A stretch of 46,374 bases of DNA from Candidatus Delongbacteria bacterium (GTDB lineage: Bacteria; UBA4055): the NCBI GenBank assembly GCA_007124045.1, contig SLFX01000088.1, positions 1 through 46,374 on the forward strand. The letters run 5' to 3'. Shown piece by piece: positions 1 through 46,374 of the stretch. The notes below the pieces were generated by a model, which did not search any database, was not told the origin of the DNA, and was given only the letters and a program-made list of their open reading frames with translations. The translations under genes and the position numbers were made by a program. The stretch's first letter is position 1, and every line of letters begins with the position of its first letter.

Positions 1-615
1 AGAGAAGTAGTATCAAATACATGCGGGAATTTCCAATCAAGCGACAACTGGGACTGGGAGTATTTGGAAAAGAATCTGTTAAAAACGATGCTGATAAGGT
101 TTGAAAATCCTAAAAGCAGCTTTAATTCTCCGGAAGATCTCTATCTTACGATTCAAAAAATATCTGAAGAAAGGCTGATGTCCAGACGAAATGCCGTCGG
201 AAACCGACTGATGGACATACTTTCTAAAATTGCTATTGTTAAGATAATTGACATCAACTGGCAGGAGCATCTGAGAGAGGATGACGATCTCAGAAGCGGA
301 ATATCTTTGATGGCTCACGCGCAGAAAGATCCGCTTGTTGAATACAAAAGAGTATCATTTGAATCATTCAGGGAAATGGTTTTTAAGGTCAATCAACAGA
401 CGCTTGAGTTTATTTTCAAAGCCAGGATAGATGTTGAAATTGACAGGAAGGAAGAGGAAAGGAGAAAAGAGCAGCAGAGGATAAATAATCTTCGTTCATC
501 TGACGGTCAGGAAAAGCCGAAACCGGTCAGAAAATCAATTGAGAAAGTAAAAAGGAACGATCCGTGTCCTTGCGGAAGCGGTAAGAAGTTCAAAAACTGC
601 CACGGATCGGAATAA
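1..615 (+). CDS. secA: Preprotein translocase SecA, C-terminal part (5'-truncated by window edge)
   Basis: Frame is open from base 1. Contains IDINWQEHL...[11 protein letters not shown] and the C-terminal SEC-C zinc motif [18 protein letters not shown]. Confidence 0.97.
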
Positions 616-634
616 GAATAACAGGGAAAATACT

Positions 635-2893
635 ATGGGCACCAATCTGGTAATACTTGAATCACCGGGGAAAGTTAAAGCGATAAGCAAATATCTTGGA
701 CCCGACTATACGGTTATAGCAAGCAACGGACATATTATCGATCTGCCGGCAAAAGAACTCGGCGTTGATATTGAAAATGATTTTAAGCCTACATATAAAG
801 TTATTGACAATTCGGGTCAGGCGGCAAGGATACTGAAAAAAATTCAGGACATGGCGAAGAAGAGCAACCGCATACTTATTGCTACCGACCCTGACAGGGA
901 GGGTGAGGCCATCGGCTGGCACATAGCCGGTCGTATAGTTACGAAATCCAAAAATATCAAAAGGGTGATTTTTAATGAAATAACAAAAAGGGGTATTGAG
1001 CGTGGTCTGCAAAGCGAGGGAGAGATAGATAAAAATCTTGTTGATTCTCAGCAGGCGAGACGAATAATGGACCGTCTGGTGGGTTACAAGATAAGTCCGT
1101 TTTTGTGGAAAACAATTTCTAACGGCCTGAGTGCGGGAAGAGTTCAGTCCGTGGCCTTAAGGATCATTTGCGAAAGAGACAGGGATATAAAAAAATTCGA
1201 TCCGGAAGAATACTGGAGCATAAAGGCTGATTTTACGACATCAAAAGAACACTTTACTGCCGCACTTTTCAAGATAAATGAAGCGGATTTTAAAATCACA
1301 TCCGCAAATGATGCAGAAAACACGATTTCCGAGATCAAAAGAGCTAAATATTCCGTATCTGATATTTCAAAGACAAAGTTAAAAAAATCACCTATGCCTC
1401 CATTTATAACATCAACGCTTCTTCAGGCCAGTGTCAACAAACTGGGTTTTTCCTCGAAAAAAACGATGCAGATAGCTCAGCAACTCTATGAAGGTGTTGA
1501 TCTGGGGTCAAAAGGCGTTACGGGACTGATCACATATATGAGAACAGACTCAACCAGAGTTTCAGGCGATGCAATAGATGAGGTTAGAGATTACATAAGC
1601 CGTAAATTCGGTGTTGATTATGTTTCTAAAAGCATCAGGAAATTCAAGTCAAAAAAGAATATACAGGATGCTCATGAGGCGATCAGACCGACTAATGTCA
1701 ATTTGGATCCCAAAAAAGTACAGTCTTTTCTTTCAAAAGAACAGCTGAGGTTGTATAAACTCATATGGACAAGATTCGTAGCAACTCAGATGAAGGAGGC
1801 GTTGTTTGAATCTACAGTTATAGATATATCAGGCGGCAGGTTCAAGTTCAGAATATCAGGCAGAAGGAATATCTTTCCCGGATTCCAGCAGGTTTTTTCT
1901 GATACTGATATAGCTGTAGATAACGGGGATGATGAAGGTAAGGTTGCAATGCCAAAAAATATTGATGTCGGAATGATCGCCGGACTTCGGGATGTTGAAT
2001 CAGATCAGCATTTTACCAAACCCCCTCCAAGATTCAATGAGGCTTCTCTGACCAAAGAACTTGAAGAGCAGGAAATAGGAAGACCTTCAACGTACGCCGC
2101 AATTATCGACAGGCTTATATATCAGAAATATGTTGAAAAGAAAGAAAAGAAGCTCGAATCAACTGAACTTGGTAATCTGGTCAACAGAATACTGGTGGAA
2201 AATTTTGACGATATTTTTAATATTCGTTTTACGAAAAGAATGGAAGCGAACCTGGACAAGATAGAGTACGGTGAAAGTAATATTACCGAGATACTTAATA
2301 AGTTCTATAAACCTTTCGAAAAGACCCTGGAGTCTGTGGCAAAAAAAACTACAGATATAAAAAAAGCGACAGAAGAGTTTCTGGATAAAAAATGTCCTGA
2401 CTGCGGAAAAGGCTATCTTGTTTCAAAATGGGGCAAGAACGGGAAATTCATAGCGTGCAGCAATTTTCCGGACTGCAAATATACATCTTCCATAGAGGGA
2501 AAGGATAAAACAGACAGGGAGCCGGCTAAAACATACGGAAAATGTCCTAAATGTTTACAGGGAAACCTTGTTCAAAAGAAGAGCCGTACAGGAAATGTTT
2601 TTATTGCATGCGACGGCTACCCCCAATGCAAGTACATTAAAAACGAAACTGTTTCAGTAAAATGTCCCGAAAAAAATTGTGACGGAACCGTAAAAGGCAA
2701 GACCACAAAAAAAGGGAGGAGATTTTACGGCTGCACGAATTTTCCGAACTGCAGCTTTGCCTCCTGGAACAAACCTGTAGAAAAAAATTGTTCGGGTTGC
2801 GGCTATGGAATACTTGAGGAAGTCAACGATAAGAAAACAATGAAAACAGTTCTGGTGTGTCCCAAATGCAAGCTTAAACATGAGAGCAGTTAA
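635..2893 (+). CDS. topA: DNA topoisomerase I (type IA) with C-terminal zinc ribbons
   Basis: TOPRIM motifs LVILESPGK and ATDPDREGEAI, SAGRVQS, catalytic LITYMRTDS, QDAHEAIRPT, GIGRPSTYA-like motif, and repeated C4 zinc fingers. Confidence 0.98.
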   Translation: MGTNLVILESPGKVKAISKYLGPDYTVIASNGHIIDLPAKELGVDIENDFKPTYKVIDNSGQAARILKKIQDMAKKSNRILIATDPDREGEAIGWHIAGRIVTKSKNIKRVIFNEITKRGIERGLQSEGEIDKNLVDSQQARRIMDRLVGYKISPFLWKTISNGLSAGRVQSVALRIICERDRDIKKFDPEEYWSIKADFTTSKEHFTAALFKINEADFKITSANDAENTISEIKRAKYSVSDISKTKLKKSPMPPFITSTLLQASVNKLGFSSKKTMQIAQQLYEGVDLGSKGVTGLITYMRTDSTRVSGDAIDEVRDYISRKFGVDYVSKSIRKFKSKKNIQDAHEAIRPTNVNLDPKKVQSFLSKEQLRLYKLIWTRFVATQMKEALFESTVIDISGGRFKFRISGRRNIFPGFQQVFSDTDIAVDNGDDEGKVAMPKNIDVGMIAGLRDVESDQHFTKPPPRFNEASLTKELEEQEIGRPSTYAAIIDRLIYQKYVEKKEKKLESTELGNLVNRILVENFDDIFNIRFTKRMEANLDKIEYGESNITEILNKFYKPFEKTLESVAKKTTDIKKATEEFLDKKCPDCGKGYLVSKWGKNGKFIACSNFPDCKYTSSIEGKDKTDREPAKTYGKCPKCLQGNLVQKKSRTGNVFIACDGYPQCKYIKNETVSVKCPEKNCDGTVKGKTTKKGRRFYGCTNFPNCSFASWNKPVEKNCSGCGYGILEEVNDKKTMKTVLVCPKCKLKHESS

Positions 2894-2992
2894 AATATTC
2901 ATTTTTATGTTGTTTTTATCTGTTTAAATGTGCATATTTAGCATGTGACTGATAAAGTTCACAGATTATCGACTGACACGGAGGGTATTATC

Positions 2993-3064
2993 ATGTCAAA
3001 CCACAGAATAATTTGCTTGACAAAAGAAGATTTAATTCTTTATTTTCAGGTTAGTTTTTACTGA
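2993..3064 (+). CDS. Possible 23-aa small ORF (MSNHRIICLTKEDLILYFQVSFY)
   Basis: GGAGG at 2980-2984 lies 8 nt before ATG 2993, with TGA at 3062-3064. No homology recognised. Confidence 0.2.
   Translation: MSNHRIICLTKEDLILYFQVSFY
3017..3046 (+). promoter_or_regulatory. Putative sigma70 promoter of the parA-pil operon
   Basis: TTGACA at 3017-3022 and TATTTT at 3041-3046 (18-nt spacer), upstream of ATG 3088. Confidence 0.4.
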
Positions 3065-3087
3065 ACTTAAAATATAGGTTGTGATCT

Positions 3088-3822
3088 ATGCGTAAAATTG
3101 CAATATTATCATCCAAAGGCGGGACAGGAAAAACAACCACATCTATCAATCTTGCCCACGGCCTTGCTCTTACAGGCAAAAGGGTTCTTTTGATAGACAG
3201 TGATCCCCAGAACACTATCGGTATTGTTTTCAATGTAAATCCGGAAAAAACTCTTTGTGATCTTATATTGAAAAGGCGGGCTTCCATAGTAAAGGTCAGG
3301 GAAAAGCTTCATATAATTTCTTCGGGAGGAAAAAATCTCGTTGATACCGAGGCGAAACTGATGAAAAAGTTCGGTAAGGAATACAAACTTAAAAAGAATC
3401 TTTCCCATCTTGACGGGGTTGATTATGTGATTGTGGATTGTGCTCCTTCAATAAATCTGATAAATGTAAATGTGCTGACTTTTTGTGATGAAGTTGTTAT
3501 TCCTATATCAATGGATTTTCTTTCTCAAATTGGCGCCAACCAGATTCTCGGAATGATCGACAGTGTCAGTAAATCATATAATAAAAATCTCGATATTCTT
3601 GGTGTGCTTCCTGTCTATTATAATGAAAAGAGAAAGATATCACTCGAAACAGTCGCAATCTTAAAAGACTTTTTCAGGGAAAAACTTTTCAACACTTACA
3701 TCAGAGAAGATGTTAATCTGAAGGAAGCTCCAAGCTTTATGAAAACAATATTCGAATACGCTCCTGATTCCTGGGGAGCTCAGGACTATTTCAAGCTTGC
3801 AAATGAGGTCGATAAAAGATAA
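3088..3822 (+). CDS. ParA/Soj/MinD-family ATPase (orphan, no parB)
   Basis: Deviant Walker A KGGTGKTT, LLIDSDPQ, DYVIVDCAPS, and C-terminal EAPSFMKTIFEYAP..GAQDY. Confidence 0.93.
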   Translation: MRKIAILSSKGGTGKTTTSINLAHGLALTGKRVLLIDSDPQNTIGIVFNVNPEKTLCDLILKRRASIVKVREKLHIISSGGKNLVDTEAKLMKKFGKEYKLKKNLSHLDGVDYVIVDCAPSINLINVNVLTFCDEVVIPISMDFLSQIGANQILGMIDSVSKSYNKNLDILGVLPVYYNEKRKISLETVAILKDFFREKLFNTYIREDVNLKEAPSFMKTIFEYAPDSWGAQDYFKLANEVDKR

Positions 3823-3843
3823 TTGAACCGGGAAGTGTAAAAA

Positions 3844-5208
3844 ATGACCGAAGATCCGAAAAAAGAATCAAAAAGTATAGGCAGAAATATTTTTGCGGAG
3901 GCCAAGTCCGGTGCCCCGAAGGATCGTGCTGAAAGTGCAAAAAAAGAAAATTATCCGCCAAAAACCGACTACGATAAACCCAAAAGCATCGGAAGGAACA
4001 TTTTTTCTGAAACTCCCGGAAAAATTTCCCCAACACCTGTTGATACAGGAACTGAGGAACTGAAAATAATTGAAAAATCTTCAGGGGATTTTACTTCAAA
4101 AGAGCGTAAAGAACCCGGGGCGGCCAACACTGTAAATGCGCTTTATATTTCTAACGAGAATGTCGTATTGGCACAGACATCATATGACGGTTATAAATAT
4201 AAACTGACGGGACTCCAAATTGCTCCTGTAGAGTTTCCCTCAATAACAGAAGATAATCTTCTTAACAAGGAGAAAGAAGATAAGGATTCTTTGATCAGAA
4301 GGCTTCAGATCGAGGCTGTAGATAAGGTCTTTACCAGGGCAAAAGTATCTAAAACCGACCCGCATATAGTATCATCGCTTAACGGTCCTAAAATAATACT
4401 TAAGCAGATTTTTGTACAAAACACCCCCCCCGAGAACATTGAGGCGGAACTTCCTAGCCTGGTAAAATCACCTTTTAATCAGGCTTTGAGCAGGTATGAA
4501 CATGTTGTTCTCAATTCTGACGGGATGAATCATAATGTTTTAGTATGCATTGCAGACAGCACCCTTTTCTTTGGAACACAGGGCATTCTGGCGTCGTCGG
4601 GAGTTGAATGTAAGATACTTGATATAGATAAAATGGCTGTTGTAAATCTTTTTAACGAATCCGTAAAGCCACCCGAGGGATCTGTCTCATGTATAATTGA
4701 TATAAATTACGACCACTCCCATATTCTTATTGTGCCTAACGGGAGTGAAGAGCTTTATGTAAGAAATATTGATTTCAATTTTAATACTTTCCGCAAAACT
4801 TTGCAAAAGAACAGGGATATTACTCTTGCGGAAACTGACGATATGATAAAGAACAGAAATTTTTACGACTATCTGACAAGTACTTTTGAGGCTGAGACGA
4901 CAGAAAATTTAAATCAGCATTTTTCTGTTAAGAAATATATAAGAATGCAGTTTTTGAGAGAGCTTCAAAAAACATTCCAGTATTATTCGCAGCAGAATCT
5001 GAATAAGATACCGAGTAAAATATACATAACGGGCAAGGCGATCGGAATGAATAAATTTGCCCAGTTCGTCAACAAAAATACCGACATACCCTGTGAGATA
5101 CTGGATATTACAGGTTTTTTCAGCGGAGATGTGTCTGTGCTGGATTATGCCAAAGGTTACGAAAGTGAGATATATATTGCGCTCGGACTGGCATTGAGAT
5201 ATGAATAA
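3844..5208 (+). CDS. PilM-like actin-fold pilus assembly protein with disordered N-terminal extension
   Basis: ELQKTFQYY, KIYITGKA and terminal IALGLALR match PilM. First gene of an M-N-O-P-secretin series. Confidence 0.7.
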   Translation: MTEDPKKESKSIGRNIFAEAKSGAPKDRAESAKKENYPPKTDYDKPKSIGRNIFSETPGKISPTPVDTGTEELKIIEKSSGDFTSKERKEPGAANTVNALYISNENVVLAQTSYDGYKYKLTGLQIAPVEFPSITEDNLLNKEKEDKDSLIRRLQIEAVDKVFTRAKVSKTDPHIVSSLNGPKIILKQIFVQNTPPENIEAELPSLVKSPFNQALSRYEHVVLNSDGMNHNVLVCIADSTLFFGTQGILASSGVECKILDIDKMAVVNLFNESVKPPEGSVSCIIDINYDHSHILIVPNGSEELYVRNIDFNFNTFRKTLQKNRDITLAETDDMIKNRNFYDYLTSTFEAETTENLNQHFSVKKYIRMQFLRELQKTFQYYSQQNLNKIPSKIYITGKAIGMNKFAQFVNKNTDIPCEILDITGFFSGDVSVLDYAKGYESEIYIALGLALRYE

Positions 5209-5231
5209 ATAAACGGAGATTAACCGCTTTA

Positions 5232-5864
5232 ATGTACAAGTTTAATTTTCTGGCAAAAATAAATCAGCAGAAACTCGAAGAGCGAAAAAGGAACAGGTTG
5301 GTATCTCTGGTATTTTTTAGTTCTGTAATATGTATGGTGGGCTTACTTGCTGTAACATATCTATATTCAAAGCAAATAGGATCACGCTACAGGGAAGTCT
5401 CCGAACTAAAATTAAGGACTGAAAGCAGATCAAGACAATTCAGATCATCTGACTTTTTCAGATATAGACATATTCAGAATGTATATAATGTGGCAACTAA
5501 AAGAAAAAAAATGAGTGCTGTTCTCGATGTGGTTGAGTCTGCCATAGACAGCACTATCATCATTACAAGTTATCGACAAACCGATTCCTTTGTTCAAGTC
5601 GTTTTATTAGCTAAAATAACGGGCAGCCGTTCGCAGTTGATGAATATCGCAAATACTGTCAAGGATCGGATTAATGATAATCTTATTGATCTGAGATATG
5701 TTGATCCAAACAAACCGGTTCGAATATCGAGATTTCCGGATATAAGAGATACTATTAATGAGCTTCAGTACTGGGAGTTTACTATTGATGCTGATTTGGA
5801 AGGTATTGTAAAAGAGGCTCCGGAAATCGTCGAAGAAGAAGAGCCGGCAGAAGAACAGGACTAA
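5232..5864 (+). CDS. PilN-like inner-membrane protein
   Basis: N-terminal FNFL (compare PilN INLL), basic patch, single TM helix, then coiled coil. Synteny after pilM. Confidence 0.6.
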   Translation: MYKFNFLAKINQQKLEERKRNRLVSLVFFSSVICMVGLLAVTYLYSKQIGSRYREVSELKLRTESRSRQFRSSDFFRYRHIQNVYNVATKRKKMSAVLDVVESAIDSTIIITSYRQTDSFVQVVLLAKITGSRSQLMNIANTVKDRINDNLIDLRYVDPNKPVRISRFPDIRDTINELQYWEFTIDADLEGIVKEAPEIVEEEEPAEEQD

Positions 5865-5881
5865 GTATTAGTGTAGGGATT

Positions 5882-6472
5882 TTGATGAAAAAAGAATATA
5901 TATATATAGGTGTTTTGGCGGTTTTAACTGTCGCGGGAGTTATGTTCAAATCAATCTTTTTGTCCGGAACTATAGAAAACACTGTAGCTATATCAAAAGA
6001 AACTGACGAGCTGACTGCGAAATTCATCAGAGACAGCCTTGTGCAGCGGGAAGCCGTTGATTTAAGAAAAATTTTTGAAAAGAACAAAAGGGACGACAGA
6101 TCATATATTGAAGTAATAGCCGACTTGCTTAATGTAACTGAGAGTATGTTAAAGGCTTCGGGAATAAAGTATGATCAGAACAGCATCGGTCAGGACGCAG
6201 ATGAAGTCAGAAATCAAAGAGACGGGACATCTTCATTATTCATAAATTTAAATTTCACATCTGAATACAGCAGTGTTAAAAAGCTTTTAACCATAATTGA
6301 GGACAGTGATTATATCATAAATGTCAGAGATATGCATATTACAAGAGATAGACCACTTCCTGATGACAGAACAAGAAATATGCTTGAAGAACGGGGTCTT
6401 GCGTTCGACCAGTATAATGTAAAATCGCCTGTAAATGTAAGATTAAGAATGGAATTTGTGAAATTTTTGTAA
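5882..6472 (+). CDS. PilO-like protein
   Basis: N-terminal TM helix, coiled coil, and INLNFTSEYSSVKKLLTIIE resembling the PilO ferredoxin-like core. Synteny. Confidence 0.6.
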   Translation: MMKKEYIYIGVLAVLTVAGVMFKSIFLSGTIENTVAISKETDELTAKFIRDSLVQREAVDLRKIFEKNKRDDRSYIEVIADLLNVTESMLKASGIKYDQNSIGQDADEVRNQRDGTSSLFINLNFTSEYSSVKKLLTIIEDSDYIINVRDMHITRDRPLPDDRTRNMLEERGLAFDQYNVKSPVNVRLRMEFVKFL

Positions 6473-6485
6473 AAACCGAGAAATT

Positions 6486-7175
6486 ATGAAAAACTTTTTA
6501 AAAGAACAAATAGCCGTTTTTGCAGTATCGTTTCTGGCCATTGTCATACTGGCACTGCAAATCGTTTCTATAGATGCAGATACAACAAAGGTCGATGCCG
6601 GTGAGAGGTACAGATCAAGTATAGACAGCGTAAGAAATGCCACCAGGCTGTTTGAATTTATTTCCGGGGGTGAATTCTCCGAACCAAGAGATGTTTTTAA
6701 TTTCAAGATCACGGAACTAAAGCCCCTTGTTAAGCAGGTTGAGGAACAAGCACCTGTTATCAGAACAAGATGGATAAACACGAACGAGATCGAGCTCTTC
6801 GGTCGGGATGTGATATCATATTCTTTTTTCTTCAACGGCAGGGCAAGATTTACAATAAACGGCAGAACCCAGGAATTTGCGGTCGGTGATGAACTGAAGG
6901 TAGGTAAGATAATTCAAAGAGAGGTAGTTCAGGGAACAGGCAGTCCGACCGGCAGAACAAGAACCGGAAATGATTTCAGCGGCAAGATACTGCTGATTAA
7001 TGAAAGATCCGTATATGTTGATACAAATATGCCGGACAATGTCGTTCAGTACAGGCCGGGGGTTGAAGCAAGGCTGTTCGCCCGTAATCTCATGCAGGAT
7101 ATCTCTTCAGATGGTGACAGCGGAACACAGCAGGATGCACCTGCAGGCGGCAGACGGCCCGGAAGAGGACGCTAA
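6486..7175 (+). CDS. Membrane-anchored protein in the PilP position
   Basis: N-terminal TM, RDVF (compare PilP RDPF) and a beta-rich domain. Lies between pilO-like and secretin genes. Confidence 0.45.
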   Translation: MKNFLKEQIAVFAVSFLAIVILALQIVSIDADTTKVDAGERYRSSIDSVRNATRLFEFISGGEFSEPRDVFNFKITELKPLVKQVEEQAPVIRTRWINTNEIELFGRDVISYSFFFNGRARFTINGRTQEFAVGDELKVGKIIQREVVQGTGSPTGRTRTGNDFSGKILLINERSVYVDTNMPDNVVQYRPGVEARLFARNLMQDISSDGDSGTQQDAPAGGRRPGRGR

Positions 7176-7226
7176 ATGATGAATACAGATTGTTATACAA
7201 CCAATATAAAACGGGAGGAAGAATAA

Positions 7227-8603
7227 ATGAAAAGGATTCTATTACCTGTTCTGATTTCGGTTCTGATGTGTCAGGTTTCTTTTGCGAACCTCATTTTCGA
7301 CACAACATCAGATAATTTCAGAACGCCGATATCTCTTACCGCTCTTGACCAGTCGGTGGCCCAGGTACTCGATGCTCTTGCAGAAAGAGCAGGTGTCAAT
7401 CTTGTTCAGGGAGAGGAAACTATCGGAAAAAAAGTAACTCTTACCCTGAACGACATACCGATTATTGATGCTCTTGATCTTGTAATCAGAGCGACAGATC
7501 TGAGCTATCAGATAATTGATAACTCGGTGATCGTGGCTTCAGAAGCTAAAGTCAACAGAGAGATAGGTCTTAATACTTCCGTGTTCGATCTTCAGTATGC
7601 AGACGCGAGAGTTGTCAAGGCGATGCTTTCGGATATTTCCACAAAGATCCAGGTGGACGAACTGGGTAACAGGCTGATCTATCAGGCAAGTCCGAAGATC
7701 GCGAGCGAGATCCAGAGAGTTCTTCTCAGAATAGACAGGCCTTTACAGCAGGTCCTTTTCAAAGCAAGGATCAAAGAGGTCGGAAGTGAAAGACAGGAAA
7801 GGTACGGCATCGAATGGGAGAAAATTGCAAACTATTCTACCCGTATCAGAGAAGGCGCATATCAGGACTGGGGAACCTGGTCTTATGACGGAACGAGCTA
7901 TTCATTTAACTATGATCCTATGTCATATCCTATAAGAAATATGGGTGGAGATTTTGCAGGTGATTATGTATATCCTACTTCTATTTCCCCAAGAATGCGA
8001 CATGAAACTACCGCAGGTATAAATGATGTCTGGCATAGAGTGATCAGTCAGGAATATGAAATGAGTCTTGATTTTAGAAACAGGGACAACGATGCGATAA
8101 TACTTGCAGAACCTGAGATCGCCACCCTGAACAACAAACAGGCTTTCGTTCATATAGGTGATGTTGTGCCGTATACGGTAACAAGCGTCCAGCAGGGTAC
8201 TACAACTCAGACTGTACAGAAAGAGGAAATAGGTGTAAAGTTGATGGTACAGCCTATCATTAACGAGGAAAACGATATAACTGTAAGACTCGAAGCAGAG
8301 GTATCATCAATTTTCGGATGGGTGGGACCCAATTCAGAGATACCGTGGATCAAAGTCCGCAGGGCTGATACAACCGTAAGGGTCAGAGACGGTCAGACAA
8401 TCAGGATAGGCGGAATGCTTCTGGAGGATGAAACATATACCGTTAACAAACTGCCGCTTCTCGGTGACATTCCCTATATAGGCTATCTTTTCCAGCATCA
8501 GGTAAAGACTAACAGAGTAACTAATCTGATAATAGAGATAACGCCTTATATTATGATAGACGGTGAGGTCATTATTGATGATGACGATTTCTTCGGGTTT
8601 TAA
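7227..8603 (+). CDS. Secretin (PilQ/GspD family)
   Basis: Signal peptide, STN/N domains, PEIATLNNKQAFVHIG, VRVRDGQTIRIGG, KLPLLGDIPYIGYLF, LIIEITPYI. Confidence 0.93.
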   Translation: MKRILLPVLISVLMCQVSFANLIFDTTSDNFRTPISLTALDQSVAQVLDALAERAGVNLVQGEETIGKKVTLTLNDIPIIDALDLVIRATDLSYQIIDNSVIVASEAKVNREIGLNTSVFDLQYADARVVKAMLSDISTKIQVDELGNRLIYQASPKIASEIQRVLLRIDRPLQQVLFKARIKEVGSERQERYGIEWEKIANYSTRIREGAYQDWGTWSYDGTSYSFNYDPMSYPIRNMGGDFAGDYVYPTSISPRMRHETTAGINDVWHRVISQEYEMSLDFRNRDNDAIILAEPEIATLNNKQAFVHIGDVVPYTVTSVQQGTTTQTVQKEEIGVKLMVQPIINEENDITVRLEAEVSSIFGWVGPNSEIPWIKVRRADTTVRVRDGQTIRIGGMLLEDETYTVNKLPLLGDIPYIGYLFQHQVKTNRVTNLIIEITPYIMIDGEVIIDDDDFFGF

Positions 8604-9490
8604 TGTCTAAATTCAAAAATATACAGAAAAAAAGCAGACATGTTTTGCTTTTTTTCTTATTCTTTCTGATAGGATGTTCCCGTTCAGGACAGAAAATTAA
8701 TCTTTTCTATTCTGGTAATCTGAGCGGAATTGTTGAATATTGTGCTTGCCCCAAGGCAACGGAAGGTACTATCCTCAATCATTATACATTTTACAGGGAC
8801 AGTGTAAAGAATGGCGATAGCAGTTATTATATTTCGGCCGGAAATCTTTTTGCTTACAGCAAAAACGACAGCGAAAATCTGCTGATCGGTGAGATAGCAG
8901 GGCTTCTCGGTTACGACCTTATTTTTCCGGGCAGGAATGATTTTCAGTTTACGGAAAAATTCTCCGATATGGCTGTATCATTCAATATTGAGGGTGCAGC
9001 AGAATACAGATTATTGAAAAAAAAAGGTCTGAGAATTTCTCTGACCGGTATGGCCGATCCTTCATTTAACAGATTAGCGGCAGGGGAGACCATTAAAAAC
9101 AGGTCGATGGAAGAGATAATGTCTTTTATCAGCGGTCTTAAAGCCCGGTCCGACATAGTAATTTTCATCTCAAATCTGGACCCGGAGTTCGAGAGAGAGG
9201 TTTTTATGAAGATAAAAGATATTGATGTGCTTATTTCTGTTACAGGAGCCAGGAACGAAGCGTATTCATTCGGCGACAGGTATCTTATAAGTACGGGTCA
9301 TTTCGGAGAAAATATTGGAATACTGACTGTTAAGAAAACCGGAAGTGACATCTCTTTTAAAAACCGTTTTGTAAGCATCAGCCGAAGATTATTCAGAGAC
9401 GATCCTGAGATGAGGTTAAAGACTGATGAATTGAGAAAAAAATATGGTATCGAACTTGAAGAATACGATTCAATTCTTTTTGATCTGTAA
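8603..9490 (+). CDS. UshA-like/5'-nucleotidase N-terminal metallophosphoesterase-fold lipoprotein with CxC motif
   Basis: Lipobox-like LIGCS, LFYSGNLSGIVEYCACP, ISAGNLF, PGRNDF and IDVLIS. Metal ligands look partly degenerate. Confidence 0.55.
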   Translation: MSKFKNIQKKSRHVLLFFLFFLIGCSRSGQKINLFYSGNLSGIVEYCACPKATEGTILNHYTFYRDSVKNGDSSYYISAGNLFAYSKNDSENLLIGEIAGLLGYDLIFPGRNDFQFTEKFSDMAVSFNIEGAAEYRLLKKKGLRISLTGMADPSFNRLAAGETIKNRSMEEIMSFISGLKARSDIVIFISNLDPEFEREVFMKIKDIDVLISVTGARNEAYSFGDRYLISTGHFGENIGILTVKKTGSDISFKNRFVSISRRLFRDDPEMRLKTDELRKKYGIELEEYDSILFDL

Positions 9491-9590
9491 AAATAATTCC
9501 TGAAGAAAAATATATAAAATTATATTGTATTTTTTATAGAATATGATTATTTTCCAAGCTGAGAAAACAAATTTAACCGCGGAGTAATTT

Positions 9591-11033
9591 ATGGCTGAAA
9601 AACTTATTTTCGAAATATCGCGCGAGGGTAAAAGATCTTTTACCATGCCGTGCTGGGAGGAAGGCTGTACTATTGTTGACCTTGAAGAAAAATATTTGAG
9701 GAAGGACCCTATAGGGCTGGCTCAGGTGAGTGAACCTGAAATTGTAAGACATTATGTCAATATGTCAACTCATAATCACCATGTAGATAAAGGCTTTTAT
9801 CCGCTGGGCAGCTGCACCATGAAGTACAATCCCAAAATAAACGAAAAACTCGCTGCTTTGGAAGGTTTTTCAGAAATACACCCGTATCAGCCCGAAGATT
9901 CTATACAGGGGGTTCTAAAAATATACCACGATCTGGCAGACATGCTCTGCAGGATATCGGGATTTGACAAAGTCTCGCTTCAGCCTGTAGCCGGTGCTCA
10001 CGGAGAGTGGACCGGACTAAAAGTTATCAGAGCTTATCATGAATCAAATGGAAACCCGAGAAAGAAAGTTATTATACCCGATACGGCACACGGAACTAAT
10101 CCGGCTTCGATCATAATGGCCGGTTATGATGTCGTTGAGCTAAAATCAAATGCAGAAGGGCTTGTTGATATTGATGACTTAAAAGAGAAATTCGATGAAG
10201 AAACAGCGGCCTTTATGATCACCAACCCTAATACACTTGGTCTTTTTGAAAAAAACTCTAAACAAATATCCGAAATAGTCCATTCCAAAGGCGGTCTTCT
10301 GTATATGGACGGAGCAAATTTCAATGCACTTCTGGGAATTGTGCGACCCGCAGATCTCGGATTTGATGTGATGCACTACAACCTGCACAAGACCTTCTCG
10401 ACGCCGCACGGCGGCGGCGGACCTGGTTCGGGACCGATCGGAGTGGTTGAAAAGCTGGCAAAATTCCTGCCGGTGCCCGAGGTTGTTGAGGAAAACGGAA
10501 AATTCCGTCTGGACTACGACAGGCCGGAAAGCATAGGGAAAGTACACTCATTCTACGGAAATTTTCTCGTATTGGTAAGAGCCTATGTCTATATGAAGAT
10601 ACTCGGCTCAGACGGGCTGCATAATGTGTCGGAGAACGCGATCATAAACGCGAACTATGTTAAAAAGATGCTCGAGGATACTTTCGATCTTCCATACAAG
10701 CAGCACTGCATGCATGAGGTGGTTTTCAGCGGCGAGAATCTGTCAAAATACGGAGTAAAGACCCTTGATATAGCAAAAAGGCTTCTTGATTTCGGAATAC
10801 ACGCTCCTACAATATACTTCCCGCTTCTTGTTCACGAGGCAATGATGATAGAGCCGACCGAGACCGAAAGTAAAGAGACTCTCGATAATTTTATATCGGT
10901 CATGAAAACAATTGCCGAAGAAGCTGAAACCAATGCTGAAGTGCTGAAAAATGCGCCGATGAAGACACCGGTCAGAAGGCTCGACGAAGTTCTTGCGGCC
11001 AAGAACCTCGATATAAGATACGAAAAGAAGTAA
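9591..11033 (+). CDS. gcvPB: Glycine dehydrogenase (decarboxylating) subunit 2
   Basis: YPLGSCTMKYNP, AGAHGE, AHGTNPAS, PLP-lysine motif NLHKTFSTPHGGGGPG, and MIEPTETESK. Confidence 0.97.
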   Translation: MAEKLIFEISREGKRSFTMPCWEEGCTIVDLEEKYLRKDPIGLAQVSEPEIVRHYVNMSTHNHHVDKGFYPLGSCTMKYNPKINEKLAALEGFSEIHPYQPEDSIQGVLKIYHDLADMLCRISGFDKVSLQPVAGAHGEWTGLKVIRAYHESNGNPRKKVIIPDTAHGTNPASIIMAGYDVVELKSNAEGLVDIDDLKEKFDEETAAFMITNPNTLGLFEKNSKQISEIVHSKGGLLYMDGANFNALLGIVRPADLGFDVMHYNLHKTFSTPHGGGGPGSGPIGVVEKLAKFLPVPEVVEENGKFRLDYDRPESIGKVHSFYGNFLVLVRAYVYMKILGSDGLHNVSENAIINANYVKKMLEDTFDLPYKQHCMHEVVFSGENLSKYGVKTLDIAKRLLDFGIHAPTIYFPLLVHEAMMIEPTETESKETLDNFISVMKTIAEEAETNAEVLKNAPMKTPVRRLDEVLAAKNLDIRYEKK

Positions 11034-13882
11034 TGGAAGCTTTACTAAAGGATCTTAAGCTCAGCGGATTTATCGTATTCGATCTTGAAACTACAGGAAC
11101 AGACTGTCATACAGACAGAATAATTGAGCTTGCAGCAGTAAAATATATTGACGGCAGGATCGTTTCCGAGTTCGTGCATCTTATAGATCCAGAAATACCT
11201 ATTCCGGAATACATTACGGTCTTAACAGGGATATCCGACAGTGATGTCAGGGGGAAGCCGAAAATACAGGATGTACTTCCCGAATTCTTAAGATTCGCAA
11301 AAGACCTTCCGATTGTCGGGCACAATGTCGGATTTGACATCGGATTTTTAAACGCTAAGCTTTCGGAGCTTGATGAACTTCTTTTGCCGGGAACGGACTG
11401 TTTTTACGATACTCTGCTTTTAAGCCAGATCTTTTTTCCTGTTGAAGTTCCCAACCATCAGCTTTCAACACTGACAGAATATTTCGGGTTCGAATCAGAC
11501 AATCTTCACAGGGCGTACAACGACTGCGCGGCGACCGGACATTTATTTTTAAAGATAATTGAAAAAGCTTCTTCATGCTCGGAAACCACGGTCAGAAAAC
11601 TTGTCGGTCTGTCAGGTAAATCAGAGCTTGTATATGTTAAGAAGTTTTTGAACGATCTCGGGAACTATTATCTCAGGACTTCATTCGGCAGGAAAATAAA
11701 GGATAAAGAACCTCCGCTTTCTTCATACAATGTGCTTGAGCAGGCATATCCGCCTTCTGAGGACGAGCTTTATGAACTTTCAAAAGAGACCATAACCGAC
11801 ATCATATTCAAAGAAGGCGGAGCGGTAAGTAAAAAAATAAAGACTTATGAGTACCGGGAAGAGCAGCATATAATGGCAAAAAAATGCGCCGAAGCTTTTG
11901 CCGGAGATAAAATACTCATATGCGAAGCTGGAACAGGCGTCGGAAAGTCTTATGCCTATCTTGTCCCCTCCATAATCCATGCGCTTCTAACAAAAGAAAG
12001 AGTTATGGTATCCACAAATACCAAAAACCTTCAGGAGCAGATTTTTTTCAAAGACCTTCCTGTTCTTCACGATCTTTTCAAATCGTCTTTCAAAGCAGTG
12101 CTTCTTAAAGGAAGGAATAATTACCTGTGCAGGCTCAGATACGAAAAGATACTTAACCGTCCCGAGGACTACCTTTCCGAAGATGAATATGAAAAATTTC
12201 TCCCGCTCATTTACTGGGCTGAAAGAACAACAACCGGAGACATTGAGGAGAATAACGGTTTTAAAATGGGGTTTTCCAGATTTCTCTGGAACAAGCTCAA
12301 GTCGGACAAAGGTTTCTGTCCGGGGAAAAAATGCTCCCGTCACAGTAAATGTTATCTTCAGAATATCAGAAAAAGTGCTTTTAAATCAAATCTTGTGATC
12401 ATAAATCATTCTCTTCTGTTTTCAGATATTGCTTCGGAGAACGCAGTTTTGGGAAAATACTGTCATCTGGTTATAGACGAGGCGCATAATGTAGAAAGTT
12501 CCGCCACTAAATATCTCGGTTTTGAGTTCAATTATTTTATGATAAAGGGCCTGCTTCAGAGGATAAACAATAATGAAAGGCAGGGAGTGAATGTAAGGAT
12601 AAAGAGAAGCCTTCCGTATTTTAAGACAGATAAGCAGACTATAGAAGATCTGAACGATCAGCTTATGGAAAAGGCCGTGAATGCCCATGATCAGACAAAA
12701 AAGATATTTGACCTTGCCACAGACATGCTTTTATCTAAAGTTAATTCGGCAGCAGAATTTTTGAATATAAAGAACAGATACAGGGATGTTTCGGAAGTAT
12801 TCGCTTTTGAGAATGAGAATAATACGCTTAAATTACTTTATGAAGAACTTTTCTCCATACTCAGGAGACTCGAGATCATTTTGAATATGGAAGCGGAAAA
12901 AAATCATGAATTTGATGATCTTGTATCTGAAATTAAATCTGTTTCCGAGCAGACTGAAGCGGTTACTATCTCTTATGATATGTTTCTCAATTCGAACAGG
13001 GAAAATTATGTTTTCTGGTATGAGTTAACAGCGAAGCAGGGCAGGGAGAATATTTATCTATATGCGGCACCTTTGAATGTTTCCGAGCTTTTGAAGAGAG
13101 ATCTTTACGATAATATGCAGAGTATGATATTTACGAGTGCCACACTGACGATCGAGTCAAGATTCAAATACATGCTCAAAAAGCTCGGACTTGACGAATA
13201 CGAAGAGGACAGGCTTGAAACCCTCATGCTCGGTACTCCTTTCGACATGAAATCCCAGCTCGAAATTATTGCACCAAGATATATTGCCACGCCCAAAAAC
13301 GGTATTGTTTTTGAATCGGATATGACCGAGATACTGAAATATCTTTGCGATGAACATGACAACGGGACCCTCGTCCTCTTTACCAGCTATGCGCAGATGA
13401 ACAACATATACCACGCGGTAAAATCCCATTTCATAAGAAAGGACAGGATACTGGCTCTTCAGAACAGGGAAACAAGCAGGACAAACCTCATTAAACAGTT
13501 CAGATCGGTAAGAAATTCCTTTCTGCTCGGAACAGACAGCTTCTGGGAAGGGGTAGATGTACAGGGCGAAGCCCTCCATACTCTTGTTATAGGTAAGCTT
13601 CCTTTCGCAGTTCCTACAGAGCCGGTAATAGCTGCAAGAATTGAAGAACTTGAAAAGAACGGTATAAATTCATTCATGGGATACTCTGTTCCGGAGGCGA
13701 TCTTAAAGCTAAAGCAGGGTATAGGCAGGCTTATCAGGCACAGGAATGATACAGGGGTAATACTGATCCTGGACAGCAGAGTAGTGAACACAAGATACGG
13801 AATGGCGTTTATAAATTCATTGCCGGTCGAACCGAAGATACCTTCAAATTTTGCCGATCTGAAAAGATTGTTGTTGAATTAG
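11033..13882 (+). CDS. dinG: DEDDh (DnaQ-like) exonuclease fused to DinG-family Fe-S helicase
   Basis: FDLETTG, HNVGFD and HRAYND exonuclease motifs. EAGTGVGKS, KGRNNYLC, Fe-S Cys cluster, IDEAHN, FWEGVD and QGIGRLIR helicase motifs. Confidence 0.93.
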   Translation: MEALLKDLKLSGFIVFDLETTGTDCHTDRIIELAAVKYIDGRIVSEFVHLIDPEIPIPEYITVLTGISDSDVRGKPKIQDVLPEFLRFAKDLPIVGHNVGFDIGFLNAKLSELDELLLPGTDCFYDTLLLSQIFFPVEVPNHQLSTLTEYFGFESDNLHRAYNDCAATGHLFLKIIEKASSCSETTVRKLVGLSGKSELVYVKKFLNDLGNYYLRTSFGRKIKDKEPPLSSYNVLEQAYPPSEDELYELSKETITDIIFKEGGAVSKKIKTYEYREEQHIMAKKCAEAFAGDKILICEAGTGVGKSYAYLVPSIIHALLTKERVMVSTNTKNLQEQIFFKDLPVLHDLFKSSFKAVLLKGRNNYLCRLRYEKILNRPEDYLSEDEYEKFLPLIYWAERTTTGDIEENNGFKMGFSRFLWNKLKSDKGFCPGKKCSRHSKCYLQNIRKSAFKSNLVIINHSLLFSDIASENAVLGKYCHLVIDEAHNVESSATKYLGFEFNYFMIKGLLQRINNNERQGVNVRIKRSLPYFKTDKQTIEDLNDQLMEKAVNAHDQTKKIFDLATDMLLSKVNSAAEFLNIKNRYRDVSEVFAFENENNTLKLLYEELFSILRRLEIILNMEAEKNHEFDDLVSEIKSVSEQTEAVTISYDMFLNSNRENYVFWYELTAKQGRENIYLYAAPLNVSELLKRDLYDNMQSMIFTSATLTIESRFKYMLKKLGLDEYEEDRLETLMLGTPFDMKSQLEIIAPRYIATPKNGIVFESDMTEILKYLCDEHDNGTLVLFTSYAQMNNIYHAVKSHFIRKDRILALQNRETSRTNLIKQFRSVRNSFLLGTDSFWEGVDVQGEALHTLVIGKLPFAVPTEPVIAARIEELEKNGINSFMGYSVPEAILKLKQGIGRLIRHRNDTGVILILDSRVVNTRYGMAFINSLPVEPKIPSNFADLKRLLLN

Positions 13883-13935
13883 CGGCATTTATTTCTTACT
13901 ATTAAGTACTTAAAAAATTAATTTAGGGAAATGCG

Positions 13936-15045
13936 ATGCTTTACTATCTGTCGTTTCTGTCAAAAGATTACCCGTTTTTATCATTTCTCAGGCTTTTTGA
14001 TTCGATTGCATTCAGATCTATAGGCGCGATGATCACGGCACTGTTTATTTCTCTCATTTTCGGAAACTCTATCATAAAGTGGCTCTATAAAAAGGGTATG
14101 AGGGATGTTGTAAGGGATTATTCTGATCTTAGTTCAAAAGGCAAAAAAGGAACGCCGGTCATGGGCGGGATAATAATAATTCTGTCACTTGTGGTCTCTA
14201 TCCTTTTATGGACAGATCTGACATCTGTTTTTTCGCTGGTGCCTCTTGCCGCAATAATCTGGTACGGTATGATCGGAGCCAAGGACGATCTTGACAAGAT
14301 CAGACACAAGCACAGCGACAGAGGTATGAGTCAGCTCACAAAGATAGTTCTTCAGGGGCTTTTTGCGGCCGGACTTGCATGGATTCTGACAAACAGCTCA
14401 TATACTCCTTTTCCCGAAGGTATCGTGTCAAAGATCACCGTTCCTTATCTCAAAGGCAATTTCTCTGTTGATCTTGGTGGATTTTATATATTTTTTGTAA
14501 TAATCACAATGCTTTCAATATCGAATGCTGTCAATTTTGCCGACGGACTCGACGGACTTGTAACAGTACCCTCCATAGTCACGGGCGGAGTGTACGGAGT
14601 ATTCGCCTATCTTATCGGTAACGCTGTTTATTCAAGGTATCTTCTGCTCAATTTTGTGCCCGGAACAGGAGAATTGACGATAATTATGGCTGCTTTGTTT
14701 GGAGCGGGACTCGGATTTTTGTGGTATAACTGTTATCCGGCCTCAATATTTATGGGAGATACAGGCTCGATGGCAATAGGAGGTCTTCTCGGCGTAACTG
14801 TACTGCTTGTAAAGCAGGAACTGCTTTTCGTAGTGGCCGGCGGTATCTTCGTCGCGGAGGCGTTTTCCGTTCTTATTCAGGAAAAGATAGGCATCAGATG
14901 GCTGGGCAGGAGGATATTTTTCAGAGCACCGATACACCATACTTTTCAGTTCCGGGGAATGTCGGAGCCGAAGATCGTTCAGAGATTCTGGATAGTCAGT
15001 ATAATTCTCGCACTTGTAAGTATATCTTCGATCAAGATCAGATAG
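13936..15045 (+). CDS. mraY: Phospho-N-acetylmuramoyl-pentapeptide transferase
   Basis: KKGTPVMGG, KDD, NAVNFADGLDGL, FMGDTGS, APIHH, and multiple TM segments. Confidence 0.96.
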   Translation: MLYYLSFLSKDYPFLSFLRLFDSIAFRSIGAMITALFISLIFGNSIIKWLYKKGMRDVVRDYSDLSSKGKKGTPVMGGIIIILSLVVSILLWTDLTSVFSLVPLAAIIWYGMIGAKDDLDKIRHKHSDRGMSQLTKIVLQGLFAAGLAWILTNSSYTPFPEGIVSKITVPYLKGNFSVDLGGFYIFFVIITMLSISNAVNFADGLDGLVTVPSIVTGGVYGVFAYLIGNAVYSRYLLLNFVPGTGELTIIMAALFGAGLGFLWYNCYPASIFMGDTGSMAIGGLLGVTVLLVKQELLFVVAGGIFVAEAFSVLIQEKIGIRWLGRRIFFRAPIHHTFQFRGMSEPKIVQRFWIVSIILALVSISSIKIR

Positions 15046-15048
15046 ATT

Positions 15049-16002
15049 TTAAAAAACCGTTACCATCCAGTAAACGAAAGGCAGGGTAAATATGCTGAGC
15101 ATCGTGGTCAGAAAGAAATTCTTTGCTGCAAGATCGGCATCTGAATTGAAATTTCCCGCCATAATTACTATTGTGGCCATACACGGTGTCGCTGCCTGAA
15201 GTACGGTTACCGCTCTTGCCACGGGATCCATACTGAATCCCGTCATACGGAGCAAAAGATCGATCACGATGATCAGCACAGCGGGCATCAGGATCATTTT
15301 TGTGAATGTCAGCACATATATCGACAGTTCTTTCAAAGTACCTCTTATGCTTACTCTGCTCAGCGTGATGCCGATATAGATCATTGACAGGTAGAGGGTC
15401 GTTCCCCCCAGGCCGGTCATGGCGCTGTCGAGGATAACAGGCAGCTTCAGCCGGACAAGAAATCCGGTTATTCCGAGCGCGAATGCAACAGTGTTGGGAT
15501 TCAGAAGGTGCATGAGGTTGTGCCCGAGGCTGACGCTTTTGCCTTTGTTGAATATCATTACGCCGAGAGACCAGAGCAGTGACTCCAGCGCGATATGATA
15601 TATGACGGCATAGAACAGTCCTTTGCCGCCCGGAAAAAGCGAATCGAGAAGCGGATAGCCAAGAAAAGCTATGTTTCCGAAAGTCGTGTGCATTTTATGA
15701 ACGGTATATGAGCCGTTTTTAAGTTTCATGAGCTTTCCGGTCACAGTTCCGGCGCCGAGAAGCATAAACATCGAAATATATGCGAATACGAATACCAGGA
15801 ACGAACTTCTGAGCACTTCTGCGGAGTACTCAAATTTTGAAAGAGATGTAAATATCATCAAAGGCAGGGTGATCTTCATTACAAGCTTGTTCAGTCCGAG
15901 ATGAAAACCATCCGGGAAAAGCTTGAACCTCTGAGCAGTAAATCCCGTCATCGCGAGAAGACCGAGTATTGATATCTGCCTGATAATTATTTCGTTCTGC
16001 AT
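15049..16002 (-). CDS. AEC (auxin efflux carrier) family transporter
   Basis: About 10 TM helices with ITLPLMIF, FGNIAFLGYP, NPNTVA and QAATP. Confidence 0.9.
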   Translation of the reverse strand: MQNEIIIRQISILGLLAMTGFTAQRFKLFPDGFHLGLNKLVMKITLPLMIFTSLSKFEYSAEVLRSSFLVFVFAYISMFMLLGAGTVTGKLMKLKNGSYTVHKMHTTFGNIAFLGYPLLDSLFPGGKGLFYAVIYHIALESLLWSLGVMIFNKGKSVSLGHNLMHLLNPNTVAFALGITGFLVRLKLPVILDSAMTGLGGTTLYLSMIYIGITLSRVSIRGTLKELSIYVLTFTKMILMPAVLIIVIDLLLRMTGFSMDPVARAVTVLQAATPCMATIVIMAGNFNSDADLAAKNFFLTTMLSIFTLPFVYWMVTVF

Positions 16003-16006
16003 CTGT

Positions 16007-16930
16007 TCATTCCCAGATCTTTACTTCGAACAAACCGTCGGAGTCGGCGCTTCCGCGGTACATGCCCTTTGAGTTGTAGGGGCATGAGGTGTTGCCTTCA
16101 GAATCGACCGCGATCAGGCCGCCCGTGTCGGGTTTTAAAATTTCCCGAACGAATTTTTCACAGGCCCGGTCAAGAGAGAGTTTTGCGTATTTCATGAGCG
16201 CGTGTATCTCGTATGCGGCCACGGTGCGTATGAACTCCTCGCCGGTTCCTGTGCAGGAAACTGCGCAGGTCGCGTTATCGGCGAAAGTGCCCGCGCCTAT
16301 CAGGGGAGTATCGCCTATGCGGCCGTAATTTTTGTTCGTCATTCCGCCTGTAGATGTTGCGGCCGCAATGTTGCCGAAACGGTCTTTCGCAACACAGCCG
16401 ACAGTTCCTTTAGCCGAGCCGGTCAGGTCTGACGAGTGGTCGAGCGCGGTCGTGTTCCTTTCTTTAAGTTTAAGCCACTGATCGTATCTTTTTTGCGTAA
16501 AGAAGTACGAGTTCCTCACGAATTTTATTCCGTGCTCTTTGGCGAACTCTTCGGCGCCTTTTCCGCACAGCAGGATATGGGAGCTGTTCTCCATTACGAT
16601 CCTTGCGAGGCTGACCGGGTTCTTTATCCGGGTAACGCAGGTAACGGCGCCGCACGACCTGTCCCTTCCGTCCATGACGGCCGCGTCAAGTTCGTTCTTA
16701 CCTTCGCTGTTGAACACAGCCCCCTTACCGGCATTGAACAGAGGACTGTTCTCGAATTCATTGACCACCAGCTCAACAGTATCAAGAGCAGCTCTCCCGG
16801 ATGCGAGGAGGTCATGTCCGTACCTTAATATGCCGTCAAGAGCATTAAGATAGATCAGTTTGTCTTTTTCAGGCACGGTTTTGGGTATCGCGCCCGCTCC
16901 GCCGTGTATAGCTATGGAAAATTTTTTCAA
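16007..16930 (-). CDS. iaaA: Isoaspartyl peptidase / plant-type L-asparaginase (Ntn hydrolase)
   Basis: IAIHGGAG, FNAGKG, autocleavage site GTVGCVA, ATSTGG, GRIGDTP and TGTGE. TTG start preceded by GGAG. Confidence 0.93.
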   Translation of the reverse strand: MKKFSIAIHGGAGAIPKTVPEKDKLIYLNALDGILRYGHDLLASGRAALDTVELVVNEFENSPLFNAGKGAVFNSEGKNELDAAVMDGRDRSCGAVTCVTRIKNPVSLARIVMENSSHILLCGKGAEEFAKEHGIKFVRNSYFFTQKRYDQWLKLKERNTTALDHSSDLTGSAKGTVGCVAKDRFGNIAAATSTGGMTNKNYGRIGDTPLIGAGTFADNATCAVSCTGTGEEFIRTVAAYEIHALMKYAKLSLDRACEKFVREILKPDTGGLIAVDSEGNTSCPYNSKGMYRGSADSDGLFEVKIWE

Positions 16931-17004
16931 AACAGACTCCTTCAGCTTTAAAACATAGGTAAATATAAGAATAAAAATCGCAAAACAGAACTGAAATTTT
17001 TAAG

Positions 17005-17034
17005 TTTGACTTTGGCCGTCAAAAAAGCTAAATT
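17005..17034 (+). promoter_or_regulatory. Sigma70 promoter of the ATP-cone nuclease-WYL operon, overlapped by palindrome TTTGAC-N7-GTCAAA
   Basis: TTGACT at 17006-17011, 17 nt, TAAATT at 17029-17034. Inverted repeat at 17005-17010 / 17018-17023. Confidence 0.6.
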
Positions 17035-17066
17035 ATCGTAAATGTAAAGATCAGAGGCGGTCAGGT

Positions 17067-17933
17067 ATGGAAGAGGTTAACGGGGCTGTGGCGGAAAAAC
17101 AGCCGCTTGTCAGAAAAGCTACGGGCGAAAAAGAGCCTTTTAACGCGGCGAAACTCGAAAAATCGCTTTTCAATGCGGGCGCGAACGACAGGACGGTAAA
17201 AGAGATCACGGAAGAGATCAGCGAGTGGATCTTCGACGGCGTGACTACGAAAAAGATATATGCCAGAGCGTTCGCGCTTCTGAGGAGCAAAAAATCATCC
17301 GCCGCGCCGAGATACAGGCTAAAGCAGGCTATACTGGAAATGGGCCCTTCAGGCTATCCTTTCGAGCATTTAGTCGGCGAGATATTCAAAAAGCGCGGCT
17401 ATAAGGTCGAAGTCGGAGCCAATGCAGATGGGGACTGCGTCACGCACGAGATGGATGTGATAGCGACCAAAGAAAACCGGCAGCATCTGATCGAATGTAA
17501 ATTCGGGCAGGACCAGGGCAAATATGTAAGCGTTCAGGTGCCTCTTTATGTCAGATCAAGAGTTGACGATATAGTCAGTAAAAGAAAGAACATGCCGGAA
17601 TACGAAGGAACAGAATTTACAGGATGGGTGGTTTCCAGCACACGCTTCTCCCACGATGCCGTCACCTACGGAACATGCGCAGGGCTCAAAATGCTTGGCT
17701 GGGACTATCCCGCGGGCGAAGGCCTCAAGGACATCATCGAAAAGGAAAATATCATTCCCGTCACCCTGCTCTCAAAGCTCAATAAGGAAGAGAAAAGGAT
17801 CATTATGGAAAAAGGTATCGTAACCTGCCGGGCGCTTCTTAACGAAACGGATATCCTCGACACTTTTGAAATAAGCCAAAGAAAGAAAGAGCACATAATC
17901 AAAGAAGCCAGAAAACTCACCGGAGGTTTGTAA
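17067..17933 (+). CDS. ATP-cone domain fused to Mrr-like PD-(D/E)xK restriction endonuclease
   Basis: N-terminal VRKATGEKEPFNAAKLEKSL (ATP cone). GYPFEHLVGEIF and HEMDVIA...LIECKF nuclease motif. Confidence 0.85.
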   Translation: MEEVNGAVAEKQPLVRKATGEKEPFNAAKLEKSLFNAGANDRTVKEITEEISEWIFDGVTTKKIYARAFALLRSKKSSAAPRYRLKQAILEMGPSGYPFEHLVGEIFKKRGYKVEVGANADGDCVTHEMDVIATKENRQHLIECKFGQDQGKYVSVQVPLYVRSRVDDIVSKRKNMPEYEGTEFTGWVVSSTRFSHDAVTYGTCAGLKMLGWDYPAGEGLKDIIEKENIIPVTLLSKLNKEEKRIIMEKGIVTCRALLNETDILDTFEISQRKKEHIIKEARKLTGGL

Positions 17934-18973
17934 TGCCGACTGAAAAATACACCATAGAAAGAGTTCTGTCCGCGCTTGAGGAACTAACATCAAGAGGCTT
18001 TATCAGCAAGGATGACTTTATAAAACAGTGCGGTATAAGCGAAAGGACATTCTCGAGATTTATAGGCGATCTGAAGATATATCTTTCCGTCAAATACGAC
18101 AGGGAAATGGACAGATATGTCATAGACAGGACGAAAAAGGAAGCAAGAACGGAGATGCTCGAATACTACAAAAAGCTTCTTGCAAAAGACGATTTCGTTT
18201 TCTTTTACGCGTTCGTCAGGAGCATGATCAGCAGTCAGTATTTCTTTCCCGCTTTCGCCACAAAGCACATAGGGTCATCTCAGCCCAGAGATTTCGGAAG
18301 CGTACTTCAGATACTCGAAGAACTAACCGACCGCAGGCACAAAAAACTCTATAAAAATATCGAATACTACATAACCGGGCACTATCATCTCGGCAGCAGG
18401 CCGCATTATAAGGAATTGTGCGAAAGAATAATCAACAGCATGCAGACGGAAAACCTGATGGAATTTACATATTTCAGGAACAGGGTGAAGGTACAGCCGC
18501 TTAAGATAGTTTATTATAACGGAAAATGGTATATGATCGGGCTATATCTTGATTCCGACAAAAAGAGGGGCGACGACTACAATACCGTCAGAATTTATAA
18601 GGCAGCGCATATAAAAAGATCCGTGCTGCTCAGAAAAGAATACTATACCGACGACATACCCGAATACAGCTTTAACGAAAGTTTCGGGCTCTATATGGAC
18701 GAGGATGTAAAACGGGCGGTCATAAACATATACGGAACCGCAGCCGATGACGCAACAGAACTCGTCTGGCACAAAAATCAGTTCACCACCGTCGAAAGAG
18801 ATGTTGACGGGAACAAATATGTCCAGATCAGGATAGATTACCCCGAAAAAGGCGGCGTCGAACTCATATCAAGAGCACTCTCATTCGGAACTTGCGCAGA
18901 AATAGTCTCGCCTCCCGATCTCAGAAAGAAATGGCAGAACAAGATCAAAGAGATGTGCGGGAAGTTTTTGTAA
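17933..18973 (+). CDS. HTH-WYL-WCX transcriptional regulator (PafB/DriD-like architecture)
   Basis: N-terminal wHTH GISERTFSRFIGDL, WYL core VQPLKIVYYNGKWYMIG...RIYK, and WCX tail WHKNQ...ALSFGTCAEIVSPPDLR. TAATG overlap with the upstream gene. Confidence 0.9.
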   Translation: MPTEKYTIERVLSALEELTSRGFISKDDFIKQCGISERTFSRFIGDLKIYLSVKYDREMDRYVIDRTKKEARTEMLEYYKKLLAKDDFVFFYAFVRSMISSQYFFPAFATKHIGSSQPRDFGSVLQILEELTDRRHKKLYKNIEYYITGHYHLGSRPHYKELCERIINSMQTENLMEFTYFRNRVKVQPLKIVYYNGKWYMIGLYLDSDKKRGDDYNTVRIYKAAHIKRSVLLRKEYYTDDIPEYSFNESFGLYMDEDVKRAVINIYGTAADDATELVWHKNQFTTVERDVDGNKYVQIRIDYPEKGGVELISRALSFGTCAEIVSPPDLRKKWQNKIKEMCGKFL

Positions 18974-18990
18974 AGATAACAGATTAAACT

Positions 18991-19039
18991 AAATATTTTT
19001 CCTCTCCGCCATTATGTGGCGATACCGCTATATTATATT
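18991..19039 (+). promoter_or_regulatory. Island promoter element copy 1: AT tract + CGCCATTATGTGGCG + TATATT
   Basis: Palindrome at 19007-19021 and -10-like TATATT at 19034-19039, 13 nt after TGGC. Precedes GTG 19080. Confidence 0.75.
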
Positions 19040-19079
19040 TCCTCTGTTCAGGTCATTCTAACCAAAAAAGGAGGAAGAA

Positions 19080-19514
19080 GTGGAGAAACAGATCGGCTTT
19101 CGCATGTCAGTAATAAATAAAGACTTTTCGGACAGTACTTCGCTGTTCGTTTATTGCCTTGATCCGGGGCTGAATGAAGGCCGGGTGCCGGATAAGACAT
19201 TAGAGCTTTTGAAAAAGAAAGGCTTTGCGAGGCTCTATCAGATATTTTTGTTTTCGCAGAATAATGAAATGTCGGAACTTTCGGATGAGAGGCTGAAAAT
19301 ATGGCTGGGCGGGATCAGGAAAATATTCATAAACATCGGAGATCCGGGTACTGAAAGGCGGCAGGAGGTGAGAGAAAGGATCGAATATGAGAAAAACAGG
19401 ATCAGAAAGATCGCGCCCGATGTAAAGTTTTACCGTTTTGGAGAGCTGACCGGATCGGGATTCTCAAAAAAGCTCATTGAAATAGACGAAAATGATAAGA
19501 TCTATGAAATATAA
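19080..19514 (+). CDS. Hypothetical protein, possibly divergent DUF1643 family
   Basis: AGGAGG RBS and GTG start. LFVYCLDPG / LYQIFLFS / INIGDPG / FGELTGSG follow the order of DUF1643 motifs (LNPS, NLFA, AWG, LTKxG) but are degenerate. Confidence 0.6.
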   Translation: MEKQIGFRMSVINKDFSDSTSLFVYCLDPGLNEGRVPDKTLELLKKKGFARLYQIFLFSQNNEMSELSDERLKIWLGGIRKIFINIGDPGTERRQEVRERIEYEKNRIRKIAPDVKFYRFGELTGSGFSKKLIEIDENDKIYEI

Positions 19515-19536
19515 AATAAAGAAAGGAGAAAAAACT

Positions 19537-20265
19537 ATGAAACTTGATGAAATTAAAAAACTCAGAGGATCGGATTTCGATGTCCTCGTAAAATTTCTGA
19601 GCATGAGCGTAACAACCGGAGAAGGCGTGCTTGCAGAGTTCGCGAAACTTAAAAACGCGATAAGGCTCGGAAGCGGACTGAGCCAGTTCGTCTATGTGCC
19701 CGGCACAAGAGATGACAGGGTAGTGCTCGTTGCGCACGCCGACACAGTATGGGACTCATATATGCACTATAGAGATCATGAAACAGGAATGGGTGCGGAC
19801 GACCGGGCGGGCTGTGCGATAGTGTGGCTGCTCAAAGACACCGGCCACTCTCTGCTGATCCTGAACGGTGAGGAAAGCGGTATGCGCGGCGCAAAGTACC
19901 TGAAAAATGAACACGAACACCTATTCGATAAGATAAACCGCCACAGATTTATGATAGAGTACGACAGGAGAGGAAGCAGGGACTTCAAATGCTACGGTGT
20001 CGGTACAGATGAATTCAGGAAGTATGTTGCCGAAAATATGCCAGGCTACACAGAACCCGACAGATACTCAGCCACCGACATCTGCGAACTCTGCGAAAGG
20101 ATATGCGGAGTGAACCTGAGCGTCGGGTACACTAACGAACATACATGCAATGAAGAACTTGACATAGAAGACTGGGCAAATACGCTCAATATGACAAGAG
20201 TATGGCTGAAAAATAAAATGCCCGAATTTTTACTCCGCCGTTATGTGGCGCAGTCAATGTGTTAA
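19537..20265 (+). CDS. M28-like Zn-dependent peptidase/amidohydrolase
   Basis: VAHADTV, GADDRAG, GEE, EYDRRG, SATD and NLSVGYTNEH metal-ligand pattern. Start reassigned to ATG 19537 after AAGGAG. Confidence 0.8.
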   Translation: MKLDEIKKLRGSDFDVLVKFLSMSVTTGEGVLAEFAKLKNAIRLGSGLSQFVYVPGTRDDRVVLVAHADTVWDSYMHYRDHETGMGADDRAGCAIVWLLKDTGHSLLILNGEESGMRGAKYLKNEHEHLFDKINRHRFMIEYDRRGSRDFKCYGVGTDEFRKYVAENMPGYTEPDRYSATDICELCERICGVNLSVGYTNEHTCNEELDIEDWANTLNMTRVWLKNKMPEFLLRRYVAQSMC

Positions 20266-20268
20266 ATT
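20224..20268 (+). promoter_or_regulatory. Island promoter element copy 2: CGCCGTTATGTGGCG + TG-n-TAAATT
   Basis: Palindrome at 20236-20250 and TAAATT at 20263-20268, again 13 nt after TGGC. Overlaps the last codons of the peptidase and precedes ATG 20324. Confidence 0.75.
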
Positions 20269-20323
20269 ACCGGTGTGAAAAATAAAAGAGCCCGAAACAA
20301 TAACTACAAAAAGGAGAAAAAGA

Positions 20324-21085
20324 ATGAAAGAGAATTTTATAATACCGCAAAACATACTCGAACATATAGAAGGCACGAGCCTGTACTACCCCTGTAGCTT
20401 GAGAGATACCCTCAGTGCAGTAAAACTTTTCGCCCCGTACATAAACGATTTCCTCTTCGTAGATAAGTGTTATTTTTCAGGATATTCGCTTTTGAAGATA
20501 CCCACGCCGAAAGAATTGCCGGGCTACAGGCTGATATCAAGAAGAAGAAAAGGCCCTGTCAGAGCCGAAATGACAGAAAAATACGATGAAGTAAAAAAAG
20601 AATACTATTTGGACCTCGAACCCTGCATCGTAACCGAAACATACATCCACGAACAGACAGGCAAAACAATAAAATTCAGGCTGAAAAGAGGATTTGGAGA
20701 GTACACATTAAGAAACAGCGAAAACAAATATGGAGTGTTCTATTACAGAGGCGATACCGTAAATGAAGGCGGAAGCGGGATAACATGGCTGAATAAAAAG
20801 AGGCTGAGCAATATATGCAGTAAACTCATAGACGGCGGACTGATCGTAACTGACGGCTCGAACAGGGGAAGAAGGAAGGATAAGCATAATCAGTTCTGGA
20901 AATACCACTTCCCGAGAAAGAACGACATCTTACCCAATCCGGAGGAGATGATATCATCAATGGAGCCTTTTAAAGACAAAGCCGGAAGAACATTCACCTG
21001 CGTAGGATATGCGGGCGAGAGATATGGGCCTACATTCATCTGGCAGGTCTTTCAGGAAAGAAAGGAAGACGAGGTAAAAAAATAA
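20324..21085 (+). CDS. Hypothetical protein (possible SAM-dependent methyltransferase-like fold)
   Basis: AAGGAG RBS. LYYPCSLRD, FLFVD, VFYYRGD..EGGSG and LIDGGLIVTDG are reminiscent of Rossmann MTase strands. The fold call is weak. Confidence 0.6.
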   Translation: MKENFIIPQNILEHIEGTSLYYPCSLRDTLSAVKLFAPYINDFLFVDKCYFSGYSLLKIPTPKELPGYRLISRRRKGPVRAEMTEKYDEVKKEYYLDLEPCIVTETYIHEQTGKTIKFRLKRGFGEYTLRNSENKYGVFYYRGDTVNEGGSGITWLNKKRLSNICSKLIDGGLIVTDGSNRGRRKDKHNQFWKYHFPRKNDILPNPEEMISSMEPFKDKAGRTFTCVGYAGERYGPTFIWQVFQERKEDEVKK

Positions 21086-21097
21086 AGAAAAAGCAGC

Positions 21098-21126
21098 TTG
21101 ATTAATGTCATAACGGGGGTTAAATT
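21098..21126 (+). promoter_or_regulatory. Putative sigma70 promoter
   Basis: TTGATT at 21098-21103, 17 nt, TAAATT at 21121-21126, upstream of ATG 21157. Confidence 0.45.
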
Positions 21127-21156
21127 CAGGGATAGAATTAGTTTTTTATAAGCAAA

Positions 21157-21534
21157 ATGATAAAGCAGGAGAATAAAACGGGAATATCCTTTGAGGCTAA
21201 ATCATTCTTTACTATAACTTTCTATCGTGTTGACGCAAATGTTTACACAAATGTTGACGCAAAATCTGAAAACAGGCACAAAACAGGAGCAGATGTTGAC
21301 GCAAATGTTGACGCAAAATCTGAAATCCGACGCAAATCCGACGCAAATCCGATGCAAAGGAAACAGTGGATTTTAGAATATTTAAAAGAAAACAGCAAAA
21401 TCACACGGAAAATTCTTTGCGATAAATTCAGTTTAAGCAAGGAATCAGCTAGCAGAGATTTAAGAAAATTGATCGCAGACGATAAGATCGTAAAAAAAGG
21501 CGGCGGAAATAATGTCTGGTACGAATTTAAATAG
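21157..21534 (+). pseudogene. Internally deleted AlbA_2/HATPase_c_4/HTH ('RecG-like') regulator, retaining only repeat linker + C-terminal wHTH
   Basis: FFTITFYR, then a low-complexity VDAN linker, then RKQWILEYLKENSKITRK...SASRDLRKL...KKGGG..WY. This is the typical C-terminus of these normally much longer proteins. Confidence 0.6.
21229..21358 (+). repeat. Imperfect 12-bp tandem repeats (GTTGACGCAAAT / CCGACGCAAAT variants) in a coding linker
   Basis: gttgacgcaaat occurs repeatedly, atgttgacgcaaaatctgaaa twice, and aaatccgacgc twice plus a variant. Confidence 0.85.
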
Positions 21535-21728
21535 CCTATGAGAAAACATTACACTCTAAACGAGCATAAGTTTCTTTACAACATTGAGAACATCCCGGGT
21601 AAGTTGGGATGGGACGAAGACGGTAATGTCGGTATTCCCCGCGCAGCTTTTTAAACAAATAAAAAAATTCGTACTGCAAAATAACAGAAAAAGAAGAAGA
21701 AAAAGAATATTTAAGACCGGTTCGCGAA

Positions 21729-21933
21729 ATGATCATAAAATAACTTTGATTTTGTATCAAAAAAGGACAGAGAGTATTGGAAAAGTCTTACTCCTGAGCA
21801 GAGGCTTGATATTGTTGAACAGTTAAGAATTGAAGCGGGTAAATTTTTATATGAATATCCAGTAAGAATGAAGAAAGTCATCTCTGTGAGGAATATTCAC
21901 GATAAAGCCGACGCTGAGTCATTAAGAAAATAA
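21729..21933 (+). pseudogene. Frameshifted relic of a small-protein/nucleotidyltransferase pair
   Basis: Startless frame 21739-21933 reads ...DREYWKSLTPEQRLDIVEQLR...EYPVRMKKVISVRNIHDKADAESLRK, the same type as the 24299 protein. ATG 21729 is out of frame. Confidence 0.55.
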
Positions 21934-21948
21934 TTCCTATTAAAATAT

Positions 21949-22000
21949 AAAATATTTTTTCTCACAACGCCGTTATGTGGCATAGTAGTATTGTTATATT
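21949..22000 (+). promoter_or_regulatory. Island promoter element copy 3: CGCCGTTATGTGGCA + TG-n-TATATT
   Basis: Core at 21968-21981 and TATATT at 21995-22000 (13-nt spacer). Precedes ATG 22032. Confidence 0.75.
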
Positions 22001-22031
22001 ACCAGCGTAAATCTAAAAGCGTGAGGTTATA

Positions 22032-22592
22032 ATGTTTAAATCTGAGCTGAAAACACTGATGAACGAAAAGATCGCATCTTTCGGATATTCTTATGAAGAT
22101 ATCGCGTCAACTGCCGGTTATTCCGGATCGTCACTGAATGAAGCCGCTCAAAGGATCGAAAGAACGCTCGGTCACACTCTTTTAACTATGGACAGTGCGG
22201 GGTATGACTACAAATACACCACCGAAGAACTCATAAGAACGATATGCAGCATTCTCAAGATCGAAAAAGAAGCCGTTGATGACGGGATAAGCAAATTAAA
22301 GGCAGAGGCGGAGAGGCTGAGAAAGAGATTTCATGGTTATGTAAGAATAATCAGCACTAATGAAGTCAGGCCGTCAGGGTGGGCTTCAGCTATGGGTCAT
22401 TTTGCTAAAACAACTTTAAAGCTGCCGGTCGAACTGACAGACAATGAGCACAGGGTCAGAATGCATAAGGTCAGAGAGATCTGTATGGATCATTATAAGA
22501 AATCGGGAGGATCGCTTGGAGGAAAATACGGTAAGATAAAGTATTACAGATATTATTATGCCGAAAATGATTTCGAAGATATTAAGCCGTAA
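22032..22592 (+). CDS. Hypothetical protein with possible N-terminal HTH-like region
   Basis: GAGG RBS and a 186-aa ORF. GYSYEDIASTAGY resembles an HTH start. No function recognised. Confidence 0.7.
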   Translation: MFKSELKTLMNEKIASFGYSYEDIASTAGYSGSSLNEAAQRIERTLGHTLLTMDSAGYDYKYTTEELIRTICSILKIEKEAVDDGISKLKAEAERLRKRFHGYVRIISTNEVRPSGWASAMGHFAKTTLKLPVELTDNEHRVRMHKVREICMDHYKKSGGSLGGKYGKIKYYRYYYAENDFEDIKP

Positions 22593-22626
22593 AAAAAACT
22601 GACAAATTCGTCTCTTGACAGGCAGA

Positions 22627-22659
22627 ATATTTAGCAGCTGTTTTGCAGAAATTATCCGA
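22627..22659 (+). repeat. 33-bp direct repeat copy A (relic of doc 3' end)
   Basis: ATATTTAGCAGCTGTTTTGCAGAAATTATCCGA, with 1 mismatch to 25324-25356. Confidence 0.9.
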
Positions 22660-22663
22660 GTAG

Positions 22664-22716
22664 TGTAAGAAATATATTACAAAAACATTGACAAAAATAT
22701 ATTACATTCGTATATT
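22664..22716 (+). promoter_or_regulatory. Sigma70 promoter with two 18-bp operator-like sites
   Basis: TTGACA at 22688-22693, 17 nt, TATATT at 22711-22716. TGTAAGAAATATATTACA at 22664-22681 and TGACAAAAATATATTACA at 22689-22706. Confidence 0.75.
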
Positions 22717-22746
22717 GCAAGCAGAATAATTTCGGAGGCAAAGATC

Positions 22747-23598
22747 ATGGCCATGAACGAATATATTAAGAAAATGAGAGAGAAAAGAGGCTTAACTCAG
22801 GATCGGACGGCTGGATATCTAGGTTGTTCGCGTCAGACATATACTCAGATCGAGAATGGCAAAAGAGATATAACTCTGACAGAGATAAAAAAGCTCTCGG
22901 AATTGTTCGAAATACCATTTGCCAGATTTGTTAATGAAAGCGAAGCTGATATATATAGCATCGAATATGAGCCTCAGGTAAAGCCACAGCCCTCAGGTGA
23001 GATCAAAGTTCGTGTTCCTCAGAACAGAGTTGACAAATTCAGAGAAGTTTTACTTTATATCCTTTCCAAGGCGGGTGCAAAACCAAATATCGGTGAGACC
23101 GTATTATATAAGTTACTGTATTTTATTGATTTCGATTACTATGAGAAGTACGGTGAGAAGCTGATCGGTGCTGATTATATAAAAAATCATTTCGGCCCCA
23201 CACCTGTGATGTTTAAAAAAGTAACCGAAGTGATGATAGCAGATAATGAGCTTGAAGTGATAGAAAAGTCGTATTACGATTTCAATCAGAAAAAATATCT
23301 TCCCAGAAGGGAGGCTGATCTGAACAGGATCACCGCGAGGGAGATTAAACATATTGATGAGGTACTTGAAAGACTGAGCGATAAAAATGCCAAAGAATTG
23401 AGCGATCTGTCGCATAAAGATGTTCCATGGATCATAGCGAAAGAAGGAGAAAAGATAGATTACAAAACTGTATTATACAGAAAACCTGAAGAGCGTATGG
23501 CTATTGCCGCAAAAGCGCTCTATGCGGATTATTGTACAGACGAAGAGCTCACGGCTTTTTCCGGTCTTGATATGGAGGATTTTTATGAGGCAAGGTGA
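22747..23598 (+). CDS. XRE-HTH + Panacea/SocA (DUF4065) antitoxin with extra acidic C-terminal tail
   Basis: RGLTQ...SRQTYTQIENGKR HTH, then LYKLLYFIDF, HFGPTP and LSDLSHKDVPW Panacea motifs. Confidence 0.88.
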   Translation: MAMNEYIKKMREKRGLTQDRTAGYLGCSRQTYTQIENGKRDITLTEIKKLSELFEIPFARFVNESEADIYSIEYEPQVKPQPSGEIKVRVPQNRVDKFREVLLYILSKAGAKPNIGETVLYKLLYFIDFDYYEKYGEKLIGADYIKNHFGPTPVMFKKVTEVMIADNELEVIEKSYYDFNQKKYLPRREADLNRITAREIKHIDEVLERLSDKNAKELSDLSHKDVPWIIAKEGEKIDYKTVLYRKPEERMAIAAKALYADYCTDEELTAFSGLDMEDFYEAR

Positions 23599-23929
23599 GA
23601 TATGGCTTATAAATCTTGATCCTTCTATAGGTTCTGAGATCAAAAAGACAAGACCGGCAGTAGTTGTAAATAATGATTCCACAGGAAAATTGCCGCTTAA
23701 GATAATCGTTCCTCTGACTGAATGGAAAGATCATTTTAGTATAGCCCCCTGGATGGTTAAGGTCGAAGCCGACTCGGAGACAAAACTCTCTAAGAATTCA
23801 TCTGCAGATTGTTTTCAGATACGGTGCGTTTCAGATAAGAGGTTCGTTAAGAAGCTGGGTGAAGTCCCTGCACATGTTAGAAGCGATATTCAGTCTGCAT
23901 TATCCGAAATTTTATCAATAAAACATTAA
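23585..23929 (+). CDS. PemK/MazF family endoribonuclease toxin
   Basis: MRQGEIWLINLDPSIGSEIKKTRPAVVV, IVPLT and QIRCVS. Start reassigned to ATG 23585 after GGAGGA, overlapping the antitoxin stop. Confidence 0.95.
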   Translation: MRQGEIWLINLDPSIGSEIKKTRPAVVVNNDSTGKLPLKIIVPLTEWKDHFSIAPWMVKVEADSETKLSKNSSADCFQIRCVSDKRFVKKLGEVPAHVRSDIQSALSEILSIKH

Positions 23930-23976
23930 ATATTTTTTGACTCCGCCATTATGTGGCATTGTAGTATTGTTATATT
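23928..23976 (+). promoter_or_regulatory. Island promoter element copy 4: CGCCATTATGTGGCA + TG-n-TATATT
   Basis: Core at 23944-23957 and TATATT at 23971-23976 (13-nt spacer). 46/51 nt identical to copy 3 over 23944-23994 vs 21968-22018. Confidence 0.75.
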
Positions 23977-23992
23977 ACCCGTGTAAACCTAA

Positions 23993-24235
23993 AAAAAAGA
24001 GGAGGGTACGGCGGCAGTTTCGCTTGTTCTCTTCAATACGGATTACGAAATGCCTGTCAGCAACCTGGAAATATCGCAGGTAGAACCGCTGACTAAAAAG
24101 ACCTTTGTGCCTTCGGGCTGTACTGCTCTTTTTGATGCCGTCGGGAAAACCATCAACGAAGTAGCTGTTACCAATGCTAAGTCGAAAAAGAAGAAGAAAA
24201 AATGTTTATTAACTCCGGGAAATGTAATATATTGA
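23993..24235 (+). pseudogene. Internal fragment of a VWA-domain protein
   Basis: Frame reads EEGTAAVSLVLFNTDYE...FVPSGCTALFDAVGKTI, the central VWA strand plus the GxTAL.DA motif. Lacks the N-terminal DxSxS and the TDG strand. Confidence 0.7.
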
Positions 24236-24298
24236 ATTAGTTGTTAGGATTAATTGATAAAATTTCGTATATTACACCGATATTATTGAAGGAGTTCC

Positions 24299-24496
24299 AT
24301 GCGTAAGATCGAAGAAAAATACCACAAATTAACCGACGATCATTCTGATTTCGATATTGAATTCTGGCAGTCTCAGGGAGCGGAGGCAATATTCAAGGCA
24401 GCGGAAGATATGATAAAAGATTATTACATTATCAGAGGAAAAGATGTTAACAAGCTCAGACTTCAAAGATCTGTTGAGGCTTTTAGAAAAGCATAA
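24299..24496 (+). CDS. Small protein partnered with a nucleotidyltransferase (putative TA component)
   Basis: AAGGAG RBS and DIEFWQSQ...RLQRSV pattern. Overlaps the start of the downstream NTase. Confidence 0.7.
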   Translation: MRKIEEKYHKLTDDHSDFDIEFWQSQGAEAIFKAAEDMIKDYYIIRGKDVNKLRLQRSVEAFRKA

Positions 24497-24974
24497 TGCA
24501 AGGTATATGGTTATCGGCGGCTATGCCGTAATGAAGTACAGCGAGCCCCGTTATACAAAAGACCTCGATCTTCTTATCTCAACCGATAATGAAAATGCCG
24601 AGGCTGTCTTCAACGCGCTGAAAGAATTCGGTGCGCCTTTAGAAAATCTAACGGCTGATGATTTTACTAATAAAGACTATTTTTACCAGATGGGTAGGGC
24701 TCCTCTCAGGATAGATGTTCTTATGTCCGCGGCCGGGGTTGAATTTGAACAGGCATGGAAAAACCGCGCGGAAGTTAATATCGAAGATTGTAAAGTGTAT
24801 TTTATTTCTTTGACCGATCTTATAGCTTCAAAGGAAGCCAGCGGCAGACCGCAGGATATTATTGATGCCAAGAAGCTCCGGAAGGCTTTAGAGAAAAGGG
24901 AAGAAAGGCTCAAAAAGTCGCTGGAATTCGTTAACAGGCATCATGCAAAAACACTCAAGAAGCTTTCAGAATGA
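24444..24974 (+). CDS. Nucleotidyltransferase (DUF6036 / AbiEii-like superfamily) with C-terminal extension
   Basis: VIGGYAV, PRYTKDLDL, RIDVL and KEASGRPQDIID. Confidence 0.88.
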   Translation: MLTSSDFKDLLRLLEKHNARYMVIGGYAVMKYSEPRYTKDLDLLISTDNENAEAVFNALKEFGAPLENLTADDFTNKDYFYQMGRAPLRIDVLMSAAGVEFEQAWKNRAEVNIEDCKVYFISLTDLIASKEASGRPQDIIDAKKLRKALEKREERLKKSLEFVNRHHAKTLKKLSE

Positions 24975-25363
24975 CAAATGAGATCATTTTCCTTACGCTT
25001 GCTGAAGCAGTAGAGATCCATGCTGACCAGATCATCAGGTACGGAGGCGAGTCAGGCATTATTGATATCAGGCTTCTCAGTTCAGCTTTATATATGCCGG
25101 AAGCAACTTTCGATGGTGATTACCTTCATAAAGATATCTATGAAATGGCAGCCGCATATATCTATCATATCTGTCAGAATCATCCATTTGTTGACGGAAA
25201 TAAAAGAACAGCACTCGCGGCAGGTCTTGTATTCTTATACTTCAACGGTAAACCGCTGACAGATCCTGACGAACTTCTCTATGATGCAGTAATGAAAACT
25301 GCATCCGGCAACGCTGACAAATCATATTTAGCAGCTGTTTTGCGGAAATTATCCGAAGAATAA
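24971..25363 (+). CDS. doc: Doc (death-on-curing) Fic-family toxin
   Basis: IHADQIIRYGG and the Doc motif NHPFVDGNKRTA. ATGA overlap with the upstream gene. Confidence 0.93.
   Translation: MTNEIIFLTLAEAVEIHADQIIRYGGESGIIDIRLLSSALYMPEATFDGDYLHKDIYEMAAAYIYHICQNHPFVDGNKRTALAAGLVFLYFNGKPLTDPDELLYDAVMKTASGNADKSYLAAVLRKLSEE
25324..25356 (+). repeat. 33-bp direct repeat copy B (3' end of doc)
   Basis: ATATTTAGCAGCTGTTTTGCGGAAATTATCCGA. Confidence 0.9.
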
Positions 25364-25422
25364 ATTAGACTTGGTTTATATGCATCCTATCCCTCATATT
25401 CTGCATTTCGAATGAGTATATC

Positions 25423-26157
25423 TTAGAAAGTAAAAATAAACCCGAGAACTGCGTAATTTATCAGCGAAAAGGTATAGACCTCGTCGTTGTCCGCGCCGCC
25501 TTCGAGTATTCTGTATCCGGCTTTCAAAAGAAGGTTGTTATTGTAGTTCCAGGTCAGTGCTCCAAGCACATCTTCGGCGCGTCCCTGAGGAGCGGCGAGC
25601 GCATCGCCTTCTATTAGCAGTCCGAAAAGTTCGTTGTATCGGTAAAAGAAACGGAAGTTGATTATCGGCACAAAACCAATGTTGGATTTGCCCGCCGAAT
25701 CCCCGTCGCTTTTCAGCAGTATCTCCGCATCCCTTATTTTGGCGGTAAGTCCGATACCGAACTCATAATTATCGTTACGGATCCATTCATACCGGTAAGT
25801 AAGTCTGTACGAATTGAAAGTGTAGGTAGCATCAACATCGGTTCCGTAGGGAAAATATGCATCTCTGTATGTAACACTTTTCTTGAATCTGCCGGATGAA
25901 TTTATGGTGAGCGGTGCGTAAAGCAGCGACAGGAAGTGTTTTTCATTGTGGGTATAGTTGAGTCTGATCCTGTAAAAATAAGACAGGTCATCCTCAAGCT
26001 CGTTGGTCAGAGAGAATCTTGTGCCCGTATCTCCGGGTATTCTGATGTTGTTGTAAGTCGTTCCGACTATCCCGTTCTCCGCGTCAACAGAAAACTGCGC
26101 AAAGAGATTTTGTGCGCATATAATTGCCAGAATAAGCACGGCCGTAATGTGTTTCAT
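25423..26157 (-). CDS. Outer-membrane beta-barrel protein
   Basis: Signal peptide MKHITAVLILAIICAQNLFA, alternating beta strands, and C-terminal aromatic ...GFIFTF. Start reassigned to 26157 after GGAGAA. Confidence 0.75.
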   Translation of the reverse strand: MKHITAVLILAIICAQNLFAQFSVDAENGIVGTTYNNIRIPGDTGTRFSLTNELEDDLSYFYRIRLNYTHNEKHFLSLLYAPLTINSSGRFKKSVTYRDAYFPYGTDVDATYTFNSYRLTYRYEWIRNDNYEFGIGLTAKIRDAEILLKSDGDSAGKSNIGFVPIINFRFFYRYNELFGLLIEGDALAAPQGRAEDVLGALTWNYNNNLLLKAGYRILEGGADNDEVYTFSLINYAVLGFIFTF

Positions 26158-26294
26158 GTCTTCTCCCGTTTGTTTTAGGAGCAAATTACAAATTAGTTCA
26201 GGCTTTGACAAGGGTTTTTTGATTATTATTTTGTTTGAAAAATGCATCTTTTGGGCTATATTCCTGCTTCAAAAGCGAAAAAGAGGTATAAATA

Positions 26295-29200
26295 GTGATA
26301 TTGAATTCTGAATATATTTTTATAACAGACATAGGAAGCACGACCACCAAAGGTTTGCTGATCAAATACGATACAAAGAATAACCGCTACAATTTTCTGA
26401 CTCAGGCGGATGCTTATACTACTGTCGAGAAACCCTATGAGGATGTTAATTTCGGCATAATGAAGGCAGCCGAGAGGATCGAACAGAAAAGTGGTGTGAA
26501 GCTGACGGATGAAAACAGGAACCTCACCGTTCCCTATATTACAACAAGCTCGGCGGGAGGGGGACTTCAGATACTTGTGTGCGGATTGACTAAAGTTGAT
26601 ACGGGCAAAAACGCCCAGATCACAGCGATGGGTGCCGGGGGAGTTGTACTGAGAACTTTTACGATAGACGACAGACTTTCCGATTTCGACAGAGTCAGAA
26701 TGATAAGAGACCTTAGTCCCGACATGATACTGATAGCGGGAGGTTATGAGGGCGGTAACAGCTATGCAACAATGCGGCAGCTTCAGCTGATGATCATGGC
26801 CTCGCCCAGGAACCGGTTCGATAAGGATGAAAAACTGCCTCTGATATTTTGCGGCAATACAGCAATGCATAAATATGTTAACGCTATGCTGCCGGATTAT
26901 TTTATTGTTTCATGCACTGAAAATATCCGTCCGAATTACGAGACTTACAATTATGAGCCTGCTAAACAGAAAATACATGAATTATTCAAAGACAGTGTAA
27001 TGGAGCACGCTCCCGGTTACAGGAAACTGAAAAAGCAGGTTTCTTCCGGGATCGTTCCCACGCCTACAGCGGTTGAGAGGATGCTTAAGCTTTATGCCGG
27101 GAAACACAAAGAAAACATCATAGCCATTGATATGGGCGGAGCTACTACAGACATATATTCCTGGATCAAAGGTTTTTTTCACAGAACGGTTTCTGCTAAT
27201 GTGGGACTGAGTTTTTCCATGGCCAATATTCTCGCAACTGTGCTTCAAAGCAAAGAATTTTCAGGTTTAAAAAGCATCCTTCCCGAAAATTATTCAGAGG
27301 ACGATGTCAAAAATTATATCAATAACAAAACTCTTAATCCGTCCTATCTTCCGAAAAGCGACCCGGAACGGTATCTTGAGCAGATATTTGCACAAATGGG
27401 ATTCGAGATCTCGTTCGATCAGCATCTTGAGATGAATTTTAATAATGAGAGGAACGATTTTTTCGACGGCGTATCAGAGATTTACGAAAAGCTTTTCAGT
27501 TTTTTCAGATCAATATTCGGCAAACACAGAAAAGATTTTTTCTCAGAAAACAGTAAATACTGCGAGGATGCATACAGCATTGATATGGAAAATCAATTCC
27601 ATCTTTCAGATATTCAGACGATAATCGGTTCAGGCGGAGTGATAGCTTATGCCAAAAGCAGAGAAGAACAGATCTTTATGCTCAATGAAGGACTAAAACC
27701 ATACGGGATAACAAAACTTGTGATAGATATGCCTTTTAAGGTCTCCCATATGGGGATACTGTCATATTCAGACCCTGCAGCGGCTCTTGAAATGTTCGAA
27801 AGGGAATGCCTCAGAACAGCCGCGATAGTTATCGCACCGGTCGGAAAAATTAAAAAAGACAGGCCGGCTGTGTATATTAAAGCTGAAGGCTCTGAAGAAA
27901 AATATCTTATGAAGGGAGGGCAGCTGCTTTATTTGAGATCAGGTGCGAAATTTGAAATAATAAGTGCAGCCCGCAACATAAAGGTTGATAAAAATAAAGT
28001 TTCTGAAATAATCGATACTGATCTTCCCGTACTTATCGACTGCAGGGGGAGAGGAAAGTATTTTAAAGGGCCGCATCTGCTTAAATCAGGCGTAAAAGAG
28101 TTTCAGTTCAATTACGGAACTTTGGTTTCAAACATACCTCTCAACAGGATCAAAACCGGCGATATTAAATACGAAGAAAAAGAGTTTACAACAAGACTTC
28201 CTCACGAAGGAGAAATACTGGTTGAGGAAGGAAATACAGTCAGGGCGGGCGACATTATCGGCAGGAACGAATCCGCCAACCGGGAATATTTTTATGTTGA
28301 TGTTGCCAATATGAGCAATGTCAGATACCGGTACACAGCAGAAGAGATCAGGCAGAGGCTGAGAATAAAAAAAGGATCCGAGGTCAAAACAGGCGATGTG
28401 ATCTTTCACGGTTATATCAACAGAGTGACTAAGGTTAGTAATGAGAGGACATACGGCAAAGATAATTTTTGCGAAAAGCTGACAGAAACGGATTTTTATG
28501 CGGTAAAAAGCGGTCTGGTTTCGGAGATTTATTATGAACTGGGACTCATCTGCTTTGAAGTCATAGAAAAAAATGAAAAAGCTGAAATTGATGTTGCATC
28601 TCCCTTCCTCATAAAGCCGAAAAACATTAAGACTTACCTTTCTGTAATTTTAGGCGATCCGATCAAAGAAAACCAGATAATATCCTCAAAAATTACCAGA
28701 GGCAGGCTGTCTGTCAAATCTCCCATAAAAGGATATGTGACCGAAATAGATACCAAGAAGGGAACAGTAACTATAGAAAACAAGCTGAAACCCTACATCA
28801 TGCGTTCATTCGTAAGCGGAAGGGTTTCGGCTGTTGAACCCGGGACAGGAGTGACAGTAACGGCAAAATGCGCAGTTCTTAACGGAGCATCCGGATTCGG
28901 AGGGGAAACTTACGGCGAGTCGGTATTTATTGAAAGAAGGGATAATTTCATAAATGAGGTTAAAATTTCCGGTAATGTCTCAAAAGAATACAAAGGCAGA
29001 ATACTTGTTTTTAGAGAGAGCATCAATTTGTCCGTTCTTGAGGCTGCACTGGAGCTTAAGGCAAATGGAGTCATCGCACCGTCTGTAAACAGCAGGGACT
29101 GGACGGCATTTTGCGGAAACGATCTTAGCATTTCATTTACAGGAGACGAGGATTTAGGATTTTCTCTCGTGCTCATAAAGGGTTTCGGAAAGATCAGCAT

Positions 29201-29321
29201 GGAAGATGATACGGCAGAACTCTTTAAACGCTATCATCTCAAAGAGATCAGCATCAACGGAAGGACTCAGATAAGAGCAGGCACGATCAGGCCGCAGATC
29301 ATTTTACCCGACCAGATATAA
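26295..29321 (+). CDS. Glutamate mutase L (GlmL/MutL-type ASKHA ATPase) family protein fused to a C-terminal barrel-sandwich-hybrid-rich domain
   Basis: DIGSTTTKG, TSSAGGGL, LIAGG.EGG, PTPTAV and DMGGATTD. The C-terminal region has VEEGNTVRAGD, KSPIKGYV and QIRAGTIRP. Confidence 0.8.
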   Translation: MILNSEYIFITDIGSTTTKGLLIKYDTKNNRYNFLTQADAYTTVEKPYEDVNFGIMKAAERIEQKSGVKLTDENRNLTVPYITTSSAGGGLQILVCGLTKVDTGKNAQITAMGAGGVVLRTFTIDDRLSDFDRVRMIRDLSPDMILIAGGYEGGNSYATMRQLQLMIMASPRNRFDKDEKLPLIFCGNTAMHKYVNAMLPDYFIVSCTENIRPNYETYNYEPAKQKIHELFKDSVMEHAPGYRKLKKQVSSGIVPTPTAVERMLKLYAGKHKENIIAIDMGGATTDIYSWIKGFFHRTVSANVGLSFSMANILATVLQSKEFSGLKSILPENYSEDDVKNYINNKTLNPSYLPKSDPERYLEQIFAQMGFEISFDQHLEMNFNNERNDFFDGVSEIYEKLFSFFRSIFGKHRKDFFSENSKYCEDAYSIDMENQFHLSDIQTIIGSGGVIAYAKSREEQIFMLNEGLKPYGITKLVIDMPFKVSHMGILSYSDPAAALEMFERECLRTAAIVIAPVGKIKKDRPAVYIKAEGSEEKYLMKGGQLLYLRSGAKFEIISAARNIKVDKNKVSEIIDTDLPVLIDCRGRGKYFKGPHLLKSGVKEFQFNYGTLVSNIPLNRIKTGDIKYEEKEFTTRLPHEGEILVEEGNTVRAGDIIGRNESANREYFYVDVANMSNVRYRYTAEEIRQRLRIKKGSEVKTGDVIFHGYINRVTKVSNERTYGKDNFCEKLTETDFYAVKSGLVSEIYYELGLICFEVIEKNEKAEIDVASPFLIKPKNIKTYLSVILGDPIKENQIISSKITRGRLSVKSPIKGYVTEIDTKKGTVTIENKLKPYIMRSFVSGRVSAVEPGTGVTVTAKCAVLNGASGFGGETYGESVFIERRDNFINEVKISGNVSKEYKGRILVFRESINLSVLEAALELKANGVIAPSVNSRDWTAFCGNDLSISFTGDEDLGFSLVLIKGFGKISMEDDTAELFKRYHLKEISINGRTQIRAGTIRPQIILPDQI

Positions 29322-29407
29322 GTAGTTTTTTGATTTTTATTCAGAACAAATCAGGCACTCAATAGTATAAGTGCGAAAAATAATGATCCAAGAATAAAGG
29401 AGATCCT

Positions 29408-30397
29408 ATGAATAGCGACATCAGGGAAATAACTGAAAAAGTTGAAAAGGAAAGCAGATTCCTTGATATTCTGTCAATGGAGATAAGCAAGATCATCGTC
29501 GGCCAGAAATATATGGTTGACAGGCTGCTGACAAGTTTGTTTACGGGAGGGCATGTACTTCTGGAAGGTGTTCCCGGACTGGCAAAGACCGAAACTGTCA
29601 AAACCCTGGCCAAGGCCGTGGATGTTAAATACCAGAGAATACAGTTCACTCCGGACCTTCTGCCTGCCGATCTCATCGGTACCATGATCTACAATCAGAA
29701 CACTAATAATTTTGAAACAAAAAAGGGACCTATCTTTGCGAATATAATTCTTGCGGATGAGATCAACAGGTCGCCGGCAAAAGTGCAGTCCGCACTCCTT
29801 GAGGCAATGCAGGAAAAGCATGTTACTATCGGAGAGAACACCTTTTATCTCGAAGAGCCTTTCCTCGTACTCGCCACACAAAACCCGATTGAACAGGAAG
29901 GAACTTATCCGCTGCCTGAAGCGCAGGTGGACAGGTTTATGCTCAAACTAAAGATCACTTATCCCACTCCCGCCGAGGAGCTGGAGATCATGAGAAGAGT
30001 GACGGTTCAGAAGAAGGCTGAGATAAATCCCGTGATCACACCGGAGGAGATAAAAAAAGTAAGAGGAATAGTAAGAGAGATATACATTGACGAAAAAGTT
30101 GAAAAATATATTATTGATATTGTTAATGCGACCAGAAATCCCGAAAAATACGGGTTGAAAGACATTGATTCGCTAATAGGCTACGCGGCATCTCCCAGAG
30201 CTTCAATATATCTTGTTCTTGCAGCTAAAGCTCAGGCATTCATGAAAAAGAGGGGCTTTGTTACACCGGAAGATGTGAGAGCTATCGGAATGGATGTTTT
30301 AAGGCACAGAATAGGCGTCACTTATGAAGCCGAGGCGGAAGAGATAACATCTGAGGATATTGTTAAGAGGATATTTGACACGGTCGAGATACCCTGA
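29408..30397 (+). CDS. moxR: MoxR-family AAA+ ATPase
   Basis: GVPGLAKT, RIQFTPDLLPAD, LADEINR and ATQNPIEQEGTYPLPEAQVDRF. Confidence 0.96.
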   Translation: MNSDIREITEKVEKESRFLDILSMEISKIIVGQKYMVDRLLTSLFTGGHVLLEGVPGLAKTETVKTLAKAVDVKYQRIQFTPDLLPADLIGTMIYNQNTNNFETKKGPIFANIILADEINRSPAKVQSALLEAMQEKHVTIGENTFYLEEPFLVLATQNPIEQEGTYPLPEAQVDRFMLKLKITYPTPAEELEIMRRVTVQKKAEINPVITPEEIKKVRGIVREIYIDEKVEKYIIDIVNATRNPEKYGLKDIDSLIGYAASPRASIYLVLAAKAQAFMKKRGFVTPEDVRAIGMDVLRHRIGVTYEAEAEEITSEDIVKRIFDTVEIP

Positions 30398-30400
30398 TTT

Positions 30401-31288
30401 ATGGAAGAAAGAGAAAAACAGAAGGAAATACTGAAAAAGGTCAGATTTATTGACCTCAAGACCAGAAAAGCCGTAAATGAGCTTTTCGGGGGCGAATATC
30501 ATTCGGTGTTCAAAGGAAGAGGAATGAATTTCTCCCAGGTGCGTGAGTATTCCTACGGAGACGATATCCGATCTATAGACTGGAATGTGACGGCGAGAAT
30601 GAAAAAACCTTTCGTGAAGGTTTTTGAAGAGGAGCGGGAGCTTGTTCTCATGCTTCTTGTGGATATCTCCGCAAGCGGAAATTTCGGATCCGGTGAAAAT
30701 TTTAAAAGGGAGATCGCCGCAGAAATAGCGGCACTTCTGGCTTTTTCCGCCGTCAAGAACAACGACAAAGTCGGACTGGTATTATTTTCTGATCAGGTTG
30801 AAAAATTCATCCCTCCGAAAAAAGGCAGGAGCCATGTTTTCAGGATTATAAGGGAACTTCTTTTTTTCAAACCGACATCAAAAGGAACATCGATCGAAAC
30901 AGCGCTTGAATTTCTGAATAATGTCCAGAAGAAAAAATCGATATCTTTCCTTATATCCGATTTCATGGATGAAGGTTATGAAAAAGGACTTCAGATAGTA
31001 TCCAAAAAGCATGACCTTATTGCTGTTGATCTTTATGATAAAAGGGAAAAAGAACTTCCCGAACGGGGACTATACGAATTTTATGACAATGAAACAGGAA
31101 AAAAGATACTTATTGATCTCAGCAGTAATATAAACCGCGGGATCATTGAATCGAATATAAACCGGAAGGCGGTTCGGAAGTCCAGACTGTTCAGAAAAAA
31201 CAGGATCGAAAATATCAGCATGGATATCAATCAGCCCTACATTAAACCACTTATTTCTTTTTTCAGGAAAAGGAAAACAAAAAGATGA
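30401..31288 (+). CDS. DUF58 family protein
   Basis: GEYHSVFKGRG, VREYSYGDDIRSIDWNVTAR and VDISAS. Confidence 0.93.
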   Translation: MEEREKQKEILKKVRFIDLKTRKAVNELFGGEYHSVFKGRGMNFSQVREYSYGDDIRSIDWNVTARMKKPFVKVFEEERELVLMLLVDISASGNFGSGENFKREIAAEIAALLAFSAVKNNDKVGLVLFSDQVEKFIPPKKGRSHVFRIIRELLFFKPTSKGTSIETALEFLNNVQKKKSISFLISDFMDEGYEKGLQIVSKKHDLIAVDLYDKREKELPERGLYEFYDNETGKKILIDLSSNINRGIIESNINRKAVRKSRLFRKNRIENISMDINQPYIKPLISFFRKRKTKR

Positions 31289-32256
31289 AGAACAGTCTTC
31301 TGTTCATATTTTTTACTGTTTTTTCTGTTTTTTCCCAGATAAGCGTAAGGCCGGACAGAACGGAACTTTTTACCGGCGGAAGACTCAGGGTCATCATAGA
31401 GATATCCTACCCGGAAAATTCCATACCGGATATGGGGAGAATAAAAAATTCGGGCGATGAGGATTTTTATCAGATCAGTTCCGTGACAACCGGAAGACAG
31501 GTTCTTGACGGACAGGTAAAGGAAACAATAATAAACGAGTATGCTGTATTTGCAGAAGAGGGTGAAAATGAATTTAAACCCATTGAGTTCGGATTCGTTC
31601 TGGAAGAAGAGCATTTTGAATTCAGCAGCGACCCGGTTAAAATAAATGTCCGTTCGATAAGCAAAGAAACAAGGGTCACTGTTACAGATTCTCTCGGAAA
31701 CCGGCAAAGTATAAGGGTCGATTCTCTGGGCGTGATCCTTCCGGTCAAAGATATCATAAGATACAGGATGTCGGTCCGTGAAAAATGGTATGCCGGAACA
31801 TTTTTCATACTTCTTGCTTTTCTTATTCTCGCAGTATGGATTTTACTTAAACGCAAAAAAAGGAAGAACGGATCTGATGAAGTAGCTGAGGAAAAGAAGA
31901 TCCCCGCTCATATCATTGCCATCGAAAATCTGAACAGGCTTAAAGAGAAAAAACTTCTGGAAAAAGGGGAATTCAAGGAATTCGCTGCCGGTCTTTCTCT
32001 GATATTCAGAAATTTTCTGGAGGACAGGTTCGATTTTCCCGGAGCAGAGATGCCGACAGAAGAGCTGAAAGCAGAAATAAAGGACAGAATAAAAGATGAT
32101 GAAACAATAAATAATTCATATAAACTTCTTGAAGTGACAGATTTTGTAAAATACGCAAAATTCATACCTCTGGAAGCAGAACTTAAATCATTTCTCGAAT
32201 TCGCTTATAAGGCTGTGGATAAACTCAGGGAAGAAACTGACGGTAAGAGTACATGA
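31285..32256 (+). CDS. BatD-like membrane protein of the MoxR/Bat operon
   Basis: Signal peptide, Ig-like region, TM, then AEMPTEE and DFVKYAK. Confidence 0.7.
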   Translation: MKNSLLFIFFTVFSVFSQISVRPDRTELFTGGRLRVIIEISYPENSIPDMGRIKNSGDEDFYQISSVTTGRQVLDGQVKETIINEYAVFAEEGENEFKPIEFGFVLEEEHFEFSSDPVKINVRSISKETRVTVTDSLGNRQSIRVDSLGVILPVKDIIRYRMSVREKWYAGTFFILLAFLILAVWILLKRKKRKNGSDEVAEEKKIPAHIIAIENLNRLKEKKLLEKGEFKEFAAGLSLIFRNFLEDRFDFPGAEMPTEELKAEIKDRIKDDETINNSYKLLEVTDFVKYAKFIPLEAELKSFLEFAYKAVDKLREETDGKST

Positions 32257-33236
32257 TGTACAGATTCGAAGACCCCCAATATCTTTATCTTATTTTTATT
32301 CCTCTGACAGCTCTGTTATATGGATTTTTAAGGAAAAACAGCGCGCATATAAGATTCTCAGGTTCCGAAATATTCACGGGGGTAAAAAAGACTTTGAGGG
32401 TCAGACTTATAAGGCTGCCTTTCATTCTTAAAACACTCGCGGTTATATTGATGATTATTGCACTGGCGAGGCCTCAGAGTTCATCGGAAACGGAAGTTAC
32501 GATGACCGAGGGTATTGATATTATGATCAGTCTTGACATATCTACTTCTATGCTTGCTCAGGATTTTAAACCAGACAGATTAAGAGCCGCTCTTGAAATA
32601 GCAAGGGAATTTATTGCCGGAAGGACAAATGACAGGATAGGTATGGTGCTTTTTGCCGGAGAGGCATATACGCAGTCTCCTTTAACTACTGACTACAGAG
32701 TTCTCGGTGAGCTTATAGATAAGGTCAGGCTGGGAGTAATACAGGACGGGACAGCCATCGGATCGGGAATAATTACAGCAGTCAACAGGCTTAAGAACAG
32801 TGATGCTGAAAGCAGAGTGATAATACTTCTTACCGATGGTGAGAACAACATGGGGGAGATCGACCCCGTAACCGCTGCTCATGTTGCGGCAGCACTGGAT
32901 ATCAGAATTTATTCCGTAGGAATTGGAGGCAGTTACGCACCGTATCCTTTCAGGACCCCCTTCGGACAGACTGTTTTAAGAGAAGTCGAATTCAAAATAG
33001 ACGAAGAGATGCTCAAAGAGATAGCTTCGGTCACCGGAGGAAGATATTTTCAGGCTGATGACGAATCAAAACTTAGGGAAATATATGAAGAAATAGACAG
33101 TATGGAAAAGGCCGAGATCGAAGTCAATGTGTACAGAAGATTTCATGAAAAATACTATATTTTCCTGTTTCCGGGTCTCTTGATGCTTTTCGGAGCACTG
33201 ATTCTTGAAAATACTGTTCTATTGAAAAAACCATAG
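32253..33236 (+). CDS. batA: BatA VWA-domain protein
   Basis: FEDP..., LARPQ, MIDAS DISTSM, GTAIG and LLTDGENN. Confidence 0.9.
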   Translation: MMYRFEDPQYLYLIFIPLTALLYGFLRKNSAHIRFSGSEIFTGVKKTLRVRLIRLPFILKTLAVILMIIALARPQSSSETEVTMTEGIDIMISLDISTSMLAQDFKPDRLRAALEIAREFIAGRTNDRIGMVLFAGEAYTQSPLTTDYRVLGELIDKVRLGVIQDGTAIGSGIITAVNRLKNSDAESRVIILLTDGENNMGEIDPVTAAHVAAALDIRIYSVGIGGSYAPYPFRTPFGQTVLREVEFKIDEEMLKEIASVTGGRYFQADDESKLREIYEEIDSMEKAEIEVNVYRRFHEKYYIFLFPGLLMLFGALILENTVLLKKP

Positions 33237-33315
33237 TTGTCATCCTGTTTAATTTCATTGTTTTTAGAGTGATTCTTATATATATTACAGCCCCGAATCA
33301 TTTAGAGGAGATACC

Positions 33316-34647
33316 TTGATAAAGAGTTTTTATATACAGACTTTCGGATGCCAGATGAATGTGTATGATTCGGATCTTGTAGCAGGTATTCTGTCAGGGT
33401 CCGGATATGTTAAGGCCTCTTCGATGGAGGATGCGGAGATAGTTCTTTTGAACACCTGCGCTATCAGGGAAAAAGCGGTTGAGAGGGTTATCAATAAATT
33501 CAGTCAGTATGCGTATATGAAAAAGGCAGGAAGAATGAAGATAGCCGGAATTCTGGGATGTATTCCCCAGCATTCTCCTGAAAGGCTGAAAAAAGAACTT
33601 CCTTTTCTTGATATTCTTGCAGGACCTGACAGTTATCACAAACTTCCCGAAATGATAGAAGCGTCACTGAAAGATAAAAAACTTCATGAGAATACCGAAC
33701 TCACCCACACTCAGAACTATGAGGAAGTTTTGCCATTCCCGGAGAACAGTTTTTCTTCATTTGTTACAATTATGCGTGGCTGCAATAATTTCTGTTCCTA
33801 TTGCGTTGTGCCTTATGTGCGTGGCAGGGAAAGAAGCAGAAGCACAGGATCCGTTCTTAAAGAAGTGCGTTCACTTGTGCAGAGAAATGTCACAGAAATC
33901 ACTCTGCTTGGTCAGAATGTAAATTCATATTATTCAAACGGGACTGATCTCGCCGCACTTCTTAACATTATATCCGGAGTTGAAGGACTAAAAAGGCTCA
34001 GGTTCGCGACATCTCATCCTAAAGATATTTCGGACGAACTTATTCATATAATGGCAAACAATCCGAAAATATGCAATCATCTTCATTTGCCTTTTCAGTC
34101 CGGAAGCGATGCGATATTAAAAAGAATGAACAGAGGGTACACCCGTGAGGAATATCTATCCAAGATCGAAAGGATAAGAAAAGCTGTACCTCAAATTGCT
34201 GTTACAACAGATGTTATTGTAGGTTTCCCCGGTGAGTCCTGTGAAGATTTTGAATATACTCTTGATCTTATGAGAAAGGCTCAATTCGACAACGCATTCA
34301 TGTTTATTTATTCTGAAAGAAACGGAACAGAAGCAAAGAAAAATTTTGTTGATGATATTCCAAGAAAAGTAAAGACCGACAGGCTGAAAAAGGTATCGGA
34401 ACTTCAGAAAAAACTTTCACTTGAACAAATGAGTCATGAAACAGGTAGAATAAGAGAGGTTTTGACTGAATCGGTCAGTAAAAAAAGAAAAGATGAACTT
34501 ATGGGCAGAACGGAACAGAACAGAACTGTTATATTTAAAAAGATCGAAGGGACGAAACCCGGGGATTATATTAATGTCAGGATCGATCGGGCGGAAGGTA
34601 TTTCGCTGTTCGGTGAACAGGTTGATAAAGGAGTTGGAGGAAAGTGA
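33316..34647 (+). CDS. miaB: tRNA-2-methylthio-N6-dimethylallyladenosine synthase
   Basis: TFGCQMNVYDS, NTCAIREKA, radical SAM CNNFCSYC, LLGQNVNSY, and a C-terminal TRAM domain. Confidence 0.95.
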   Translation: MIKSFYIQTFGCQMNVYDSDLVAGILSGSGYVKASSMEDAEIVLLNTCAIREKAVERVINKFSQYAYMKKAGRMKIAGILGCIPQHSPERLKKELPFLDILAGPDSYHKLPEMIEASLKDKKLHENTELTHTQNYEEVLPFPENSFSSFVTIMRGCNNFCSYCVVPYVRGRERSRSTGSVLKEVRSLVQRNVTEITLLGQNVNSYYSNGTDLAALLNIISGVEGLKRLRFATSHPKDISDELIHIMANNPKICNHLHLPFQSGSDAILKRMNRGYTREEYLSKIERIRKAVPQIAVTTDVIVGFPGESCEDFEYTLDLMRKAQFDNAFMFIYSERNGTEAKKNFVDDIPRKVKTDRLKKVSELQKKLSLEQMSHETGRIREVLTESVSKKRKDELMGRTEQNRTVIFKKIEGTKPGDYINVRIDRAEGISLFGEQVDKGVGGK

Positions 34648-35054
34648 TGTATTATGTAAAAAAAGGTGTTCAGCTCATTCTGCTTGCCGCAATAATCTGG
34701 GTGAGTGTAGAGAATTTTGGTATTACCGTTAAGGGAATGAGGGTGTTTTCGAACGAGATAATAGATGTGTCTGTTATCTTTGTGATTTTTGCATCAATGA
34801 TAATCGGCGGAATTATATCGGCTTTTTTTTCCGCTTTGAAGGAGTGGAAAAATGTTCGCGAGAACAGAAAAAAAATAAGTGAACTGAAAGGCGTGATAAA
34901 AGATCTTGAACTGAAGAATAAGGATTATCAGCTTGCAATGAATGAACTTGAGAGGCTTAAATCGGAGAATACTTCACTGAAAAGCGAGGTGGGAACGCTC
35001 AAGGAGGTAATTTCATCGACAGTCGCTTCTTCGGATAAAAAGGTAGAATACTAA
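34644..35054 (+). CDS. LapA (DUF1049)-like membrane protein
   Basis: Two TM helices with conserved N, followed by a coiled coil. Confidence 0.6.
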   Translation: MMYYVKKGVQLILLAAIIWVSVENFGITVKGMRVFSNEIIDVSVIFVIFASMIIGGIISAFFSALKEWKNVRENRKKISELKGVIKDLELKNKDYQLAMNELERLKSENTSLKSEVGTLKEVISSTVASSDKKVEY

Positions 35055-35071
35055 TTCAGACGGGTCGAAAA

Positions 35072-36715
35072 ATGGATAAAATATATGACTATCTGGTTGT
35101 CGGAAGCGGAGCGGCCGGTCTGTATTTTTCCATTCTTGCATCCCGATCAGGTAAAGTTCTTCTTCTCACAAAGAACACGCTAAAGGAATCCAACACATAC
35201 TACGCTCAGGGCGGTATTGCTTCGGTCGAAAAACACACCGATTCATTTCAGCAGCACATAAAGGATACTATAAAAGCGGGAGATGAGCTCTGCAACGAAA
35301 AAGCAGTTGAAATGGTTGTCAGCGAAGGTCCGGGAATTATCAATGAGCTGATATCTATCGGGGTGAAGTTCACCAGAGACAGAAGCAAAGGGTATTACTC
35401 GCTTCACAAGGAAGGCGGTCACTCAAAAAGCAGGGTTTTTCACTTTAAAGACATAACAGGCCGTGAACTGATCAGGGCTCTGACAAAAATGGTAAGGGAA
35501 AACAGTAACATCACCATAATAGAAAATATGGCGGCTGTAGATCTTTTAACCGAACATCAGAAAGAGGACAGTTCTCTGTTTAACCCCAGGAATATAACCT
35601 GCTACGGTATTTATGCGCACGATCCTAAAACGAAAAAGATACATAAGATACTGTCAAGATCTACAATACTGGCAACAGGCGGATCGGGTCAGGTCTATCT
35701 GCACACATCGAATCCGGGAGTGGCGACCGGGGACGGTCTGGCTATGGCATTCAGGGCAGGCGCGACCGTTTCAAACCTTGAGTTTTACCAGTTCCATCCT
35801 ACCACGCTTTACACAGAAAAGGAAAAGGAGAATTCATTTCTTATATCGGAAGCGGTAAGAGGTTTCGGAGGGAATTTAAAGACGAAGGACGGCAAAAGTT
35901 TTATGCACAAATATCATCGTCTTAAATCTCTTGCCCCCAGAGACATAGTTGCAAGGGCAATTGACAGTGAGATGAAAAAGAGAGGCGATGAATTTGTATA
36001 TCTGGATATACGCAACTTTCCTGCGAACAAGATTATATCAACATTCCCCAACATATACAAAAAATGCCTTGATGAAGGGATAGATATTACGAAAGAGATG
36101 ATACCTGTTGTCCCGGCAGCTCATTACCAGTGTGGGGGAATCGAGACGGATCTTCACGGTAAAACGGACATAAAGGGTCTTTATGCTATAGGAGAAGTCG
36201 CCCAGAACGGAATGCACGGGGCAAACAGGCTGGCCTCCAATTCGCTTCTTGACGCCCTTGTCTTTGCGAAAATCAGCGCTTTATCAGTAGAAAAATATAT
36301 TTCGAGAAATGTGATTAATTTCAGTGATATTAAAGAGTGGGAGTATTATCATACGGAGAGGCCTATAGAAAAGGTCGTGGTGAGTTATCTCAGGAACACG
36401 ATCAGAAGGCTGGTGAGCGAGTTTATCGGAATAGTAAGAAGCGATGAGAGGCTTAAGATGGCGGAGAAAATGATAGATCTTCTTGCCTGGCAGGCCAGGG
36501 ATTATTACATGCAGACCGAACTGTCAAGAGAAACTGTTGAGCTGAGGAATATAGCTGATGTTGCATATCTTCTTGTCAGGTTTGCGGGATTCAGAAAAGA
36601 ATCAAGAGGACTCCATTACAATATAGATCATCCCGAAAAGGACAATATTAACTGGAAGAAAAATACAAGACTGAGAAGCAGCGGAAGAAGAAGTAAAAGC
36701 GTAATAATCAGATAA
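35072..36715 (+). CDS. nadB: L-aspartate oxidase
   Basis: GSGAAGL, YAQGGIA, EGGHS, QFHPT, ISEAVRG, LAPRDIVAR, AHYQCGG, HGANRLASNSLL and ESRGLH. Confidence 0.97.
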   Translation: MDKIYDYLVVGSGAAGLYFSILASRSGKVLLLTKNTLKESNTYYAQGGIASVEKHTDSFQQHIKDTIKAGDELCNEKAVEMVVSEGPGIINELISIGVKFTRDRSKGYYSLHKEGGHSKSRVFHFKDITGRELIRALTKMVRENSNITIIENMAAVDLLTEHQKEDSSLFNPRNITCYGIYAHDPKTKKIHKILSRSTILATGGSGQVYLHTSNPGVATGDGLAMAFRAGATVSNLEFYQFHPTTLYTEKEKENSFLISEAVRGFGGNLKTKDGKSFMHKYHRLKSLAPRDIVARAIDSEMKKRGDEFVYLDIRNFPANKIISTFPNIYKKCLDEGIDITKEMIPVVPAAHYQCGGIETDLHGKTDIKGLYAIGEVAQNGMHGANRLASNSLLDALVFAKISALSVEKYISRNVINFSDIKEWEYYHTERPIEKVVVSYLRNTIRRLVSEFIGIVRSDERLKMAEKMIDLLAWQARDYYMQTELSRETVELRNIADVAYLLVRFAGFRKESRGLHYNIDHPEKDNINWKKNTRLRSSGRRSKSVIIR

Positions 36716-36728
36716 CCGGAGGTATTTT

Positions 36729-39700
36729 ATGAAACACCTGGTATTTTTAGTAATAATTTCTTCAGTTCTGCTGCATTCGGCCGAAACGATCAGTTTCGAT
36801 CTTAACGACTATGCCTTTTCTGATGATTCTCTCACTGTCACTTATAAAGAAAAAACCTACCGGAGATTTACATTTGACGGATATACGCTTCCGATCATAT
36901 TCAAAGAGACGGGTTTCGAAAACGGTTTTGCTCACGATGTTTCAGTTACCGATTATGACGCAGTGCTGATCAAACCGGATCTTGGAATTGATTATTTTCA
37001 GGGCGACATGGATTTTGGCAGCAAATTTCCTTTAAAACAGATAAATGTGGGAGCAAGGGGAATAAAGCGGAGCGGCGGTTTTTCGGTCCTTGAGATAAGC
37101 CCGTTTTTCATATCCAACGATTCATTATATTTTTCAAGTTCTGTCACGGTGAGCTATTCGATGGCTAAGGAAACTCAAAGCCTGACGGAAACGAAAAGCG
37201 ATTATGAACAGATAGACCTGATAATAATAACCCCGTCAGAGTTCGCTGATACTTTTGAGAGATACTCCGATTTCAAGACTGCTCAGGGTTTTGTTACCAA
37301 AATCAAGACAGTTGAAGAGATCTACGGCCATTATCCGGGAGAGAACGATGTTATAAAAATCAGAAACTACATTCGGGACAAGTATATCACCAACCGTTTG
37401 AAATATGTTATTATCGGGGGAGGATACTCCGTCATACCGACCGGAAAAGCAACAATTTTCAGCGGCGAGAAAAGTGTTTACTCCGATGCATTCTTCGAAC
37501 ATATGCACAGAGATCCGGATGTGAACGGGAACGGCTTGTATTTTGAACATGATGTTTCTGTTGACGACTATCCGGATGTTTATGCGGGAAGGTTTCCCGG
37601 CAACACTAAGGAAGAGATAGCCGCTATAGTAGATAAAACCATAGAGTACTATTCGCCGCACAGAAATTACAGGGAAAACTTCAATACTTCTGCTCTGTTT
37701 CTCGGATTTAATGTTCATGTTTCCAGCGGTGACGGAAGGAGGATGGCAGAGAATTCAAGAGAAGAACTTCCCGCAACATTTACGGCGGATACTCTTTATG
37801 AGAACTCATCCCCCGGATTCGGAAGGAACAGTATAATTTCAGCACTTAACAGCGGTTATAACATAGTTTACAGTCAGTCGCACGGCGATTTACATACCAT
37901 AAGACAGCGCCACAACAATTTTAAAATCTGGAGTGACGATATTCTGTCGCTCACATCCGTTTCCGGACTATATTTGATAGGTTCCTGTCAGACAGGAAGC
38001 ATATCGGCAGACAGTTTTGCCAGAAAGGCCATGATAAATCGTTACGGCGGCTGTGTGACATATATCGGTAGCAGTGACGACGAATATACTACAACAGCCA
38101 ATAATTTTAATGCGTATTTTTTCAGAGAACTGAGAAGCGGAAAGAGCTACGGCGAAAGTCTGGCGGACGCCAGAATTATTTTAGGAAATATAAGTAGTTC
38201 AACAAACTCTGCACCATGGCAGAACAGATATCTCGCATATACATACTCTCTTCAGGGAGATCCTTCCAACAGGCCGTTTTTTTATGAACCTGAAGATATA
38301 AGCATAACATCTATTGATCCTTTCATCAAGGGTAACGGCACCGTTCTTGGAAGTCTGTCCTCCGCGCCTCAGGACACTCTTTTCATAACTGCGGTATCTG
38401 AAGGCAGGATACTGGGAAATACCAGCACTGTAACAGATTCTTTTGTTCTTGAATATCAAAACCTTACAGCGGACAGCGTTTCCGTTTATCACCATTCACA
38501 GGGATCTTTTCTGAAAAGGGATAGATTCGCCGGCATTTCGCCTCAAAATCTCGCTTTCGAGATAAGTAATCTAAGACCTTTATCAGATAATGCTTCCGGT
38601 ATAGTTACACACGGTCAGAATTTCAGCATTAGAATTGATTTCGAGACATTGTCCGAAGGTTCTGAAGACAGCCTGAAAGCCGTGATCAGCTCGATAGACA
38701 ACAGCGGTGTTTCAGTAACATCCGGTGAAACTGTCTTTAAAATCCCGCCCGGTAACGAAAAAGAGAGTATTGACCTTTTTGATCTCTCATTCTCTTCATC
38801 CGACATTAACGCCCGTGACTCTCTGGCCGTTGTCAGCTTTGTAATAAAGAACATGGATGATATTTCTCTGTTTTCTGGCAGTGTTCATGTACCTGTTTCG
38901 GTTCCCCGTCTCGATCTTCAGTCTTACAATGTTTCTGTTCATATTCACAAAAGTGCCGTATACAGCATAAACCCTCAGTTCGTCAATACATCGAAAGGTC
39001 CGATCGCCACGGCAGGGATCAGCTTTTTTAAAGTGACGGGAGATTCACTCGAACCTGCCGGAGTGAAAATTCTAAAAAACATCGCCGGATCCGCAGCCGT
39101 AAATGATTCGGTAAGTTTTAACATCGATCGTTCAAAGGAATATTTGATGAAAGTCCTTATAGACGGAGAAAGAGAGTATGTTTTTGACGGAATAAAGTTC
39201 GTTAATGATACCGGCAGCATAACTCTTTTTGCGGACCATTCTCCCGGAAAGATAAATCTGGAGTGGATCAATTCCTATGGAAAAGCGGCCGGTTACAATG
39301 TATATTCATCTCCTACGCAGCAATTCACTAATTCATCGAGGATGAATTTCAGTATTCTGCTTTCAGAAAATTTTTCTTTTTCGTATAATTCGGACAGTGC
39401 AGTCTGGCTAAGAATCGGGGCGGTTGATGCTTCAGGTTACGAATTTGCCCTTTCACAGCCTGTTAAGATTAAGCCTGTACCTCTATATCTCGACGGTATT
39501 TTTAAGGTCTCGCCGTTCGAGGTGTATAATCCAACCGTTATAGGAGACAGACTCATATTCAACTCCAGAAATTCAAGCGTTGCCGGGCTTTACTCGAACG
39601 GCGATCCTGTTAACGGCACGGGCATCATTCATCAGGCTGATGTTATTGGTTTAACGGGAACCTCACTTCAGCAGGGATATGCGATAGGCGATGTTACGGG

Positions 39701-41009
39701 TGACGGCAATCTTGAAATGGTCAATTACCACTTTGTAATGGGAGACAGCGTTCTGGTAAAGGTGGTAAGCCTCGATACCGGAGCGCTGCTGGCAAAAAGG
39801 AATATTTACGGCAGAATTATGGAGAATGCTCCCGTTCTTGCAGATCATGACGGAGATGGCAGGATGGAGATCTTTATTTCTGCATTTAACGGCAATATTT
39901 CAGGAACTCCCAGAGGGAGTTTTGTTTATATGCTCAGGTACAAGGATGGAGAACTGGAGCATGGAGCAAATTATCCGGCATTTTCGAACAGGGACTCATA
40001 TTTTATTCATTCTCCTTCTCTTATCGATCTGAATGGTGATTCAGAAAAAGAGCTTATCTTCAATTCGGGAAGGTGGATCATTGTAAGGGATGCGCTCTCC
40101 AATAGTCTTATTACCGAACAAGATCTTGGAAAAACTATAGGAACCTCACTTTCATTCTGCGATCTTGAAGATGACGGTAAACCGGATGTATTTGCCATTA
40201 CCGACAGCTACGGTTCATACGGAAAACTATACAGATTTGAAATGAACGGATCGGATCTGACCGACAAAACATCTGGCGGAATAAATATTGACATGAAACC
40301 CTACGATTTTTATGACCTGACACCGCCTGTAAATTTTGCCGATATAAATGGTGACGGCAACGCCGAAATAATAGTCCTGACTGCCTCAAAGCTGTACATT
40401 TTCAATAATGATTTTTCCAATTACCCGAATTTTCCTGTAACACTCGATCCCAGAATAACCAAAAATAATATGTCCGCTCCGTCAATGGCGGATTTTGACG
40501 GCGACGGCGTTCTAGATATTCTTTTCATGGATGCGAATTTCCGGGTATGGTGCTATTCCGGAGCCACCGGAAAACCGCTTGAGGGATTCCCGATAAAGAT
40601 CGATAATATTAACAGGCAGGAGATGACGGCAATAACCGTAGCTGATCTGGACGGCGACGGTACTCTTGAGTTCGCTATAGGACTGGATGACGGCTATGTT
40701 ATAATATATGACTATCCAAAACAGACATCTTCAAGAGGAATATTTGATAAATACAGGGCGGATATGCACAACAGCGGTATTTTCTATCCCTTCAAACTGC
40801 CAAGTCCGGCGGGAGTAAGCCTTTCTGCGTCAGGCGGATCGGTTCATATATCATGGGACAGTGTTGATGGGGCATCGTCATACAGAGTTTATTCTTCTGC
40901 CGATCCGTATTCGGGATTTGAATTTTTGACCGAAACAGAAAATGAATTCTATACAGTTCCCGATATTACGGAGGACAGAAGATTTTTTTATATTAAAGCA
41001 GTGAGGTAA
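36729..41009 (+). CDS. Secreted C25 (gingipain-family) cysteine peptidase with FG-GAP/VCBS repeats and C-terminal FN3-like module
   Basis: Signal peptide, IIITP, IRNYIR, GRFP, catalytic SHG and SC, LQGDP, and DxxGDG repeats. Confidence 0.88.
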   Translation: MKHLVFLVIISSVLLHSAETISFDLNDYAFSDDSLTVTYKEKTYRRFTFDGYTLPIIFKETGFENGFAHDVSVTDYDAVLIKPDLGIDYFQGDMDFGSKFPLKQINVGARGIKRSGGFSVLEISPFFISNDSLYFSSSVTVSYSMAKETQSLTETKSDYEQIDLIIITPSEFADTFERYSDFKTAQGFVTKIKTVEEIYGHYPGENDVIKIRNYIRDKYITNRLKYVIIGGGYSVIPTGKATIFSGEKSVYSDAFFEHMHRDPDVNGNGLYFEHDVSVDDYPDVYAGRFPGNTKEEIAAIVDKTIEYYSPHRNYRENFNTSALFLGFNVHVSSGDGRRMAENSREELPATFTADTLYENSSPGFGRNSIISALNSGYNIVYSQSHGDLHTIRQRHNNFKIWSDDILSLTSVSGLYLIGSCQTGSISADSFARKAMINRYGGCVTYIGSSDDEYTTTANNFNAYFFRELRSGKSYGESLADARIILGNISSSTNSAPWQNRYLAYTYSLQGDPSNRPFFYEPEDISITSIDPFIKGNGTVLGSLSSAPQDTLFITAVSEGRILGNTSTVTDSFVLEYQNLTADSVSVYHHSQGSFLKRDRFAGISPQNLAFEISNLRPLSDNASGIVTHGQNFSIRIDFETLSEGSEDSLKAVISSIDNSGVSVTSGETVFKIPPGNEKESIDLFDLSFSSSDINARDSLAVVSFVIKNMDDISLFSGSVHVPVSVPRLDLQSYNVSVHIHKSAVYSINPQFVNTSKGPIATAGISFFKVTGDSLEPAGVKILKNIAGSAAVNDSVSFNIDRSKEYLMKVLIDGEREYVFDGIKFVNDTGSITLFADHSPGKINLEWINSYGKAAGYNVYSSPTQQFTNSSRMNFSILLSENFSFSYNSDSAVWLRIGAVDASGYEFALSQPVKIKPVPLYLDGIFKVSPFEVYNPTVIGDRLIFNSRNSSVAGLYSNGDPVNGTGIIHQADVIGLTGTSLQQGYAIGDVTGDGNLEMVNYHFVMGDSVLVKVVSLDTGALLAKRNIYGRIMENAPVLADHDGDGRMEIFISAFNGNISGTPRGSFVYMLRYKDGELEHGANYPAFSNRDSYFIHSPSLIDLNGDSEKELIFNSGRWIIVRDALSNSLITEQDLGKTIGTSLSFCDLEDDGKPDVFAITDSYGSYGKLYRFEMNGSDLTDKTSGGINIDMKPYDFYDLTPPVNFADINGDGNAEIIVLTASKLYIFNNDFSNYPNFPVTLDPRITKNNMSAPSMADFDGDGVLDILFMDANFRVWCYSGATGKPLEGFPIKIDNINRQEMTAITVADLDGDGTLEFAIGLDDGYVIIYDYPKQTSSRGIFDKYRADMHNSGIFYPFKLPSPAGVSLSASGGSVHISWDSVDGASSYRVYSSADPYSGFEFLTETENEFYTVPDITEDRRFFYIKAVR

Positions 41010-41015
41010 GTTCAG

Positions 41016-42266
41016 ATGCGTAATATTTTATTTTCGATATTGATTATATTTTCATTTGTCAGGGCAGATGACATACTTATACCCATGGATCACAGTCAGA
41101 ACGATCATCTGAAAGCATACGGCATAGCATACTGGGCTGTTCAGAACGGGGCCAGAGTAGAATGGTTTTTGAACTACAGAGGCGGATCATTCCTCATAGA
41201 AGGTTATGAAAATGTGGTAAGGATGTGCCTGAAAAGAGGAGTATCCTACGAATTGATAAGCCCAATGGAATATGCGTCAATTCTGAATGAAATAGAGCAT
41301 TCTAACATGGATGCTGTTCTACTCGAAAAAGCACCGACTATCGCTGTATATACTCCTCCATATACCCAGCCGTGGGATGATGCGGTAACTCTTGCCCTTA
41401 CATACGCAGAGATACCTTACGACACAATATACGACAGAGAGATACTTCAGGGAGCTCTTTCAGAATATGACTGGCTCCATCTTCATCATGAGGATTTTAC
41501 AGGTCAGTACGGGAAATTCTATGCGGCTTATTCAAATGCCGAATGGTATATAGAACAGGTAAGAACCCAGGAGAGACAGGCCCGCGATCTCGGTTTTTCA
41601 AAAGTTTCAAAACTCAAGCTGGCTGTCGTGCTGAGGATAAAACAGTATATGCTCAACGGCGGTTTCCTTTTCGCGATGTGCAGTGCTACGGATACCTTTG
41701 ACATAGCTCTTGCCGCTGCCGAAACAGACATTTGCGCCCCGATGTTCGATGGCGACCCTGCAGATCCTGACGCACAGAGCAAACTTGATTTCAGCCGTTG
41801 TATTGCCTTTCAGGATTTTACACTTGAAATGAATCCCATGATCTATGAGTATTCGGACATAGATATGACTGACTATATCAACAGAAATATTGATGAGAGA
41901 CATGACTATTTCACTCTTTTCGATTTTTCCGCAAAATTCGATCCTATTCCGGCCATACTGACCCAGAATCACACAAGAGTAGTCAAGGGTTTTTTTGGAC
42001 AGACAACAGCATTCAGAAGATCACTGATAAAACCTGAAGTGGTCATTATGGGAGATGTTCAGGGGACGGAAATAGTTAAATACATTTACGGTACGGTGGG
42101 AGAAGGATTCTTTACTTTTTACGGGGGACATGATCCTGAGGATTACAAACATTTTGTTAATGACCCGCCGACAGAGCTTGAGATGTACAAAAACTCGCCG
42201 GGATACAGACTTATCCTGAACAATATACTTTTCCCCGCCACTAATAAGCAGAAGCAGAAGACTTAA
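41016..42266 (+). CDS. Conserved exported protein, class I glutamine-amidotransferase-like (often mislabelled asparagine synthetase B)
   Basis: Signal peptide, HLKAYG, PWDDAV, WLHLHHEDFTGQYGKF, FAMCSATD and GGHDPED. Confidence 0.75.
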   Translation: MRNILFSILIIFSFVRADDILIPMDHSQNDHLKAYGIAYWAVQNGARVEWFLNYRGGSFLIEGYENVVRMCLKRGVSYELISPMEYASILNEIEHSNMDAVLLEKAPTIAVYTPPYTQPWDDAVTLALTYAEIPYDTIYDREILQGALSEYDWLHLHHEDFTGQYGKFYAAYSNAEWYIEQVRTQERQARDLGFSKVSKLKLAVVLRIKQYMLNGGFLFAMCSATDTFDIALAAAETDICAPMFDGDPADPDAQSKLDFSRCIAFQDFTLEMNPMIYEYSDIDMTDYINRNIDERHDYFTLFDFSAKFDPIPAILTQNHTRVVKGFFGQTTAFRRSLIKPEVVIMGDVQGTEIVKYIYGTVGEGFFTFYGGHDPEDYKHFVNDPPTELEMYKNSPGYRLILNNILFPATNKQKQKT

Positions 42267-42281
42267 ACACTTTCAGGCATT

Positions 42282-43430
42282 TTACTTGAGCATCTCGCTG
42301 CCTTCAAACTGTCTGTACAGGCTGAGCTGATCGAGTATAAAATTATATTTGTCCGTTTTCAGATCAAGTATCTCGGAGATTATCTTGCCCAGTCCGGGGC
42401 CGAGCATGAATCCCTGTCCGCACATTCCGACAGCGAGGAACATATTCTTTACATCCTTCGGCCACCCGACTATCGGGAAACCGTCGGGCGTCATGGGATA
42501 AAGACCTCTCCAGGTCCTTCTGATCCTGACATTCTTGAGCCTGGGATGAAGTTTAATCATTCTTCTTGAGATCAGCGGAAGGAATTCTGATGTCGAATCG
42601 TAATCTTTTCCCATTATCTTTGGTTCGGGGGTTACGCAGAAAATAATCTGTCCGCCCTCGTTCTGATAGTAGTAGAAATTCGCGCTTTGCGCATCGCTCC
42701 TCAGGTCAACGACCATCGGCCTGAAGAATTTCTTCACCGGTTCGGTCACGCCGGCCTCGTGAGAATCCGGAAAAACAGGGAGGTCAAGACCGCACATCGA
42801 ACCGATCTCCCGGGCGTTCCCGCCGGCGGCATTAACGATAACATCTGCGGATATCTCTCTTTTGCCGGTTTTAACAGAACTTATTTTTCCGTCACTGATC
42901 TCAAAACCGGTAACTTCCTCGTCAAAGTAAAATGTCGTGCCCGCTTTAAGCGAGAGCTTGTAGTATGCGCCGGCGGTCTTAAGAGGTGAAGCCGAGCCGT
43001 CATGCGGGGAATATGTCCCGCCGAGAAGTCCGTCAGGATTGATCCCGGGTACGAGCTGTCTTATTTTCTCCGGGCTTACCCACTCTATATCAAGGCCGTA
43101 GCTTTTTTGTTTTACAAGAAGCTCTTTGAGAGCTATTTCTTTTTCCTGTTCGTAAACGGGGTAGAGGTAGCCGCCGTCAGTCCAGTCAACATAAAGCCCG
43201 TGACCGGCTTCCATGTCCCTTATAAGCTCAATGCTCATCTGGCATATCTTTATCTTTGCCGGATCAGAATGGGTGGCTCTTATTCCCCCGATAGCGGATC
43301 TGTTATCTCCTCTGCCGTATGAATGGTTCATATCAATGACAGCTACATCCTGTCCTCTCATTGAAAGGTAGTAGCTTAACGGGAGGCCGACGCTTCCGGC
43401 GCCTATAATTATGGTGTCGAAATGTTTCAT
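42282..43430 (-). CDS. FAD-dependent oxidoreductase, sarcosine oxidase beta / L-proline dehydrogenase beta-like
   Basis: IIIGAGSVG, SAIGGIR, RTWRGLYPMTPDGFPIVG and GQGFMLGP. Confidence 0.88.
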   Translation of the reverse strand: MKHFDTIIIGAGSVGLPLSYYLSMRGQDVAVIDMNHSYGRGDNRSAIGGIRATHSDPAKIKICQMSIELIRDMEAGHGLYVDWTDGGYLYPVYEQEKEIALKELLVKQKSYGLDIEWVSPEKIRQLVPGINPDGLLGGTYSPHDGSASPLKTAGAYYKLSLKAGTTFYFDEEVTGFEISDGKISSVKTGKREISADVIVNAAGGNAREIGSMCGLDLPVFPDSHEAGVTEPVKKFFRPMVVDLRSDAQSANFYYYQNEGGQIIFCVTPEPKIMGKDYDSTSEFLPLISRRMIKLHPRLKNVRIRRTWRGLYPMTPDGFPIVGWPKDVKNMFLAVGMCGQGFMLGPGLGKIISEILDLKTDKYNFILDQLSLYRQFEGSEMLK

Positions 43431-43433
43431 TTA

Positions 43434-45497
43434 CTATTTTTCTCCGTCAATTAATGCGTTCATGGGAACTTCCACCTCGACCGGTCTTACGGTACCCCGG
43501 GATACTTCACTAAAGTCAACTCCGGCCTGTCTGAATATTCCCGGAAGCAGCACAGAGCAGGTTTTTGATCCGCAGGCGCCCATTCCCACTCTTATCTGTT
43601 TGAGCTGATTAACATCCCTGACCCTGAACTCTTTTATAAAATCGACAACTTCCTTTACATTGACCCTTTCGCAGCGGCAGACAATCGCATCGTCGGGAAG
43701 ATATGTATGTATGGTTTCATGAAACGGTTCAGTAACGGACCTGTCCTGCATCCTTATACCTATCGCTTTTGCGGCGTTTTTAACAGACATTTTTACCGTA
43801 ACCAGATGAGTTCTGTATTTTTTAACCAGCCTGATGTGAAGCACTTCCGCTTTTTCGAGAAAATTTCCGTCAATATCGGTCAGTTCGATCGTATCGCCCG
43901 GAACAAAATCGAGAATATATTCATGAGGTAGGATCACTTCCGCAGTATTGTCGTCAATTTTTCTGGCCAGAGATACGGCAAGGCCGGGACATACGGCTAC
44001 ACAGAGTCCGCAGTTTATGCAGGCGTCAACTGTATATTTCGGGATGTCGAGAATGTTCTTTAGTTCTCCTTCAAGCGAGATGCAGTTTTTCGGACAGACG
44101 GTTGTACATGGATTGCACGGTATTTCCTCTATGCACTTCAGGATAGGGATAAATTCGCTTTTAAGCTCTATATTCTCCTCGTTAAACACCTTTCCGGGTT
44201 TCGATTTTAATATGTCGGCCTTTTCGTAGAAGGCGGGGTCTATTTCTATATCCTTTCCGAGCATTTTAGCCATTTTGAGACCGGCGATCCTGCCTCCGAA
44301 CATGGCCGAACTGGCTTCAGCTATCTCATCGGCATCACCTGTTTTAACTGCTTTAAAACCAAAGTCCACAGCCTGGTCATAAAATTCGTCCACCGGAGTC
44401 AGTCCAGCAGCTATAAGAAGAGTGTCTGTTTGGTATGTTTTTGCCGTGCTGAGTATGGGGTTCCATTTTTCATCAACCTGAGCCACGGTGACTTTTTCGA
44501 GCTTCCCGTGACCGTAAGCGGCGAGAACGGTGGTCTTTAAATGGATCGGAACGCCCATTCTCTTTATTTTGTCGGCGTGCACTTTGTAGCCGGAAACCTT
44601 GTCCATGATGTCAATGATCCCGACGGCTCCAATACCCGCCTGCAGTGCGTGATACGCGGCGATGAGGCCGACGTTTCCGCTCCCGACGATAAATACCTTG
44701 TCGGACGATTTTACAAGATCCCTGTTTACCAGAGTCTGGAACGCGCCCGCTCCGTAAACTCCGGGAAGGTCGTTTCCGGGGAATACAAGGCTTTTTTCCC
44801 TCGCTCCCGATGAGACTACAAGTCCTTCAAAGTCGATCAGAGAATATTTGCCGTTATTTTTATAAACGCCGGCTTTTTTATCTTTAAAAATACCTACCAC
44901 GCTCGACTCGTAAAGAACGGTCACATTGTTCTTTTCCCTGATCTCTTTTTCAAGTATTTCGGCGATCTCGTATCCTCTTGTTCCCGCGTAGCTGTCCTCC
45001 TGAGATCCGAAAAATTTATGGGTCTGGAGCAGGAGTTTTCCGCCAAGCCTGTCCTTGTCCTCGACGATCACGACTCTTAAACCGAGATTAGCCAACTCCA
45101 AAGCTGAAGTTAGTCCAGAAGGGCCTCCGCCGATAACGAGCGCATCGGTTTTCAGTTCTTCGATATTCTGGTCAAACTGCGCATCGTCATCATGCGGGAG
45201 TTCGGGTATGTGATGCAGAGTGCGGATGTCCATTCCCTCCTTAAGAGGTGTCACGCAGGATTTCAGCGGCATGCCGTCTATTATCACAGTACACTGCGAA
45301 CACTGGCCGTTGGCGCAGAAAATGCCCTGAGGGGCATCGTCTTTTGTGTGTATGGAGAATTTTTTTATACCGTTGGCGAAGAGGGCGGAACTGACCGGTT
45401 CATTCTCAATTCCTGTCAGGTTCATTCCGTCAAAAACAAAAGCGGCCTCCCTGCCTGTCTTCACTTCGAGAACGGGGTGCTTGTCTATTCTGTTCAT
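43434..45497 (-). CDS. Sarcosine oxidase/proline dehydrogenase alpha-like flavoprotein with 2Fe-2S, 2x4Fe-4S and BFD-like domains
   Basis: CANGQCSQC, GGGPSG, GSGNVG, CNPCTTVCP/CINCGLCVAVCP and CRCE...GMGACGSKTC. Confidence 0.88.
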   Translation of the reverse strand: MNRIDKHPVLEVKTGREAAFVFDGMNLTGIENEPVSSALFANGIKKFSIHTKDDAPQGIFCANGQCSQCTVIIDGMPLKSCVTPLKEGMDIRTLHHIPELPHDDDAQFDQNIEELKTDALVIGGGPSGLTSALELANLGLRVVIVEDKDRLGGKLLLQTHKFFGSQEDSYAGTRGYEIAEILEKEIREKNNVTVLYESSVVGIFKDKKAGVYKNNGKYSLIDFEGLVVSSGAREKSLVFPGNDLPGVYGAGAFQTLVNRDLVKSSDKVFIVGSGNVGLIAAYHALQAGIGAVGIIDIMDKVSGYKVHADKIKRMGVPIHLKTTVLAAYGHGKLEKVTVAQVDEKWNPILSTAKTYQTDTLLIAAGLTPVDEFYDQAVDFGFKAVKTGDADEIAEASSAMFGGRIAGLKMAKMLGKDIEIDPAFYEKADILKSKPGKVFNEENIELKSEFIPILKCIEEIPCNPCTTVCPKNCISLEGELKNILDIPKYTVDACINCGLCVAVCPGLAVSLARKIDDNTAEVILPHEYILDFVPGDTIELTDIDGNFLEKAEVLHIRLVKKYRTHLVTVKMSVKNAAKAIGIRMQDRSVTEPFHETIHTYLPDDAIVCRCERVNVKEVVDFIKEFRVRDVNQLKQIRVGMGACGSKTCSVLLPGIFRQAGVDFSEVSRGTVRPVEVEVPMNALIDGEK

Positions 45498-45531
45498 TCA
45501 ATGTGTCCCAAAAACTGTATTTTATTGTTAA

Positions 45532-46374
45532 TTAATCGTAAAGCGGGTATCTTGTGCTCAGTTCAATAACTTCTTTTTTGACCTGTGCAAGAAGGTCAAC
45601 GTTCTTGTGATCCGCTGCGACTCTTGCGATCATGTTCGCTATAGTTCTCATATCGTCTGTCGTGAATCCCTTGGTTGTAGCAGCGGGAGTTCCGAGTCTT
45701 ACGCCTGAAGTGATCATTGGTTTTCTCTTATCAAAAGGAACCATATTCTTATTGGTTGTTATTCCGGCTTTTTCAAGAGCTTTTTCTAACCCTTTACCTG
45801 AAACCTCCTTGTCTGACAGATCGAGAAGTACTATATGATTGTCCGTCCCGCCGGAAACGACCTTGAAACCGAGTTTAATCAGTTCGTCAGCAAGAGCCTG
45901 TGCGTTGTCGAGCACTCTCTGCTGATAGTCTTTGAAAGAAGGCTCGAGAGCTTCTTTGAAAGACACCGCTTTTGAAGCTATAACATGCTCGAGTGGTCCG
46001 CCCTGAATACCGGGGAATATCACGAAATCAAGAGCTTCGGTAAGTGTCTTCGGAGAAGGCATATTCTTGAGAAGTATCTCTCCGCCTTCAAAATCGGAAA
46101 GGATCATTCCGCCTCTGGGACCTCTTAGAGTTTTGTGTGTCGTGGTAGTAACAACATGAGAGTAGGGAATAGGTGAAGGATGCAGTCCTGCAGCGACCAG
46201 ACCGGCTATATGGGCCATATCAGTTACAAGCCATGCACCGACCTTGTCCGCGATCTCTCTAAATCTCTTGAAGTCTATAAATCTGGGGTATGCCGAAGCT
46301 CCCGCAACTATTATCTTCGGTTTGCATTCAACCGCAAGTCTTTCCAGCTCGTCATAATCAATAAATCCGTCTTC
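45532..46374 (-). CDS. glyA: Serine hydroxymethyltransferase (5'-truncated by window edge)
   Basis: [41 protein letters not shown] and SGVRLGTPA. Frame is open to the window end. Confidence 0.97.

Follow-up and report, generated by a model that had tools for sequence, protein, structure and literature searches.

The window analysed here, a stretch of 46,374 nucleotides taken at its full length, derives from an uncultured soda-lake bacterium of the Candidatus Delongbacteria, and all window features described below lie on its forward strand. A 346-aa HTH-WYL-WCX regulator and putative palindrome binder is encoded at positions 17933..18973 (Pfam WYL E 1e-5, WCX E 1e-3), where its gene ends a two-gene operon served by a sigma-70-like promoter at 17006..17034 (TTGACT-17-TAAATT, located by consensus scan). 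A 6-N7-6 palindrome read from the sequence, TTTGAC-N7-GTCAAA (17005-17023), overlaps the -35 box of this promoter. The first gene of the operon (17067..17933) encodes ATP-cone, Mrr_cat (PD-(D/E)XK) and AF1548-like_C domains (Pfam) with weak CARF_PDDEXK/Csx1 matches in PADLOC, and its stop overlaps the start of the WYL gene (TAATG). The gene preceding the WYL gene in the record of the relative G001 (L068) has no homology to it. Two further WYL paralogues of the same architecture are encoded in the genome, on contigs C145 and C116.

Downstream of the WYL gene, the motif CGCCRTTATGTGGC occurs in four exact copies, at 19007, 20236, 21968 and 23944, as the original prediction had stated, and no additional copy is present in the window with up to two mismatches allowed, including upstream of the WYL operon. 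Four or more copies arose in none of 100 shuffles of the window, with a mean of 0.23 matches per shuffle. Each copy is preceded by an A/T tract and followed after exactly 13 nt by TAWATT, which reads TATATT at 19034, 21995 and 23971 and TAAATT at 20263, and the extended -10 element (TGn) is present at three of the four, the exception being 19034. Promoter module 1 (19007..19039; site model R1, E 4e-9) is composed of the operator CGCCATTATGTGGCG (19007-19021), a 12-nt spacer and the -10 box (19034-19039), and module 2 (20236..20268; E 1e-10) of the operator CGCCGTTATGTGGCG (20236-20250) and TGn with TAAATT (20263-20268). Module 3 (21968..22000; E 4e-11) carries the operator CGCCGTTATGTGGCA and module 4 (23944..23976; E 2e-11) the operator CGCCATTATGTGGCA, each with TGn and TATATT (21995-22000 and 23971-23976, respectively). 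With the TATATT hexamer taken as -12 to -7, the palindrome spans approximately -39 to -25 with its centre near -32, and at 17-nt spacing the -35 slot of the modules reads RTTATN and falls inside the palindrome. In line with the claimed lack of a -35 element, the four window promoters all escape a simple sigma-70 scan, for want of a usable -35 hexamer in any of them.

An RBS-bearing gene lies downstream of every module copy. Cargo unit 1 (19080..20265) comprises a 144-aa ORF (19080-19514), a homologue of which also follows a site in G012, and an M28-like peptidase gene (19537-20265). The ORF had been called DUF1643-like but finds no match in Pfam, PADLOC or NCBIfam; the peptidase assignment is borne out by Pfam (E 8e-7) and by 59% identity to an M28-like gene of G005, which is the second gene of a site-driven VWA-M28 operon. 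Cargo unit 2 (20324..21085) encodes a 253-aa protein without a family in these three collections, for which Rossmann-type methyltransferases are found among the structural neighbours in the ESM Atlas, a lead only. The 186-aa protein of cargo unit 3 (22032..22592) likewise belongs to no family; sites in G004 and G005 precede homologues of it, and it shares 34% identity, along its entire length, with the protein encoded third in the G005 VWA-M28 operon. Behind module 4 lies the remnant of a VWA gene (24050..24235), where, consistent with the predicted VWA fragment, a 61-aa ORF aligns with a 200-aa VWA protein of G005 over residues 57-119 of the latter; in G005 and G014, the same module is followed by full-length VWA genes. 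The island also contains a toxin-antitoxin module (22688..23929), comprising an HTH_3+SocA_Panacea gene (22747-23598) and a PemK/MazF-like gene (23585-23929), both assigned by Pfam, with its own canonical promoter, TTGACA-17-TATATT (22688-22716), which the same sigma-70 scan does detect. Behind the site located 3' of the WYL gene in G004, the first gene is a homologue of this HTH_3+Panacea gene.

The earlier statement that no copy exists outside the island holds within the window but not genome-wide. A fifth copy with one mismatch and an identical spacer (C131:3403) heads an AAA-ATPase/AddAB-like helicase-nuclease operon, and a weaker sixth copy (C58:11938) lies ahead of a DUF1016 nuclease gene. 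Searched against the whole genome, the module profile returns five matches at E<=3e-13 and one at 0.015, the next being no better than 0.16. With at least two further loci in this genome, and more target types in relatives, the regulon is not self-contained, contrary to the original proposal.

Co-occurrence was assessed in 16 Candidatus Delongbacteria genomes (R1, E<=1e-4), which are kin, such that the counts overstate independence. WYL orthologues of at least 45% identity are present in nine of these (G000, G001, G002, G004, G005, G008, G011, G012 and G014), the window protein sharing 45-74% identity with those of the eight other genomes, and the 33 R1 sites are confined to exactly the same nine, bearing out the proposed association of motif and orthologue. 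In G000, G001, G002, G004 and G012, the 3' end of the WYL gene has a site 10-45 nt away, in G011 a site lies just upstream of the gene, and arrays of sites downstream of the WYL gene are also found in G004 and G005. Among the 33 core matches of the family loci, the spacing to the -10 box is 13 nt in 29 and 12 nt in one, while the spacer sequence itself is variable. In a set of 61 genomes, TAYATT is located exactly 13 nt downstream in 12 of 14 core matches from other genomes of the same family, compared with none of seven from other families. These sequence comparisons support the palindrome as a conserved cis-element and no chance repeat, one that takes the place of the -35 box at a fixed distance to the -10 box and is tied to this WYL orthologue through adjacency and co-occurrence across the phylum.

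The conserved core of the regulon consists of a WHD-AAA ATPase, a fused AddB/AddA-like helicase-nuclease, the VWA/M28-peptidase/186-aa module and, in some genomes, the regulator itself, whereas the variable shell contains defence-type genes and genes of no assigned role, many of them arrayed directly downstream of the regulator gene. Targets in relatives include the AddAB-like helicase-nuclease, a Type ISP restriction enzyme and a Cas6 gene, among others, and the defence- or repair-type members also include the DUF1016 nuclease, Schlafen/AlbA_2 and MoxR-VWA. This content fits a damage/defence response. The recA gene, which closely follows another gene in the five relatives examined, has no motif in any of them and is not a target, which leaves the AddAB-like operon and analogy as the grounds for a link to DNA damage.

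The promoter layout is similar to that of DriD from Caulobacter crescentus, an HTH-WYL-WCX activator of an SOS-independent DNA-damage response with which the window protein shares the domain order wHTH, helical bundle, WYL and WCX. The DriD site is ATACGAC(X)7GTCGTAT (PMC13004042), and the core CGAC-N7-GTCG cited in the original prediction is correct (PMC13004042; PMC12392091). Both operators are palindromes with CG-rich arms of 4-5 bp and an A/T-rich centre of 5-7 bp, and both lie over the -35 position of promoters that lack a -35 box, at a fixed distance to the -10 box (PMC13004042). Indeed, in the 'optimised -35' didA oligo, TTGACA replaces bases within the spacer of the DriD palindrome (PMC13004042). 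The regulator gene is found behind a site in G011, G004 and G007, and DriD also controls its own expression (PMC10853764). The arms are distinct, however, with CGCC/GGCG here and CGAC/GTCG in DriD; no equivalents of the DriD targets didA, bapE, recJ and dnaG were identified among the targets here, where, unlike for DriD, the regulator gene has many sites lined up right next to it.

The motif of DdaA (Moraxellaceae/Acinetobacter), a WYL activator of DNA-damage and anti-phage genes with repair and defence targets, is CGWCA-N5-TGWCG, which has the same 5-N5-5 geometry and four of five arm bases in common with CGCCR-N5-YGGCG (PMC12392091). The present operator differs at one position per half-site and is, by sequence, a one-base variant of the published DdaA and DriD sites; its earlier description as undescribed was thus overstated. 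The aciT site of the DdaA system, CGACAATATGTGTCG, also has an A/T-rich TATG-type centre, as here (PMC13010146). The DdaA regulon contains repair, restriction-modification and CRISPR-Cas genes (PMC12392091), a mixture also seen in the relatives here (Type ISP enzyme, Cas6), and DdaA stands in for the SOS system (PMC12392091); here, no LexA_DNA_bind match above the Pfam cut-off was found in the six genomes searched. By contrast, the reported position of the DdaA motif is some 50 bp upstream of the TSSs and not over the -35 slot (PMC12392091), so that the register here matches DriD, and DdaA controls recA, ssb and uvrA, whereas recA here lacks a site; the comparison with DdaA is one of motif and description. 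PafBC of actinobacteria, third in the fold ranking, likewise has WYL domains and activates, at promoters that lack a -35 box, a damage response independent of LexA, but consists of two WYL proteins, paired as a heterodimer or fused, rather than the product of a single gene, and is classed as binding downstream of -35, whereas the symmetric operator here is centred on the -35 slot (PMC13004042). The local array itself resembles SiwR of Mycobacterium smegmatis, a WYL activator of adjacent genes under genotoxic stress (PMC10693628).

DriD is also the closest solved structure to the WYL protein, although the relationship is remote, with identity of only about 20% (18-23%, E 6e-4 to 2e-6) that is located in the C-terminal region, and the WYL protein is about 20 residues longer. 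In a PDB search with the family profile, DriD entries (E 2e-6) were the only matches at E<0.01, and one unrelated match followed at E 0.61. Using an AF2 model of mediocre quality (pLDDT 66), Foldseek places DriD first (E 8e-12), followed by PafBC, CapW and BrxR, with low TM-scores of 0.24-0.26; CapW and BrxR are reached at E 2e-6 to 9e-5, and neither is matched by the sequence profile. Within a predicted helix of the WYL protein, R38-T39-x-x-R42 is conserved and has the spacing of Arg37, Thr38 and Arg41 of DriD, where the arginine pair together with Thr38 establishes base contacts (PMC10853764). Because the N-terminal 108 residues have no solved relative by sequence, the equivalence of Arg38 and Arg42 is based on spacing, not on alignment.

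We consider it fairly probable that the WYL protein is a DriD/DdaA-like regulator that binds the palindrome and activates the -35-less promoters upon ligand binding, with single-stranded DNA as the ligand by analogy. It is rather unlikely that the protein acts instead as a CapW/BrxR-type repressor, seated on the -35 slot of otherwise active promoters and leaving the DNA on binding ssDNA. The operator does overlap the core promoter, and the -35 slot is also a repressor's place; moreover, TGn and an upstream A/T (UP-like) tract, present at five of the six sites in this genome, might allow activator-independent transcription, the cargo is largely defence-like, and CapW provides the precedent of an ssDNA-sensing wHTH-WYL-WCX repressor associated with immune systems (PMC11662680). 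CapW and BrxR share the broad architecture and lie beside defence genes, but are described as repressors of CBASS and BREX operons. Across the family, however, TGn is observed at only 9 of 29 sites, and the prevalent 13-nt spacing would be expected if RNA polymerase were contacted but is not needed for repression. CapW and BrxR also rank below DriD and PafBC by fold, and the regulator's own operon in the window has a separate canonical promoter with no motif upstream. Activation is the most likely direction of control.

We regard it as improbable that a different factor, such as the C145 or C116 paralogue or some other regulator, uses the palindrome as its site, with the proximity of the WYL gene reflecting only a shared island. 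The genome encodes three WYL proteins of the same architecture, the proposed binding comes from sequence, and G009 has weaker sites (E 5e-4), while the closest WYL protein found there is just 34% identical. On the other hand, the G009 assembly is 91% complete and in 230 contigs, and paralogue-type proteins (30-37% identity) occur in all 16 genomes, whereas strong sites are present only with the orthologue, which a site adjoins in six genomes from four genera. The AAA-ATPase orthologue of G007, which bears a variant site, is directly followed by a WYL gene of 37% identity, and therefore the pairing tracks this WYL lineage. Spread of promoter or junction copies by duplication or integron-like cassette recombination, with no regulon signal, is scarcely credible: module 4 and the C131 copy do have the same spacer, from which that of module 3 departs at one base, in G004 a homologous 71-aa gene comes first behind each of three near-identical modules, and the cargo is of mixed type, with a gene remnant among it, but no integrase or transposase was found in the window, every copy faces an RBS-bearing gene, the module is kept at the orthologous AAA-ATPase gene in seven genomes, and the spacers differ between genomes while palindrome, -10 box and spacing are kept, a signature of selection on function.

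For the DriD/DdaA-like activator, we suggest that the 346-aa protein (17933-18973), presumably as a dimer, would bind the palindrome (C)G(C/A)CR-TTATN-TGGCG. Since the -10 box of the modules is good but a -35 box is missing, the bound protein is proposed to recruit or stabilize the housekeeping RNA polymerase, as DriD does. A ligand on the WYL domain would then switch the promoters on; by analogy, this may be single-stranded DNA arising from DNA damage or phage attack, ssDNA binding and activation being features of DriD that are putative for the window protein. The nucleic-acid-sensing activator originally envisaged is thus retained as a proposal, given the conserved operator, its linkage to the orthologue, the DriD-type promoter layout and DriD as the closest solved relative, but as part of a regulon that extends beyond the island and uses a variant of a known site. 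The set of promoters beside the WYL gene, in all of which the same palindrome stands in for the -35 box, suggests a switch set off by damage or phage, of the kind known from DriD and DdaA.

The 14-mer CGCCRTTATGTGGC occurs four times in the 46-kb window (19007, 20236, 21968 and 23944, all on the + strand), and no further copy is found there even when up to two mismatches are allowed. Chance would provide a mean of 0.23 matches, and none of 100 dinucleotide-preserving shuffles (0/100) contains four copies. The likeness among the copies spans ~65 nt, and each shows the same order of elements, running from an A/T tract through the palindrome to a -10 hexamer, TATATT, exactly 13 nt after the GGC, and then to an RBS and a start codon located 31–73 nt past the hexamer. 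Only the copy at 20236 has TAAATT (20263) as its -10 hexamer, and the sequence ACCnGTGT often lies behind the hexamer of the module copies. The motif search and the shuffles thus bear out the original prediction of four palindromes, each 13 nt before TAWATT; the predicted extended -10 is likewise seen, with TGn preceding the hexamer in three of the four copies. As also predicted, a TTGACA-like -35 is missing from the modules: a simple sigma-70 scan calls none of them (0/4), because they have no usable -35 hexamer, yet finds a perfect TTGACA-17-TATATT at 22688–22716, ahead of a toxin-antitoxin module in the island. The organism therefore uses canonical promoters.

The distribution of the module follows that of one WYL lineage. 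The exact 13-mer core is shared by nine of the family's 15 other genomes and turns up as single matches in seven of the 45 genomes from other families; TAYATT lies exactly 13 nt downstream of the core, with a start codon shortly after, at 12 of the 14 family sites and at none of the seven sites in other families (0/7). R1, a sequence-only model of the promoter module built from 18 aligned sites, matches 33 sites at E ≤ 1e-4 in the phylum set of 16 genomes, all from one family and therefore related, so that these counts are not independent. The sites lie in the genome of the window (G000) and in G001, G002, G004, G005, G008, G011, G012 and G014, which are exactly the genomes that encode a protein sharing ≥45% identity with the window WYL protein. 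Elsewhere in the set, the best match reaches 30–37% identity, the level of G000's own two paralogues; G009 has one R1 site at 5e-4, and the remaining six genomes have none below 0.008. The proposed co-occurrence of motif and WYL orthologue therefore holds among these related genomes. Judged by sequence comparison, the cis-element is real, under selection and tied to the lineage of the window's WYL protein.

The arrangement around the regulator is also shared, with a site no more than a few tens of bases from the orthologue's 3' end in G000, G001, G002, G004 and G012, and with more sites arrayed downstream of it in G004 and G005. A site just upstream of the regulator gene is seen in G011 only. 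The G011 orthologue (contig C35, L125 3752–4705) is only 317 aa long, was matched in two pieces in the genome search (residues 3–166 and 199–346) and lacks part of the WYL domain (Pfam reports WCX only), yet is the sole orthologue with a site directly upstream. Across the family loci examined, the distance to the -10 box is 13 nt in 29 of the 33 core matches and 12 nt in one, spacer sequences vary between genomes, and TGn is present in only 9 of the 29 sites with 13-nt spacing. Within single genomes, near-identical modules that include the spacer are observed in G000 (window 21968–22000 and 23944–23976, and C131:3403–3435) and in G004 (L100 18752, L101 11136 and 14314), and the promoter of the AAA-ATPase orthologue in the same-genus G001 has a different spacer. 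This pattern suggests, at the sequence level, that the promoter module was duplicated or gene-converted within genomes.

The window corresponds to contig C156 of the 2.0-Mb, 95%-complete G000 assembly, which contains two more sites genome-wide and no further position with a profile E better than 0.16. The site at C131:3403 has one palindrome mismatch and shares its spacer with the 23944 copy, the 21968 spacer being one base off, whereas that at C58:11938 is weaker, with TGCCACTATTTGGCG followed after 12 nt by TATATT (profile E 0.015). Downstream of the C131 site are a 548-aa AAA ATPase, for which the ESM Atlas neighbours are WHD-AAA relatives (leads only), and a 2037-aa protein (L006 3466–11308) in which an AddB-like PD-(D/E)XK half is joined to an AddA/RecB-like helicase-nuclease half; the pair lies downstream of a MutS2 gene, and the fusion is also present in G002 and G004. 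The C58 site precedes a DUF1016 nuclease gene. Because both sites are outside the island, the regulon is, contrary to the proposal, not self-contained. G000 also encodes two more HTH-WYL-WCX paralogues (C145:18266–19330 and C116:2884–3927), 32–36% identical to the window WYL protein, and both have the conserved FFY-F-(R/K)SM helical motif that is seen in it.

Within the island, the WYL gene (17933–18973, +; Pfam WYL and WCX domains) is preceded by a gene for an ATP-cone, Mrr-type PD-(D/E)XK and AF1548-like_C nuclease (17067–17933), the stop codon of which overlaps the WYL start (TAATG). This protein gives weak PADLOC matches to CARF-PDDEXK/Csx1 nucleases and may be a nucleotide-sensing nuclease; its gene has no conserved counterpart ahead of the WYL gene in L068, a record from the same genus. 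A separate palindrome, TTTGAC-N7-GTCAAA (17005–17023), overlaps the -35 hexamer of the ATP-cone/WYL operon promoter; its 15-bp geometry is that of the WYL operator, its arms are different, and it might be bound by another regulator or a paralogue. Module 1 (19007) is followed by a 144-aa ORF and an M28-like peptidase, module 2 (20236) by a 253-aa ORF, module 3 (21968) by a 186-aa ORF and then an HTH_3+SocA_Panacea/PemK pair with its own promoter, and module 4 (23944) by a 61-aa VWA remnant. PADLOC and NCBIfam assign no family to the 144-, 253- or 186-aa proteins, and the earlier label of the 144-aa ORF as DUF1643-like is not supported by Pfam, PADLOC or NCBIfam matches. The M28 peptidase and the VWA fragment were correctly recognized, the former being 59% identical to an M28-like gene of G005 and the latter aligning to residues 57–119 of a relative's 200-aa VWA protein. 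ESM Atlas neighbours of the 253-aa protein are Rossmann or methyltransferase-like, again as leads only.

Two short tandem-repeat families, five copies of TGTTGACGCAAA and three of AAATCCGACGCAAA, occupy 21228–21358, with a fourth AAATCCGACGCAAA copy (79% match) at 21398. Both lie in the 5' part of an ORF (21157–21534) whose last 60 residues form a DeoR-type winged HTH; the real gene may comprise only this ~60-aa HTH, starting near 21355 and preceded by an iteron-like array. Where the island ends (24299–25363), further toxin-antitoxin-like genes encode a 65-aa ORF, a DUF6036/AbiEii-like nucleotidyltransferase and a Fic/Doc protein, and no WYL-type promoter is found at them. Contigs from four DNA runs of soda lakes and alkali sediments show the island nearly unchanged, apart from some loose ends close to module borders. 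Its flanks are ordinary chromosomal genes. It differs from integron-type cassette arrays in that no integrase, transposase or recombinase family is detected in the window and the repeats have promoter anatomy.

Some of the genes behind the sites recur across the family. The AAA ATPase carries a module in seven genomes. The AddAB-like gene lies behind the ATPase in G000 but is preceded by a separate site in G002 and also in G004, there with 12-nt spacing and with the WYL gene as the following gene. A single G005 site stands ahead of a three-gene operon encoding a VWA protein, an M28-like protein and a 200-aa protein; the window homologues (the VWA remnant, the M28-like peptidase and, at 34% identity, the third gene) stand behind three separate promoter copies, and the window island thus looks like a rearranged version of this operon. 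Further genes behind sites in relatives encode HTH_3+Panacea; DUF6847; Bro-N; Cas6; a group made up of DUF7663, DUF4062, a Type ISP restriction-modification enzyme and a Schlafen/AlbA_2 protein; MoxR together with a VWA-like protein; and RhuM together with Schlafen. Unlike a LexA/SOS box, the motif is absent upstream of recA in all five relatives examined (5/5), where recA is present and closely follows another gene, and no LexA_DNA_bind domain scores above the Pfam cut-off in the six genomes searched (0/6). The 95%-complete G000 assembly gives no recA match, which is probably an assembly gap.

The WYL protein has the order wHTH, helical bundle, WYL and WCX, and its 346 residues compare with ~320–350 for the class; the secondary structure of an AF2 model begins with N-terminal helices and a wing, continues through a helical region and a WYL region rich in beta strands, and ends in a C-terminal domain. 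When a profile of 21 family members is searched against PDB chains, only DriD (8TP8 and 7TZV; PMC10853764) is matched at E < 0.01, weakly (E 2e-6) and over the C-terminal 130 residues, and the N-terminal 108 residues return only unrelated proteins at E > 0.2. With the AF2 model (moderate, pLDDT 66), Foldseek places DriD first (E 8e-12, full-length alignments), followed by PafBC, CapW and BrxR, with low TM-scores as expected for a multi-domain protein. The conserved R38-T39-x-x-R42 resides in a predicted helix and has the spacing of Arg37 and Arg41 with Thr38, which make the base contacts of DriD (PMC10853764); R38 and R42 would be equivalent to these arginines by spacing, the N-terminal region not aligning to DriD by sequence. 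W199, Y200 and R220 show little or no variation in the family alignment and, by analogy, may let the WYL domain bind ssDNA. Close relatives form a small subfamily: of 3,890 clusters at E ≤ 1e-3, 25 reach E ≤ 1e-30.

The predicted operator has the consensus (C)G(C/A)CR-TTATN-TGGCG (18 aligned sites and 33 model matches) and conforms to the pattern CGxC(N)-N5-(N)GxCG. DriD binds ATACGAC(X)7GTCGTAT; its promoters have no -35 box, and its sites overlap the -35 position at a single set distance from the -10 box (PMC13004042). Similarly, the predicted operator lies on the -35 slot at a fixed distance from the -10 box (13 nt, 29/33), also without a -35 box. A 17-nt spacing from TATATT places the -35 slot at RTTATN, inside the palindrome, as in the didA oligonucleotide with an 'optimised -35', where TTGACA replaces bases inside the DriD palindrome spacer (PMC13004042), and the operator-to-promoter register agrees with that of DriD within one or two bases. 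DdaA of Moraxellaceae binds CGWCA-N5-TGWCG and controls repair and anti-phage genes (PMC12392091), with the aciT site being CGACAATATGTGTCG (PMC13010146); the operator here, CGCCR-N5-YGGCG, differs from it at one position per arm. DdaA sites are, however, reported ~50 bp upstream of start sites, whereas the module here sits over the -35 slot, so that its register is DriD's rather than DdaA's.

Variant operators are found in G007, where the best WYL match is 37% identical and an AAA-ATPase orthologue (49% identity) lies directly upstream of that WYL gene. Ahead of the orthologue is CGCCATTATATGTCC, followed after 12 nt by TATCTT, and a second site nearby is CGACATTATATGTCG; the two variants, CGACATTATATGTCG and CGCCATTATATGTCC, lie on contig C75 (L124 3985 and 5111), and their arms are of the DriD/DdaA type. 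Hybrid CGAC...GGCG sites are present in G002, G005, G009 and G012; A is thus tolerated as the third base of the distal arm, and the -10-proximal arm hardly varies. Across the family, the relaxed CGAC-type pattern CGACRTTATNTGTCG (1 mismatch) is no commoner than its reversed control, and from this search we keep the exact G007 match and the hybrid sites as observations only.

We consider that the WYL protein is probably a DriD-like activator, because the -35 box is missing, the register is invariant, the extended -10 is scarce across the family and the protein is related to DriD. A repressor that uses this site is a serious rival, if a rather improbable one, one reason being that most of G000's own sites have TGn and A/T tracts. 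The WYL repressors CapW and BrxR differ in having an autoregulatory operator in the regulator's own promoter, at the head of a defence operon; here the palindromes lie downstream of the WYL gene, and the operon's own promoter, TTGACT-17-TAAATT, is without the motif. PafBC differs in that its two WYL-type subunits, PafB and PafC, are adjacent or fused, whereas here a single 346-aa gene has the ATP-cone nuclease and the 144-aa ORF as neighbours. A sigma-54 reading of the TGGC element was dropped, as most sites have no TTGC at the right distance. By analogy with the family, ssDNA would be the signal, and the trigger would thus be DNA damage or phage attack.

A more far-reaching joint reading, which as a whole we regard as doubtful, is that Delongbacteria, in which no LexA was found in the six genomes searched, would have a DriD/DdaA-type WYL sensor as master switch of their damage and phage response. 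The 45-nt promoter module would then be a portable part, copied or converted within genomes (G000, G004) and set before new genes, and the stretch downstream of the regulator gene a nursery that recruits defence genes and uncharacterised effectors into the regulon. The WHD-AAA ATPase, the fused AddB/AddA-like enzyme and the VWA/M28/186-aa module might together form undescribed response machinery, and the arm change from CGAC to CGCC, with a distal arm that still tolerates A, might record a shift of regulator specificity within one lineage.

We found no study of WYL regulons or motifs in Delongbacteria, and the predicted WYL regulon is new for an unstudied phylum, with an operator that is a one-base variant of known ones and a promoter array that is unusually tidy. 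It provides an uncultured phylum with a testable regulon of one regulator, one 15-bp operator and ~33 predicted promoters spread over nine genomes. For the complexes of DriD with RNA polymerase that were recently solved, such strict promoter geometry is a natural point of comparison, and the WHD-AAA ATPase, the fused AddB/AddA-like enzyme, the VWA/M28/186-aa module and DUF6847 are candidate damage- or phage-response effectors worth study. LexA-independent control of the DriD/DdaA type would thereby be extended to a distant lineage, with the operator arms changed by one base.
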